A stretch of DNA of 64,000 bases from a virus. How positions within the stretch are numbered: position 1 is the first letter of the stretch; every line of letters starts with the position of its first letter. The position numbers and the translations under genes are program-made. The notes beneath the pieces were generated by a model. It searched no databases and had not been told where the DNA came from. It saw only the letters and a program-made list of their open reading frames with translations. Location of the stretch: positions 29,814 to 93,813 of the IMG/VR virus record IMGVR_UViG_3300023179_000053; one strand, given 5' to 3'. Positions 1 through 64,000 of the stretch are shown in pieces.

Positions 1-71
1 TAGATGGATTACCAGATGTGTATACATCTATATCTGAGGAAGTTGAAATTATAATGTGTTTTTGCTGTGTA

Positions 72-347
72 TTAAATGGCATTTTGCTTCTCCATTCTTT
101 CTTTGATATTTTTAATTACTGTTTTATTGGTTTGCAATTCTGATAAATCCCACCCTAAATCTTCAAGTTTTTGCCATACCAAATCTAACATTTCTGTATC
201 TGTTAGTTCGCCAAGTGGAGTTGTTATTATTTCAGCTATTTCAGTAATAGTTTTACTATACTGACCATGTGTTATTTCAGATTGTCTGTATGGTCTACCA
301 TTGTTATTATTGTTGTAATAGAGACCACCATGTGGATTAAATAACAT
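72..347 (-). CDS. hypothetical protein; C-terminal part resembles ORF 12298..12498
   Basis: ORF with an AGGAGG SD upstream; shares an I..I..I.TTP...LTD.E..D..W motif with 12298..12498. Confidence 0.7.
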   Translation of the reverse strand: MLFNPHGGLYYNNNNNGRPYRQSEITHGQYSKTITEIAEIITTPLGELTDTEMLDLVWQKLEDLGWDLSELQTNKTVIKNIKERMEKQNAI

Positions 348-375
348 ATTGCCTCCTTTTGTTTTTATTACTTAG

Positions 376-449
376 CGTTTCCGATAGGATTTGAACCTAC
401 AACCTACTGATTAGAAGTCAGTTGCTCTATCCAATTGAGCTACGGAAAC
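376..449 (-). tRNA. tRNA-Arg(UCU)
   Basis: Cloverleaf: acceptor GTTTCCG/CGGAAAC, D arm GCTC-AATTGGATA-GAGC, anticodon arm ACTGA-CT TCT AA-TCAGT, T loop TTCAAAT; CCA not encoded. Confidence 0.95.
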
Positions 450-454
450 AATAA

Positions 455-507
455 AAATGCCGGATAGAATAAAGTGTCGCAGCACTTTATTATTCTACCC
501 GGCATTT
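455..507 (-). terminator. long imperfect hairpin followed by a U-rich tract (terminator-like or processing stem)
   Basis: AAATGCCGG..TAGAAT AAAGTG / CACTTT..ATTCTA..CCGGCATTT inverted repeat between ORF 538..1119 and tRNA-Arg. Confidence 0.5.
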
Positions 508-537
508 AGGGGGATTATTTATTATTACCCCTAGTTA

Positions 538-1119
538 TTATTGTTTTATTCTATCAAATAATTGTTCAACCATTTTATTTGTTTTTTCAGCTTGTTGTAA
601 ATGTTGTTTAATTGTAATTTTATTACCTTTTGTAGCAAAAAATATTTTAGATCTGTGTACAAACATTTCACCATTTTTAAAATGCCATTTCCACATTTCA
701 CCTTCTTCTCCACGCCACACTATTTCTGTATCATTTTCAATATATGGAGCAAGAGCACAAAAGAATATATCTTCATTACCTGCTTTATTTGAATAGGATA
801 TGTCTACAAGATTGTTTTTTTCATCAAAAACTGAATCAAAGCCTAATTCATTTAAAATTTCTTTAAGATCTTTTAATTTGTTATGATAATCAGAAGCCAT
901 CCAACTAAACCATCTAGCAGGGTGGTAATCTAACCCATCTGGTCTTTTGTCGCCTTTATTTACTTTATCCTCTCCCCCATAGATTCCGCCATCTTTTAGC
1001 AAATCATATGCTGGATTAGAATTAAGTTCACATAAAGCCTCATATGCTTTTTGCACATTTTTGGCTTTAATAATTGCACCATTAGTTTTAATTGATTGAA
1101 TATCTACGTAGTAGCCCAT
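538..1119 (-). CDS. hypothetical phage protein
   Basis: 193-aa ORF with AAGGA SD; WRGEEGEMWKW motif; no function assignable. Confidence 0.8.
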   Translation of the reverse strand: MGYYVDIQSIKTNGAIIKAKNVQKAYEALCELNSNPAYDLLKDGGIYGGEDKVNKGDKRPDGLDYHPARWFSWMASDYHNKLKDLKEILNELGFDSVFDEKNNLVDISYSNKAGNEDIFFCALAPYIENDTEIVWRGEEGEMWKWHFKNGEMFVHRSKIFFATKGNKITIKQHLQQAEKTNKMVEQLFDRIKQ

Positions 1120-1131
1120 TATCTTCCTTTG

Positions 1132-1353
1132 CTATTTGTTGTATAAAACGCTATCTTGTGGGTATCCACTAGGATACTTTTCATTGAAGTTTTGAATTGC
1201 CAATTCGTAGGCATTATCAAAACCGGGAGTTTCTTCCATTGGTTCATCTATTAATGGAATAAATCCTCTTTCTACTAAGTCAAGAAATGCTGACTCTATA
1301 AATTTATCTTGTACTTGTTCAGGGGCATTTTCCCAATGTGTTTCATCTACCAT
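1132..1353 (-). CDS. hypothetical protein
   Basis: ORF coupled to the upstream gene by a TAATG overlap. Confidence 0.7.
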   Translation of the reverse strand: MVDETHWENAPEQVQDKFIESAFLDLVERGFIPLIDEPMEETPGFDNAYELAIQNFNEKYPSGYPQDSVLYNK

Positions 1354-1652
1354 TATTCTTCTCCTTCTTCATCTGTAAAAGTTCCCCATTTAATTACAAT
1401 GGCATTATCTCCATGACTATCTGCTTCCCAAGGTTTTTCTGTAACTATATAAGCAAGCCTATTGACCCATCTATAGCCACTTTCAATCCACAACTCATTG
1501 CCTTCGGCAATCATAGTCCATACTTTTCTTGGCTCAATAGATTGAATAAATTTTTTCTCCACCCCAAATGTTTCATATGTTTTTACACGATCATCTTCCA
1601 TTTCGGGTGAATATTTATCAATCCAATCATCTGGTAACATTACTTTAACCAT
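1353..1652 (-). CDS. hypothetical protein
   Basis: ORF with SD inside a tightly packed operon. Confidence 0.7.
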   Translation of the reverse strand: MVKVMLPDDWIDKYSPEMEDDRVKTYETFGVEKKFIQSIEPRKVWTMIAEGNELWIESGYRWVNRLAYIVTEKPWEADSHGDNAIVIKWGTFTDEEGEE

Positions 1653-1666
1653 ATTTATCTTTTCCT

Positions 1667-2209
1667 TTACATTGACCAGTGGTCAGCGCCACCATTTTCG
1701 TATAGATACTTTGATACTTTTAGATTACAATCAACATCAAACAGACCATCAATTGATGTACCGCAAATGTTTTTTGTAACTGTTTTCCAAGTAGAATTAA
1801 CTTGTAGAAGCCCCAAGTCTTGTGAACCATCTTTGTTTAATTTAGTGTTGTGAGCTTCCGGATTACATCTACTTTCTCTCCAAGCTATATAAGAAAATAG
1901 CTTTGGTGGAAGACCATACTCAACAAATTTAGATTCCCATTGCGGGCATCTTTCTGTTTCGTCTTTAGGTATTCTCCTTTTAGTTTCTGCCGGCACTTGT
2001 GCCATTGGCAATGTAGATGTAGTTGTAGTTGTCTCTACAGTAGTTGTAGTTTCTACTACAGGAGCATCAACGACAATTACTTGAGCAGATTCTTGCTTTT
2101 CATAATTGTCTTCAACTATTGTTTTTGTAATGACAGCGCCTGTAAAAGCGCCATAAATTAAGCCTATAACTGCTATATAAGGCTGCGATTGTAACATATT
2201 TTCCTCCAA
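1667..2209 (-). CDS. membrane-anchored lytic transglycosylase (SLT/lysozyme-like)
   Basis: N-terminal hydrophobic helix, Thr-rich linker, catalytic RES-x-C-NP-x-A motif and GLLQVN motif. Confidence 0.85.
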   Translation of the reverse strand: MEENMLQSQPYIAVIGLIYGAFTGAVITKTIVEDNYEKQESAQVIVVDAPVVETTTTVETTTTTSTLPMAQVPAETKRRIPKDETERCPQWESKFVEYGLPPKLFSYIAWRESRCNPEAHNTKLNKDGSQDLGLLQVNSTWKTVTKNICGTSIDGLFDVDCNLKVSKYLYENGGADHWSM

Positions 2210-2338
2210 AGTTTAGGGTTTGCGTTATTACGCATTAGCATTTCTAATAGAAGAAACGTTAGTAAATCAACAACTTTACTTACGTTTTCTTAGTTACTAT
2301 TTTATAAATAATCCTCCTTGATATACACTTTTATTTTG

Positions 2339-2415
2339 TGCTGGCGATGGGACTTGAACCCATATGTCACCAGTTAACCTTTCTACACTTTATAAGAGTG
2401 AGGGTATACGCCAGC
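2339..2415 (-). tRNA. atypical tRNA-like RNA lacking a canonical D arm; anticodon-like loop CT-TAT-AA (Ile UAU-like)
   Basis: 7-bp acceptor GCTGGCG/CGCCAGC plus discriminator A, T arm ATGGG-TTCAAGT-CCCAT, hairpin CACT-CTTATAA-AGTG only 8 nt after the acceptor strand. Confidence 0.7.
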
Positions 2416-2422
2416 TTATGAT

Positions 2423-2809
2423 CTAGTCGTTGTCCCCAGATATGTCTTCTTCCATTTCAAGTAGTGCAATAATTTCTTTGTGCATACTTGGTCTATTAGA
2501 CATATTCTCTGCTAACCGTTCACGAACATTTTGATTATAATGTTGCGTATATGTATTTGAAACTTCTTTCATTGTAATATCATTACTTTCAGCAAGCTCT
2601 TTCATAATGATACTCATATGCATCATAAATGCATATATTAATGCCGGCATAAAAAATGGATTGTCTCCGTGTTCATCAGATAGTGACTGAAACAAAGTTT
2701 CTAGTATTACTTTATTTTCTTTTGCTGAATTATCAGATGAGTTGATAAATGTATTAAACATTTGCAACGCAATATCTGTAAACAGGAATTCATCTTTTTG
2801 ATTTGTCAT
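2423..2809 (-). CDS. hypothetical protein
   Basis: 128-aa ORF; weak similarity to 8212..8586. Confidence 0.75.
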   Translation of the reverse strand: MTNQKDEFLFTDIALQMFNTFINSSDNSAKENKVILETLFQSLSDEHGDNPFFMPALIYAFMMHMSIIMKELAESNDITMKEVSNTYTQHYNQNVRERLAENMSNRPSMHKEIIALLEMEEDISGDND

Positions 2810-2811
2810 AA

Positions 2812-3000
2812 TTATTTATACTCACTAAGAACATAATACGTATATATTTCTCGATTAGAGATTAACCATTCTACCATAGTTATCTCATTTTGTCGAGTAA
2901 GATAGTCTAGTACATATTTAAATGAATATATATCTCCTCCTTGTTGTTTGATTCTTTTTGTAATTAATTTCATTTTTGTTGGTATGATATTTTGTTTCAT
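2812..3000 (-). CDS. hypothetical protein (start moved to MKQNII)
   Basis: The ORF-track start at 3075 overlaps tRNA-Leu; the ATG at 3000 lies just past the tRNA. Confidence 0.6.
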   Translation of the reverse strand: MKQNIIPTKMKLITKRIKQQGGDIYSFKYVLDYLTRQNEITMVEWLISNREIYTYYVLSEYK

Positions 3001-3004
3001 ATCG

Positions 3005-3077
3005 TGGGTGTAGTGGGATTCGAACCCACACTTTATTGATTTTAAGTCAACTGCCTCTGCCATTGGGCTACACACCC
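3005..3077 (-). tRNA. tRNA-Leu(UAA), short variable loop
   Basis: Acceptor GGGTGTG/TACACCC, D region TAGCCCAATGGCAGAGGC, anticodon arm GTTGA-CT TAA AA-TCAAT, 5-nt variable loop, T arm GTGGG-TTCGAAT-CCCAC. Confidence 0.92.
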
Positions 3078-3083
3078 AATTAT

Positions 3084-3419
3084 TTATTCGATATCTTCTT
3101 GTTCTAATAAATTTGTCAACTCAATGATATCAGCCGGTGTTTCACCTTTTTGAACAAGATCATTGTGATGAGATATATTCTTTGTTATTTCCCTAACAGA
3201 TACGGAATGTGGATTATAGAAATACTCTTTTACAATTCCGGGCTGTTTCTCACCGACTGAATATTCAAATATTCTGGCATTCCAATTGTCAGGTTTAAAA
3301 CCGTGTAATCTTTCGCAAATTCTATTAGCAATTGATACAGCTTCAATTACAGTAGATGTATCTTCAACTTTGATAGGGAATCTGTATTCTACTATGTAAT
3401 AGTTATCAAATTTAGGCAT
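3084..3419 (-). CDS. hypothetical protein
   Basis: 111-aa ORF with AAGGA SD. Confidence 0.75.
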   Translation of the reverse strand: MPKFDNYYIVEYRFPIKVEDTSTVIEAVSIANRICERLHGFKPDNWNARIFEYSVGEKQPGIVKEYFYNPHSVSVREITKNISHHNDLVQKGETPADIIELTNLLEQEDIE

Positions 3420-3547
3420 TATAATCCTTTACCAGAATACAGAATAAAACCAACTATTGCCATAAGAAATATAAGCCCCCAAGATACCAGAGATGCTGTT
3501 ATTCCCAATACAATTAATGCGGTTAATAAAATTTGCTTTTCTGTCAT
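3419..3547 (-). CDS. small hydrophobic membrane peptide (42 aa, not in ORF track)
   Basis: MTEKQILLTALIVLGITASLVSWGLIFLMAIVGFILYSGKGL; ATGA and TAATG overlaps with both neighbours. Confidence 0.65.
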   Translation of the reverse strand: MTEKQILLTALIVLGITASLVSWGLIFLMAIVGFILYSGKGL

Positions 3548-5205
3548 GAGATTTCTTCTATTTGAATACTATCACCATTTACCGGATTAAGAAATGCGTT
3601 TTTGATTACCATCGAGCTACCATCGTTAGATGTAGACATTATACCTTTCAGATTATTTACAAGCATCGGTGATTTAATCAAGAACTTTTTACTACCAATT
3701 TTTAAGATACAACCTTTAAGAACTTCTGACTTTTCTACTTGAAAGTCTAAGCCTTGTACATAAGGAAGGTCTTTAACTTTTACTTTGATATCCTTACTAC
3801 CAAAATCAATATGTATTAAGTCTTGTTTGTAATGTTCAAACATTAGCTTCCCGATTCTGTTATCAGCAAGATTTCTAAACTCAGTATTACCATCTGTGTA
3901 CCCAGAATCATAATGATCATATTCGTGTATAATAGTAGCAATCAGTGATTCAACACTAGAAGATTTTGCGTGATGTTTATTTATCAGAATCTGTCTTTCT
4001 TGTCTTGGTTTATCTACAAGTATAGTTAGACCAAGCAGGTTTTGACTTTCAGCAGAGAATAACCCTATCTTTCTATGCATTGTTTTCAAACCTTTTTCAA
4101 AGTGCTCTGCTATCTCTAACGCTCTGACAAAGTTGGGGTAGTTTTCGTAATCATACTCAACATCATATTTAAGATCTTCATTTGCAATATCAGAAAGTGT
4201 TCTGACACCGGATTTCTTAAGTATATAGTACAAGTTTGAAGACAGGCAATGAACAGATGAATACCCTAGTTCTTTAACTTTAAGAGCTACATTAGGAACT
4301 GCTGATTCAATAGAATTCAATAACACTGATTTATCACCGTACTTCAAATTAAAACATTCACCCCAGACATCATTAACTCTATTGTATTCAAAAGCAGCTT
4401 CTGAAAAATGCCAGAATTCCATATTGTCATTATCAAGTGGTTCAATACCAATAATCTTGTCTAAGATGGTATTAATTACAGCTTTATTGTCCATATGGCA
4501 TAATGCTCTTGCGATATCATAAGATACTAAATACGGAGATGCCAATTTTCTTTCTTCATTTAACTTAAATGACTTGCCATTGTAATGAAATAAATAGTCT
4601 TCATCACTTTCATATACCAGCACAGATTTACAATAAATAGCGGCGGCATTTGTATTTACTGGCTTTAAAATGTCAACTTTATTTATTGAGCAACTGTAAT
4701 AAACTTCAGCGTTATCACAATAGTAATAATCGTGATTTCTGTACACTTCCATAATTTTATCGGTTGCTTCAATAAATATTGAGAATTCGCCTTCTTTGAA
4801 ATAAACGTCATCTACTAGATCAATTCCCCACAATGACTTATCATTTCTAGCACCATCTTTTGCATTACTTACAACTTCTCGATAAATTTGAAATTCATCT
4901 TCCCAAGATAATGTGCCGGCATCAACTGTAAATGAAGATGGAATTTGCTCATAACCATAATCATAATATACAACATCAATGCCTTGAAGTTTTCTTGCAA
5001 TGTATCTAAGTTGATATGGACCATCTTGGTCATTGCCAACAAATACAAATTCAACACCTTTTCTTAATGCAAGAATTGGTGCGTATTTAATGCCGGAACC
5101 GAATTGACCAATAGTTTCTTCATCATCACGCTTTGTAGATAAACCTAGGTATTGTAAGTTTAGTCTACTAACTTCGTCTGCTTTATTCCATATTCTTAGA
5201 TACAT
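3544..5205 (-). CDS. GHKL (HSP90/HATPase-like) ATPase fused to an HExxH zincin-like domain
   Basis: LGLSTK..IGQFGSGIK ATP-lid motif, REVVSNAKD, C-terminal TIIHEYDH. Confidence 0.7.
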   Translation of the reverse strand: MYLRIWNKADEVSRLNLQYLGLSTKRDDEETIGQFGSGIKYAPILALRKGVEFVFVGNDQDGPYQLRYIARKLQGIDVVYYDYGYEQIPSSFTVDAGTLSWEDEFQIYREVVSNAKDGARNDKSLWGIDLVDDVYFKEGEFSIFIEATDKIMEVYRNHDYYYCDNAEVYYSCSINKVDILKPVNTNAAAIYCKSVLVYESDEDYLFHYNGKSFKLNEERKLASPYLVSYDIARALCHMDNKAVINTILDKIIGIEPLDNDNMEFWHFSEAAFEYNRVNDVWGECFNLKYGDKSVLLNSIESAVPNVALKVKELGYSSVHCLSSNLYYILKKSGVRTLSDIANEDLKYDVEYDYENYPNFVRALEIAEHFEKGLKTMHRKIGLFSAESQNLLGLTILVDKPRQERQILINKHHAKSSSVESLIATIIHEYDHYDSGYTDGNTEFRNLADNRIGKLMFEHYKQDLIHIDFGSKDIKVKVKDLPYVQGLDFQVEKSEVLKGCILKIGSKKFLIKSPMLVNNLKGIMSTSNDGSSMVIKNAFLNPVNGDSIQIEEIS

Positions 5206-5233
5206 TGCAATACTCCCTTTGTTGTTTTATTAA

Positions 5234-6175
5234 CTATAGAGGATTAGTTGAATTATTAGAGCTAAGAGCCTGAACTCTTGCTGTTTGAAGTTGTTTATCA
5301 TCAAACAAAAATTCTTTCAATCTTTGCGCTTGCTCGTCTGTATAAGTAGTAATCTTAAAGTGTGTACAAGGGTATGCTGTGCTTGGCACTAAATCTTCAA
5401 TAATTTCAACTTTTGTTGCTTTGTTGAATTCATTGGACAAGCCAGCTTTGTTGACAACATTTTGAGAAACTAATTCAATAAGCCTAATCAGTGCAATTAC
5501 TGAAGTGTTTAAACTACTGATGACACTGCTATTTTGACTTCTCTCATTAATTGCTGTTAAATAATCTCCTGATTTTACAGGCACAATTGAATCTAACACA
5601 ATATTAATGTCAGTAGCAATAGTATTTACAACTGCGTTCCAAACACTTCTACCTAAGCGGCAATGACTGGCTGGATTTGTTCTTATGTAATCATCAAGAT
5701 TACTTTGAATCCAATCATCAGTAATTGCTGAATCATTCATAATATCTTCAACATCGGATCTAATTTCATCCATTACATTAGATGATGTTAGATACCTATC
5801 ATCAAATGACTCTGTTAAATCGTCTTTAATTTCCTCTTTGAAAGAGTAAACATTGCTTGAGTCATCAAACCATTCATTAATACGATCATCAATTTGCTCA
5901 TCTTCGAGTGGTTCAATTTTCTCTTTAACTTTGTTATAAACGACATTGATAACATTGTCATTTTTTGCTAGAGACTCAACCAATAAATTGATTGGAATCG
6001 TGACAGATATTTCATTATTTGTTTGTTCATTTGTTTCCATGATTTGCTCCTGTTTGGTTAGTATTACATTTCCTGCTATTTCTGTTCTTTCTATTATTTC
6101 CACGGCGTTTTCCTGTTCTAATCGCCCCACAGCGTTTTTATTCTTTTTCTGTATGAAGTTGAGTATGCGTTTCAC
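5234..6175 (-). CDS. hypothetical acidic helical protein
   Basis: 313-aa ORF; start codon uncertain. Confidence 0.75.
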   Translation of the reverse strand: MKRILNFIQKKNKNAVGRLEQENAVEIIERTEIAGNVILTKQEQIMETNEQTNNEISVTIPINLLVESLAKNDNVINVVYNKVKEKIEPLEDEQIDDRINEWFDDSSNVYSFKEEIKDDLTESFDDRYLTSSNVMDEIRSDVEDIMNDSAITDDWIQSNLDDYIRTNPASHCRLGRSVWNAVVNTIATDINIVLDSIVPVKSGDYLTAINERSQNSSVISSLNTSVIALIRLIELVSQNVVNKAGLSNEFNKATKVEIIEDLVPSTAYPCTHFKITTYTDEQAQRLKEFLFDDKQLQTARVQALSSNNSTNPL

Positions 6176-6190
6176 AACGTATCATCACAA

Positions 6191-6655
6191 CTACACTAGG
6201 TCCATTAATCCATCACAATATATCTCAGCGAATTCCCATAGTGGGTCGTTCTCATTAACTTCCATTTGTGCGTGGTCAAACCAATCAGCAAAATGATATA
6301 CAACTCGCACAATAGTTTCCGTATATTCTGGATCAATGAATACTTCTAGATAATCTGCCGGACCACCTGTACTCAATTCAATTTTAATTACTTTTGTAAT
6401 TACAAATCCAAGTGGAAATTCTACAAGACTATCTTCATTGTATTCATTATCGGATGCGTTTTCTCTGAATTTAGCTACTTCATCTTCAGATGGTTCTCTA
6501 TCTTCATTTTTTGTGAATTCCTCGACAAACTGCTCTGTCAATTCATCAAGTTCATCTGCCGCAGTTCCATTATGAAACTTTAGCATTTTAGCTACAGTTT
6601 CATTTCTATGATTATACTGTTCTTTTATGCGCTCTGCGCAAGTTGGCTGTGTCAT
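6191..6655 (-). CDS. hypothetical protein
   Basis: 154-aa acidic ORF; LSTGGPAD motif; AGGAG SD. Confidence 0.8.
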   Translation of the reverse strand: MTQPTCAERIKEQYNHRNETVAKMLKFHNGTAADELDELTEQFVEEFTKNEDREPSEDEVAKFRENASDNEYNEDSLVEFPLGFVITKVIKIELSTGGPADYLEVFIDPEYTETIVRVVYHFADWFDHAQMEVNENDPLWEFAEIYCDGLMDLV

Positions 6656-6665
6656 TTATTATCTC

Positions 6666-7673
6666 CTAACCTTTACTAGTCCATACTTGTTGGGCAAGCA
6701 GGCTCATTGGGAAATCAGTCAATCTATTTTCACGCAGTTTCATATTGTAACGGCTCACAATTAAATATGGCAATGATGTGAAAGTTACAGTTTGACCACT
6801 ACTGATCATTGCTTGTGCTTGTGCAATTACTAATGAAGGACTGCCAAGCTTTGTCAATGCTTCAGTCAATCGTTGCTCATTAACTTTCTTACCGTAACGG
6901 TTATAAATACAAGAAACGGCAGAAATCATTTGGTCTCTAAACATTTCTTTATTGTCAGGATAGGAATTTTTAAGAGTACGCAATGCCTTTTCCAATACTG
7001 CTGGACCGGCATTAGTATAAACTTTACGAACTGCCGCAACACAACGAATTCTATTTGGACCAGGTGCAAAATGTACTTCTGCGCCAATTTTAGCAACTAC
7101 ATTTGAAATACCAATAGCAGTTTCATCACCGGCAACAATGCCTGCCTTAAAGATTTGAGCAGGAGTTGGCTTGGTATGTTCTTTATTAGTTAGTGCAAAG
7201 ATATGCGCTTCGTCTTCAAGTGTAAGACCAAAGTAAACCAATGCGTTTACATTTGCATCTTTCATTCCCATTTCAAGCATTGCGTGATAACGATGGCTAC
7301 CATCAATGATTGCCAATGTATTATCTTCACGCATTGAACAAGTAATAACACCAAGCAAATCCGGATCAAAATTCTTTACGATTCGATTGATTTTTGCTTT
7401 CAATGGACTGCGTTGATATTGATAATCAACAAACATATCAGAGATTTTGATTAAAGACGACATCTTTGAAATGTGTCCAACATCAAAGTTAGCGCCAAGA
7501 GATTCGTGTTTTGTAACAATTGGAACATTCAAACTCTTTGCCGCCTCCTTAATTTGTTTATTGTTTTTTGGTTTAACAGGAACAGTTTTGTTTTTCACTG
7601 TTTTCTCCTTTTTGTTGTTGTTAATTAATTGCTTTGATATTTTCATGCTATTTTTCTTACTAGGCGTAGCCAT
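6666..7673 (-). CDS. ParB/Srx-like N-terminal domain protein
   Basis: YQR...IIDGSHRY motif followed by EAHIF..N; basic N-terminus. Confidence 0.75.
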   Translation of the reverse strand: MATPSKKNSMKISKQLINNNKKEKTVKNKTVPVKPKNNKQIKEAAKSLNVPIVTKHESLGANFDVGHISKMSSLIKISDMFVDYQYQRSPLKAKINRIVKNFDPDLLGVITCSMREDNTLAIIDGSHRYHAMLEMGMKDANVNALVYFGLTLEDEAHIFALTNKEHTKPTPAQIFKAGIVAGDETAIGISNVVAKIGAEVHFAPGPNRIRCVAAVRKVYTNAGPAVLEKALRTLKNSYPDNKEMFRDQMISAVSCIYNRYGKKVNEQRLTEALTKLGSPSLVIAQAQAMISSGQTVTFTSLPYLIVSRYNMKLRENRLTDFPMSLLAQQVWTSKG

Positions 7674-7866
7674 TTATCTTGTCTCTTTCTGCTGTCATTA
7701 CACCTTTTTTATATTCTTCAAAGATATCAATGTTTAACATTTCATTGAAATAGTCAATCATTTCTCTTGAAGGTGTATTGTCTTCTTCTATCATTTTGCT
7801 ATAATAACCTCTAGCAAACCAATATTTAGATGTAAATGCAACGCCTTTTGATTTTATACCTGGCAT
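7660..7866 (-). CDS. hypothetical protein
   Basis: 68-aa ORF filling an operon gap. Confidence 0.65.
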   Translation of the reverse strand: MPGIKSKGVAFTSKYWFARGYYSKMIEEDNTPSREMIDYFNEMLNIDIFEEYKKGVMTAERDKINGYA

Positions 7867-7867
7867 A

Positions 7868-8209
7868 TTAAAACAATTTCTCTTTTGCTTTTTTGTATCT
7901 AATCATATGCATTGTTTGATTTACAATTTTGCTACTGATTGAAGTATAATCATCAAGATTAAACATTCTTCTTAAAGAGCCTCTTTCTCTTGATGTAAAA
8001 CCACCCCATACTCCAAATTTAATATTTTCATTTAAAGCATAAGCTAAACATTGCTCAGCAACGGGGCATTCTTTACAGTAAGATTTGGCTTTTTCAGTCT
8101 GTTTTTTTAGATTTCTATTATCTTCATCAGACTCAAAATAAAATGTATTTATTGATATACCTTTACAAGCAGCTCTATCTCTCCAGATTTCTTTGATTGG
8201 ACTAAACAC
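7868..8209 (-). CDS. whiB: WhiB-family Fe-S transcription factor
   Basis: W...AAC, CxxCPV..xC and GVWGG motifs. Confidence 0.93.
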   Translation of the reverse strand: MFSPIKEIWRDRAACKGISINTFYFESDEDNRNLKKQTEKAKSYCKECPVAEQCLAYALNENIKFGVWGGFTSRERGSLRRMFNLDDYTSISSKIVNQTMHMIRYKKAKEKLF

Positions 8210-8211
8210 AA

Positions 8212-8586
8212 TTATTCTCCATAGTAGGGGATAATAGGTTTATCAACAAGTGGATCAAGAAAATTAGTTTGATAATTGTCAAAATACTTTCTAATATCAA
8301 TATTTTCAATACTGCTTAGAGCATTAATTAAATGTGATATATGAGATGACATAGCAATAATAACATTTACTGCTTTGTTAATTTCCACCTCCTCTGTTTT
8401 ATCATTACAGGCTAAATTGATTAGATGTAAGCCAAATCTAGTTCTACCTGTATTAGTTGTGAAATCAGTGCTTTTTAGCAAGTCAGCAACAGCCTGTAAT
8501 GTTTTAACAAAGTCTGTTTCATCTGACATACCATCTGGCATTTTGTTTTCAACGCTTGCATTGTCAATATCTTTTTTGTTGTACAT
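8212..8586 (-). CDS. hypothetical protein (start moved to MYNKK)
   Basis: AAGGA SD before the ATG at 8586; this start avoids overlap with the upstream gene. Confidence 0.7.
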   Translation of the reverse strand: MYNKKDIDNASVENKMPDGMSDETDFVKTLQAVADLLKSTDFTTNTGRTRFGLHLINLACNDKTEEVEINKAVNVIIAMSSHISHLINALSSIENIDIRKYFDNYQTNFLDPLVDKPIIPYYGE

Positions 8587-8593
8587 TTTTTCC

Positions 8594-17248: not shown

Positions 17249-18067
17249 TTATTCGACTAGCTTTGCGTGCTTCTCTATAAAAGACATCATAGTTCCTTTA
17301 TATTTCATTCTGCCTAAATGAGTTAGTTCTATTGATGGCTCAACCCATATTTTGCCACCCATATTTTGCCAATATCTACAGAAACCATAATCTTCAGATA
17401 AGAATCTTTTCATATGAGGATCAATGTAAGAATTAAAGAATGCGTATGTCCATTTCTTTTCCTCTTCATTTAAAGATCCGGTATCGTCATTATACTTAAG
17501 CTCTGGGTATTTTTCAATCATTTTCAGTATGGCTTCTTTTTTAATTAACATAAAGCCAGTGCCGGCATCAAATATTTCTAATGCACCATTGCTTACATTA
17601 ATGGTTCTATTATCAGCATCTCTGACAGGATTTACAACAAATCTAACACTGTTGTCTAATAATTCATCATTCGCCATTCCGGCTTTTACATTTTCCTCAA
17701 CACGTTTCCAATCAATCTGTTTAATAGGGTATGCAGCAGTCATTACTTCTTTTTCATGATATAGAAGTTTAATAATACTCTCCGGCTCCCAGGCTATGTC
17801 TGCATCAATAAACATAAGATGGGTAGCTTTTTCAAATCCCATAAATTTTGCTATAACGCTATTTCTAGCTCTATTAATCAAGCTGTCAGTTATAGTACAC
17901 AATCCAAATTTTATTCCGTGATCTCGAAAATACATCATTGTTTTAATCAATGATAAAACTGTTGGTTCAGATATTTGTTGATCATAACAAGGTATTGCGA
18001 ATAATACATTCCAATTGTCTGTTTGTTCTTTACTAATTGTGATTTGCTGTGTCTCAAATAATGGCAT
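17249..18067 (-). CDS. glycosyltransferase, GT-A fold (GT2-like)
   Basis: SLINRARN, MFIDADI (DxD), GTGFMLI and LSEDYGFC motifs. Confidence 0.85.
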   Translation of the reverse strand: MPLFETQQITISKEQTDNWNVLFAIPCYDQQISEPTVLSLIKTMMYFRDHGIKFGLCTITDSLINRARNSVIAKFMGFEKATHLMFIDADIAWEPESIIKLLYHEKEVMTAAYPIKQIDWKRVEENVKAGMANDELLDNSVRFVVNPVRDADNRTINVSNGALEIFDAGTGFMLIKKEAILKMIEKYPELKYNDDTGSLNEEEKKWTYAFFNSYIDPHMKRFLSEDYGFCRYWQNMGGKIWVEPSIELTHLGRMKYKGTMMSFIEKHAKLVE

Positions 18068-18073
18068 ATCAAT

Positions 18074-18079
18074 ATTATA
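18074..18079 (-). promoter_or_regulatory. -10 box positioned for a leaderless mRNA
   Basis: TATAAT 6 nt upstream of the ATG; no SD; lies directly after a terminator. Confidence 0.55.
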
Positions 18080-18081
18080 CT

Positions 18082-18108
18082 AAAAAAAAAGTGGGGCTTT
18101 CGCCCCAC
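18082..18108 (-). terminator. rho-independent terminator
   Basis: GTGGGGC-GAAA-GCCCCAC followed by 9 T on the minus strand. Confidence 0.9.
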
Positions 18109-18142
18109 CCGAAAAAATTATTATTTTTTTTCTAGAAATTAA

Positions 18143-18484
18143 TTATGCTTTGACCGGAGCCTTAACATTCTTAACATCTTTTGCCTTTACTGACGTATTC
18201 TTAACGATAGTAACTTCAACATCATTCTTTGAAGGAACTCTGAAATAAAGCGTTTCATTGTTCTTATCAAAGTGAATTTGAACTTGCAGGTTTAATTTCT
18301 TAGCCTGTGCTCTAATTCTCTGTTGCATTGAGTTATATCGTTTTCCAGACTGAACGCCGGTAATACTGTATGCCTTACCGTTTTCAGATGACATCACTAA
18401 TGTATCGATTATTTGCTGTAATTCAGCAGATGTTCGACCACCTCGTGAAATAACTGGGAAATTATTAGCTTCATTGATTTGCAT
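18143..18484 (-). CDS. small basic protein, possibly nucleic-acid binding
   Basis: 113 aa, Lys-rich tail, AGGAG SD, own candidate promoter and terminator. Confidence 0.75.
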   Translation of the reverse strand: MQINEANNFPVISRGGRTSAELQQIIDTLVMSSENGKAYSITGVQSGKRYNSMQQRIRAQAKKLNLQVQIHFDKNNETLYFRVPSKNDVEVTIVKNTSVKAKDVKNVKAPVKA

Positions 18485-18513
18485 TTTATGCTCCTATTTA
18501 CTGTATGTTTTTA

Positions 18514-18545
18514 TCGTCACCGTGACGACAGGGCAAATGGTAGCA
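18514..18545 (-). promoter_or_regulatory. extended -10 (TGCTACCAT) with downstream palindrome TCGTCAC-N-GTGACGA
   Basis: TGn-TAnnnT at 18537-18545; perfect 7-bp-arm palindrome at 18514-18528. Confidence 0.45.
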
Positions 18546-18572
18546 GATTTATCAAAGACTATACCTCGTTCG

Positions 18573-18749
18573 CTAAACTTCTTTCAAAGAGTTTTTTTCC
18601 TGTTTCTGATTAACGAATTTAACAAGTGTATTTACTTGTGCAGTAAGCACTGCATTTTGAGCTATCAAATCTGCAACTTTATCTGTAAGAATTGCTATGA
18701 CTTCTGATGCTTCAACCTGTATATCTTTTGCTATATTGATTCTATCCAC
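18573..18749 (-). CDS. small coiled-coil protein (58 aa, not in ORF track)
   Basis: GTG start after GGAGGTG SD; MDRINIAKDIQVEASEVIAILTDKVADLIAQNAVLTAQVNTL... Confidence 0.6.
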   Translation of the reverse strand: MDRINIAKDIQVEASEVIAILTDKVADLIAQNAVLTAQVNTLVKFVNQKQEKNSLKEV

Positions 18750-20470
18750 TTTCCCACCTCCTGACTTGGTATACTAATTTCTTTATATCCGGGTGTGAAC
18801 TGTCTCAAATTATGATTATACACGCTTACAGTACCAAAATCTTCTAAATCTTCTTCAATCTCTGACTGCATTGAAAAGTCTAATACTTCAATTTCTACTT
18901 CTTGCTCTACCGCAATATTTTCTACACAATTGAATACAGATCCGGCTAGAGCATCAGCCATATCTTTTGAACCGCCAGACGGGTGATCAATTTTATTATT
19001 ACTAAACAATCTAAGCTTTAATAGCTCTTCGTTAACTAATATTTCATTCCAGTATCCTCTTAATCTTGTATCATATATAGCAGTCATTAATGTGTCATAA
19101 TCACTCTTCTTTACGCTATGAAAGTCAGATGCGATTCCTTGTGCTCTCAAACTCTGAATCATTTCAATAGATTGCCATCTATCAAATGTAACTTTAGCTA
19201 CATCAAACTTTCTACATAAATCGACTATCATTTGTCTAACAGAAGCAAAGTTAATTTCTTGACCGGGCGCTGCTTGCCAAGAATGTAAAAGATCTACATT
19301 TATTACCGGCAGTTTTTCTATACCCATAGAAGTTTTAACTTCTTTAAATCCTGCACAATGAGTCATACATAATGCAGATCTATCTCTTTTAAATCCTAGA
19401 TCTACGTGTATAAATCTTCTATGACCATCTGAATTATTAAACCATTTATGATATCTTCCATCTTCATCTTCCGGATTGTCTGCATACATAAAAGCTTTTC
19501 TAACTAAATCTTCATCTCTAAAATATGCGTCTTCCATTGTTGGTGGTTCACATTCAAATCTTGATGCAGCCTCTATAGGATTTCTTATGTATTCTGACTC
19601 TAAGTCCGATCTTTTAATTGTTGGGTTTACTTCCCAAGTAGCAGCTTTAATAAACCATGTTTTAGGTTCGCTTTTTTCTTTTGCCCCAAAATATCTTTGT
19701 TGAATAAAGTCACCCTTGTATCTTGGGAACGATAGTAAAATTACTTTACCTACTTCTGGGAATCTAGACATCACAGATAATTTACTCATGTTATATATTG
19801 CAGAAGCTGAGCCTTTAGCTCTCGTATCACCTTTCAATTCCATATCTGTTTTAAAAGCAGAAATTTCGTCTAACACTATTGTTAATACTTCATAACCTTC
19901 CCAACCTTCACTTTCAGAGTGACCGGAGAATAATCTTACTGGTCTAGAAAAGAAAAATATTTCTGAAACTCTAGGTTCAAATCCAACGCTATTAAAATAC
20001 GGAGAGCCAAGCAATAGATTTTTTAGAGGTTCAAAGAAAACTCTTTGAGCTTGCTGTGCGTTTACGGCAAGATTTAATAGGTCAACGTATACACCATTCG
20101 CTTTACCGTAATAACTGAGAGGATCGCGCAAACAATGTAGCAAATATGCCGTGTATGCAATTGAAATTCTGCTACAATGGTCCTTCCCAGAACCTTTTCC
20201 TAACATACAAATTATTTCATTATCTGTATATTTTTTATAGTATTCGAGACCATCATGCTCACCCATAAGCTTTTGCAAAGTAGGAAGTTTAAAGATTTGC
20301 GTACTATGTTTGACTATTTCAAGTTGTATATCAGACAATGGCGGGAGACCAAGATATTTCTTTTCTTGTACAAATGTTTCAATACTTACCGGTTGTTCCA
20401 TCAATTCATCTTGCCTAAGCAATCTATCAAAATCTGCAAATTCCAAATTTATTCCAAGATACTCAGACAT
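18731..20470 (-). CDS. terL: terminase large subunit
   Basis: Walker A GKGSGKD, Walker B IVLDE, nuclease acidic motifs HVDLG, TFDRWQS and SKDMADALAG. Confidence 0.92.
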   Translation of the reverse strand: MSEYLGINLEFADFDRLLRQDELMEQPVSIETFVQEKKYLGLPPLSDIQLEIVKHSTQIFKLPTLQKLMGEHDGLEYYKKYTDNEIICMLGKGSGKDHCSRISIAYTAYLLHCLRDPLSYYGKANGVYVDLLNLAVNAQQAQRVFFEPLKNLLLGSPYFNSVGFEPRVSEIFFFSRPVRLFSGHSESEGWEGYEVLTIVLDEISAFKTDMELKGDTRAKGSASAIYNMSKLSVMSRFPEVGKVILLSFPRYKGDFIQQRYFGAKEKSEPKTWFIKAATWEVNPTIKRSDLESEYIRNPIEAASRFECEPPTMEDAYFRDEDLVRKAFMYADNPEDEDGRYHKWFNNSDGHRRFIHVDLGFKRDRSALCMTHCAGFKEVKTSMGIEKLPVINVDLLHSWQAAPGQEINFASVRQMIVDLCRKFDVAKVTFDRWQSIEMIQSLRAQGIASDFHSVKKSDYDTLMTAIYDTRLRGYWNEILVNEELLKLRLFSNNKIDHPSGGSKDMADALAGSVFNCVENIAVEQEVEIEVLDFSMQSEIEEDLEDFGTVSVYNHNLRQFTPGYKEISIPSQEVGKWIESI

Positions 20471-20490
20471 ATTTATTTCCTTGAATATGA

Positions 20491-20634
20491 CATAAAGGCA
20501 TCAAAACCCGTTCTCAAATTCTGGCAATTAACCATAAAGGGTCCAAAACCGGTTCTCAAATTCTGGGCATAAAGGCTCGAAAATGAGTTCTCAAATTCTG
20601 ACATAAAGGCTCCAAAACTAGTTCTCAAATTCTG
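20491..20634. repeat. four 33-bp imperfect direct repeats
   Basis: CATAAAGG-N4-AAAA-N3-GTTCTCAAATTCTG at 20491, 20533, 20568 and 20602. Confidence 0.95.
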
Positions 20635-21226
20635 AGCCCTCCACGTCTATAACATCTTTATTATCTGTAGAGAGATCAACTCTTTCTCCGGACATAATTT
20701 CAAAAGCTATTTCTAATTCTTTGCGAACTTCTTCAGCAATTGATGGATGTTTAGAAATTACATCTCTTAAGATTTTAGATAGAATTTGATTAACATTTTC
20801 TGCTTTCTGCATTCTTGCAATATACTCTCCATCAGCTTGGTTTCCGCCAAGCAATTTATGCAACTGAGCTTTTTTTGAAGCAATTTCTCCGGCAAGTTTA
20901 ATTGCTTGTATTCTTGCAGCAACCATACCATTATCTGTTGCAATATTAATCGTCTCCCAAGCTTCCTTGCTTAATTGATCAAATTCTTGTAAAGCTTTTA
21001 TTGTATTAAACTGCACTCTTTCTAAAAAATAAGGATCTTGCTCAACAGTTTTATTTAATATTGTTTTATATTCATCAATATAATCTTTTACTTCATTAAC
21101 TTTTAACGTCATAAGTGCAGCAATCTCTCTATTGCTGTAACCTTTTACATGCAACAATCCAACTTGCTCTACATCTTTAATTTTATCTATTAAGCTTTTT
21201 TCTCTAGATGGTTCGATATTTGACAT
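20618..21226 (-). CDS. putative terminase small subunit (N-terminal HTH)
   Basis: KGYSNREIAALM HTH-like motif, helical body, immediately upstream of terL. Confidence 0.6.
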   Translation of the reverse strand: MSNIEPSREKSLIDKIKDVEQVGLLHVKGYSNREIAALMTLKVNEVKDYIDEYKTILNKTVEQDPYFLERVQFNTIKALQEFDQLSKEAWETINIATDNGMVAARIQAIKLAGEIASKKAQLHKLLGGNQADGEYIARMQKAENVNQILSKILRDVISKHPSIAEEVRKELEIAFEIMSGERVDLSTDNKDVIDVEGSEFEN

Positions 21227-22317
21227 AACCTTTCCTTATATTCAAGACTTACTTTTTCCCAAGTTAAATTTTTATTGACGTATTTAGCGCCTTCAAAAGT
21301 ATGAAATGCAACTTCATTATAATTTTTTACTACATATAACATTTTATCACATAAATCATCAAAATCTGGTTCAGCCCACTCTCCACACCCTTCATATATG
21401 CCACTCATATTAGTAGTGCCCCATTTAAAATTTAAAGGAACTGAAAGATGTGCAAATTCTGTACACGCAGTTGCATTGGTGCATATTGTAGGTACACCTA
21501 AGGCTATACCTTGAACCGGCAACAACCCCCAGCCTTCTCCGCTAGTTGGGTAAAGAACACAATCAGATCTTTTGTATATAGATGCCAACTCATGCTCGCT
21601 AACTTGCCAATCAATAACCTCTATTCTTGGATGTTGAAAAATTGCCGCCAGTATTTCCCCTGATTCATTGTAAATTCTTGCATCTGGCGGTCCATTTGAT
21701 TTATATATAAGCTTAAATCTTTCATCGTGCCCAAACAGTTTTAAAAAAGCATTGACTGAGATTTGAGAGTTTTTCCTAGTTGATGGCGAACCAATACACA
21801 GAAAAGTAAATTGACCATTAGGGAAATCTCTTGGCTTATCTGGTAGAGTATAGATTTGATCGTTTATCCCTAATTTAAAATCATACACTGGTATTTGCAC
21901 ACCGGAGTTTATAAACACATCCCTAGCCCACCTGGATGTTGTCCATAACTCATCTGCGCTATTGATTGGATCTAGCCAGTGATGGGGTATCTTAGATGTT
22001 TCCCAATAAGTAAAACAAATATTGTAATTATTTTTTTTAATAAAAGTAATTGGAAGAGCATTATGAATATGAACATTAAATTTATTATTTATTTCTTTAT
22101 CAGACATGCATATTTCTTGAATTATATTAACACCAAAACTATTTAAATTTTGATTTAATTCACTTTGTGGATTCCAATTAAAATGTTGATTATAATCACT
22201 AATTAAAAAATATTTTTTTAAATATTTTTTTAAATAATTTGCTGTATCAGAATAGCCTTCTGATTTATTTGGTATTATTGATGTTGTCCACTGTATCTTC
22301 ATTTGTGTTAAACCCAA
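21190..22317 (-). CDS. glycosyltransferase, GT-B fold (GT4-like)
   Basis: YWET..IP, RKN and YPTSGEGWGL..GVPTI motifs; true start probably ~22302. Confidence 0.88.
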   Translation of the reverse strand: MGLTQMKIQWTTSIIPNKSEGYSDTANYLKKYLKKYFLISDYNQHFNWNPQSELNQNLNSFGVNIIQEICMSDKEINNKFNVHIHNALPITFIKKNNYNICFTYWETSKIPHHWLDPINSADELWTTSRWARDVFINSGVQIPVYDFKLGINDQIYTLPDKPRDFPNGQFTFLCIGSPSTRKNSQISVNAFLKLFGHDERFKLIYKSNGPPDARIYNESGEILAAIFQHPRIEVIDWQVSEHELASIYKRSDCVLYPTSGEGWGLLPVQGIALGVPTICTNATACTEFAHLSVPLNFKWGTTNMSGIYEGCGEWAEPDFDDLCDKMLYVVKNYNEVAFHTFEGAKYVNKNLTWEKVSLEYKERLCQISNHLEKKA

Positions 22318-23050
22318 TCACTCCACCGGCAGCAGCAGCTTCTTCTTTTAACCTTGGCAATGGCAAGCCATGCACTTTTGTATACTCAACTCTATAGTTA
22401 TACCAGCCCTGCACAGCCCTCCACATTTTATCATCTGTTGTTCTTGCTAATTCTTCCAACTCTTCTGTTGATATTAAAAAACTAAGAACACCTAACGGCA
22501 TATAAACAACTACATCATAATTTGAATCTTTATCTTTTGAATATTTCTTCATAAGAAATTGAAATTGCCTAACAAGATCTTCAACTGGCTGACCGGCGTA
22601 AAAATCGATATTCCCATAAACGTTTCTAATTCTTGGGCAATAATCGTCAACACCAGCTATTGTTCCAAAACTTCTACACACCATTGGTCTATATCCATAA
22701 ATAGAACAACCATTTTTATAGAATGCACACCATCTTTCAGTTTCTCCACCAAACTCCCAGCTAGTATCATTCATAGCTTCTTTAAGTGAAGCAACTATAC
22801 CATCAAACCACTCTTTAGCAAATTGCTCGCCTTTATTCTCTAAGTGAAGATAATATTGCCTATTTAAATTGTATGCAATATTTGCACACTCAGTCATATG
22901 AATAGTAATACCAATCTTGCAACATTTCCCTGAGCCTAAACATTTGTATTTAGTTTCATTTTGTTTAGCCTCAAGAACACGAACTTGATTATACAACATA
23001 TCAAGTTCGCCAAAAATTGCAATATCAGTCAAAGCTACTTTTCTTTGCAT
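22265..23050 (-). CDS. YkgJ-family (CxxCxxCC-like) zinc/iron-chelating protein
   Basis: CLGSGKCC ... CAFY..GCSIY..RPMVCRSFG. Confidence 0.8.
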   Translation of the reverse strand: MQRKVALTDIAIFGELDMLYNQVRVLEAKQNETKYKCLGSGKCCKIGITIHMTECANIAYNLNRQYYLHLENKGEQFAKEWFDGIVASLKEAMNDTSWEFGGETERWCAFYKNGCSIYGYRPMVCRSFGTIAGVDDYCPRIRNVYGNIDFYAGQPVEDLVRQFQFLMKKYSKDKDSNYDVVVYMPLGVLSFLISTEELEELARTTDDKMWRAVQGWYNYRVEYTKVHGLPLPRLKEEAAAAGGVIGFNTNEDTVDNINNTK

Positions 23051-23346
23051 TATCTTCCAAAACCTTTCTTTCTTCTTTGAACTTCTTTCCTTCTCTCCCT
23101 CTTTCTTTGCTCAACTTGTTTTTGCATTGGAGATTGAGGTCTTCTCTTCGCTGTGGAGGCAAGATTACGCCCTTTGCCTCTAAACCTAAGAAGCTCATAT
23201 TTTTCACACCAGTTATATAAACCTTGCGGGGTGATATCAATATTATAAGTTTGTTTTAGTAACTTAACAATGTCGGTAAGATTCATCCTCTTTCTAACAT
23301 AATGCTCATACAGCCAGCTTTTGTCTTTATACGGTTCTAGAGCCAT
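23050..23346 (-). CDS. HTH DNA-binding protein
   Basis: YKDKSWLYEHYV..MNLTDI...ITPQGLYNW HTH pattern; basic tail. Confidence 0.7.
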   Translation of the reverse strand: MALEPYKDKSWLYEHYVRKRMNLTDIVKLLKQTYNIDITPQGLYNWCEKYELLRFRGKGRNLASTAKRRPQSPMQKQVEQRKRERRKEVQRRKKGFGR

Positions 23347-23902
23347 TTTTCCTCAACATTAAATCATACCATAAACCAATACCGATTGCGTCAACAATAT
23401 CATCATCTTCTAGATCCTCATCAGTCATGGGAAAGTATCCGGTAATAATATCTCTAACTCGATCCTTCCTTTCTTTCTTTCTGCTTGCTTCAGTTAAAAA
23501 ATGTTCTTTATCATCTTTAGATAAATTTTTATAACCAATACCACGCTTCCATATCATTGGATTTATGTCTATTACCTTTGTACAATATTTTTGAGACACA
23601 CCCCATGAATAACCAATAATGTAAGAAATAATACGACTTGTTTGAAAATTTTGTATATATACAGATTGTTCAATTACACAGTGATTTGGTTTATACTCTT
23701 TGCATATCTTGTCTATGCCATCATTTATTGCCTCAAATTTAATATGCATTTCCGGAGACTTAGGGAATTTAATTTTTCCACACTTTATCAAACGAGGTTG
23801 CCTCAATCCCATCTCTATCACAGCCCATCCAAGTGAATGTGATGATGGATCTAATGATAATACTTTTGTGAAATTAGTAGTCGCAATAGATTTGATACTC
23901 AC
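23327..23902 (-). CDS. ruvC: RuvC-like Holliday junction resolvase
   Basis: LSLDPS..GWA, VIE, WK..IG and DDIVDAIGIG acidic motifs; start moved to the GTG at 23902. Confidence 0.85.
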   Translation of the reverse strand: MSIKSIATTNFTKVLSLDPSSHSLGWAVIEMGLRQPRLIKCGKIKFPKSPEMHIKFEAINDGIDKICKEYKPNHCVIEQSVYIQNFQTSRIISYIIGYSWGVSQKYCTKVIDINPMIWKRGIGYKNLSKDDKEHFLTEASRKKERKDRVRDIITGYFPMTDEDLEDDDIVDAIGIGLWYDLMLRKNGSRTV

Positions 23903-24210
23903 ATTCTTTCTTTTCGGAGCTTTTCCTCGTCCCAGCCCCACCCCACTAGCCTTTGTATGAATCTTTCGTCTTTGCACCTTTCGCATATATTTTCCTTATT
24001 GTATCTAGATAATATTGTCGTGCAATTTTCTGTTACACAAGTTCGTTTTTTTCCTTTATTACGTTTTTTTTCGTAATAATTCGCTAGTAACTTTTTATTG
24101 GTAACTATCCTTCTGCATTCTGCAGAGCAATATATACTGTTGTAAACTTTTGCTTCAAACTTTTTCTTACATTCATTGTTTTTGCAAACTCTAGAAACAC
24201 CACTACCCAC
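23899..24210 (-). CDS. Cys-rich zinc-binding protein
   Basis: C....C..F ... YCSAEC and C....C...LSRYN...ICERC. Confidence 0.75.
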   Translation of the reverse strand: MGSGVSRVCKNNECKKKFEAKVYNSIYCSAECRRIVTNKKLLANYYEKKRNKGKKRTCVTENCTTILSRYNKENICERCKDERFIQRLVGWGWDEEKLRKERM

Positions 24211-24928
24211 TATCTCCCCAACATAAAGCAGCCAAATCGCAAGAAGAACAATTCTTAGATGTTCTCTTGTATGGTCTGTCTGGAATACTTTGCCTTACAA
24301 AGTTTCCATAAAACTCTCTGTATTTTTTAAATAATTTATCTATAAAGTCTTGATCTTTTTCTATATATATTGGAAGTATCTCTTGATTATTTTTGTTTTC
24401 ATAAATAACAAAACCACCATCAAGATTTAGACATTGCATATATATCTGCGCTTGACGATAGTGTTCGTCTTTTGGTTTTTTGTATATTTGTCTATAATGA
24501 AATCCCTCAGAGCTAATAGATTTTAATTCTATCAGTTTATCTCCGTACCAATTAATGATACCATCTGCTGTGCCCTCAATTGGCGGATCAGCGTAAGTAA
24601 CAGGTATTTCTTCATCTACAAGTATCCCCATATCTCTAAAATAACTATATAAACGACTATGAACAGCATGACCATTATCAAATATTCTTAGAGTTTGTGG
24701 GCTAAAATCTGGCGTTACGTCAACTCCTTCAAATAAATAATACCAATATCTTGAACATTGATTTGTATAGCTAGGGTGAAATCCACTGACTTTTTTATAA
24801 ACAGTTTCATTTTTCTTAAGAAGTTGTTCATCTATTGCTTTATTTAGAGTTTGCTCTAAATCTGCAGGTGAATGAGATTCAACAATAACTGTTTCTTTTG
24901 GCTTTCTTAATTGCTTTAATGCTTTCAT
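24203..24928 (-). CDS. Cas4-like / PD-(D/E)xK exonuclease
   Basis: C.R..YY, G.AVH, GTADG, ELKS, QAQIY and C-terminal CxxC.....C. Confidence 0.88.
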   Translation of the reverse strand: MKALKQLRKPKETVIVESHSPADLEQTLNKAIDEQLLKKNETVYKKVSGFHPSYTNQCSRYWYYLFEGVDVTPDFSPQTLRIFDNGHAVHSRLYSYFRDMGILVDEEIPVTYADPPIEGTADGIINWYGDKLIELKSISSEGFHYRQIYKKPKDEHYRQAQIYMQCLNLDGGFVIYENKNNQEILPIYIEKDQDFIDKLFKKYREFYGNFVRQSIPDRPYKRTSKNCSSCDLAALCWGDSG

Positions 24929-25248
24929 TGATTATAACCGCCCTTTCCGGCAATTTTTAATGCATTTATATTTTCTGTTAGAGCTTCGTACATTGTTTTC
25001 CAAATGTCGTTTACAAATTTATCTTGATCACTCATAACCGCAGACTTTCTTTTAAAAGCCTGGGATTTAACAATCATCAATGTTCTGTAGGCAGCAAGTA
25101 TGTTTGCATACTTTATTGCCTGAGTGCCAAGGTAGTGATCTGGATTCTCAATAATATCCTGAACAACACGTATGCACTCAATAAACTCCTCTGCCTTATC
25201 CCCCATTTGCTCAGCAATAATCTCTTTGCTGATGATGATATCCGGCAT
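24925..25248 (-). CDS. hypothetical helical protein
   Basis: 107-aa ORF coupled to its neighbours. Confidence 0.75.
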   Translation of the reverse strand: MPDIIISKEIIAEQMGDKAEEFIECIRVVQDIIENPDHYLGTQAIKYANILAAYRTLMIVKSQAFKRKSAVMSDQDKFVNDIWKTMYEALTENINALKIAGKGGYNQ

Positions 25249-25388
25249 CAGATGCCCTTTCTAATTTGAATTCCGATTGACCATTTTATCACATAGAAAC
25301 CGAGATAAACCCCATCATCCCAGTTTAAATGAATTCCAATTGCAGCCCAACCAGTAAGCTTGTCAGAATATAAAGAAATTTTACTCAT
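25248..25388 (-). CDS. small hypothetical protein (46 aa, not in ORF track)
   Basis: MSKISLYSDKLTGWAAIGIHLNWDDGVYLGFYVIKWSIGIQIRKGI exactly fills the gap. Confidence 0.55.
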   Translation of the reverse strand: MSKISLYSDKLTGWAAIGIHLNWDDGVYLGFYVIKWSIGIQIRKGI

Positions 25389-25680
25389 ACTCACTTCCTT
25401 TTATTAAATCTTTAAATACTTCCCAATCTATTATTGCGACTTTACTTTCAGAATCTTCACCCATAACTACCGATATGCATGGATATTTATAATTATTGTT
25501 CCAAGCATCTTTGCTAAATTTTTTCCAAAATTTTTGTGTGAGAGTGAAGCTTTTTGCATTGTGTTTATAGTCAAGTAAAAACTTATTCATCGTTGCATCT
25601 CCTTTTCTAAAACCCCTGCCTGAATTTTTAACACCTTTAGCTTTGTCTTTTTTGATCTCCTCTTTCTCAGTTCTTTTCAT
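25381..25680 (-). CDS. Hjc-like PD-(D/E)xK resolvase/nuclease
   Basis: E ... NSGRG..KGD ... DYK pattern, next to recA. Confidence 0.65.
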   Translation of the reverse strand: MKRTEKEEIKKDKAKGVKNSGRGFRKGDATMNKFLLDYKHNAKSFTLTQKFWKKFSKDAWNNNYKYPCISVVMGEDSESKVAIIDWEVFKDLIKGSEYE

Positions 25681-26599
25681 CACTTCTACCAAGAATCTCT
25701 TTCTGAATCGCGGAACGTTGTTTGTCAGAAAGATTAATTGAAGTTAAACCATTCCATTTTTCGTTCTCGTATGAATACCAAGCCCCCTTGCGCTGAATTA
25801 TGTCCATCTCAACTGCAATATCAATTAACTCTCTATCAATATCAATCCTTCCTTCTTGCGGAAGGACATAGTAATATCCAGTAGTGCCAATACTTGGAAG
25901 TTGTTTTGTCTTTTCAATTGTCCAAGTAGCACGCTGACTAGTGATAAGATTTGTATCGTCTCTTTCCATTTCACTCTTTGACATAGATAAGAATAATTTA
26001 ATAATATTGTGCATGTTATGATGCACCGTATTACCCATTTTTGCTTTTGTAACAGCAAACATACCGCTAAGATCAACTGTTTGGTGAGCAACAAACATCA
26101 TCATATTTCTTTCTTTATGCAGATAGTTAACCAATTTCTGCAACAAGAAGCCTTGTGAGCGTGATTGCAATCCCATTGCTTTACCGCCCTCAGGCTTATC
26201 ATAAAATTCTTCTTTAATAATATTAGACAAGCTGTCAAATAAGAATATATGCTTTTCTTCTTGATGCGTAAGATACTCGTAAATATTTTTCAATATTTCT
26301 TCAACAATTGTTGATTGCACAACAACAATATCATCAACGTCAATACCACACTTAATTGCATATGCATCATTGTATGAAGATTCTGAATCAACTATTACCG
26401 GTCGATACCCCATACGCTGAGCTTCAGCAAGAATTCTAAAGCACATTGTCGTCTTACCGACAGATGGTGTCCCCCAAAATAAATGTGTTGCACCAGTATT
26501 TAATCCTCCACCAAGAGCTCTGTTTAAACCGATGCTTGGTGTTGGAATAACTTGATGCACTGGCATCAAATCACCTTTTCTTTTATCTACAATTAACAT
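25667..26599 (-). CDS. recA: RecA-like recombinase
   Basis: IPTPSIGLNRALGGG, Walker A GTPSVGKT, VDSE, FDSLS and C-terminal GAWYSY. Confidence 0.92.
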   Translation of the reverse strand: MLIVDKRKGDLMPVHQVIPTPSIGLNRALGGGLNTGATHLFWGTPSVGKTTMCFRILAEAQRMGYRPVIVDSESSYNDAYAIKCGIDVDDIVVVQSTIVEEILKNIYEYLTHQEEKHIFLFDSLSNIIKEEFYDKPEGGKAMGLQSRSQGFLLQKLVNYLHKERNMMMFVAHQTVDLSGMFAVTKAKMGNTVHHNMHNIIKLFLSMSKSEMERDDTNLITSQRATWTIEKTKQLPSIGTTGYYYVLPQEGRIDIDRELIDIAVEMDIIQRKGAWYSYENEKWNGLTSINLSDKQRSAIQKEILGRSDEKN

Positions 26600-26600
26600 A

Positions 26601-27092
26601 TCATCCTCCTAATGTGTATAACACTCTTTTATTATAAAGCTCTGGGAATCCTGGCGTGCCAACTAATGGAAAAGTAAAATCAATTTTGTGTATTATCTTT
26701 TTTCCTGATTTAAATAATATTGTATTAAACTGGTTAAGACTTGGTTGATGATCTATTGGAAATTCTATCACTGAAATTTTAGAATTGTAAATTAAATTTA
26801 TAACAGTAGATATTTCATCATCATCACCTTCTATGTGACAACCTAAAATAACAACGGCATAATTTGTATCTATTAATTCTTCATTATACGTTTTAAACCA
26901 TTCAAATACAGTGCCATGAAATGTGTTTGGAAGAGTTTTAAGTGGATCAATTGAATGTAATTTTGAATTTATATTTAATTCTTTTTTATATGTTCCAATA
27001 TCAATTACCAAATCAAAACTATCCACAAAATATTCTGCAATCCTATGTCTAACAGAATATTCCGGAGTTATTAAGTATTCCCATTTATCCAT
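26601..27092 (-). CDS. putative Rossmann-fold methyltransferase-like protein
   Basis: VIDIG and SIDP SAM-binding-like motifs; start moved to MDKWEY. Confidence 0.5.
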   Translation of the reverse strand: MDKWEYLITPEYSVRHRIAEYFVDSFDLVIDIGTYKKELNINSKLHSIDPLKTLPNTFHGTVFEWFKTYNEELIDTNYAVVILGCHIEGDDDEISTVINLIYNSKISVIEFPIDHQPSLNQFNTILFKSGKKIIHKIDFTFPLVGTPGFPELYNKRVLYTLGG

Positions 27093-27688
27093 TACACACC
27101 TTCTTTTGGCATAATTAAAGCAGTACCGCATCCAATTGTAAAATTAATAAAACCATAATTATTTTCTTCTGCCCACTTTTTTGCCGCAAGGTATGATCCG
27201 ATTTGTAATCCTTGAAGAACTGCAGGTAAATTATTTGTATCATGAACTGTTATAGCCCAATTATCTTTTCTCATTCTAGAGCCATAATTTTTTAAATCAT
27301 TATACACTTGCTCATATGTATGATCAGCATCAACATGCAAATAACTAATATTTTCAAATTCAGAAAAAGCTTCATCAGTCATTTTTTTTATAACTTTAAT
27401 ATCTGGATATTCTGGAATTTTAAAATCATACACAGGTCTGCCCCAAATTCCAATATCTGCATCAACAATAGACACATTGGTATTATTAATAATCTTATGC
27501 TGAACAAGTTTTAATTGAGCTTGATACATTAATTTTGGCACAAAGCCAGCGCCTGAACCTAAACAAACGCAAATTTCAGATTTTAAAGCATATGGCAATG
27601 AATAATACAACGCCCCCATGCCGGGGTGCTCGCCAAATGCCCCATGAGATTCTGACCATTTTGAGCTGTTTATAATTTCTGTATACAT
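27092..27688 (-). CDS. class I SAM-dependent methyltransferase (Methyltransf_24-like)
   Basis: VCLGSGAG, LHVDADHTYEQV..D and TVHD motifs. Confidence 0.82.
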   Translation of the reverse strand: MYTEIINSSKWSESHGAFGEHPGMGALYYSLPYALKSEICVCLGSGAGFVPKLMYQAQLKLVQHKIINNTNVSIVDADIGIWGRPVYDFKIPEYPDIKVIKKMTDEAFSEFENISYLHVDADHTYEQVYNDLKNYGSRMRKDNWAITVHDTNNLPAVLQGLQIGSYLAAKKWAEENNYGFINFTIGCGTALIMPKEGV

Positions 27689-30600
27689 TATACCTCAACC
27701 ATATTTTTTATTTGTTTTCTAACGATGTAATCCTCGATAGTAATTAGTTTATCAGCAGAATCGAGCTTGAAAGAGTCAAGTCGATTAAGAGTTTCCTTAT
27801 CTTCAATCTTTGATAGTCGTGCAGCATACCATTCACCCTCTTTAAGCAGCGCCTTTACCTTCTTATACACTGCCGCAAATATCACTACCTTAAAGAATTG
27901 CTTCCCATCCCAGCAATAAACACTCGCCATCTCTTTGCCTGTTGATGTTTTAAAACTTCTAATATTGAATACATACATCATTGTCTTTGGATCATTGATG
28001 AAACCTATATCGTGCTTATAGACCCAAGAATATTTGTGGTCAGTACCGGATTTCTTCATCATCATGATATTATAAAGCTTTGAGTCTTGCGCCTGATAAA
28101 CATCACAGTATGCGTGAAGCGTTCTATCACCAATCAACGCATAAACATAATCACGCTGTGCTAGCTCGGTATTTCTTTCACCAAAAACGGTACAAGAGCC
28201 GGAGTGATCTTCAAACTCAACCCGCAAATAATTCTGCGCCTTCTTTGTAGACCTAACTACGGCTTTAATCAGCGTTAAATTAGAGGCGGTCTCATGAAAA
28301 TCTGCAGCATTTTCTACAAATTCATCAATATCTGTCTTAAATTCACTAGCCTTAATAGGGAATCCAAGAATTGGCAAGTAGTATCTAGGGTGATCGAACT
28401 GAGATACGTGCCCAATTGACTCAAATGCACCGACCTTATCCAAATTTTCTCTCAGCGGAGCCTTAACTGCACTCTTGGAGCACTTATTATTAAACTCCTC
28501 AAACGAATTGAATGGTCTCTTTGCGAATATTTCGTTTATTGCACTTACACCACAGCCGGTAACATTGGTAAGACCAAATCTAATGCCTTCTTCTTCATCA
28601 GGAAGAGACATTGAAAAGAATTCTTGTGACTTATTGATATCCGGTGGATAAATTTTAAGACCTAGCCGCTGCGCTTCCATCAAATACGCTGTAATTTTGT
28701 CAGTTGCAGACTCATTGTATAATAACGCCCACATAAATTCAAGTGGATAGTTAACCTTCAACCACATTGTTTGATAGGACATTAAAGAATAAGCAACAGC
28801 GTGGGATTTATTAAACATATACAACGCTGAAAGCTCAAATTCAGACCAAATCTTATCCGATTGCGCCTTTGTTAAATATTTATTGTTAACAAACTTGTCT
28901 TTGAACTTATCAAACTCAGCAACATCACGCTTCTTACCAATGATCTTACGCAAAGAGTCTGCTTCAGACCATGTAAAGTCAGCCAGCAGCACCGCCATTT
29001 GCATCAATTGCTCTTGGAAAATAACTGTGCCATAGGTTTCTTCTAAAATCGATTTCACAACCTCGTGGGCATACTTTGGATTTGTTTCACCCTTCTTGCA
29101 GTCAATATATCTCTGCCCTTGGGATAGCAAAGCGCCGGGTCTAACCAGAGCGTTTGACACAACAAGGTCGTTAAAGTTATCAATACCCATACGCTCAATC
29201 AAATTACGATAGGCGGCAGCATCTGTTTGGAAAATACCCACCGTATTGATGTTATTAAAGTTCTCATACACCTTTTGGTCGTCTAGGGCTAGGGAGAGCG
29301 CTTCCACATCCCTTCCATAACGCTTCCTAATCATTTCTAAAGCGTCTTTAATGACAGATACGGTCTTGAGACCCAAAACGTCTATTTTTATAAGCCCAAC
29401 GGCTTCTGCGTCTTCCATCGCAAAGGCTGTAACGGCACTTCTTTCCCCACCCTGTGAGTCTTTTCTGGATTCCACCGGACACACTTCGGTCAATGGAACC
29501 GCCGATACCACCATTCCTGCAGCATGGACACCTGCTGTGCGTACACGCTCTTGTAGGCGCTCTGCAAGCGCGGGAACATCGGGATATTTGCGAACAAATA
29601 TCTTGCCTTTCTCCGTGCTCTTTAGTTCATCAATGGTTTCAAAATATGGGGTGATATTATTGATCTCGGCATACGGAACCTGTAGAATTCTGGCAACATC
29701 TTTCACCGCACTCTTTGGTTTAAATGTGCCATAAATGGAAATCGCCGCTACCTTGTCTTCTCCCCAGCGTGTGGCAAGATAATTTTTGACTTCATCTCTG
29801 CGTTTATCTTCAAAGTCAAGGTCAATGTCTGGATAGTCGTTTCTTTCGGGGTTGATAAATCGTGAAAACAAAAGCTTATATTGAAGCGGGTCAACCTTTG
29901 TAATATCCAACAGATACGCCAGCAAACTTCCGCCAACCGAGCCTCGCCCTGTGCCTCGCCCAATGCCGTTGTTATCCGCCCATTTTACCAAGTCCCATAC
30001 AATCAAGAAATAATCCGCAAAGCCGAGCTGTTTAATAATTGCCAATTCTTCTTCAAGCCGAGCCATATATTCATCCCCAAGATTTAATTCCTTGAGCCGG
30101 AATTCCGCCATCTCTTTTAGATAATCATCGGAGTTGAGCGACTTCATATACTTGGGCAAAAGATTCTTCCTTTTCTCCAGCTTTGCCGTACACTTCTGCG
30201 CTACTTCAACGGTATTCTCCAGAATATCTGCTCTGTCATAACCGGCATCTTTAAACCACGATGCCACTTCTGCTGCATCTGCCAAGTACGGATTGATTTC
30301 ATCAAAGCGTAAAGACCTGTTAGGATACATATTATTGATTTTCGCCACCATATCAAGACTGGGGTTGTGTAAACAGTCGGCATGGTCTTTGGCATGTCTT
30401 TGGTCTGCTGCCCCAAGGCTTGGGTATTGAGAAATCATAAGAAGTATTTCTTCACACCCCTTATCCTTTCTTGAAGGGAAATGACAGTCTGCTGTTGCCA
30501 CCACCTTGCGCCCATAAGTTTGGGCAAGGCTTATTAGACCATCATTTAGCTCTTTTGGATTCCAAGCCTGTATTTCATAATAGAAGTCATCTTTAAATAT

Positions 30601-31089
30601 TTTTATAAAGCGTTCTGATAGCTCTTGCGCTCTATTTGTATCGCCCGCCATAATTGATTTAGATATGGCGCTAGCCATGCAACCAGACAACGCAATTACA
30701 TCGTTATCCACCAACTGCTCAAGAAGATCAAAATCGATTCTTGGTTTATAATAAAAGTTTTTTACCCAAGCTTTTTCATTAATCTTGAAAAGCTTTTTTA
30801 AACCATCATTATTTTTGGCAAGAAGTATAAGATGAAATCTTTCGCTTGTATCCTCTGCATCTTGTGGAACTGATGGAACAAAGTATGCCTCAATACCAAA
30901 CAATGGTTTAACATCATGCTTACTGCATGCTTCTTGAAACTTCAACACACCGCCCATTGTGCCGTGATCAGTTATTGCCGCTGCAATCTGACCATTTATG
31001 CTTGTAATTTTTGCTATCTCATCTGGGGTTGACATTCCGTCAAGTAGGGAATATTCAGAATGGCAGTGAAGGTGAACGAAATCTGTCAC
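27688..31089 (-). CDS. dnaE: DNA polymerase III alpha subunit
   Basis: PHP domain HLHCHSEYSLLDG/TDHG, GRGSVGGSL, PDIDLD, KIDVLGL, FNKSHA and OB-fold C-terminus. Confidence 0.97.
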   Translation of the reverse strand: MTDFVHLHCHSEYSLLDGMSTPDEIAKITSINGQIAAAITDHGTMGGVLKFQEACSKHDVKPLFGIEAYFVPSVPQDAEDTSERFHLILLAKNNDGLKKLFKINEKAWVKNFYYKPRIDFDLLEQLVDNDVIALSGCMASAISKSIMAGDTNRAQELSERFIKIFKDDFYYEIQAWNPKELNDGLISLAQTYGRKVVATADCHFPSRKDKGCEEILLMISQYPSLGAADQRHAKDHADCLHNPSLDMVAKINNMYPNRSLRFDEINPYLADAAEVASWFKDAGYDRADILENTVEVAQKCTAKLEKRKNLLPKYMKSLNSDDYLKEMAEFRLKELNLGDEYMARLEEELAIIKQLGFADYFLIVWDLVKWADNNGIGRGTGRGSVGGSLLAYLLDITKVDPLQYKLLFSRFINPERNDYPDIDLDFEDKRRDEVKNYLATRWGEDKVAAISIYGTFKPKSAVKDVARILQVPYAEINNITPYFETIDELKSTEKGKIFVRKYPDVPALAERLQERVRTAGVHAAGMVVSAVPLTEVCPVESRKDSQGGERSAVTAFAMEDAEAVGLIKIDVLGLKTVSVIKDALEMIRKRYGRDVEALSLALDDQKVYENFNNINTVGIFQTDAAAYRNLIERMGIDNFNDLVVSNALVRPGALLSQGQRYIDCKKGETNPKYAHEVVKSILEETYGTVIFQEQLMQMAVLLADFTWSEADSLRKIIGKKRDVAEFDKFKDKFVNNKYLTKAQSDKIWSEFELSALYMFNKSHAVAYSLMSYQTMWLKVNYPLEFMWALLYNESATDKITAYLMEAQRLGLKIYPPDINKSQEFFSMSLPDEEEGIRFGLTNVTGCGVSAINEIFAKRPFNSFEEFNNKCSKSAVKAPLRENLDKVGAFESIGHVSQFDHPRYYLPILGFPIKASEFKTDIDEFVENAADFHETASNLTLIKAVVRSTKKAQNYLRVEFEDHSGSCTVFGERNTELAQRDYVYALIGDRTLHAYCDVYQAQDSKLYNIMMMKKSGTDHKYSWVYKHDIGFINDPKTMMYVFNIRSFKTSTGKEMASVYCWDGKQFFKVVIFAAVYKKVKALLKEGEWYAARLSKIEDKETLNRLDSFKLDSADKLITIEDYIVRKQIKNMVEV

Positions 31090-31100
31090 TTTTACTCCTG

Positions 31101-31649
31101 TTATGATAGTGGTTTAACTTCAATGTCGAATAAGGTTTCTATTGTATCGTACTTTCCCCAAAATTCCTGGTTATACCACTGCTTTCTTAAAAAACATTTC
31201 ACCCCTGCAGACTGCAATATTAGTATTTCTGCCGGATTATCTTCTACAACAAATATTGGTTGAATATCTTTTATTACATTTATTTTTTCACCAAAATTTG
31301 AAAACACTGGAACTTGAGAATTGATGTTCCATTTTTCTAACCAAGGCAGCGTTTGCTTTACAGCGTTCTCTTGCCTTCTTGCTGTAACAATATGTATGTT
31401 ATATCCCATACTAAACCAATAATTTACTTGATACCAAGCATCTTCATATGGCTTCATGTTTGCCCAGAATAATGGTCTATTAAAAATTTCCAATGCATCC
31501 TTATCTTTGGTACTAGATATAAGCCATTCTCCGTAATTCATTTCTTCTATTGGCACACCACGAGAAGATAAGACTTTAAATAAAGAAGTATCAATATCTG
31601 CAATTACACCGTCTAAATCCAATACAATGGATTCGTTTACTTTTTTCAT
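31101..31649 (-). CDS. HAD-family 5'(3')-deoxyribonucleotidase-like protein
   Basis: DLDGVIAD, VTAR, K and VEDN HAD motifs. Confidence 0.85.
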   Translation of the reverse strand: MKKVNESIVLDLDGVIADIDTSLFKVLSSRGVPIEEMNYGEWLISSTKDKDALEIFNRPLFWANMKPYEDAWYQVNYWFSMGYNIHIVTARRQENAVKQTLPWLEKWNINSQVPVFSNFGEKINVIKDIQPIFVVEDNPAEILILQSAGVKCFLRKQWYNQEFWGKYDTIETLFDIEVKPLS

Positions 31650-31662
31650 TTTACCTCTTTCG

Positions 31663-31734
31663 CTGGGGAGGATGGGTTTGCACCACCATCTTCTAATTAT
31701 TGGTCAATTAGCGCTTTGCTTAAGCTACTCCCCA
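31663..31734 (-). tRNA. degenerate tRNA-like gene (identity unclear; loop-central triplet CCA)
   Basis: Acceptor TGGGGAG/CTCCCCA, D arm GCTT-AAGCA-AAGC, stem CTAATT-GACCAAT-AATTAG, T arm GGTGG-TGCAAAC-CCATC; lacks U33, D-loop GG and TTC. Confidence 0.6.
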
Positions 31735-31741
31735 CTTATTT

Positions 31742-32383
31742 CTACCAGCTATCTTTTAACTCTCCAGTAGTCAAAAACACCTGTTGCTTTTCATAAGGCA
31801 ACTTCATATATACATTATCTAATTGATGCATTGGGAGATCCGAAATAGCCTTCGGCTCCGGCGACACATCTAATGGGATAAGTGAATAGTTGGTATCGGC
31901 AGCAGTTGAGCCTGTGCGTGAATACTTGTAATATCTGTCAGTCACTGTGCTGAATTCTTTTGCATATTCAATCAATGTCAATCCAACATGGCGCTGATTA
32001 AATGTTGTATCAAGAACTCTTGGCTCCCATACACCAGGCTCTGTTTCAACTGCAATGTTGATCAAAAGATGCGGCTTAGGTCTCCAAGCCTTATCAACAA
32101 CAGCCTGCTCAGTAGCCCAGCACCTGTAATTGTGCTCTTCTAACGAAGCTGTTGAAGCAACTCTCCACTTCCAATTGATTGGGGATGTTACCACAGGAAC
32201 CGTAATTCCTGTACCAACGGCTTCTGAATAATTCTTTGAGTCTTCTGTCAATTCTTGTCTGAATCTAATACGGAACGACTGCCCTGCTTGAACAGTAAAG
32301 AATCGTTTTGGACCATTCTTACCACCTACTGGTGTTACTGCCTTTTCAAGGTCTTTTAATGTTTTAACTGATGTAAATGCCAT
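31742..32383 (-). CDS. putative single-stranded DNA-binding protein (gp32-like)
   Basis: Position after primase; F.V..GQS.RIRF and RTGS..DTNYSLIP pattern of phage SSBs. Confidence 0.65.
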   Translation of the reverse strand: MAFTSVKTLKDLEKAVTPVGGKNGPKRFFTVQAGQSFRIRFRQELTEDSKNYSEAVGTGITVPVVTSPINWKWRVASTASLEEHNYRCWATEQAVVDKAWRPKPHLLINIAVETEPGVWEPRVLDTTFNQRHVGLTLIEYAKEFSTVTDRYYKYSRTGSTAADTNYSLIPLDVSPEPKAISDLPMHQLDNVYMKLPYEKQQVFLTTGELKDSW

Positions 32384-32391
32384 ATTTTCTC

Positions 32392-33318
32392 CTATATAAT
32401 TTTTTGTTTGTTGTTTATTGCTTCTTGTATTTCATTACCAGACATTTCGCCGGGGTCTTTCAACCCCATTGGAATGCTTGCGAACGAGAGATCTTTCCCT
32501 CGACACATCTCTATAATACCACGCCGCATCGCCTCTCCAGCGTCATCATTGTCAGAAAATATAATTATGCTATCAAAAAACTTTCTAATTATTTTAACTT
32601 GCTTTTCTGACACTGCCGCTCCAAGTGTAGCAATAACATTTGGGAAACCAGCTTGATGAACGAACATGCAGTCAATACTACCTTCAACAATTATACATGA
32701 TGGGTATTGCTTTGCATTTTGTATATTAAATAAATTATCAGCTCTTTTGAATCCTTTATTGTATAAATATCTTGGCTCTTGATGCGATTCAACAGCTCTA
32801 CCTATAAAGCCGGTGAGTTTGTAATTATGAGCCCTTACAGGGATTACAACTCTGTTCTTTTCATTTGAAAATCCAACTTCAAAATATTGAATAGTTTCAA
32901 TAGATAACCCACGTTCAATCAAGGTAATTATTTTTCCAATATGATCTTTATTGCTATAATCTATAACAACATCATCAATTACTAATTCGTTAACATTTTC
33001 TTTGACATACTTAAAACTATTCAACTGCTTTTCAATTGATAATTTATCCAAAGCAAAATCTTTGCCATACGGCTTGCCTGTCAAATGAAAATACAACTGT
33101 CTAAAATTACCCTTTTTACCACAAGATGGATTAAAACATTGCCATAAACCTGTTTTAGTATTTATATACATAGCGGCGCTATGCACATTCTTATGAAATG
33201 GGCAAAAGACATTTAATTCTTGACCATTTACAGCCTGAACAGGAACTGAGTATTTAGCAAATAGATTATATATCTCTTCTTCTAATTGTTTAGACGTAAA
33301 TTTTGAATTTGTAGACAT
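32392..33318 (-). CDS. dnaG: DNA primase (zinc finger plus TOPRIM)
   Basis: CPFH...CF..C.KKGN, VEGSID and DNDDAG motifs. Confidence 0.93.
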   Translation of the reverse strand: MSTNSKFTSKQLEEEIYNLFAKYSVPVQAVNGQELNVFCPFHKNVHSAAMYINTKTGLWQCFNPSCGKKGNFRQLYFHLTGKPYGKDFALDKLSIEKQLNSFKYVKENVNELVIDDVVIDYSNKDHIGKIITLIERGLSIETIQYFEVGFSNEKNRVVIPVRAHNYKLTGFIGRAVESHQEPRYLYNKGFKRADNLFNIQNAKQYPSCIIVEGSIDCMFVHQAGFPNVIATLGAAVSEKQVKIIRKFFDSIIIFSDNDDAGEAMRRGIIEMCRGKDLSFASIPMGLKDPGEMSGNEIQEAINNKQKII

Positions 33319-33472
33319 CCCGGCTCTTATCGTAATCTGTAATTAAGTTTGTCTTACCAAAATTTCCTTTTTTCTTTCTTGCTTCGTCTTCCATCCAAGG
33401 TCTTAATCTAGACAGCGTTTCAATGTCTACAACCTCACCAGAGACTATAACTTTATTTATTTTTTTATTCAT
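33290..33472 (-). CDS. hypothetical protein (start moved to MNKKIN)
   Basis: short ORF coupled to dnaB by TAATG. Confidence 0.6.
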   Translation of the reverse strand: MNKKINKVIVSGEVVDIETLSRLRPWMEDEARKKKGNFGKTNLITDYDKSRDVYKFKIYV

Positions 33473-34686
33473 TAAATATCCCACTCCTCTGACCATTTTC
33501 CTGTTTCTAAATTCCATCTAAGATAGAAGCCGAAATGTGAAGCTCGCCTTACTTTTCTAGATATCACTTGGAATAAATCTGACGACATCTCTCGATGTAT
33601 AGCCAGTACTAAGTCGGCATCATATGCCAATTGCTTACTCCAAGCGACCTCTTCAAGCTCTGGTGGTCTTTCAGAATGACCATCAGCCATTGTTACTGCA
33701 GCAACATCTATAATTGGCACGCCGTTTTTAACAGCTATTCTCTTAAAAGCTTTAGAAAGGTTCTTAGCTTTTTCTGTTTCTGTTTTAGAGCCGGATGCAT
33801 CATCAAATAAACCGTGATAGTCAAGAATAACAATATCAGGATGATATTGATCAATCTTTGCCTGCACCATGTTTTGGTCTGCTGTTTCAAGACCTTCTGA
33901 TGTAACTAAATGAATTGCATGTTTACCAGTAAAGGTAACTTCAGCCCATTTCTCATATGTCTCAAGTATCTGTGGATTAGCTTTAACCAAGTCAGTATTT
34001 GTAAAATGACCTTCTCCATTATTTAATAATGTATCAAGTCTTTGACCTTCTTGTTGCTTATTCATTTCTAACGAAATAATAAGTGGTCGATAACCAGCTT
34101 TCCATGCATTAACTGCAAAGAGTCTAGCAATAAAGGATTTGCCAACACCTGTCCATCCAAGAAGAACAATAAAATCACCAGGCTGCCAGCCTCCAAATAC
34201 TTTATCAATTACATTGATACCAGATGGAATTCCCTGTATATCTTTCTTATTCTTAGACCTCTCCTTAAGATCTTCTGCACGGTCTTTCCACTCACCAACT
34301 AAATCAGTATCTTTAAGGTTACTGGAGAACTTATATAATTTAGAAGTTTCTTCCATTAAAAAAGACAATGCCTGTCTAGCGCCAGCATCGCCAATTAAAT
34401 TATGTGCTTTAGATACTATACTTCTTGTTTGATACGCGAGAGATTCTTTCTTTGCTTCATCAATATAATAAGCTATAGGCTCTGGAGTGGATATAAACTC
34501 AAAATCTGGGTGATGCTGTTTAACAGTTTCTTTTGATGGAACTCGCTTATGATCCTCATAATGGCTCACAACAAAATTCCATATATCTCTGTGCTCTAAG
34601 AATACATTCTCAACTCCGCCATTTACAGCAGATACATAGTCTTTAGAGTCAATGATTGCATTAAGCAATCTAACTTCGTAGTTCAT
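33472..34686 (-). CDS. dnaB: replicative DnaB-like helicase
   Basis: GIPSG, Walker A GWTGVGKS, SLEM, ILDY and DAD motifs. Confidence 0.93.
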   Translation of the reverse strand: MNYEVRLLNAIIDSKDYVSAVNGGVENVFLEHRDIWNFVVSHYEDHKRVPSKETVKQHHPDFEFISTPEPIAYYIDEAKKESLAYQTRSIVSKAHNLIGDAGARQALSFLMEETSKLYKFSSNLKDTDLVGEWKDRAEDLKERSKNKKDIQGIPSGINVIDKVFGGWQPGDFIVLLGWTGVGKSFIARLFAVNAWKAGYRPLIISLEMNKQQEGQRLDTLLNNGEGHFTNTDLVKANPQILETYEKWAEVTFTGKHAIHLVTSEGLETADQNMVQAKIDQYHPDIVILDYHGLFDDASGSKTETEKAKNLSKAFKRIAVKNGVPIIDVAAVTMADGHSERPPELEEVAWSKQLAYDADLVLAIHREMSSDLFQVISRKVRRASHFGFYLRWNLETGKWSEEWDI

Positions 34687-34997
34687 TAAGATTCCAATCT
34701 TTTTTTAGTTTCCTGTACAATATCTTTAAACTTATCCTGCGACTTCTTTTCGAACTCAACCCTTTCTACGAATGTTCTAGATTCTATAGCAAAATCAAAC
34801 AGCAGGAACGGACCTGGGCGAGATTTTATAAAATATTCAACCGCGTTCTCCAGATTGTCTTTCTTGTAAAAAGATGCAAGCGCATCTGCGACTTGCTCTT
34901 GCCTTGGCGAATCCGGTATAAAAAGTTTATGATACTTTTTGCAATAATTTTTGAAGCATTCTATCAGTTCGCTTCCAGTTATTATCATTTGGATCAC
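34686..34997 (-). CDS. hypothetical protein
   Basis: ORF coupled to dnaB. Confidence 0.7.
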   Translation of the reverse strand: MIQMIITGSELIECFKNYCKKYHKLFIPDSPRQEQVADALASFYKKDNLENAVEYFIKSRPGPFLLFDFAIESRTFVERVEFEKKSQDKFKDIVQETKKRLES

Positions 34998-35220
34998 TTA
35001 CTTCCTTCCATGTTTCCTGCATGATATCATACTCTGAAAGACCGCCATTGACTCCGTAAAAAGAATCTGTCTCCCACATATGCATTATACATTCTTTTCT
35101 TACAGTGCAAGATTGACAAACTTTTTTAGCATAATCAACTTCACTATATTTATAAGAAAACCAGTGTTTACTATTTTTATCTATTAAGCAAAGAGCTTTC
35201 TTTCTCCAGCCGGATATCAC
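34927..35220 (-). CDS. whiB: WhiB-family transcription factor (divergent)
   Basis: W.KKALC ... AKKVCQSCTVRKEC ... GVNGGLSE. Confidence 0.85.
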   Translation of the reverse strand: MISGWRKKALCLIDKNSKHWFSYKYSEVDYAKKVCQSCTVRKECIMHMWETDSFYGVNGGLSEYDIMQETWKEVSDPNDNNWKRTDRMLQKLLQKVS

Positions 35221-35432
35221 TTTTCTGCGTCCAGCTCTTGCAGTTTAGACTCAATTTGTGAATCAACTGCATCCCATAATTTCTTCCAACCTTCTTCATC
35301 TTCAATACCACTGCAAACAACTCTTGCACCGGCATCTAATCTTAATGACTCATAGTTGCCAAGATTTTTGGTAATCCCAACAGATGCCCAAATTTCAACT
35401 TGACCTTCATTAATTTTATTTACTTTTGTCAT
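35217..35432 (-). CDS. hypothetical protein
   Basis: GITKNLGNYESLRLD motif. Confidence 0.75.
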   Translation of the reverse strand: MTKVNKINEGQVEIWASVGITKNLGNYESLRLDAGARVVCSGIEDEEGWKKLWDAVDSQIESKLQELDAEK

Positions 35433-35434
35433 AA

Positions 35435-35878
35435 TTAGCTCCTTTTTAATTTGATTTTTTGTGACATTCTTATGATTCTAGCATTAACATTTTTACTATT
35501 AGACGGTCTTCCCGGCACTCTTTTGTTGAAAAAAGCAACCATGTCGTAGACATCTTGCTTATCATAATAGCGCCAGTTTTTATATCCATCGCACGTTTCG
35601 CTAAACTTTTTTCCACTTGGAATTAAATTACGTTTTTCATACTTTCTTATGGTGTCTGGTCTTTTCTCAACTATCTTTGCTACTTCCCCTATAGTATAAA
35701 TTCTATGCAAAATTAATTCTGAGTTTTGATATGGAAATATAACTTCTTTTTTAGAATTAAGATCTGTAGCATAAATTTGGTTCATATTCTTAACAATTTT
35801 TTTAACTTTAATAATTGTTTCAGAATATTTGTAAAATTTATTTTTAATTATTTTGTCTTGTAGTAGCATAACGCTCAT
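35435..35878 (-). CDS. MerR-type HTH DNA-binding protein
   Basis: YTIGEVAKIV....DTIRKYE..LIP ... WRYY. Confidence 0.85.
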   Translation of the reverse strand: MSVMLLQDKIIKNKFYKYSETIIKVKKIVKNMNQIYATDLNSKKEVIFPYQNSELILHRIYTIGEVAKIVEKRPDTIRKYEKRNLIPSGKKFSETCDGYKNWRYYDKQDVYDMVAFFNKRVPGRPSNSKNVNARIIRMSQKIKLKRS

Positions 35879-36092
35879 TTATTGTTTTAAAATTAAACTC
35901 TGTTAAAATTTTATTAAGCTCAGAAACTGCAATATCAACTCCTCTTGCGCAAGACAGACATGTTAGGTCTATCCAAGATGTTTTCATTGCATAATATTGA
36001 ACACCTGTCATCATTTTGCCACCACAATGTGTGCAACGAAGTTCTTGATTTGCATAATAACTTTTTAATTCTGGAATGTGTATATTTTTCAT
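35844..36092 (-). CDS. zinc-ribbon protein
   Basis: CTHCGGKM ... CLSC. Confidence 0.7.
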   Translation of the reverse strand: MKNIHIPELKSYYANQELRCTHCGGKMMTGVQYYAMKTSWIDLTCLSCARGVDIAVSELNKILTEFNFKTINERYATTRQNN

Positions 36093-37258
36093 TGATCTAA
36101 CCAGCAGTTATATTCTGCTGTTACTATACCTTTCTCTGGATGTACGAATACCAATGTCTGCGATGGTCTTCCGGCAGCAGCAAGTGTTTCAGCAGCATAT
36201 GTATTAACAGATTCTGGACTGCCTGCAATTCTTAACTGAACTGTATTAAAAGTCATCTTAGTTGGCGTATGAAAATGACCGATATAAATATCATCAAAGT
36301 CTTCCTCTATAGCACCTATCTTCCACCCATAAGCTTTCTTTTGAAAAGCATAAAATGATGAAAGACTTCCAAATTGATCTCCGTGACAAAGCAATGCTTT
36401 GTATTGACCAATTTTATCAATTGCGTACCAATGACGTTCGCCCCTCCCGTCTGGGATAACAAACTTTATTCTTGGCTCTTTTTCAAACATTAATTGTGTA
36501 ATACGATACAGCATTCTATCGCCGTTTGTTTCAGGGTCATGATCCCTCCTAGCTCTTCCGCCAATTGAACCATGATTACCAATAACACCAACAAATGTTA
36601 CTTTTTCAAAATTTTCCAACATCATATTGATAAAATTTTTCATAATCCTTGGACCATCAACTGTTATTTGACGATACAATCCACCATCAACAAGAAATGA
36701 CTGTCCGGGAAATATGAGTTCTCCTTCAATAATATCCCCAAGAGCCCAAATTCTTACTTCCCTAACTGGGTGATCTTTTCTTTGTATATTTGTAAGATTA
36801 ATAATTTTTTCTGCATATTTATATATTCTTTCTTCACAAACATTTGAATTATAATCAGGAGTTACTTTAGATAATTGCCAGTCAGACAATATAGCAACAG
36901 CAACTTCTTCAGTTCCTTTTCTTTTATCAATTTTTGGTTTTGGAATAGGCTTAGTTTTAGTTGATGCAATATCATCCCTAACTGCTTGATATACTGCAGA
37001 AACCAAATCATCACTTTTATTTTTTAACTTATTATATTCTTGCAATAATCTTGTATAAGCAACTTTCACTTCTGCTTCTGACTCTGGCTTTTTACCAGAT
37101 ACCGGATCTGTTGGCACTTCAAATAACCCCTTTTCTCTTCTGAATTTACATAAACCGCCGATATCAATTGACTTTCTACAGTCTTTATCAGCATATTTGT
37201 GATTGGCGGATTTGGGTTCAAATTCTTGATTGCAACCCTTAGCTTCGCAAATTTTCAT
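36089..37258 (-). CDS. calcineurin-like metallophosphoesterase with N-terminal Cys and coiled-coil region
   Basis: SDWQ, LGDIIEG, GNHG, HGD and GHFH motifs. Confidence 0.88.
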   Translation of the reverse strand: MKICEAKGCNQEFEPKSANHKYADKDCRKSIDIGGLCKFRREKGLFEVPTDPVSGKKPESEAEVKVAYTRLLQEYNKLKNKSDDLVSAVYQAVRDDIASTKTKPIPKPKIDKRKGTEEVAVAILSDWQLSKVTPDYNSNVCEERIYKYAEKIINLTNIQRKDHPVREVRIWALGDIIEGELIFPGQSFLVDGGLYRQITVDGPRIMKNFINMMLENFEKVTFVGVIGNHGSIGGRARRDHDPETNGDRMLYRITQLMFEKEPRIKFVIPDGRGERHWYAIDKIGQYKALLCHGDQFGSLSSFYAFQKKAYGWKIGAIEEDFDDIYIGHFHTPTKMTFNTVQLRIAGSPESVNTYAAETLAAAGRPSQTLVFVHPEKGIVTAEYNCWLDQ

Positions 37259-37266
37259 AAGGTCAA

Positions 37267-37716
37267 TTATACACTATTTTCTGAAGACTCTGCATTACCC
37301 GAAACATTCTTTGGATTTATTTTAGACCTTTCTCTCTTTTCATCATTTTTACGACGCATTGTCTGTCTCATCTTCTCTCTGTGCTTATCAGATGGCTTCC
37401 TGCCTTCCCTATGTATTGCGCTGTGTTCAGGCACAGTGCAAAGGTATAAATTTTCAACACGATTATCTGTTTTTATTTCATTTATATGATGCACTGTCTC
37501 CCATGGCTCAAGAAGCCTATTTAAATATGATTCAAAAACAAGACGATGTTCATATACATAACCCTTAATATTATATTTATGTTCTGGATTTAGTATTCTT
37601 ATATATCCTTTATCATCTACGTACTTGCCACCGCCATAATTTGGATTATTTTCTCCATGAATAGTTTTTGCTGACCATTCAATATCTTTTCTTCTAGAGG
37701 CTAGACTTTCTCTCAT
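37267..37716 (-). CDS. HNH endonuclease
   Basis: YEHRLV ... VHHINEIKTDNRVENL ... H...H. Confidence 0.9.
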   Translation of the reverse strand: MRESLASRRKDIEWSAKTIHGENNPNYGGGKYVDDKGYIRILNPEHKYNIKGYVYEHRLVFESYLNRLLEPWETVHHINEIKTDNRVENLYLCTVPEHSAIHREGRKPSDKHREKMRQTMRRKNDEKRERSKINPKNVSGNAESSENSV

Positions 37717-38378
37717 TAAACACTTGCGCCAACATCTTCAACTATTAATTGCAGCCTTTCTGTGGCACTAGGATTCACTGAAACTACCGGTGCATTTGTT
37801 AAGCCAGATGTACCGCCGACTCTTGCAACCGCAGCAGAGAATGAGTTTGCATTTAACCCACCACCACTCTCTAAGTATACGGAATATGTTCCTGCGCCAA
37901 CAGTTACAGCATCACTTGCTTTCATAGATGATGTAACAGTATTTGCGTTTGCTGCTGTGTTATAAAAGTCATATGGTGGTATTGCAAAATTCCAAACCAT
38001 TAATGGCGCTGAAGCGCCGTAACCGGCAGATACTGCATTATAAACTTTAAGCTTAAGCACTGCATCTTCAGCCCCCTTGCCTTGTACGGTAAATCCAGGA
38101 AACACGCATGTGATTTTATAAAATCTATTTTGATCAATAGTAACTCTTTGATCAGACCCGCCTCCGGGGTTAGTTAACGCTAGAATTTGAGTATCAGAGC
38201 TACCAACATTAGCCACTACGTTTCCAGAAGTTGTTTCAATAAATTCTAAAACCCCTTGTGGTTTAGCATCATTAGCATCCCTAATTTGCTCCATATTCAT
38301 AGACATCTGAGATAGGCGATCTGATGAAATTGGTGTGCCATCTGTCCAGGAAACAAAGACGTAATTTTCGTATGCCAT
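37716..38378 (-). CDS. putative virion structural protein
   Basis: W.DGTPISS.RL.QM N-terminus typical of tail proteins; beta-rich; last gene of the tail operon. Confidence 0.6.
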   Translation of the reverse strand: MAYENYVFVSWTDGTPISSDRLSQMSMNMEQIRDANDAKPQGVLEFIETTSGNVVANVGSSDTQILALTNPGGGSDQRVTIDQNRFYKITCVFPGFTVQGKGAEDAVLKLKVYNAVSAGYGASAPLMVWNFAIPPYDFYNTAANANTVTSSMKASDAVTVGAGTYSVYLESGGGLNANSFSAAVARVGGTSGLTNAPVVSVNPSATERLQLIVEDVGASV

Positions 38379-39815
38379 TTAACTATTATACCCCAATTGT
38401 TGCTCTATTGCAGAGAGTCTTTGATTTAAATTAGAAATTGCTGTTAAAAGTAATGGTATTGATTTAACATAAACAACCTGCTGATATTTTTCTGGATTGT
38501 CAAGATTTTCAACATACTCTGGAAATAATTGAGCAAATTCGTCAGCAATAACGCCTATTCCATTTTTCCCGGCAATCCATGGGTATGGAATGTCGTCTTT
38601 GTATCTGAATTCGTATGACTTTATCGAATATATTTTTTCCAATAAATCACTGCTGACATTATTGATGTTTTCTTTCAGCCTTCTATCCGAATAGTAACCG
38701 TCCGGAGAGAAATATGGGTCAACATTTGTATCATTATTTACTATGCATGACAGCACTCCAGACCCATTGTCCCAGCCAAATGCTATTCCAAATCTATCAC
38801 CTGATAAATTTGAAGCATTATAATAAACACCATTGCCACCACATGTAATCGTATCGGTTGTGGTTATTCCATCAGAACCTATTGATGCGCAATCTATATC
38901 AAAAACATCCAAAAGACCGCCAGATTGAATAACCAAATTGCCATCAACATCTATTCCATTAGAGTAAATAGTTCCAGTTGAAATAATATCTCCATTTGGT
39001 TGAAGGGTTACGTTATCACCCGTTGCTTGCTCAATAGATATATAATCATATTGAATTCTTGCAGAATATCCATTTTGCCCTGGTCCACTTGGACCATTAA
39101 TTTCCATTCCAACACGAACATTGTCTTCAATTTCTCCGATGGTCATATCTCCAAGAAAATTTCCACCTGTGCGCAAATAATCGCCAGGTCCAATTTGCCA
39201 CCCAGCAATTGTTCCAGTATTTGCATTAATTTCACCTGTTAATACAAGAGTATTGCCATTGTAAATTAAAGAATTAACTCCATCTCCAACTGAAAATACA
39301 CCATTTGCATTCCAATAATTATTTGCATTAATTAAAATAGCACCTGCTGTCAATGTACCTCTTATTGATGTAGCATCAAAAACAGCATCGCCAGCCCATG
39401 TTATTGCCCACCCTGTAGAGCCATCACTTGTGATTACACCATTTGCAGCAATAGTGCCATTAAAATTACTACTTCTTATTACATTGTTAATTAAAGCGAC
39501 ATTGGCTGATAATTCATTTGCAGTTATTGATCCAGCAGCAATGTGTATAGACTGAACAGAATTTGGCAAAAGCCTTACACCGGATGGACCAAGAACGTCA
39601 TTTATTACAACATTTGATATCACAGTTTTTAAATTATCAAAATTTCTTTGTTGCCTTATTTGTCTTGCATTGGAGCCTGTTTTCCCAACTATAAAATCAT
39701 AAATAGAATATTGTTCTGTATCAATCAAGGAAGAAGAAACGCCATCATGATCATGACCACCTTCAAAAAACACTATTGAATTTTCAGAAATTGCACTGCT
39801 AGATCTAAAAGTCAT
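38379..39815 (-). CDS. tail fibre/spike with C-terminal intramolecular chaperone (peptidase S74-like)
   Basis: G.ITA.. repeats; SDRRLKENI ... GVIADE ... coiled-coil end. Confidence 0.82.
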   Translation of the reverse strand: MTFRSSSAISENSIVFFEGGHDHDGVSSSLIDTEQYSIYDFIVGKTGSNARQIRQQRNFDNLKTVISNVVINDVLGPSGVRLLPNSVQSIHIAAGSITANELSANVALINNVIRSSNFNGTIAANGVITSDGSTGWAITWAGDAVFDATSIRGTLTAGAILINANNYWNANGVFSVGDGVNSLIYNGNTLVLTGEINANTGTIAGWQIGPGDYLRTGGNFLGDMTIGEIEDNVRVGMEINGPSGPGQNGYSARIQYDYISIEQATGDNVTLQPNGDIISTGTIYSNGIDVDGNLVIQSGGLLDVFDIDCASIGSDGITTTDTITCGGNGVYYNASNLSGDRFGIAFGWDNGSGVLSCIVNNDTNVDPYFSPDGYYSDRRLKENINNVSSDLLEKIYSIKSYEFRYKDDIPYPWIAGKNGIGVIADEFAQLFPEYVENLDNPEKYQQVVYVKSIPLLLTAISNLNQRLSAIEQQLGYNS

Positions 39816-42800
39816 TACAGCACCTTCCTTATCACTATAGATTGAGACAATGATTTGTCATATGAAAAATCAGAACTTATAACCCAATAATCTCCATTTA
39901 TTATATCAAATGAATCCATTGTCGATATTCTTATTCTATCTCCTAGTTGAAGTTTTGGAACTGTTAATATATTTAAATTTAATATTGGAACAGGATCGCT
40001 CATTTTTGTAATTATAAAATTAGCTAATCTTTTTGCATGATCTAAATTAGTTATAAATGGATTTTCAATAATTATTTCTTTTAGACCATATTTTCTTATA
40101 TTATCATCTAATGCGACTTTTTGCTCTTTAACATCACCTTTATTATCAGTAACTATTACAGGTATACCAGCAATAGATGAAAAATGTTTTTCTTCAGTTA
40201 TTGGATTTTCACCTTCTAAATAAATTATATCACCAACCGCATTGTTATTTGAAGCCGCTATAATTAGCACGGCTCCATAAGGAGTTGGGTTATACCTCAC
40301 CAATTCTAACTTTGGTGGCTTTACTGTAGTTATATTTGTAATCAATGGCTGCTCCACCATATATGCAGGAGCCTTGTCAAATGATAATTTATCATAAACT
40401 TTTACTTCTCTAACAATTGTATTGGTATTGTGAGAAGCAGCAACTGTATCAAACTGAGCTCTTTCAAGAGATAGAAAAGAATTGCTGGTTGTATTGCCAT
40501 ATTTAACTATTTCATTATCGATCATCAAATACCCGGTTTTGGGGAAAAATGGCTCATTTGTAGATGTTACATTCATACTTATATCTGAATTACTCATTGA
40601 ACTTGTTAAACCAACAACAGCAACTGTTGTTGGATCTTCAGCTCTCCAAAGACCTTGCTTACTTACTATATTGTTTGTAACACCTTGTGTTTTTACGGTA
40701 ACTTTATTTGTCTGCAATTGAACATTATAACTTGCATCAATTATATTTGAAGAATCTGAAAGAGTATATTGAACATTGGCATGTTGACTAATGGAAGATT
40801 CAAAGAACCTATTAAAATGCTCATATCTAGCTTTATTAAATTCATCATAATAAAGCCTACCAAAATCGGACAAACTTATCTCATCCATTATTTGAGTTAT
40901 AGTTTGATCATTTCCATAAATAAATGGCATTACCTGTATTGGTTGCATTTGTGTTTGTATGTAACTATCTTTAACCAACTGATCATCAAATTTTATATTT
41001 GAAATTGCAAATTCATCTATATAAAATGATCTAATTGTAACCGGTGGATTTTCAACAGCATAACTGGATTCTGTCTCTAATGTAAACGAAGCACCTCTGC
41101 CGCCAATAGTTATGTCTTTATTAGAAAATGAAACGAGGGATCCAACTGTTGTAACAGTATTTTTTAAATCACCATTGACAAAATATTTAAGAGTATTATC
41201 TGAATATGTAATTGTTATTAAACTAAAATTGCTATTTGATAATGCAGAATTTGATGATATTGTTTGTACACCATTTGATGTAATCATTTTGAAACCATTT
41301 GATGAAGAGTTTGAATAAAATTCAAACCCATTAGATGGAGACGAGTTATTAAAACTACTTATATATTCACCATCTCCAGAGAATGCGCCATTATGCATTT
41401 TTGCATAGAATTCGATAGTAAAATCTCCTGTATACGAAATACTGTTTGAATTAAAAACATCAAATGATTGATGATATGGTATTCTTATATAAGCATTTGA
41501 TTCAAGCAAAACAGATCTGCTATCCAGATCAGAAACAACACCGGAAGGTTCTGATATTTTAGCATTGGCAAGTAAAATTGCATTATTTTGCCTTCCAGAC
41601 CTTTCTATTACATTTACATTTGCAGTCGGTGTCCATGTATTAGAAGAGAATGTCAAATATGAATCTAGAGTTCTGGACCCATAATTGTCTTCAGCAACCA
41701 TTGTATAACATTCATGACTGTAAACCCAGTCTATATAAGAATCATATTCTTTTTTAAGAAAGATTTTAAATGGCTCATTAGTAATTTTGTGCTCTGTAAA
41801 AAATTCTATTCTTACAGAATAAATTTTACCGGCAGTTAAATTATACAAATTAGAAGAAAAAGACTCTGGCGTATTTGTTCCAGAATCAACAAATCTCCAT
41901 TCATCTATGATTTTTACTTGATTTAAATATACTCTAACTCCGCCTTTATTAATACCAATTATTAATCTTTGATCTCCAGTATTTGATGGAATATAATATC
42001 CATCAAATACGCCATTAAAAAATTTATCTACAGTTGTATTATCTTTTGATACAAATTGACCTGATAGCCAATTTAAAGCTTTACTCTCGCCGGCTTGTTC
42101 TGATATTTCTTTTGATGTTGTTGTTTTTGACGGGGCAACAGCAGTTCTTATATCCAATGCCTTTTCATATGTTGATAAATATTTATCTAAAACATCCAGC
42201 CTTATATCACGTGGATTGCCATCTTCTGGGACTGCATACAATCTTGCTGACAATGATGAAGCAACAGTTCTAGAATTATTAGATCTATCTACATTTTTTT
42301 CATTAAAGTTAAGATGAATAACTGAATTATTTTTTGGATAAAATTTGTCTGGATTTATTAAATAATTAATATCTTTTCTTGGGAAATTTGTCATTAACAA
42401 TAAATGCTCAACCGCTTCTGCTACCGTTGTTTCTTGCAACAAAAAGCCCTTTGTTATTGTTTTATCTTGACCGAATTTAGACCACCCTGTTAAATTAGCT
42501 GAAACTGTCATACTTGAAGATGTTGCTTGCCATTCATCGACATAGAATACTCCAAATGGAACATATTCGAATATATCGTAAACAACACTTGTGCCAGAAG
42601 AATGCGCCCTTGCTTTTGTTTCACCAATTCCTCTACTTGAAACAGAAAAACTATTTCCAGAACCCTTTCTTGCTAACACCCTTTCTTGCTCTTTTGAGCC
42701 TGGATTAATTGTTATAATATAATCATCACCGGAACCGCCAGCTGGAAAATCATTTATATTAATAACATTTATTGTATTACTTGAAGATGTTATATTTGAT

Positions 42801-43831
42801 GATAGAGATGTGGTTATTTGATCAACAGAATATGGTTCACGCTCCCATCCTGCAAACACAAAACAGCGTAAATCTTTTTTCATATATTTCCCATATAATG
42901 AAGCAGAATTAAATAAATTAAAATCTTTATTTGCATTATCAAGAGTTAAAGATGCCGTATTACTCCCACCGCCAGCAATTGGCAAACTGGTTTCATGAAC
43001 ATCACGAACTTTGGAAACATTAAAATTAATAATATAGTCAGTTACATCAACTCTATATATTGGTGCGACTTCATTTACTCTAACGTAATCATTAGGATTT
43101 TTTGTTGTATACACTGTTAATAAAATTTTATTAATATTATTATTTGTAATTGATTCTAAATAATGATTAAAATAATATGAATCAGCAGGAATCTCTCCAT
43201 CTTCATTATAAACAAGAGTATTTGTGTTATGATATGCTTTTATATTATAAGCACAAATTTGACCATTATATTCAGAAGTTATAACTTTTATTAAATTAAC
43301 CTTTCTCTCCTCAAAAACATATGTTAATATAACTGGCGATTGTAGATCATAACCGTTTAATGTTGCATGAATATTTGCTGTGCTTTTAATAGAAGATTCA
43401 TAACCAAATTCATAATGCTCGTCTTTTGTAGTTGGCATGCAATGCCATTGACCATTAGCTGTAATTGTCTTGCCATTTACATCTTTTGCATCGCAAACAC
43501 CCCATGTAAATGATTGTCTTTCAATTCCATTAATAGATTCATTTGGCGTAAAATAAAAACTTCTATTCCTTGATTTATTAAACAATATTTCTCTTTCGGA
43601 CAAAGTTCTGCCAGAAGCTAATAAACCGCTAGCATTGTCTATTATATTTTGATTTGTTTTTTCATTATTAGTATAATTACTTGAAGCTACTTCTGTATTA
43701 CCAGATTTATCAATATGTCTGCTGTCTAGCCAATCTATTACAATAAGAGGTTTTACTCTTTGAGATATAGAAGATATAGCATTATTAAAAGAAGACGATA
43801 TATCAATATTGTATCTACCCTTTGTAAGCAT
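39815..43831 (-). CDS. large tail-tip/baseplate protein with PA14-like and LamG-like domains
   Basis: FDGYYIP..TG...GGVRVYLN..IIDEW (PA14-like); DFTIEFYAK..LKYFVNG..ITIGG..IDEFAI (LamG-like); C-terminal LQLGDRI. Confidence 0.8.
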   Translation of the reverse strand: MLTKGRYNIDISSSFNNAISSISQRVKPLIVIDWLDSRHIDKSGNTEVASSNYTNNEKTNQNIIDNASGLLASGRTLSEREILFNKSRNRSFYFTPNESINGIERQSFTWGVCDAKDVNGKTITANGQWHCMPTTKDEHYEFGYESSIKSTANIHATLNGYDLQSPVILTYVFEERKVNLIKVITSEYNGQICAYNIKAYHNTNTLVYNEDGEIPADSYYFNHYLESITNNNINKILLTVYTTKNPNDYVRVNEVAPIYRVDVTDYIINFNVSKVRDVHETSLPIAGGGSNTASLTLDNANKDFNLFNSASLYGKYMKKDLRCFVFAGWEREPYSVDQITTSLSSNITSSSNTINVININDFPAGGSGDDYIITINPGSKEQERVLARKGSGNSFSVSSRGIGETKARAHSSGTSVVYDIFEYVPFGVFYVDEWQATSSSMTVSANLTGWSKFGQDKTITKGFLLQETTVAEAVEHLLLMTNFPRKDINYLINPDKFYPKNNSVIHLNFNEKNVDRSNNSRTVASSLSARLYAVPEDGNPRDIRLDVLDKYLSTYEKALDIRTAVAPSKTTTSKEISEQAGESKALNWLSGQFVSKDNTTVDKFFNGVFDGYYIPSNTGDQRLIIGINKGGVRVYLNQVKIIDEWRFVDSGTNTPESFSSNLYNLTAGKIYSVRIEFFTEHKITNEPFKIFLKKEYDSYIDWVYSHECYTMVAEDNYGSRTLDSYLTFSSNTWTPTANVNVIERSGRQNNAILLANAKISEPSGVVSDLDSRSVLLESNAYIRIPYHQSFDVFNSNSISYTGDFTIEFYAKMHNGAFSGDGEYISSFNNSSPSNGFEFYSNSSSNGFKMITSNGVQTISSNSALSNSNFSLITITYSDNTLKYFVNGDLKNTVTTVGSLVSFSNKDITIGGRGASFTLETESSYAVENPPVTIRSFYIDEFAISNIKFDDQLVKDSYIQTQMQPIQVMPFIYGNDQTITQIMDEISLSDFGRLYYDEFNKARYEHFNRFFESSISQHANVQYTLSDSSNIIDASYNVQLQTNKVTVKTQGVTNNIVSKQGLWRAEDPTTVAVVGLTSSMSNSDISMNVTSTNEPFFPKTGYLMIDNEIVKYGNTTSNSFLSLERAQFDTVAASHNTNTIVREVKVYDKLSFDKAPAYMVEQPLITNITTVKPPKLELVRYNPTPYGAVLIIAASNNNAVGDIIYLEGENPITEEKHFSSIAGIPVIVTDNKGDVKEQKVALDDNIRKYGLKEIIIENPFITNLDHAKRLANFIITKMSDPVPILNLNILTVPKLQLGDRIRISTMDSFDIINGDYWVISSDFSYDKSLSQSIVIRKVL

Positions 43832-44902
43832 TTAAACCTCTTCCAAACTTATAGAACAATCCCAAAAGTACACACCTTCTGACAGATCTCTTCTAATCAA
43901 AGTTTCGCTATAATCTTTAACCAATACATTATAACTCGTTTCTGTTGGCGGTGTATTGCCATTTTCATCTAAATTAATAACTTTTAATACATGGTGTTGA
44001 GGCTTTCCAGCTATTTCTTTAATATAATCACGACCTCGCTTTCCATCAACTGTATGCGTTTGTGTATTTGGCACATATGTCCATGAAAGGCTAAAAGTTC
44101 TTCTTGCCGGTCTTGCGGATGATTTATAATATCTAGATTTCTTATTATTCCAATTAATATTTTCTGTAAATACTGGGTCAACAGAAACATCAAACTTTCT
44201 ATTATGGTTTGTTAGTGGTTTATCGTCTAATAACAAGAATGTCCTTATACCGCCAATATCAAGCGGTGTATTAGAAGAAACAGATGTATTAGAGAATTTA
44301 ATTGCTTTAGCAGTAATACTTCCTAAGTTGTTTATTACTATTCTTATTGTAATTAATATTAAATCACCAGCAACAGTTAGATTTACATTTCCACTCAATG
44401 AAGCAGATACATTCTTTACAAGTATTGATTGTGCAGAGATATTTGAATTGGAATTAATTAATACATTTGCAAATGCATATTTAATTATAGTTGCATTTAC
44501 ATTTGAAGATGATGCAATCGAGACTTGAGCATTTAGTATTTCTTTTGCTGAAACAGACACATTAGAGTCTGAGGAAATTGACGCAGCAGCCAAAGCAATT
44601 TTTTGAGCAGATGCTGTCATTGACGATGAGATATCAATTAAAGCAGCAGCCAGTTTTACTCTTGTTCCAAGCGTTAATGTAGCACCATCAATTGTTATAG
44701 AAGATTGAGCATATGCAATCTTTATTGCGGTTATTGAAACATTACTTTCAACATTTGCTGATGATCGTATCTGCATTGTAAAATTAACAGATAATGTTGA
44801 TTCACCAGATAGTGCAATTTGTATAGTTGCTGCTTCATCAACGGTATAAAAATCTATACCCGGTTTAAATGATTCAGAAAATGAATAGAATCCAAACTCC
44901 AT
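43832..44902 (-). CDS. minor tail protein: Ala/Ser/Ile repeat N-terminus plus distal-tail-like C-terminal domain
   Basis: C-terminal ~135 aa align by eye with the 44904..45299 protein. Confidence 0.7.
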   Translation of the reverse strand: MEFGFYSFSESFKPGIDFYTVDEAATIQIALSGESTLSVNFTMQIRSSANVESNVSITAIKIAYAQSSITIDGATLTLGTRVKLAAALIDISSSMTASAQKIALAAASISSDSNVSVSAKEILNAQVSIASSSNVNATIIKYAFANVLINSNSNISAQSILVKNVSASLSGNVNLTVAGDLILITIRIVINNLGSITAKAIKFSNTSVSSNTPLDIGGIRTFLLLDDKPLTNHNRKFDVSVDPVFTENINWNNKKSRYYKSSARPARRTFSLSWTYVPNTQTHTVDGKRGRDYIKEIAGKPQHHVLKVINLDENGNTPPTETSYNVLVKDYSETLIRRDLSEGVYFWDCSISLEEV

Positions 44903-44903
44903 A

Positions 44904-45299
44904 CTATCTCTCCGTCAACGAAATAGAGACATCATAGTAAGCACATTGTGTACTATACTCTCTTCTTATTAAAGTTTCACTATATGAATCAATATAGCAA
45001 TCATATGATGTTAGCCCGCCATTTGGCTCTAACTCGATTCCAACAGCTACTGATGCAGAGCTATTTGCTATGTTGTTTAAAAAATCCCTTCCAACTCTGC
45101 CATCTACTGTTTGAGCCTGAAGGCTGGGTAGGTAGGACCATGTTAAATTAAATTGCCTTTTATTTCTTGAATAATATCTTCTTCTATGACCAGATGCTAA
45201 GTCAATATCATTACCAGCAATTTGTTCACTAACAGATATTTTTCTATTATGTTCTGTTATTTCTGTAGAATTAATAGTTATTATTTTCTGTATTGTCAT
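44904..45299 (-). CDS. distal tail (Dit)-like protein
   Basis: Directly downstream of the tape measure gene; KRQFNLTWSYL motif. Confidence 0.7.
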   Translation of the reverse strand: MTIQKIITINSTEITEHNRKISVSEQIAGNDIDLASGHRRRYYSRNKRQFNLTWSYLPSLQAQTVDGRVGRDFLNNIANSSASVAVGIELEPNGGLTSYDCYIDSYSETLIRREYSTQCAYYDVSISLTER

Positions 45300-48200
45300 T
45301 ACATACCCCTATTAATTCCATTGTATGTTCTTATAACCCTGTTTTCAAGACCGGCAGCTTTTTGATTTCTTGGAACAACTTTCATGTTGTATTCCTTCAT
45401 CATTGAGTTAAACCATTCTGGCTCGCCAATAAAGTTGTCAACGTAAATGTTTACATTAGATGTTGAAGACGAAGATGGGACTTGTGTTGAATTATCAATC
45501 CTGACGTTGGGCATTGATATGCCTGGGATCGCAGGCATTCTTGGATATCTTGGCTTAGAAAGGCGCAAGTTATTTAATGCATTAAGAGCATCTGTGCCAA
45601 TTCTTTGCACAGCTTTATGGTTAATTATATATTCACCACCATGAAGAATTGCCGGCACTGCTTGTTGTGAAAATCCAGGTGTTACACCGCCAAAAGCATA
45701 TGTCATGCCGCCCTTCATATAAGAGCGAATTTTTCCGCCATTATACTTCCCATCTGGCTGAACCAAGCCGGCGGCTTTGCTTTGTAGAGCAATTTTTTGC
45801 TGAGCCAAGGTTGCTTGCGCTTTAGCAACCTGATCGTCAGTTAATGCACCGCTTCTCATTGCTTCTGCTAATTTTGCAGATGTAGCATTCCATTGAGCAA
45901 CGGCTTTCATATAGTCTTCTTGTCTTTGCAATGCGGTTACTTCTTTTCCTACCTCAATTTCTTTAATTTCTGGTATTACGTCTCTAAATGAATATGTTTT
46001 ACCAGCAATTGACCCAAGCCCCACATATTTAAGCCATTCAGGCATTGTAAATGTATAACCTGTTATTTTATTTATTCCTTTAATAACTAAATTAATTGCA
46101 CTAGCAAACAAATTTGGAATTTTTCCAACTAAACCAATAACAAAATCAATAGCGCCGCCAAGAGCATCTCTTATAAAATCTCCAATTTTTTGAATTTTTG
46201 GCACAACAAAATCATAAAATGTACTAAATGCACTTTTAATTGAACCCCATAAATTTTTTATAAAATCTAGACCGGCGGCAATTTTATCCCATACCCAGTG
46301 TGCAAATTCTTTAAGCACTGGACCAGCCCAGGACCAGAATTCTTTAATTTTATTCCAGACAAATTGAATAGCCTCAGTAACTTTTTCCCATCCAGCCTTG
46401 ATCTTATCCCATATCCAGGATGCAAATTCTAGAAGTATTGGACCAGCCCAAGACCAGAATTGTTTAAATTTTTCCCATAAGAATCCGATTGCATCTGTAA
46501 TTTTATCCCAAGCCCACTTAATACCATTCCACAGCCATTCCCATAATTTACTTAAAACAGGCTCAATCCAATTCCAAACTTTTTTAAACAATTCCCAATA
46601 GAAGTCGATTGCCTCTGTAATTTGATCCCACGCCCACTTAATACCATTCCATAACCACTCCCAGAGCTGAGAGAGTACTGGCTCAATCCAGCCCCAAATC
46701 GTCTTGAATATTTCCCAATAACCATTTAAAGCTTCTTTCAATCTTTCCCATACCCAAACTATTCCATCCCACAGCCAACTCCAAAGTTTGCTAAGAACTG
46801 GTTCTATCCAACCCCAAAATTCTTGGAATACCCCCCAATACTCAGTCAAAATATCTTTGATAAATTCCCAACCCACTTTAATTTTATCCCACAGCCAACT
46901 CCAAATTTTTGTAAATACTGGTTCAATTATTATCCAACCCTCAGTTATTGCATCCCAGAATGTCTTAATTGGATTCTTAAGAGCTTCCCAGACCCAGCCA
47001 AGTGCATCCCAAATACCTTGACCAACTTTTTTAATTAATTCCCAGACTGCTTCCGCAACATACTTAACACCTTCCCAGAATTTCTTAGCAGCAGTTCCTA
47101 TGATACCCCAAACCCAGCCAAGTCCATCCCAGATAGCATTACCAACAGATACAGCAAATTCTACAATTTTATTAAATACCATTTTTGCAATTTCAAAGAA
47201 CTTTTGAATTGCAGGTCCAATATTATTCCAAATCCAACCAAGCCCTTCCCAGATTGCTTTTGCAACTGTTTTCAAAATATCAATAAACGTTACAAATATT
47301 TTTCTAACAGCAGCCCAATATTTTCTAACTGCATATGACAGCTGATCCCATATGAAGCCAAGAGCATCCCAAATTACACCACCTACAGCTTTAAATATCT
47401 CCCAAACACCACCCCAGAACTTTTTCAACAATTCCCAATACTTTTTAAGAGCTATGCCAACTATATCCCAGACCCAACCAAAAGCATCCCAAATTGCATT
47501 GCCTGCAAGTTTCAAAATATCCCAAACAGTACCCCAAAACAATTTCAAAAATTCCCAATATTTTTTAAGAGCTGCGCCAACCAAATCCCACACTTTACCA
47601 AGAGCATCCCAAACTACTTGTCCCACTAATTTCAAGATATCAACAAAGTATTCAAATATTGCAGACACAGTATCCCACCACAACTCTGCATAGCCCTTGA
47701 TTCTCCCCCACACCCAACCGAGACCTTCCCAAATTAATTTGGCTAAATCAATTATTGGTCCCATAATTTTTTTCACCAAATTAAATATTGTCTCAAATGC
47801 TGCTTTCATAAATTCAAACAACAACATCACCACTTTTCTTAAGAATTCAAATGCTGCAATAAATGGAGTGAGTATTAGACCAATGATTCCAAATTCTTCA
47901 TATATCCATTTAATTAAGTCCCAAATTCCTTGAAGTATTGGCTGCACCACACTCCAGGCAGTTTTAAACGCCCCTACAAGCAAATCTTTAACAATCATTG
48001 CAAAATTCCAAATCAATTCGAAACCAGGCTTAAACGTATCATATAAAAATATAGCAATGGTTTTAAGAATATCAAATACTGTTTTAAATGCGTTATATAT
48101 TGTTTTTGCAAACGTTTCAAGCAATTTTGCAATTATAAAAATTCCAAGCATCAAAACTCTGAACAGGAAATCTCTAATCCATTTAACAACCGGATTATTC

Positions 48201-51200
48201 CAAATTGCATTAAGAACACTAAATATTGCAACAGCTATGCCAGATGCTACGTCAACGACTTTACCTATTATTGAACTAATAACATTTACAACACTACTGA
48301 AAACACTAACAATTACAGATACGATTGCCAAAAATATTGGCGATACAAAATCATAAACTTTTTTGGCAGCATCAATTATAAATTCAAATATCCCTTTAAC
48401 TATTGGTGCTAGAGCTTTAATTGGGCTCCATATTGCCGGTCCAAGGAATGGAGCTATATTTTGGAATAGTCTAACTATACCGCCAAAGAAATCTCCAATT
48501 GATTTGTAAGCAAAATCAAAAATAATTCTAATGCCATCAAATGGGGCAGATAATGCTCTTCCAATTACTTCTATTATTTTAACTAATACTGGTGTTACAT
48601 ATTGATTAAATAAATCAAAGATAAAACTAATTCCATCAAAAATTTTCTGGAATACTGGCATTACCACTGGCATTAATTTTTCAAATGCAATTATTGTCCA
48701 TTCAACTAATTTTACAAGAAGTAGAGAAATTCCACCAACAACTATCTTAACCGTCTCCCATATAAAATTAAGAGGCGGTCCTATGACAGCTTTTATAGCG
48801 CCCCAAATAGATTTGAAAATTCTTACAAATTCTTTTATAAGCGCTATGGAAATATCAAATGCAAACTTCAATGTTTCCCAAATTACATTCCACGTTGGAG
48901 GACCAAGTTTTACACCAATTTCTTTTAGAATATTCCAAAGCCTTCCACCCCATTCAACAATCCAATCAAAAGCAATAATAAATGGCTTTGAAAAATCTTT
49001 TAACCCTTCCCAAATTTTTGGAATTCCAATCTTTATGCCTTCAAATGTAGCTACAGACAAATCTTTTAAGAAATTAAATGCAGCAACAAGACCATCCCAG
49101 ATTGCTATAACAATACCATTTACTACATCTCTTACTGATTTAAATCTGGCATAGAGATATATCAATGTGCCTATTATAGTTCCAATAATTAATGGTAGTA
49201 ATCCAATTGTTGAACCAATACCTATTGCAAGACCTTTTATAGCAGTCCATATTGGAATTGCAGCCCCCATGCCGGCAACAACACCAACGGCTCCCAAGAT
49301 GGCAGTTTTAAGAGGACCAAGATAATCTGCAATTGAAACAATAATGTCACGAAGTTTTCCAAAAAATCCCTGCTTTGGATCTTCTTTTGGCTCGAGGTCT
49401 CTTGGGTCTACCGGCTTAGCCTGCAAGCCGTAGCCGACTCTGACAAGATTATCTCTTGAATCTTGTGGTGGATTAATCTCACTTGGTGTCAAACTTGGAG
49501 TCTTTGGTTTGTCAGATTGCCCTCCGCCTGAATCTTCTTGAGATCTAGTAGTTTCAATTATTACAATTTTTTTCTTCAACTCTTCTGCAGATGGGAATAG
49601 GTTCGCAAAATATTCTTTTAATTTTTCTAAATCTAGATCTGGGAACATTTCCCCAAATATTCTCTTCAAGTCTTCGACTGGAAGATCTGCAAACAATTTT
49701 TTGAACTCATCATACAAAGTTCCTTTAAGAGCAACGAGCTTTCTCTTCATCTCATTAACCATTTCAATTATTGCAAGACCAGCTGCTTCAATCCAAAGAT
49801 CTTTTGGAACTGTTCTATCTAATTCAGTTTTAACTGCAGTAGAGAACGGAGTAACAAATTGCGGTATAATTCCGGCACTAAATGCTTGCTTGAACGCATC
49901 AGGCATTCCTTTAACAAGATAATACGCCGCACCTAGTATTGACTCAGCATTTGGTCCAGCGACCCCTGCTCCAAATGATCTCTTTGCTTCGTCAACTAAT
50001 TGACTCATTGAAGTACTAAACATTCCAATAGCAGGGTCTGTTCCATCCCTAATCAAGCTTGGAAGTCGAGTCATTGCATTAGTAAATGATGTTGCTAAAT
50101 CATCTGAGAACCCTGACGCAACTGTTTGAATATTAGTAAACATTTGCTTAAATTCTTCTTCATTACTAAAACCACGAATTTTAATTTTTTCAATTCTTTG
50201 ATCAAAATCTTTAAACATCTTATCGTATTCTTTAATAAGAGCTTCTTTTTCTTTATTAATTATCTTTATAGCATCTTCTCTATTCTGACCTTGTAATGTT
50301 TTAACTCTATCTAAATCAAAATCCTTTAATTCTTTATCTTTTTCTTTACTACTCTTTTGGAAAGCAAGATCTAATGACCTCACATCCTCCGATCTTCCTT
50401 CATAAGCAGCAACCTTTCTTTCACGTAAATAATTCTCTCTATCCAGCGCTCGCTCTCTTATCATTTCACGACGCTTTTCTTCGTATTCAATCTTTGCAGT
50501 CAATCTTTCTTCAGCTTCAGCCAAAGCCTCAATTGCTTCTACCTGATTATCAAAAGCTTCAAGAGCTTTATCTTTTTGCTCATTTAAACCTTCTTTTAAT
50601 TTTTCAACAAACTTATCAACTTGCTCATCAGCTCTTCCAAAAAAGTTGTCTGTAAATTCAGACTTAAGATCACGTAATCCGTTTTTAATACCTTTAGCTA
50701 TTTGCTCTCCTAAACTTTCACCACCGGCATTAGCATCTTGAGCAGATCTCATTATTGCATTTTTAACATCTTTTGGCATTTCTTTAATCAAAGTAGCACT
50801 AAGAGCTGAATTTATACCTCTACCGATTGTTTCACCATATTTTTTACCAACAAAGTTTTTGAATTTATCTAACCCTCTCGCTGCGCCTTTTGCTCCGCTA
50901 GTTATTCCATTTGCAATTGATTCACCCACTCCCTTTTGACCAGATTTAACATCGGCTGCAAATTTTTCGATTCTGCCTTCAAGAGCAGTTATCCCAACAC
51001 CGCCAGCGACAATTGCAGCGCCACCAAGGGCGATTGGAAGTTGACCTGATATTGCTCCAACAACTGTTATGATTGATCCAAGTAACATCATAACTTCTTT
51101 TGCAAAACTCATAATTTTTATAAATGCTGTAATTGTTGCTGCAACAATCGCATCAATTATTTTTGCAAGAGTTGGAGCAAACATTTCTAAACCGGCAGCT

Positions 51201-54200
51201 ATAATGCTTACAAATTTACCAACAAAAGCTATTGCTTCATACAGTAATGATAATAATAATCCTTTAAAATTCTTACCGGCTTCAGCGCTTTTACCGCCAA
51301 ATGCAGCTCCAATTGCTCTACCAAGCAATATAAATCTATTGATTATTCTTGTTAAAATGGGAACAACAGTAGATTGCATATACTTTGCACCAACGCCTGT
51401 TGCAAATCTTTGAAATGCTTCAGCAGCTGCACGAATTGCTTTTGATATCACCCATATAAGCCCTGCTGTTCTTTTAACCGAATCATTTTGTTTACTAATA
51501 CCAGCAAATGCTCCGATCATATTTTCCAAAGGTGCTGCGAGCGCATATATTGCATCTTTAATTGCAACCCAAGCAGCTTTAAAGTTTTCAGATGCTGGCG
51601 ATAGACCTTGAATTCCTCGCTTTACTTTTGAAATAATTGCAAACAGCAATACAACAACAGGAGCAATCATTAATAAGGCAGCATTTATCTTAATTGCAAG
51701 TGCTGTAAAGCTTAGAGCAGTTCTTAAAACTGTTTGATATAATTGCTGAAAGCTAGCTACCAGACCTGAAAATTTCATTGTTAGCAAAGCCCTTCCGGCT
51801 GCTATTCCTAATGCCACAAATCCTTTAATTAACGGTTTAATACCAGTGAATAGCAAAAAGCTCCATGCTTTTATTATTTTACTCTTTTGTAAAGATGCAA
51901 AAAATGTTGATAATTCTGTAGCTGTTGTAGCACCGATAGCCTTCCCTAAGCTAAAAAAAGCACCAGCTAAACCTTTTATCATTTTATCTGCGATAGCAGC
52001 AGCTCTTCCTAAACCAGCAATAGCTTTTGAACCAACTAAAGCCGCCATACCAGCCATTCTTGATGAAGCACCCGCACCGCCAAGAGCCGTCACATACATG
52101 TCAAGAAATGCAATACTCATCTTAAAGAATTCGCTAGTTGATTTACCAACTATCTTAAATGCCCCTGATAGTGCAGCGCCACCAACTTTTCCTGCAGCAG
52201 CAAGACCTTTGCCAACAATACTGGCAACGCCACTTAATGCTGTTTTCAATAAACCTGCTTTTGCTACAGCAGCCCCAGTAGCAGCGCTGGCGGCTGTTGT
52301 TGCTGCGGCGGCAGGATCAGCACCAGCGGCTCTCGCAGCAGCTCTTGCATCAATTCTTCGCTTAGCCTCTTCTGCCCTCCTTGTATGGTGTGAAATCCTT
52401 GCTGCTCTTTCCCCTTCCGTCATATCGGAGAATTTCTTTTTATAATCTTTAAACTTGGCATTTGGCATTACTTGCAATGGACCGGCGAAATAATTTGGTC
52501 CTTGAAAGAAATTTGGTCCTTTAAAGAAGTTTGCAAGAGACCTATCAAACTCAACAATAACCTCATCCAATTTTTCAACAATTGCTGAACTTACCACTGC
52601 TGTTGCCGGGGCAGCTGTTGGGACCGCAACACGTGGAGCTCTTGGGGCTGCGCCTGTTGCACCTGCACCTGCTGCACCTGTTGTAGCCGCAGCTGCTGGA
52701 GCTGCACCCGCTGGAGCTGCAGAGGGCGCTGCTGTAGATGCCGACGCTGCCTTTTCAGCTTTTGCCGCTGCATCTCTAGCGGATTTTAACATTGAATTAA
52801 GTTTTCTTTGAGTCTTGTCTAACTCTTTATTATTACTTATTAACGCTTTTGTTTTTTTGTTAAATTCTTTTTCAACTTTTTCAAGCTCTTTTTTCCAAAA
52901 CTTCTGCCCTCTTTCAGAGGTGTCAGTCTTAAGACCTTCTTGAACCTGTGTTAATCGCTTTGCAGCATCTGATATTTCTTTATTTAACACCTCATCTATT
53001 TCTCTTAATGATTTAATTTTTTTGTATAGCTCACTTTTATCTTTGTCACCTTTTAAGAAAGATTTAAGATCAGACAATTTAGTTGTTCTTGCATCAAGTG
53101 CATCTGGAATTGCTGCTGAAGTGGCAGCAGTCCCAACAGTAGTTGCAGCAGTGCCTCCACTAGTAGCGGCAGCCGCAGTGACACCCTCAGTCGCTTCTTT
53201 TATTGCGCCGGTCGTAGCATCACTAACTTTTTCAGCAGCATCGCTAATTGATTTACCAACTTCTTCAGTAACTTCAGCCGCTGCATCTTTTGCAGCCTCA
53301 GCAGCTTCCGTCACCTTTTCAGCCACAGCAGCCTTTACACCTCTCTTACCTTTTGGAGCTAATTCCTCCAATGCCTTCTCACCTTTGCCAGCGGCTTCAT
53401 CAAACATTCTGCCTGCTGTTTCGACATCGAGATCCGGGCGTTCCTTAACAAGTCTCTCCACCACCCTCTTCTTTCTTCTCTCCAAAGCCCGCTGTTCTTT
53501 AGACTTACTCGGTCCTCTTTTACGAGCACCCTTTTCTGCGCTCTCTACAGCCTTATCACTTCTTGCTACTTTTTCTGCACCAATCCCTCCCAGATATTCA
53601 TCAAGCATTTCCTCCTTATAAGTTCCGGCACGGAATGCCTCTGCGATTGGACTCTTTACACCTTCAACTGCAGCGCCAGCAGCAGTCACTGCATCTAAAA
53701 CTGCAGCTTCTACGAAGATTCTAAAATCACTTAAACTAGCAACAACACCAGCAGCTGTAGCAGTTTTTGCACTAGCAATTTTTCTGAATGTGCCCATGAT
53801 AGCGCCTTTTGCCTTCATGAACACTCCGCCATCAACCTCTCTCATCGCAATTGTTCCAGTAGATAATGCTTTTGTTAAATCATCACCTAACGTTTGCAAT
53901 TGACCAAAACTAAACACTTGCTGTATAACTTTAGTAAGTTCATCATTTAATAGTAATGACTGGGACATGACCAGTTTTGCAATATCTGCATATTCAGCAT
54001 TGCCTGTAATGGGCACTGTCATTAGAACTTTTTGAATAACTTTTCTCATCACATTTACCTTTGCAGGATCAAATCCGGCAGGAATTGCTTTTACAAGAAC
54101 ATCATCCAAAAGCCTTGCAATTTCATCAGCTACTGTTTTTGAAACACCAGTTACAGAGGCGGATGCTGCCTTAACAGCATCTGCAAAGAAGACTCTTGAA

Positions 54201-57200
54201 ACACCACCAGGCAGTCTTACAGTACCAGCGCCACTGGCTGAAACTACAGGACGCGCAACACTCGCCGCAGTTGGAGTGGCGGCAGAAGTCGCTGCTGTTG
54301 CTCCTTTAATAACCCCAGCATCAAGTTTTGCCTGTGCAGTCATGGCAGCCTCGGCAGCCTCTATTGACCCATACTTTTCTAAGAGAGCAGCCCTAGCTTT
54401 TAGAAATGCCTTTCTTATTTTATTTCTAGAATCTGTTGCAGCTTTACTTCCATCTTTAGCAATTGCTGCCATTTCTGCATCTACCAATGCAACTCTATTA
54501 CGTGCCTCTTCTAACATTTTAGATATACGAGTTCTTTTAGTTTGATCTAACTTTGGAAGACTTTTCTCGACTTGAGGCAAAGTCTGACCGAAAGTCATAT
54601 GATCTTTGTCTAATACATCTTGAATCATTCTTGACTTAACTCTTGACATTAAGCCTTTTCTAGAAACTAATTTCTGCTCTGCTTCTGGATTGTATCTTTG
54701 ATCCAGCGGGTTAAATTCAGCAAGACTTTGCTGGTCTCTTATTTGATCTCTAGCTATTGAGGAAATAACTTGCCTTCTCAGGGCGGCAATTCTTTGAGGT
54801 GAAATTTTTTTCCCTTGTGGCGTTGTTTGCATAAGTCTTTGATTTACTTTTTCAGTCAAAGCTTTATCAACACCTGAATCTAAAGCTTCATTAATATCAT
54901 CAATTTTACTTTGTAATAACATTTCATATAAAGCTTTCATTTGAATATCAGCTTTTGGCACAGCAGCGCTTGGGACAGTTTTTGCAAATCTTTCAGTTAA
55001 AATCTTGTAATAATTTTTATTAGCTGTATCTCCACCACCAAGACCGCTTACAGCTGCCGCACCCATGTCTTTGTCTAGTTGAATATCAGTAAATGCTTTT
55101 CCGAGAGCACTCGGCGCTGTAACCAGGGTTCGTGGAGAGCCTTTAAGAACTTGTTCAGCTTCAAATTGCATTTTTTTAGCTGTCAAATCTGCGAGTGCTT
55201 TTGCGTGTGTCTTACGAGCAACATCTAAATTTTTAGTTAGACTGGCACGTGTTCCTTGTGGTATATCAGTTCTTGCAAGAGCATCTTCAAAAACTTTAAT
55301 TTCTTTTGAAAGCTTATCTACATGTTTTTCTAATTCGCCATATCTAATTGAAGCATCGGAGCTATAATTTACTACTTCTTGTAAACCATAAATTTCTGCA
55401 TCTAAGCCATTAAAAACACCTTTAAGCAATTTAGCCCTTGCCGTTTCAAAATCGGCATTTAGTTTTCTTGCTGCATCTGCAGCAGCTTCTTTAGCGGCGT
55501 TTTCCGCCGCCTTGCTTGCTTTTGCAGCTTTAGCTGCGGCACTACGAGCAGCGTTAGGATCCGCCCCCGCTCCACCAACTGCATTTAAAAGATTACCAGA
55601 TTCTGTTGCTGTTAAACCGCCGGCTTCAACTCTTTTCTTAAAAATATCTTCATATACTTCTACAGCATGACTTTTTTGATTAAGAGTGCGAGCTGCTATT
55701 TTTTTACCATCTTTATCAACACCACCAGCCCTGCCTGGTCTAAACTTAAACCTCCTTCCTCTCTTAGAGCCCTGCCCTTTGTCTGCAATTAGCTCTCCAA
55801 ACGGACCAGTAACTCTCATTTGTTCGGTCATAGCTTGATCAAACAATTGCTTTTGAGCAATATCAATTTTTTCTCTTAAAGCAATAACTTCATTTGCTGC
55901 TTTTTTAGCTACTGCTGTATCTTTAGAACCCTGAAGCTCCAGAGCCCTTTCTAATTTATTTTCTAATTCTATTACCTGATTAGCCCTTGCCTTTAACTCT
56001 TTTGAAATATTACGACCCAGCCCTTTATTTTTTGGATCTTGTGCAAATGATAAAGCTTCATTTACTGCTTTTGGAGCTTTTACATCTCTTACCTCAACCG
56101 CCATTTGTTGAGTATCTTTAAGCAGAGTTTTCATTTTTGTTTCTGAAACTTCCCATTCTTTATCCCACGTTCTTAAGAACATATAATCGTTAGGCAAAGA
56201 TACGTGAACATCATCTAACGCTTTAACAATATCTCTTGTATGCAAAGTAACTGTTTTAGCAACTCTTCCACCTTTTGATGCAGCTTTTTTAGCATCATCT
56301 ATACCATCTGTTATAGTTGCTGCAGCATCAGATGATACAGAAGTTACAGCTGCCGCAGTATCTGCAACTACTGCACCAACTCCGGCAGTTACATCAGCAA
56401 CTACATCCGTTCCTTTTTTAACCGCATCTTTAACGCCCTTCGTAACTCTCTTTTTAACTTCAGCTACAGTTTTTTTAACCGGCTCAGGACCGGGAATTGT
56501 TGGCAATACAGGAGTTGTTGGTACTTTAAAACCACCGGCTGGTATGCCGCTTGTGCCAGTTACAGGTGGAGGTAGCGATGGACCATACGTTGGTCTTGTG
56601 TCTGGAGGTAGCGATGGACCATACGTTGGTCTTGTGTCTGGAGGCGGCACTTCTGGTCCATACACAGGACTAGGCGCTGGGGGACCATATGTTGGTCTTG
56701 TATCGGCAGGTGTTCTAGGAGACCTAGGCGTTCTTGGTCCACGAGGTGTGCCGGCACGACCTGTTCCACTGCCGCCTGGACCTCCAGTAAATGTATTACC
56801 CATAAATCTGTTACTGGTAAATACGGCTCCTTTAAAACCCACCGCAAGAGCTTCTTTAACTGAATCACCGACAGCTTTAGCAGTTGTAGCAGCAGCATCA
56901 GCAGTCCCATCAAGTGCGTCTATAGCACCACCTAGTGCTTCTATTTCCAAACCACCCGCTGGAAGACCAGCGGCTCTTCTTATGATTGACTTAAGACTCC
57001 CAGATCCCGGTCCTGAGCCTTGTTGCATTATTTTTTGCAATTGTGGATTTAAACCACTAACGTCTGTTACAGCACCTCTCTTTCTTCCAGACAAAAGAAC
57101 TTGCTGACCACCTGGGAGTGATGTTGCATTTTGCCATCCTTTAAGCGCTTTTCCACCACGCATTATTAGATCAGTAACATCAACTATCTTTGCACCTGTC

Positions 57201-59242
57201 TTTCCAAAACTTGTAGCAAGTTTTGCTAGAGATGAAACAGCGCCAGCAAAGAACCATCTAAAAGAAACAGACAATAATTTTATTGTTGGCAACAAGCCGG
57301 CAAATATTACTGCAAAGCTCAGCATTTTCTTACCGGCTGGGCTGAGTCTTTCTATAAAATCTCTAATTGCTTGAAGTATCGGTGTAAAAAATTCTATTAA
57401 TGGTCTAAATGCACTAACAATAACTCTTCCTATTGCCAGCACCTCTTCTTTTAGTATTCTAAATTTTGTTATTGTGGTATCTAAACCAATTTTTAATTCA
57501 GTTTCTAATTGCTTTTGAGCTACGTCTTCAATTCTAAAAGCAGTAGACATTAATATTCTACCAGCCTCTGTATTAATCTTGCTTAAAAAGTCTTGCGATT
57601 TATCACCACTAGTACCAAATAATTTGTTAAGTTGATTAAAAGCTTGTTCTTGCCCTATACGAATTATATTAGCTCTTTTCGTGTATTGCCCATTAACACT
57701 TTCTGTTGCTTTTCTATGAAGGTCACTTATATCAATCATTTTATTCAAAGAAAACATTTCATTTTCTGCATATCCAGCTGCTTTTAATCTTGCATTAATA
57801 TTAGATTCAAGAACTGATGATATTTTTCTTTCAACAGAGTTAGCTTCTGATAATTGTTTTTGATAAACAGCAAGTTGTCTAATTGATGTCTCCATTCTCG
57901 GTCCCTGACGAACGCCGAACAATCTTGAAAACAATTCCAAAGTACCTTGCTCACCTTTTATACTTAATAATGTATTAAAGCCATCTGTAAGTTTTTGTAT
58001 ATTCTCTATACTTACGCCAGCTGCATAATCAAAATCCGGTCCTAATGCTTTATTTAATTCACCAATAATCTGACTATTTTGTTTTGTCATTGCAACCATT
58101 CTTTGCAATGAAACTTTAATTGAGTTAGCAGACGCACCAACTTGGAATCCAGATGCCACCATCGGAGCAAGAAGCGCAGCAGATTCCGTCATTGACAAGC
58201 CGAACGTTGTTGCAGCTGCTGATACTTCAGGGAATGCATCTGCGAGATCTTTTAATGAAAGACTTGTTTTATTTTCGACTAAGTTAAATTCTGCTAATTG
58301 ACCTCTAAGCTCTTGTATAATTACTGCAAACTGTTTAGGATCTGTTAAATCAAGTTGCTGCCCTAGTGCTTGAGATTGTTCTCGTTTAACTCTAAGAATA
58401 TTTTGCAACATTGATTCAACAAATTTCTGAGATTGCTCAATATCTACGTTACCTAGCTTTTCAACTGTTGTAGTTAATTCAACAAGATCTGCTAATGCCT
58501 GAGTATCACCTATACCTAGTTCCGCAAAGTCTCCGGCTAGAGCTTGAACAAGCACCCTGCTGGTTCCAAATTTTCTAGTAATTTTGTCCAGTTCTTTTCC
58601 AAGAACCGCAGTCTGCTCTGCTGCTAATTTAATAGCTTCCTCTCCAGAGCCAAAATTGTCAACCATGAGTTTTGTAACTCGGGCAGACTCTTGCTCTAGA
58701 TCTGCAAAACTAAAGAAGGCTGTTCTTAATGCTCTTGTGAATGCAAATGTTTGAGCAGTGGCTCTTAGGATACTCATGTTCATTTGTGTTAATGAACCCT
58801 TGCTTCTATTAGCCCACTGTTGAATAGATGTTGCTTGCAATGCTTTATTAAGAGAAGTTGCGCTGCTTGCTAATTTTGCAGTTGCCGCCGCTTGAGATTG
58901 TAGAGCCGCTGTAGCTTTAGGAGAAGAAGTTCCAAGCCTTGTAATTACCTGATCTAAGGCGGCATTTTGCTTTACAGCTTCACTTATAATTTTATTACTA
59001 AGCACATGAGCTTTTGTATTTGCAGCAATTAAACCTGTGAACGTTTTTGTAGTATTGCCTGTACCTTTAGTAATATTTTGCAGCATTTGCTGAGTGCTGC
59101 TGAGTTTATTAATAGTAGCTACTGTATTATTAATATCCTGCGCTACTTGAGATAGACTATTGCGTAAAATTGCAGCTTCAGAAGTGTCTGCAGTGACAGT
59201 AAATTTTATATCACCATAAGGTGTTGATGAAGTGTCAGACAT
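45299..59242 (-). CDS. tape measure protein (4647 aa)
   Basis: Follows the tail chaperones; N-terminal TMP core (AAATTFGLSM..AALLA..GA.AANSIK), Ala-rich helices, Trp/Phe 11/22-residue periodicity, C-terminal AILHGGEYII. Confidence 0.93.
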   Translation of the reverse strand: MSDTSSTPYGDIKFTVTADTSEAAILRNSLSQVAQDINNTVATINKLSSTQQMLQNITKGTGNTTKTFTGLIAANTKAHVLSNKIISEAVKQNAALDQVITRLGTSSPKATAALQSQAAATAKLASSATSLNKALQATSIQQWANRSKGSLTQMNMSILRATAQTFAFTRALRTAFFSFADLEQESARVTKLMVDNFGSGEEAIKLAAEQTAVLGKELDKITRKFGTSRVLVQALAGDFAELGIGDTQALADLVELTTTVEKLGNVDIEQSQKFVESMLQNILRVKREQSQALGQQLDLTDPKQFAVIIQELRGQLAEFNLVENKTSLSLKDLADAFPEVSAAATTFGLSMTESAALLAPMVASGFQVGASANSIKVSLQRMVAMTKQNSQIIGELNKALGPDFDYAAGVSIENIQKLTDGFNTLLSIKGEQGTLELFSRLFGVRQGPRMETSIRQLAVYQKQLSEANSVERKISSVLESNINARLKAAGYAENEMFSLNKMIDISDLHRKATESVNGQYTKRANIIRIGQEQAFNQLNKLFGTSGDKSQDFLSKINTEAGRILMSTAFRIEDVAQKQLETELKIGLDTTITKFRILKEEVLAIGRVIVSAFRPLIEFFTPILQAIRDFIERLSPAGKKMLSFAVIFAGLLPTIKLLSVSFRWFFAGAVSSLAKLATSFGKTGAKIVDVTDLIMRGGKALKGWQNATSLPGGQQVLLSGRKRGAVTDVSGLNPQLQKIMQQGSGPGSGSLKSIIRRAAGLPAGGLEIEALGGAIDALDGTADAAATTAKAVGDSVKEALAVGFKGAVFTSNRFMGNTFTGGPGGSGTGRAGTPRGPRTPRSPRTPADTRPTYGPPAPSPVYGPEVPPPDTRPTYGPSLPPDTRPTYGPSLPPPVTGTSGIPAGGFKVPTTPVLPTIPGPEPVKKTVAEVKKRVTKGVKDAVKKGTDVVADVTAGVGAVVADTAAAVTSVSSDAAATITDGIDDAKKAASKGGRVAKTVTLHTRDIVKALDDVHVSLPNDYMFLRTWDKEWEVSETKMKTLLKDTQQMAVEVRDVKAPKAVNEALSFAQDPKNKGLGRNISKELKARANQVIELENKLERALELQGSKDTAVAKKAANEVIALREKIDIAQKQLFDQAMTEQMRVTGPFGELIADKGQGSKRGRRFKFRPGRAGGVDKDGKKIAARTLNQKSHAVEVYEDIFKKRVEAGGLTATESGNLLNAVGGAGADPNAARSAAAKAAKASKAAENAAKEAAADAARKLNADFETARAKLLKGVFNGLDAEIYGLQEVVNYSSDASIRYGELEKHVDKLSKEIKVFEDALARTDIPQGTRASLTKNLDVARKTHAKALADLTAKKMQFEAEQVLKGSPRTLVTAPSALGKAFTDIQLDKDMGAAAVSGLGGGDTANKNYYKILTERFAKTVPSAAVPKADIQMKALYEMLLQSKIDDINEALDSGVDKALTEKVNQRLMQTTPQGKKISPQRIAALRRQVISSIARDQIRDQQSLAEFNPLDQRYNPEAEQKLVSRKGLMSRVKSRMIQDVLDKDHMTFGQTLPQVEKSLPKLDQTKRTRISKMLEEARNRVALVDAEMAAIAKDGSKAATDSRNKIRKAFLKARAALLEKYGSIEAAEAAMTAQAKLDAGVIKGATAATSAATPTAASVARPVVSASGAGTVRLPGGVSRVFFADAVKAASASVTGVSKTVADEIARLLDDVLVKAIPAGFDPAKVNVMRKVIQKVLMTVPITGNAEYADIAKLVMSQSLLLNDELTKVIQQVFSFGQLQTLGDDLTKALSTGTIAMREVDGGVFMKAKGAIMGTFRKIASAKTATAAGVVASLSDFRIFVEAAVLDAVTAAGAAVEGVKSPIAEAFRAGTYKEEMLDEYLGGIGAEKVARSDKAVESAEKGARKRGPSKSKEQRALERRKKRVVERLVKERPDLDVETAGRMFDEAAGKGEKALEELAPKGKRGVKAAVAEKVTEAAEAAKDAAAEVTEEVGKSISDAAEKVSDATTGAIKEATEGVTAAAATSGGTAATTVGTAATSAAIPDALDARTTKLSDLKSFLKGDKDKSELYKKIKSLREIDEVLNKEISDAAKRLTQVQEGLKTDTSERGQKFWKKELEKVEKEFNKKTKALISNNKELDKTQRKLNSMLKSARDAAAKAEKAASASTAAPSAAPAGAAPAAAATTGAAGAGATGAAPRAPRVAVPTAAPATAVVSSAIVEKLDEVIVEFDRSLANFFKGPNFFQGPNYFAGPLQVMPNAKFKDYKKKFSDMTEGERAARISHHTRRAEEAKRRIDARAAARAAGADPAAAATTAASAATGAAVAKAGLLKTALSGVASIVGKGLAAAGKVGGAALSGAFKIVGKSTSEFFKMSIAFLDMYVTALGGAGASSRMAGMAALVGSKAIAGLGRAAAIADKMIKGLAGAFFSLGKAIGATTATELSTFFASLQKSKIIKAWSFLLFTGIKPLIKGFVALGIAAGRALLTMKFSGLVASFQQLYQTVLRTALSFTALAIKINAALLMIAPVVVLLFAIISKVKRGIQGLSPASENFKAAWVAIKDAIYALAAPLENMIGAFAGISKQNDSVKRTAGLIWVISKAIRAAAEAFQRFATGVGAKYMQSTVVPILTRIINRFILLGRAIGAAFGGKSAEAGKNFKGLLLSLLYEAIAFVGKFVSIIAAGLEMFAPTLAKIIDAIVAATITAFIKIMSFAKEVMMLLGSIITVVGAISGQLPIALGGAAIVAGGVGITALEGRIEKFAADVKSGQKGVGESIANGITSGAKGAARGLDKFKNFVGKKYGETIGRGINSALSATLIKEMPKDVKNAIMRSAQDANAGGESLGEQIAKGIKNGLRDLKSEFTDNFFGRADEQVDKFVEKLKEGLNEQKDKALEAFDNQVEAIEALAEAEERLTAKIEYEEKRREMIRERALDRENYLRERKVAAYEGRSEDVRSLDLAFQKSSKEKDKELKDFDLDRVKTLQGQNREDAIKIINKEKEALIKEYDKMFKDFDQRIEKIKIRGFSNEEEFKQMFTNIQTVASGFSDDLATSFTNAMTRLPSLIRDGTDPAIGMFSTSMSQLVDEAKRSFGAGVAGPNAESILGAAYYLVKGMPDAFKQAFSAGIIPQFVTPFSTAVKTELDRTVPKDLWIEAAGLAIIEMVNEMKRKLVALKGTLYDEFKKLFADLPVEDLKRIFGEMFPDLDLEKLKEYFANLFPSAEELKKKIVIIETTRSQEDSGGGQSDKPKTPSLTPSEINPPQDSRDNLVRVGYGLQAKPVDPRDLEPKEDPKQGFFGKLRDIIVSIADYLGPLKTAILGAVGVVAGMGAAIPIWTAIKGLAIGIGSTIGLLPLIIGTIIGTLIYLYARFKSVRDVVNGIVIAIWDGLVAAFNFLKDLSVATFEGIKIGIPKIWEGLKDFSKPFIIAFDWIVEWGGRLWNILKEIGVKLGPPTWNVIWETLKFAFDISIALIKEFVRIFKSIWGAIKAVIGPPLNFIWETVKIVVGGISLLLVKLVEWTIIAFEKLMPVVMPVFQKIFDGISFIFDLFNQYVTPVLVKIIEVIGRALSAPFDGIRIIFDFAYKSIGDFFGGIVRLFQNIAPFLGPAIWSPIKALAPIVKGIFEFIIDAAKKVYDFVSPIFLAIVSVIVSVFSSVVNVISSIIGKVVDVASGIAVAIFSVLNAIWNNPVVKWIRDFLFRVLMLGIFIIAKLLETFAKTIYNAFKTVFDILKTIAIFLYDTFKPGFELIWNFAMIVKDLLVGAFKTAWSVVQPILQGIWDLIKWIYEEFGIIGLILTPFIAAFEFLRKVVMLLFEFMKAAFETIFNLVKKIMGPIIDLAKLIWEGLGWVWGRIKGYAELWWDTVSAIFEYFVDILKLVGQVVWDALGKVWDLVGAALKKYWEFLKLFWGTVWDILKLAGNAIWDAFGWVWDIVGIALKKYWELLKKFWGGVWEIFKAVGGVIWDALGFIWDQLSYAVRKYWAAVRKIFVTFIDILKTVAKAIWEGLGWIWNNIGPAIQKFFEIAKMVFNKIVEFAVSVGNAIWDGLGWVWGIIGTAAKKFWEGVKYVAEAVWELIKKVGQGIWDALGWVWEALKNPIKTFWDAITEGWIIIEPVFTKIWSWLWDKIKVGWEFIKDILTEYWGVFQEFWGWIEPVLSKLWSWLWDGIVWVWERLKEALNGYWEIFKTIWGWIEPVLSQLWEWLWNGIKWAWDQITEAIDFYWELFKKVWNWIEPVLSKLWEWLWNGIKWAWDKITDAIGFLWEKFKQFWSWAGPILLEFASWIWDKIKAGWEKVTEAIQFVWNKIKEFWSWAGPVLKEFAHWVWDKIAAGLDFIKNLWGSIKSAFSTFYDFVVPKIQKIGDFIRDALGGAIDFVIGLVGKIPNLFASAINLVIKGINKITGYTFTMPEWLKYVGLGSIAGKTYSFRDVIPEIKEIEVGKEVTALQRQEDYMKAVAQWNATSAKLAEAMRSGALTDDQVAKAQATLAQQKIALQSKAAGLVQPDGKYNGGKIRSYMKGGMTYAFGGVTPGFSQQAVPAILHGGEYIINHKAVQRIGTDALNALNNLRLSKPRYPRMPAIPGISMPNVRIDNSTQVPSSSSTSNVNIYVDNFIGEPEWFNSMMKEYNMKVVPRNQKAAGLENRVIRTYNGINRGM
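56567..56644. repeat. 36-bp tandem repeat (2 full copies plus a partial) within the tape measure gene
   Basis: TGGAGGTAGCGATGGACCATACGTTGGTCTTGTGTC repeated; encodes PPDTRPTYGPSL. Confidence 0.9.
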
Positions 59243-59296
59243 AATTCAGCCACATCAATTATTACACATTAGGTCAATAAAATCAAGATTTATTGT

Positions 59297-59629
59297 TTAA
59301 TTTTGCTTTGTTTGTTCATATCCAAGACCGATTCCCATTTGCATAATATCAAGTCCTTGGATAATTCTCTTAGGCGCTGGATTGTACCAGTCTTCATCAA
59401 AGTCAACATCAGCCCCTTGAGCTGCTGCAGCAATTTTCATAGAAGTACTTGTCTCATTAACTGCCGCACGATAGAGAAGGAACAGCTCGTTGAGAGTAAG
59501 ACATGACTCTAACTCTCCGATGCTGTTCCAAGCTCCGGTCTTTATAAAAATTTCAGACTCATATTTGAGGAGAGGAATATCTTCCCAACTTGTGTTGGAA
59601 TCTACCTCACTCTCCTCGCCTAGAAGGAA
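59297..59629 (-). CDS. tail assembly chaperone, frameshift extension (gpGT-like C-terminal part)
   Basis: The -1 frame is open for ~110 codons from the end of 59620..59922 with no early start codon (LLGEESEVDSNTSWEDIPLLKYESEIF...). Confidence 0.75.
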   Translation of the reverse strand, partial: FLLGEESEVDSNTSWEDIPLLKYESEIFIKTGAWNSIGELESCLTLNELFLLYRAAVNETSTSMKIAAAAQGADVDFDEDWYNPAPKRIIQGLDIMQMGIGLGYEQTKQN

Positions 59630-59922
59630 GGGTCGGACCCCATTGCGGCTGACATGAGAGCGCCGAACGATTTAAGGTCAAGCACATCTTCAAGCTTTTC
59701 CTTGTCACCAGCAAGCTCTGGATCGCCAACGGCTAAAGCAACCGCTGCCGCTTCAACCATGACATCAATATCTGCATCTTCAAGAGTTTCATCATTTTTA
59801 AGATTCTTAACGATCTTCATGAACTTACGAAGATTGCGGATTGTTAGAGGCTTAACAACTCTCTTTTTGCCATCTGCAAAAAGAATTTCAGTTCCAGCCA
59901 AAATATCTTTGTTATCACTCAT
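59620..59922 (-). CDS. tail assembly chaperone (gpG-like)
   Basis: Lies between the major tail and tape measure genes; VKPLTIRNLRKFM. Confidence 0.8.
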   Translation of the reverse strand: MSDNKDILAGTEILFADGKKRVVKPLTIRNLRKFMKIVKNLKNDETLEDADIDVMVEAAAVALAVGDPELAGDKEKLEDVLDLKSFGALMSAAMGSDPSF

Positions 59923-59956
59923 TATTATTTACCTACCTTTTGTGTAAAATAAAGAA

Positions 59957-60008
59957 GCCCTCGCTTCTTACCTATCAAGTTTATCACAAGATAGAAGCCT
60001 GCGAGGGC
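59957..60008 (-). terminator. long hairpin with U-rich tail after the major tail gene
   Basis: GCCCTCGC..CTTCTATC/GATAG..GAAG CGAGGGC followed by TTCTTTATTTT. Confidence 0.55.
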
Positions 60009-60030
60009 AACTCTACGATTTTTCAATCAA

Positions 60031-60615
60031 TTATTGCTCGTCAATAATCTTACCGTATTCGTAGTTTGTGTCTTCCGTCTTCGGGAGAATGCGGAAACCA
60101 ACAGCGAACATCGTTGCCTCTGCACGCTTCATGCTGATCATCGATGATTCCATCGAGACCGCACGCTTTGTGTAGTAGGTACGAGTCTTAATTGCTGCTG
60201 CTGACGAACCAGGGGCTGAGCCAACAATGACCAAACCCTTTTCACGTGGGTACACATTCTGCGAACCGAACAGGAAAGTGTTTGTATTTGCACCCGAGCC
60301 TGCCAAGTTTGCCTTAATGTCATCACCATCTGTGACATCATCATAGTTCCAAGCAATAGCAAGATTGTTCAGTGTTGCCTCAGCAAGCGTGGTCTTCACC
60401 ATTACCTTAACTTTGGACTGGATGAGCTTTGCAGCATCACCATACTGATCGATCTCAATATCCACAATGTCCGGCTCCCACGAAATCTCGACACCATTTT
60501 GTGTAGCACCGACATCAGCGAAGTTGTTCATTGCAGCGATTGTTGTTGCGTTAGCAGAGGGACCAAGCTTAATTGTTGCCTCACCAACGACAATATTTGC
60601 GACATTAACTGCCAT
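60031..60615 (-). CDS. major tail (tube) protein
   Basis: NIVVGEA, VGATQNGVEISWEP, TTLAEATLNNL and YGKIID motifs; position before the chaperones. Confidence 0.85.
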   Translation of the reverse strand: MAVNVANIVVGEATIKLGPSANATTIAAMNNFADVGATQNGVEISWEPDIVDIEIDQYGDAAKLIQSKVKVMVKTTLAEATLNNLAIAWNYDDVTDGDDIKANLAGSGANTNTFLFGSQNVYPREKGLVIVGSAPGSSAAAIKTRTYYTKRAVSMESSMISMKRAEATMFAVGFRILPKTEDTNYEYGKIIDEQ

Positions 60616-60826
60616 TTGTATTACCTCCTAATTTATCGAGTCGAAATATCCTCCGACCCTTCTTGTCACGCCAATTAGCGATCTTAGAAATATCTTTTGG
60701 ATTAACCTCTCCTTGACGTTTGCCAATTGCAAGAGATTTATTCCATTCGAATTCATATACAGAACTACCAACTTTCGCTATGTATCCGGGAGTCTTCCCA
60801 ACATAGGTAATTGTAAGATATTCCAT
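60605..60826 (-). CDS. hypothetical protein
   Basis: 73-aa ORF preceded by TGGTACAAT. Confidence 0.7.
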   Translation of the reverse strand: MEYLTITYVGKTPGYIAKVGSSVYEFEWNKSLAIGKRQGEVNPKDISKIANWRDKKGRRIFRLDKLGGNTNGS

Positions 60827-60853
60827 ATGGAATATATTGTACCATATAATTTT

Positions 60854-61270
60854 TTATACGTTACAGACTCTGAAATCTAAATTCATCCTATACCAGCCTT
60901 CTTTTTCTAAAGGAACGGCTAGGCTTGAATCTGTTTGCATTGATGATAATATCCTACGGTCTTGACCAGTTGCTTCTATACCGCCAGACTTAGCAACAGT
61001 GTCTGCCTTGCCAAGAACCTCTATAAATAGCTCTGATATTGAAAAAAGTCTCTCTACATCTGTATCAAATATAGAATAGCGAATAACATCTTTTCTCATC
61101 CAATGCCTATCTGGATCGGGTATTAGCGGGTTGTAATAATAAACAACATACGGCGCAGTCGCACTTGAAGGGGCTACAACGGGATAGAAGCTCATTTGTT
61201 TACCGGCAGCAGTTACAATATCTGTATCTTGTTTTAAATATGTATTAATATCATAAATAGGAAGTGTCAT
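60854..61270 (-). CDS. putative tail terminator/completion protein
   Basis: YPVVAP....PYVVY pattern; synteny. Confidence 0.65.
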   Translation of the reverse strand: MTLPIYDINTYLKQDTDIVTAAGKQMSFYPVVAPSSATAPYVVYYYNPLIPDPDRHWMRKDVIRYSIFDTDVERLFSISELFIEVLGKADTVAKSGGIEATGQDRRILSSMQTDSSLAVPLEKEGWYRMNLDFRVCNV

Positions 61271-61512
61271 TATAGCCTCTCATAAGAAAGTTTTATTTTT
61301 TCTATTATAGAATTTCTAATATCTTCCACAGTATCTTCTGACACATTTGCCATCTGAACCTCAACACCGCCAGAGGTTGAAACAATTTCAACTTCTCCAT
61401 CAGACCTTACAGCAGATGCACCTTCGGCAATTGCTGACTGCACATTAATTGGAATCATTTCTATTTTATTTACAACATTATTTAAGTTATGTTTAATAGA
61501 AATATTAATCAT
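61270..61512 (-). CDS. putative neck/tail completion protein
   Basis: Synteny between head closure and tail terminator genes. Confidence 0.5.
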   Translation of the reverse strand: MINISIKHNLNNVVNKIEMIPINVQSAIAEGASAVRSDGEVEIVSTSGGVEVQMANVSEDTVEDIRNSIIEKIKLSYERL

Positions 61513-61901
61513 TACGTCTCCACTACTCTTCTGAGAGAAAGAACTATATGATGTTTTCTACCAGAAAATGTAAACTTTGGCTGTATGCCAACAATCTCAT
61601 ATGTATCAGTGTCTACTTGATTACCTTTTGAATCAGTAATATTTGTAATTCTATTATCATAACTAATATATTCTGAATACATTGCCGGAACAATTCCCTC
61701 ATATTTTGAAAAATTATCAACATATGGAGATAACCTTCTATCGCTCGATGAAGTAGATTGAGTTGTTGGTGCTTGAAATTGAAATCCTATTGTAGCTGCC
61801 TTAGTGAACGATGCATATTCTTGACCGGCAGCATTTGTAGTTGTTGTTTTTGTGTAAATATCACATTTATGTGCAAAACGAAAAAATGTTTGATAAGACA
61901 T
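61512..61901 (-). CDS. putative head closure (stopper) protein
   Basis: Beta-rich, NAAGQ..., YEIVGI..., HH.V.L; synteny. Confidence 0.65.
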   Translation of the reverse strand: MSYQTFFRFAHKCDIYTKTTTTNAAGQEYASFTKAATIGFQFQAPTTQSTSSSDRRLSPYVDNFSKYEGIVPAMYSEYISYDNRITNITDSKGNQVDTDTYEIVGIQPKFTFSGRKHHIVLSLRRVVET

Positions 61902-62837
61902 TTAAACCACATAATCCATTACAAACAAAGTATAGTCCATAAGCAAAATATCTGCGTCAATATTACCAGTTGACTCATAGAATGAATCTTTTGTTTCATA
62001 TTTAAGAATATCCATATCAACACTCTTCATCCCATGCCTTCTAAAATCAGAATCACTATTCATCATATCTTCAAGCAATAAATCTGCGGCTTGCACAATA
62101 TTGTCTGGTATATACTTCCAACCAAAACTTCCTTCAATTTTATAATCATCACTTTCATTAAATACTGATGCAGTTATCAAAGTTTGAACACTATCTAAAA
62201 AAGATCTTTTAAATTTAATATAATAAGTTGATTGAAAATTATGAGGTTCTTTAGATTTTTCAATATTATTTAAAGTAGCATCTGTTGAATTATGCACTAC
62301 AGCTTCATCTTCATCACCAATATTTACAGTAACTTTAGTTAAATCACTAATTGGATACGGCAGATGTAGTGTATTTTTTCCAGAACCAGAAATTTCAATA
62401 TATTTATTTGGGTAATAATCAAATGATTGACCACAAAATGTATTGATTATATTTCTTATACGTTTTTCCATTTTATCAAATTTTTCGTAATAATCATTTT
62501 CTAAATCAGGATGATCTGTAAAGAAAGTATCAATATCAATATACGGAGTATAGACATTAATATATTGAGATTGTGTATAACTTGTTCCGGAAATTGTATA
62601 TGTAAAATCAGCCCTGTGCCGACCGGCACTGTTTAAGATGTAAATACCAGATGCTTGCTGACCATAAGTTATGGTATATACACCAGTTCCTGTTCTTGTT
62701 GCATTTGTAGGTCCAGAAACTAGTGAACCAAATTCATGATAAAGACTAACAGAAACAACATTGCTTGCAGGGTCACTTGGAAGTGTCAATGTAAGAGTTT
62801 TACTTGTATTGATTTTGACATCATCCATAATATTCAA
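61902..62837 (-). CDS. head-to-tail adaptor/connector
   Basis: IINTFCGQSF, G.FGW.YIPDNIVQAA.LL and STGN..ADILL motifs; start probably the ATG at 62828. Confidence 0.75.
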   Translation of the reverse strand: MNIMDDVKINTSKTLTLTLPSDPASNVVSVSLYHEFGSLVSGPTNATRTGTGVYTITYGQQASGIYILNSAGRHRADFTYTISGTSYTQSQYINVYTPYIDIDTFFTDHPDLENDYYEKFDKMEKRIRNIINTFCGQSFDYYPNKYIEISGSGKNTLHLPYPISDLTKVTVNIGDEDEAVVHNSTDATLNNIEKSKEPHNFQSTYYIKFKRSFLDSVQTLITASVFNESDDYKIEGSFGWKYIPDNIVQAADLLLEDMMNSDSDFRRHGMKSVDMDILKYETKDSFYESTGNIDADILLMDYTLFVMDYVV

Positions 62838-62863
62838 TTGTACCAGAGTTACTGTTTTAAGTC

Positions 62864-63091
62864 TTAAAAGGTTTGCATTGCAACAGAGACTTCAAGATCA
62901 TCTAAGTCATTTCCAACTTCAGTAATATTAAATGTCCCGCTAATATCAAAAGATACAACAGTATTGCTTAAATCTTTATAAAATAAAAGACCATCAGCAT
63001 AATTTATTGCCAATTCACCATACTCTAAAGAGCTGGCAAGAGGAGTAGAATTTGCCGTTCCAGATCTTTTAATTTTTATAATGTTAGCCAT
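62864..63091 (-). CDS. small virion-associated protein
   Basis: IKIKRSGT...P....L.YGELAINY.DG.LFYK motif seen at fibre N-termini. Confidence 0.65.
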   Translation of the reverse strand: MANIIKIKRSGTANSTPLASSLEYGELAINYADGLLFYKDLSNTVVSFDISGTFNITEVGNDLDDLEVSVAMQTF

Positions 63092-63101
63092 CTACGGCTC
63101 C

Positions 63102-63998
63102 TTAAAAAGTACCACCATCAACAGTAACATTATCAAGCGCAGTGCTGCTTAATACAGTTGTATTATTGATTTTGAAAACTTTTCCTGATAGGAGATTAAA
63201 GTGCTCTGATGAAGTCCATGCATCCGTCGCATCAACCCAGTTTAAAGTTTTGGTAGTATTGCCAAGAACTGAGATGCCAGCTCCATCCGCCGTTACATCT
63301 GTTGGTGTAGCAACATTAGCAAGAACAACATTCTTATCTTCAACCGTCAAAGTTGCTGTGTTAAGAGTTGTTGTATTGCCTTGGACAGTAAGATCTCCAG
63401 TTACTGTTAAATTGTTTGAAATTGTAACATCTGCTGGCAGGCTAAGAGTAACTGCACCAACACCAGAGTTTGAAACAGCAATTTGATTTGCTGTACCAGT
63501 TAATCCCGTGACAAGATTTGTTGTTCTATCACTGATTTGTGATGCAGTAATAGAAATTGTAGAATTGCCAGCTGCTGTTAAACGACCTTGTGCATCAACT
63601 GTAAATGTTGCAACAGTACTTGCCGAACCATATGAAGCAGCAGTGACTGATGTATTATCAAGATTGATTGTAACTGTATCAGTTGCACCAGCAACAGATG
63701 AAAGACCTGTTCCACCAGAAATTGTTAATGTATCAGTGCCAGTTGTAATTGTTTGTGACGTACCACTATCGCCAGCAACTGTAAATGTAGAGGCAACATT
63801 TGCAATTGCATTATCAACATAAAGTTTTGTTGCAGCATGACCATTTGCACTTGGTGCTGGGACAATTGTAACGCCATTGAATGTAGTATTACCATTAACT
63901 GTTTTATTTCCAGCAATAGTTTGATCACCAGAAAGGGTTAGAAATGCACCAGAGCCGCCGATAGCAATAACTGCTGTAGCCGTGCCATCTTGACCGCC
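63102..63998 (-). CDS. fibre-like structural protein, 5' end outside the window
   Basis: The frame appears open to the window edge (GGQDGTATAVIAIGG...); Gly/Thr/Val-rich; TVDAQGRLTAA and DGGTF motifs. Confidence 0.75.
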   Translation of the reverse strand, partial: GGQDGTATAVIAIGGSGAFLTLSGDQTIAGNKTVNGNTTFNGVTIVPAPSANGHAATKLYVDNAIANVASTFTVAGDSGTSQTITTGTDTLTISGGTGLSSVAGATDTVTINLDNTSVTAASYGSASTVATFTVDAQGRLTAAGNSTISITASQISDRTTNLVTGLTGTANQIAVSNSGVGAVTLSLPADVTISNNLTVTGDLTVQGNTTTLNTATLTVEDKNVVLANVATPTDVTADGAGISVLGNTTKTLNWVDATDAWTSSEHFNLLSGKVFKINNTTVLSSTALDNVTVDGGTF

Positions 63999-64000
63999 AG

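Follow-up and report, generated by a model that had tools for sequence, protein, structure and literature searches.

Positions 2339-2415 of the 64,000-nucleotide stretch of viral DNA analysed here (the window, part of virus record IMGVR_UViG_3300023179_000053) hold, on the minus strand, a 77-nt RNA gene that raises the question of whether an RNA may keep the ends and the anticodon arm of a tRNA, depart from the cloverleaf between them, and still take part in translation. Outside mitochondria, tRNAs are generally taken to share the cloverleaf connectivity without exception. The initial annotation described this locus as a tRNA-like gene lacking the D arm and offered two readings, a non-canonical Ile(AUA) decoder or a tRNA mimic. 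The decoder proves to be the best reading on sequence grounds: with good probability, the gene is a functional tRNA-Ile(UAU) with an internally permuted core.

The acceptor stem, the U8-A9 connector and the T arm are all intact, as had been annotated. The acceptor stem of seven base pairs (GCUGGCG/CGCCAGC) with its discriminator A, and the T arm with a 5-bp stem and a 7-nt UUCRANY loop, are those of a class I tRNA; CCA is not encoded, and CAA directly follows the discriminator. The hairpin CACU-CUUAUAA-AGUG (RNA 16-30) does begin 8 nt past the acceptor strand, with a stem of 16-19:27-30, a U15.U31 mismatch next to it, and a loop, CUUAUAA, that has U33, A37 and A38 like the loops of Ile tRNAs. 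The connectivity is not that of a cloverleaf, as A9 is separated from the anticodon stem by only 6 nt with no D hairpin between them, and a 22-nt segment, UAGAAAGGUUAACUGGUGACAU, lies between the anticodon hairpin and the T arm.

In the arrangement proposed here, the RNA would be a normal class I cloverleaf except that canonical positions 10-21 (the 5' D-stem strand and the D loop) are shifted between positions 47 and 48, which equals a circular permutation of the internal D/anticodon domain (10-47) within an unchanged acceptor/T minihelix. The predicted order runs from the acceptor 5' strand through U8 A9, a D strand of the 22-25 type, position 26 and the anticodon arm, and continues with AGAAA (of the 44-47 type), a D strand of the 10-13 type, the D loop, A21, Y48, the T arm and the acceptor 3' strand (Table 1). 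RNA 10-13, which continues directly into the anticodon stem, would correspond to canonical 22-25, C14 to 26, RNA 15-31 to 27-43, RNA 37-40 to 10-13, and U52 to Y48, while A41, R42 ... G45 G46 U47 ... A51 would correspond to A14, R15 ... G18 G19 U20 ... A21. In the window copy the proposed matches are A14, A15, G18 G19 (RNA 45-46), U20 (RNA 47) and A21 (RNA 51).

Table 1. Parts of the putative tRNA-Ile(UAU) gene in window coordinates. RNA position p of the window copy is window position 2416-p.
Feature	Window positions	Strand	Basis
Whole rewired gene, putative tRNA-Ile(UAU), 77 nt	2339-2415	-	RF00005 34.3 bits; R1 model 95.8 bits, E 4e-30
Acceptor stem 5' strand, RNA 1-7, GCUGGCG	2409-2415	-	Pairs with RNA 70-76
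U8 A9 connector	2407-2408	-	Read from sequence
D-stem strand matching canonical 22-25, RNA 10-13, UACC	2403-2406	-	Covariation, RNAalifold
C14 (matches position 26) and anticodon arm, RNA 15-31	2385-2402	-	Stem covariation
Anticodon UAU, RNA 22-24, predicted to read AUA	2392-2394	-	Sequence and Rfam alignment
AGAAA linker, RNA 32-36, in place of variable-loop positions 44-47	2380-2384	-	
D-stem strand matching canonical 10-13, RNA 37-40, GGUU	2376-2379	-	Partner of RNA 10-13
D-loop-like segment AACUGGUGACA, RNA 41-51	2365-2375	-	Conserved, unconstrained residues
U52, matches Y48, putative Levitt partner of A42 (matches R15)	2364	-	Covariation
T arm, RNA 53-69, AUGGG-UUCAAGU-CCCAU	2347-2363	-	Stem covariation
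Acceptor stem 3' strand, RNA 70-76, and discriminator A77	2339-2346	-	

Relatives of the gene are numerous, and hundreds of phages have genes of this layout. A distant blastn search aligned 68 nt at 89.7% identity with 77 Streptomyces phages of about 49% GC, in which the copies are unannotated except for one in phage EGole labelled tRNA-Leu(UUA), and in a three-way alignment the acceptor and T stems differed by compensatory changes while the core between them hardly varied. A 26-nt core is present exactly in 32 IMG/VR contigs, and pattern scans of IMG/VR returned 32, 74 and at least 118 loci. Together the searches yielded at least 153 copies and at least 108 distinct sequences, on contigs of 29-66% GC. 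Pair counts given below refer to 106 distinct aligned members, and anticodon and identity counts to 108 unique members among the IMG/VR matches listed. The search patterns fix G7-U10, C12-U15 and AGAAAGG, so that invariance at these positions is imposed and divergent members are under-sampled; the invariance of U8 A9 across the family is uninformative for this reason, and the AGAAA linker is likewise fixed by the patterns, with UGAAA, CGAAA and UUUA found as variants in other copies. A reading of AGAAAGG as the Shine-Dalgarno sequence of a mini-ORF was rejected, as the ATG that lies 14 nt downstream in the window copy is missing in most relatives.

Cultured carriers include the Streptomyces Samistivirus phages, Coruscant, the Microbacterium phages Magritte, A3Wally and Zooman, and a Rhodococcus phage; an uncultured crAss-like phage record, cr130_1, also has a rewired copy. 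None of the copies in Coruscant, Magritte, A3Wally, Zooman, the Rhodococcus phage and cr130_1 is annotated, and dozens of isolate phages carry the gene unannotated. When 185,579 prokaryotes, one genome per species, were searched with the pattern, only about 18 of the 45 matched loci were true members, all of them on contigs of metagenome-assembled genomes (MAGs) assigned to Bacteroidota, Actinomycetota, Planctomycetota, Firmicutes, Desulfobacterota and others; matches in archaeal MAGs and many other matches were rejected as chance matches. With so few copies among so many prokaryotes, and those on MAG contigs throughout, the rewired class is therefore essentially viral and extends across many host phyla.

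The stems of the proposed fold are conserved as pairings rather than as sequences. In the 106 relatives the acceptor stem is paired in 99.1% of cells with double changes in six of its seven pairs, and the T stem in 98.1% with double changes in four of its five; the four Watson-Crick pairs of the anticodon stem are close to 100% paired, with 8, 35, 56 and 73 double changes. The pair 11:39 is Watson-Crick in every one of the 106 (C:G in 72, A:U in 29, U:A in 3 and G:C in 2), and together with C12:G38 and C13:G37, which are invariant in the main set where the patterns constrain columns 12, 13, 37 and 38, it forms a stem enclosing the anticodon hairpin. Variants at the constrained pairs were recovered with a covariance model, namely A12:U38 in L071:9511-9585 and G13:C37 in the Arg-UCG copy of phage Mildred21. 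RNAalifold, given no input structure, also predicts pairs 11-13:37-39 around the anticodon hairpin. The gene had been annotated as lacking the D arm, and this description has to be given up, since two D-stem strands, RNA 10-13 and RNA 37-40, flank the anticodon hairpin and covary at 11:39.

A D-armless tRNA in which the 22-nt segment forms a hairpin of its own (G38-A41 with U47-C50), as a displaced D arm or a long variable arm, is very unlikely. This hairpin belongs to the minimum-free-energy fold of the window sequence, but that fold, at -22.1 kcal/mol in nearest-neighbour energy, lies within 0.6 kcal/mol of the proposed fold at -21.5, and the choice of fold rests on the comparative data and not on energy. 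Among the 106 relatives the local helix is only 63.5% paired, essentially without compensatory change, with 39:51 unpaired in 82 and 40:50 in 58, whereas the competing pair 11:39 is Watson-Crick throughout in four pair types. Of the annotated features of the 22-nt segment, its likeness to a D loop stands, and the hairpin GUU-AACUGGU-GAC fails on the unpaired 39:51. Membership among mitochondrial-type D-armless tRNAs was also rejected, as the gene has a normal length of 77 nt with a D stem and a D-loop motif.

The residues of the displaced segment are those expected if it enters a tRNA core in the permuted arrangement. A41, G46, C50 and A51 do not vary and G45 and U47 hardly vary, although the search patterns demanded none of them, and U40 is invariant in the family without any pattern constraint. 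Alignment columns 43:54 behave as the Levitt pair R15:Y48, with A:U in 55 members, G:C in 42, a wobble pair in 2 and no pairing in 7, the purine:pyrimidine combination being kept in 99 of 106. For the proposed fold, the covariation score is 0.733 vs 0.18 in shuffles and at most 0.15 when the partners are slid. D-stem pairing and the core tertiary residues A14, R15:Y48, G18 G19 and A21 are all present, in permuted order. Nearly all members have a U.U or U.C mismatch at the position corresponding to 27:43. At positions 14-15, where columns are fixed by the patterns in the main set, the candidate registers are C14:G33 with U15:A32 and a bulged base 31, or a stack of the 26.44/27.43 type; two variants, L195 with C15:G31 and L123 with U15:A31, favour the canonical-like register.

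That the element is a tRNA pseudogene in decay, or resembles a tRNA by chance, is extremely improbable. Such a reading would account for the lack of an ARAGORN call and the low Rfam score of 34.3 bits, and a genuinely decayed copy does exist at L052:5166-5223, which is truncated, mutated and without an acceptor stem. Against it, phages of 29-66% GC carry more than 150 copies, all stems show compensatory changes, and the family model assigns 95.8 bits to the window copy. The homologs were examined for random decay of a normal D arm, which the initial annotation had named as grounds for abandoning its reading, and no random decay was found; its view that the order of the arms is rearranged rather than decayed is borne out by the compensatory changes in the 106 relatives. 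Contigs of natural relatives (from four runs in three studies) differ from the window in the flanks, at positions 2295, 2298, 2302, 2416, 2432 and 2436, and among the differences listed none lies within 2303-2415, which is also difficult to reconcile with decay. These differences are weak evidence of purifying selection on the gene, because only the best-supported differences are listed.

Models built on the cloverleaf recognize the element poorly. The Rfam tRNA model, RF00005, places it above the gathering score of 29, and aligns it with the D arm deleted and 18 nt inserted in the variable region. Some relatives fall below the threshold, among them the Mildred21 Arg-ACG copy at 25.2 bits. A permissive Rfam scan of window positions 2250-2500 gave only the tRNA match and a weak Plastid-ycf2 match on the opposite strand, with no match of the Y RNA type. 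The covariance model R1, built from the rewired family as the initial annotation had recommended for phage homologs, recognizes the window copy over its full length at 95.8 bits (E 4e-30) and scores the canonical tRNAs of the window at 23-30 bits. ARAGORN makes no call at window 2339-2415, and calls only 4 of 108 copies within their native contigs and none of 106 when excised. After in silico un-permutation, in which alignment columns 37-53 were moved to between A9 and U10, ARAGORN called 106 of 106 members vs 0 of 106 in native order, both forms being given short neutral flanks. The expected anticodon was reported in 105 of the 106, 74 were typed as tRNA-Ile(tat), and the window copy was among those called. 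Shifting the 5' boundary of the moved segment by -3, -5, +3 and +5 reduced the calls to 2, 0, 22 and 28, respectively; the 3' cut falls in loop sequence and is tolerant to shifts.

The fact that moving one segment back restores a perfect cloverleaf would also be expected if the transcript of a permuted gene were cut and then rejoined in canonical order, by analogy with the red alga Cyanidioschyzon merolae, and some carrier phages do encode an RNA ligase. This route is nevertheless highly improbable. With the acceptor ends already ordered as usual, re-ligation would take two cuts and two ligations within the core; no bulge-helix-bulge motif is evident; most carriers, including the window in its first 9 kb, show no ligase near the gene; and the covariation agrees with the unprocessed order. 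Bacteria, to our knowledge, lack a tRNA splicing endonuclease, which also counts against re-ligation. The permuted tRNA genes of C. merolae are whole-molecule permutations, undone by processing to give a canonical mature tRNA. The rewired genes resemble them, and synthetic permuted tRNAs, in having segments in non-standard order, but, unlike those of C. merolae, they have their termini in the usual place and are permuted only within the internal domain 10-47. The mature rewired RNA should therefore keep the new wiring. Pan, Gutell and Uhlenbeck reportedly showed in 1991, with synthetic circularly permuted yeast tRNA-Phe, that the fold tolerates changed connectivity.

Residues at the junctions 9/22, 47/10 and 21/48 are neighbours in the canonical tRNA core. 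Because the three new junctions (9 to 22, 47 to 10 and 21 to 48) join such neighbours, we infer that the RNA retains the L shape typical of tRNA. Exactly this order of segments would arise if 10-47 had been duplicated in tandem and the outer pieces then lost.

The anticodons and the residues that synthetases read are strongly restricted. Among the 108 unique members the anticodon is UAU in 76, GAU in 24, ACG in 5 and UCU in 3, and further copies add GCG and UCG, so that the scaffold has been seen only with anticodons for Ile (UAU, GAU) and Arg (ACG, GCG, UCG, UCU). The base that follows GG in the D-loop-like segment is U in 96 of 100 Ile-type members and A in all 8 Arg-type members, and A again in each of the additional Arg copies. 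The discriminator is A in 98 of 100 Ile-type members, and in the Arg-type members G in 6 of 8 and A in 2 of 8. A20 is the major determinant of ArgRS in E. coli, and the determinants of E. coli-type IleRS comprise the anticodon N-A-U, A37, A38 and A73; the window copy has the latter set entire, with UAU, A37, A38 and A73. As the A after GG tracks the Arg anticodons, it is a further indication that the displaced segment functions as a genuine D loop, although the association of A20 and the discriminator with the anticodon could partly reflect shared ancestry of the Arg-type copies.

The rewired genes are found among other tRNA genes and may take their place. Of 108 loci, 95 contain a canonical tRNA (median gap 66 nt), and 688 of 693 neighbouring tRNAs are on the same strand; none of the 76 loci with a rewired UAU gene has a canonical UAU gene beside it. 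Phage EGole has canonical tRNA-Arg genes in three slots, tct after Gly-gcc, tcg after Lys-ttt and acg after Thr-ggt. In the same three slots Mildred21 has rewired Arg-UCU (39.3 bits), Arg-UCG (70.7 bits) and Arg-ACG (67.9 bits), the flanks of the third slot, after Thr-ggt, being 82-84% identical between the two phages, and no other tRNA match in the ARAGORN output for Mildred21 is typed Arg. EGole also has a rewired Ile-GAU that is redundant with a canonical Ile-GAU, which indicates that the class is not always needed for gap filling.

These observations bear on the second reading of the initial annotation, a tRNA mimic or decoy outside translation that would retain the shape of a tRNA and an Ile anticodon loop so as to soak up a host anticodon nuclease, a synthetase or another tRNA-binding factor, or act as a regulatory ligand. 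A decoy could tolerate an unusual core more readily than the ribosome would, and conservation is much stronger in the inner 45 nt than in the acceptor and T stems, as for a surface recognized by a protein. Streptomyces phages have one copy beside an RNA-repair nucleotidyltransferase of the RlaP family, and the Streptomyces carriers also encode a Ro-like protein and an RNA ligase. However, a decoy has no need for A20 and the discriminator to switch with the anticodon, for all of the elbow and Levitt-type contacts together with a 7-bp acceptor stem, or for a place exactly where related phages have a canonical tRNA of that anticodon, and about 100 loci revealed no recurrent partner protein beside the gene. 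With identity marks that switch with the anticodon, a position in tRNA arrays and swaps in syntenic slots, the mimic is unlikely.

The search for a partner was made by clustering ORFs from these approximately 100 loci, which revealed no recurring specific partner protein; the commonest neighbours encode HNH-like endonucleases, ThyX, a dNMP kinase and WhiB. In the window, PHROG and Pfam comparisons of the flanking ORFs revealed no partner with a link to tRNA: downstream, ORF 1667-2209 contains an SLT lysozyme-like domain, and upstream, ORF 2423-2809 matches no family in PHROG or Pfam. A promoter and terminator scan of window positions 1-4000 gave nothing above shuffled sequences, and no RNA run is listed among the sequencing runs that contain this DNA. 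The rewired RNA presumably relies on host enzymes. As a functional tRNA-Ile(UAU) it would receive from the host its processing enzymes, CCA-adding enzyme, IleRS, EF-Tu and ribosome, and would be processed, charged with isoleucine and used on the ribosome.

The layout differs from every known system with which it was compared. Canonical tRNA-Ile, including the rare UAU form, is encoded by bacteria and phages (for example, EGole gene 111). The rewired gene is like a canonical class I tRNA-Ile in its 7-bp acceptor stem with A73, UUCRANY T loop and CU-UAU-AA anticodon loop, in its residues of the A14, R15, G18 G19, A21 and Y48 types, and in its 77-nt length and its position in tRNA arrays. It departs from canonical tRNA-Ile in the placement of the 10-21 segment downstream of the anticodon arm, which puts the anticodon hairpin inside the D stem and makes the D loop serve also as the connector to the T stem. 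Bacterial Y RNA YrlA is an example of the tRNA-like modules, phage-borne RNAs with elements resembling an acceptor and T arm; in contrast, the rewired element, 77 nt long, stands alone as an RNA, has a true anticodon loop and a discriminator, and lacks a Ro-binding stem.

Mitochondrial D-armless tRNAs, such as those of nematodes and mt-tRNA-Ser(AGY), have lost the D-arm nucleotides and have a short replacement loop instead (PMC7609411). They too are natural tRNAs that break the cloverleaf at the D arm, but the rewired class keeps every D-arm nucleotide, the D stem and the G18 G19 elbow motif, and is present in phages of many bacterial phyla, whereas the mitochondrial tRNAs use dedicated mitochondrial machinery. 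In tRNA-Sec, allo-tRNA and tRNA-Pyl, stem lengths (8/4, 9/3) or loop sizes are altered and the cloverleaf connectivity is kept (PMC5389517, PMC7609411). These are likewise non-canonical natural tRNAs that emerged from mining of genomes and metagenomes; in the rewired class, by contrast, the connectivity is altered and the stem lengths are canonical. The literature searched, which took in a 2020 review of non-canonical tRNAs (PMC7609411) and left subscription journals mostly outside, contains no description of this layout.

Taken beyond the window, it seems likely that phages of many bacterial phyla use a second, non-cloverleaf elongator architecture that keeps the L shape and synthetase identity, can fully replace canonical tRNA-Arg and tRNA-Ile genes, and may escape a host or phage factor that reads the canonical D-arm region. 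As a guess, the wiring may be kept as an escape from a nuclease or a modification enzyme that reads the D-arm region. If the architecture is genuine, a tRNA core of another topology is acceptable to the ribosome, EF-Tu, RNase P and class I synthetases, and what selects the wiring, and why it is found with Ile and Arg only, becomes a testable question. It would also expose a systematic blind spot in tRNA finders: with rewired genes missed by finders and annotation, phage tRNA repertoires and analyses of codon supply are incomplete. The scaffold would be a natural one for orthogonal or engineered tRNAs in synthetic biology. Cultured carriers exist among phages of Streptomyces and Microbacterium, which makes the claim directly testable.

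For the phage of the window, the predicted function is that of an elongator tRNA-Ile(UAU) that would serve its frequent AUA codons. The virus record is 93.8 kb long with 33-35% GC, and the genes of the window are almost all on the minus strand. In 49 minus-strand ORFs the frequency of AUA is 27.6 per 1000 codons; AUA makes up 36% of the codons for Ile, AGA 64% of those for Arg and ACA 52% of those for Thr. The other tRNAs of the record (Arg-UCU, Thr-UGU, Asn-GUU and one with a UAA anticodon) read AGA, ACA, AAY and UUA, which are likewise heavily used, and a tRNA with the anticodon UAU fits this set. A gene for WhiB at 7868-8209 points to an actinobacterial host. The record was recovered from lake water, and relatives are present in several freshwater runs.

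Four rewired tRNAs, in which the D-arm segment is displaced to a position after the anticodon arm, are present in a single Streptomyces phage isolate, Mildred21: Ile-GAU, Arg-UCU, Arg-UCG and Arg-ACG. All four are unannotated, and no canonical tRNA-Arg was found among the ARAGORN-typed tRNAs of this phage. The core of its rewired Arg-UCU is much more divergent (39.3 bits to model R1, the covariance model of the rewired family). The rewired tRNA also lacks an annotation in most of the other isolates that carry it. Gene 108 of the Streptomyces phage EGole, a rewired tRNA-Ile(GAU), is on record as tRNA-Leu (UUA), and a copy in the Streptomyces phage Coruscant is overlain by an FtsK-like CDS annotation; both labels are annotation errors.

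In Streptomyces BE-cluster phages, a gene with a match to the RlaP RNA-repair nucleotidyltransferase family is located immediately upstream of the rewired Ile-GAU. Genes for a Ro-like protein, an RNA ligase and a tmRNA are present in these BE-cluster genomes as well (compare EGole genes 128 and 197, in L215). The rewired tRNA of the window has no RlaP-type neighbour. WhiB-family genes, one of which is present in the window, are close to rewired tRNAs in nine further phage loci. The WhiB gene and the lake-water origin of the sequence suggest that freshwater Actinobacteria are the hosts of the source phage, even though its G+C content is 33%.

About 50 nt downstream of the window's rewired tRNA, on the tRNA's strand, there is an imperfect inverted repeat of approximately 14 bp (GAAACGUUAGUAAA ... 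UUUACUUACGUUUUC, in plus-strand letters), which could be a processing hairpin or a terminator; it was not flagged by the promoter and terminator consensus scan of window positions 1-4000. Elsewhere, on two records with relatives of the rewired tRNA (L052 and L054), a truncated core without an acceptor stem and with a G38-to-A change, probably the decayed remnant of a duplication, has one intact rewired tRNA on each side.

Coordinates of rewired tRNAs, neighbouring genes and other tRNA-like features
Feature	Location	Strand	Match
Truncated rewired core	L052:5166-5223	+	R1 positions 8-69, 42.4 bits
Truncated rewired core	L054:691-748	-	R1 positions 8-69, 42.4 bits
Inverted repeat	window 2250-2291		
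tRNA, anticodon UAA (Leu, UUA)	window 3005-3077	-	Rfam 66.1 bits
WhiB-family transcription factor	window 7868-8209	-	Pfam E 1.7e-21
tRNA-like gene	window 31663-31734	-	Rfam 42.1 bits; no ARAGORN call
EGole gene 108	L007:2995-3071		
EGole gene matching RlaP family	L007:3085-3606	-	PF10127, E 8e-6
Mildred21 rewired tRNAs (L219, L220)	MF155946.1 73703-73779, 86379-86453, 91367-91442, 94857-94933		
Coruscant rewired tRNA	MT711976.1 73029-73091		

Two other tRNA or tRNA-like genes of the window are unusual. In the one at 31663-31734, the acceptor, D and T stems are good, but the anticodon-type loop has 9 nt (UGACCAAUA), the D loop lacks GG and the T loop (UGCAAAC) is odd; this gene may be a pseudogene or a further non-standard tRNA. 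The UAA-anticodon tRNA scores well against Rfam but is only 73 nt in all, with a short variable loop; a long variable arm is the norm for bacterial tRNA-Leu. Very many other contigs of freshwater metagenomes match it, with summed depth up to ~2450, indicating that near-identical tRNAs are abundant in these metagenomes.
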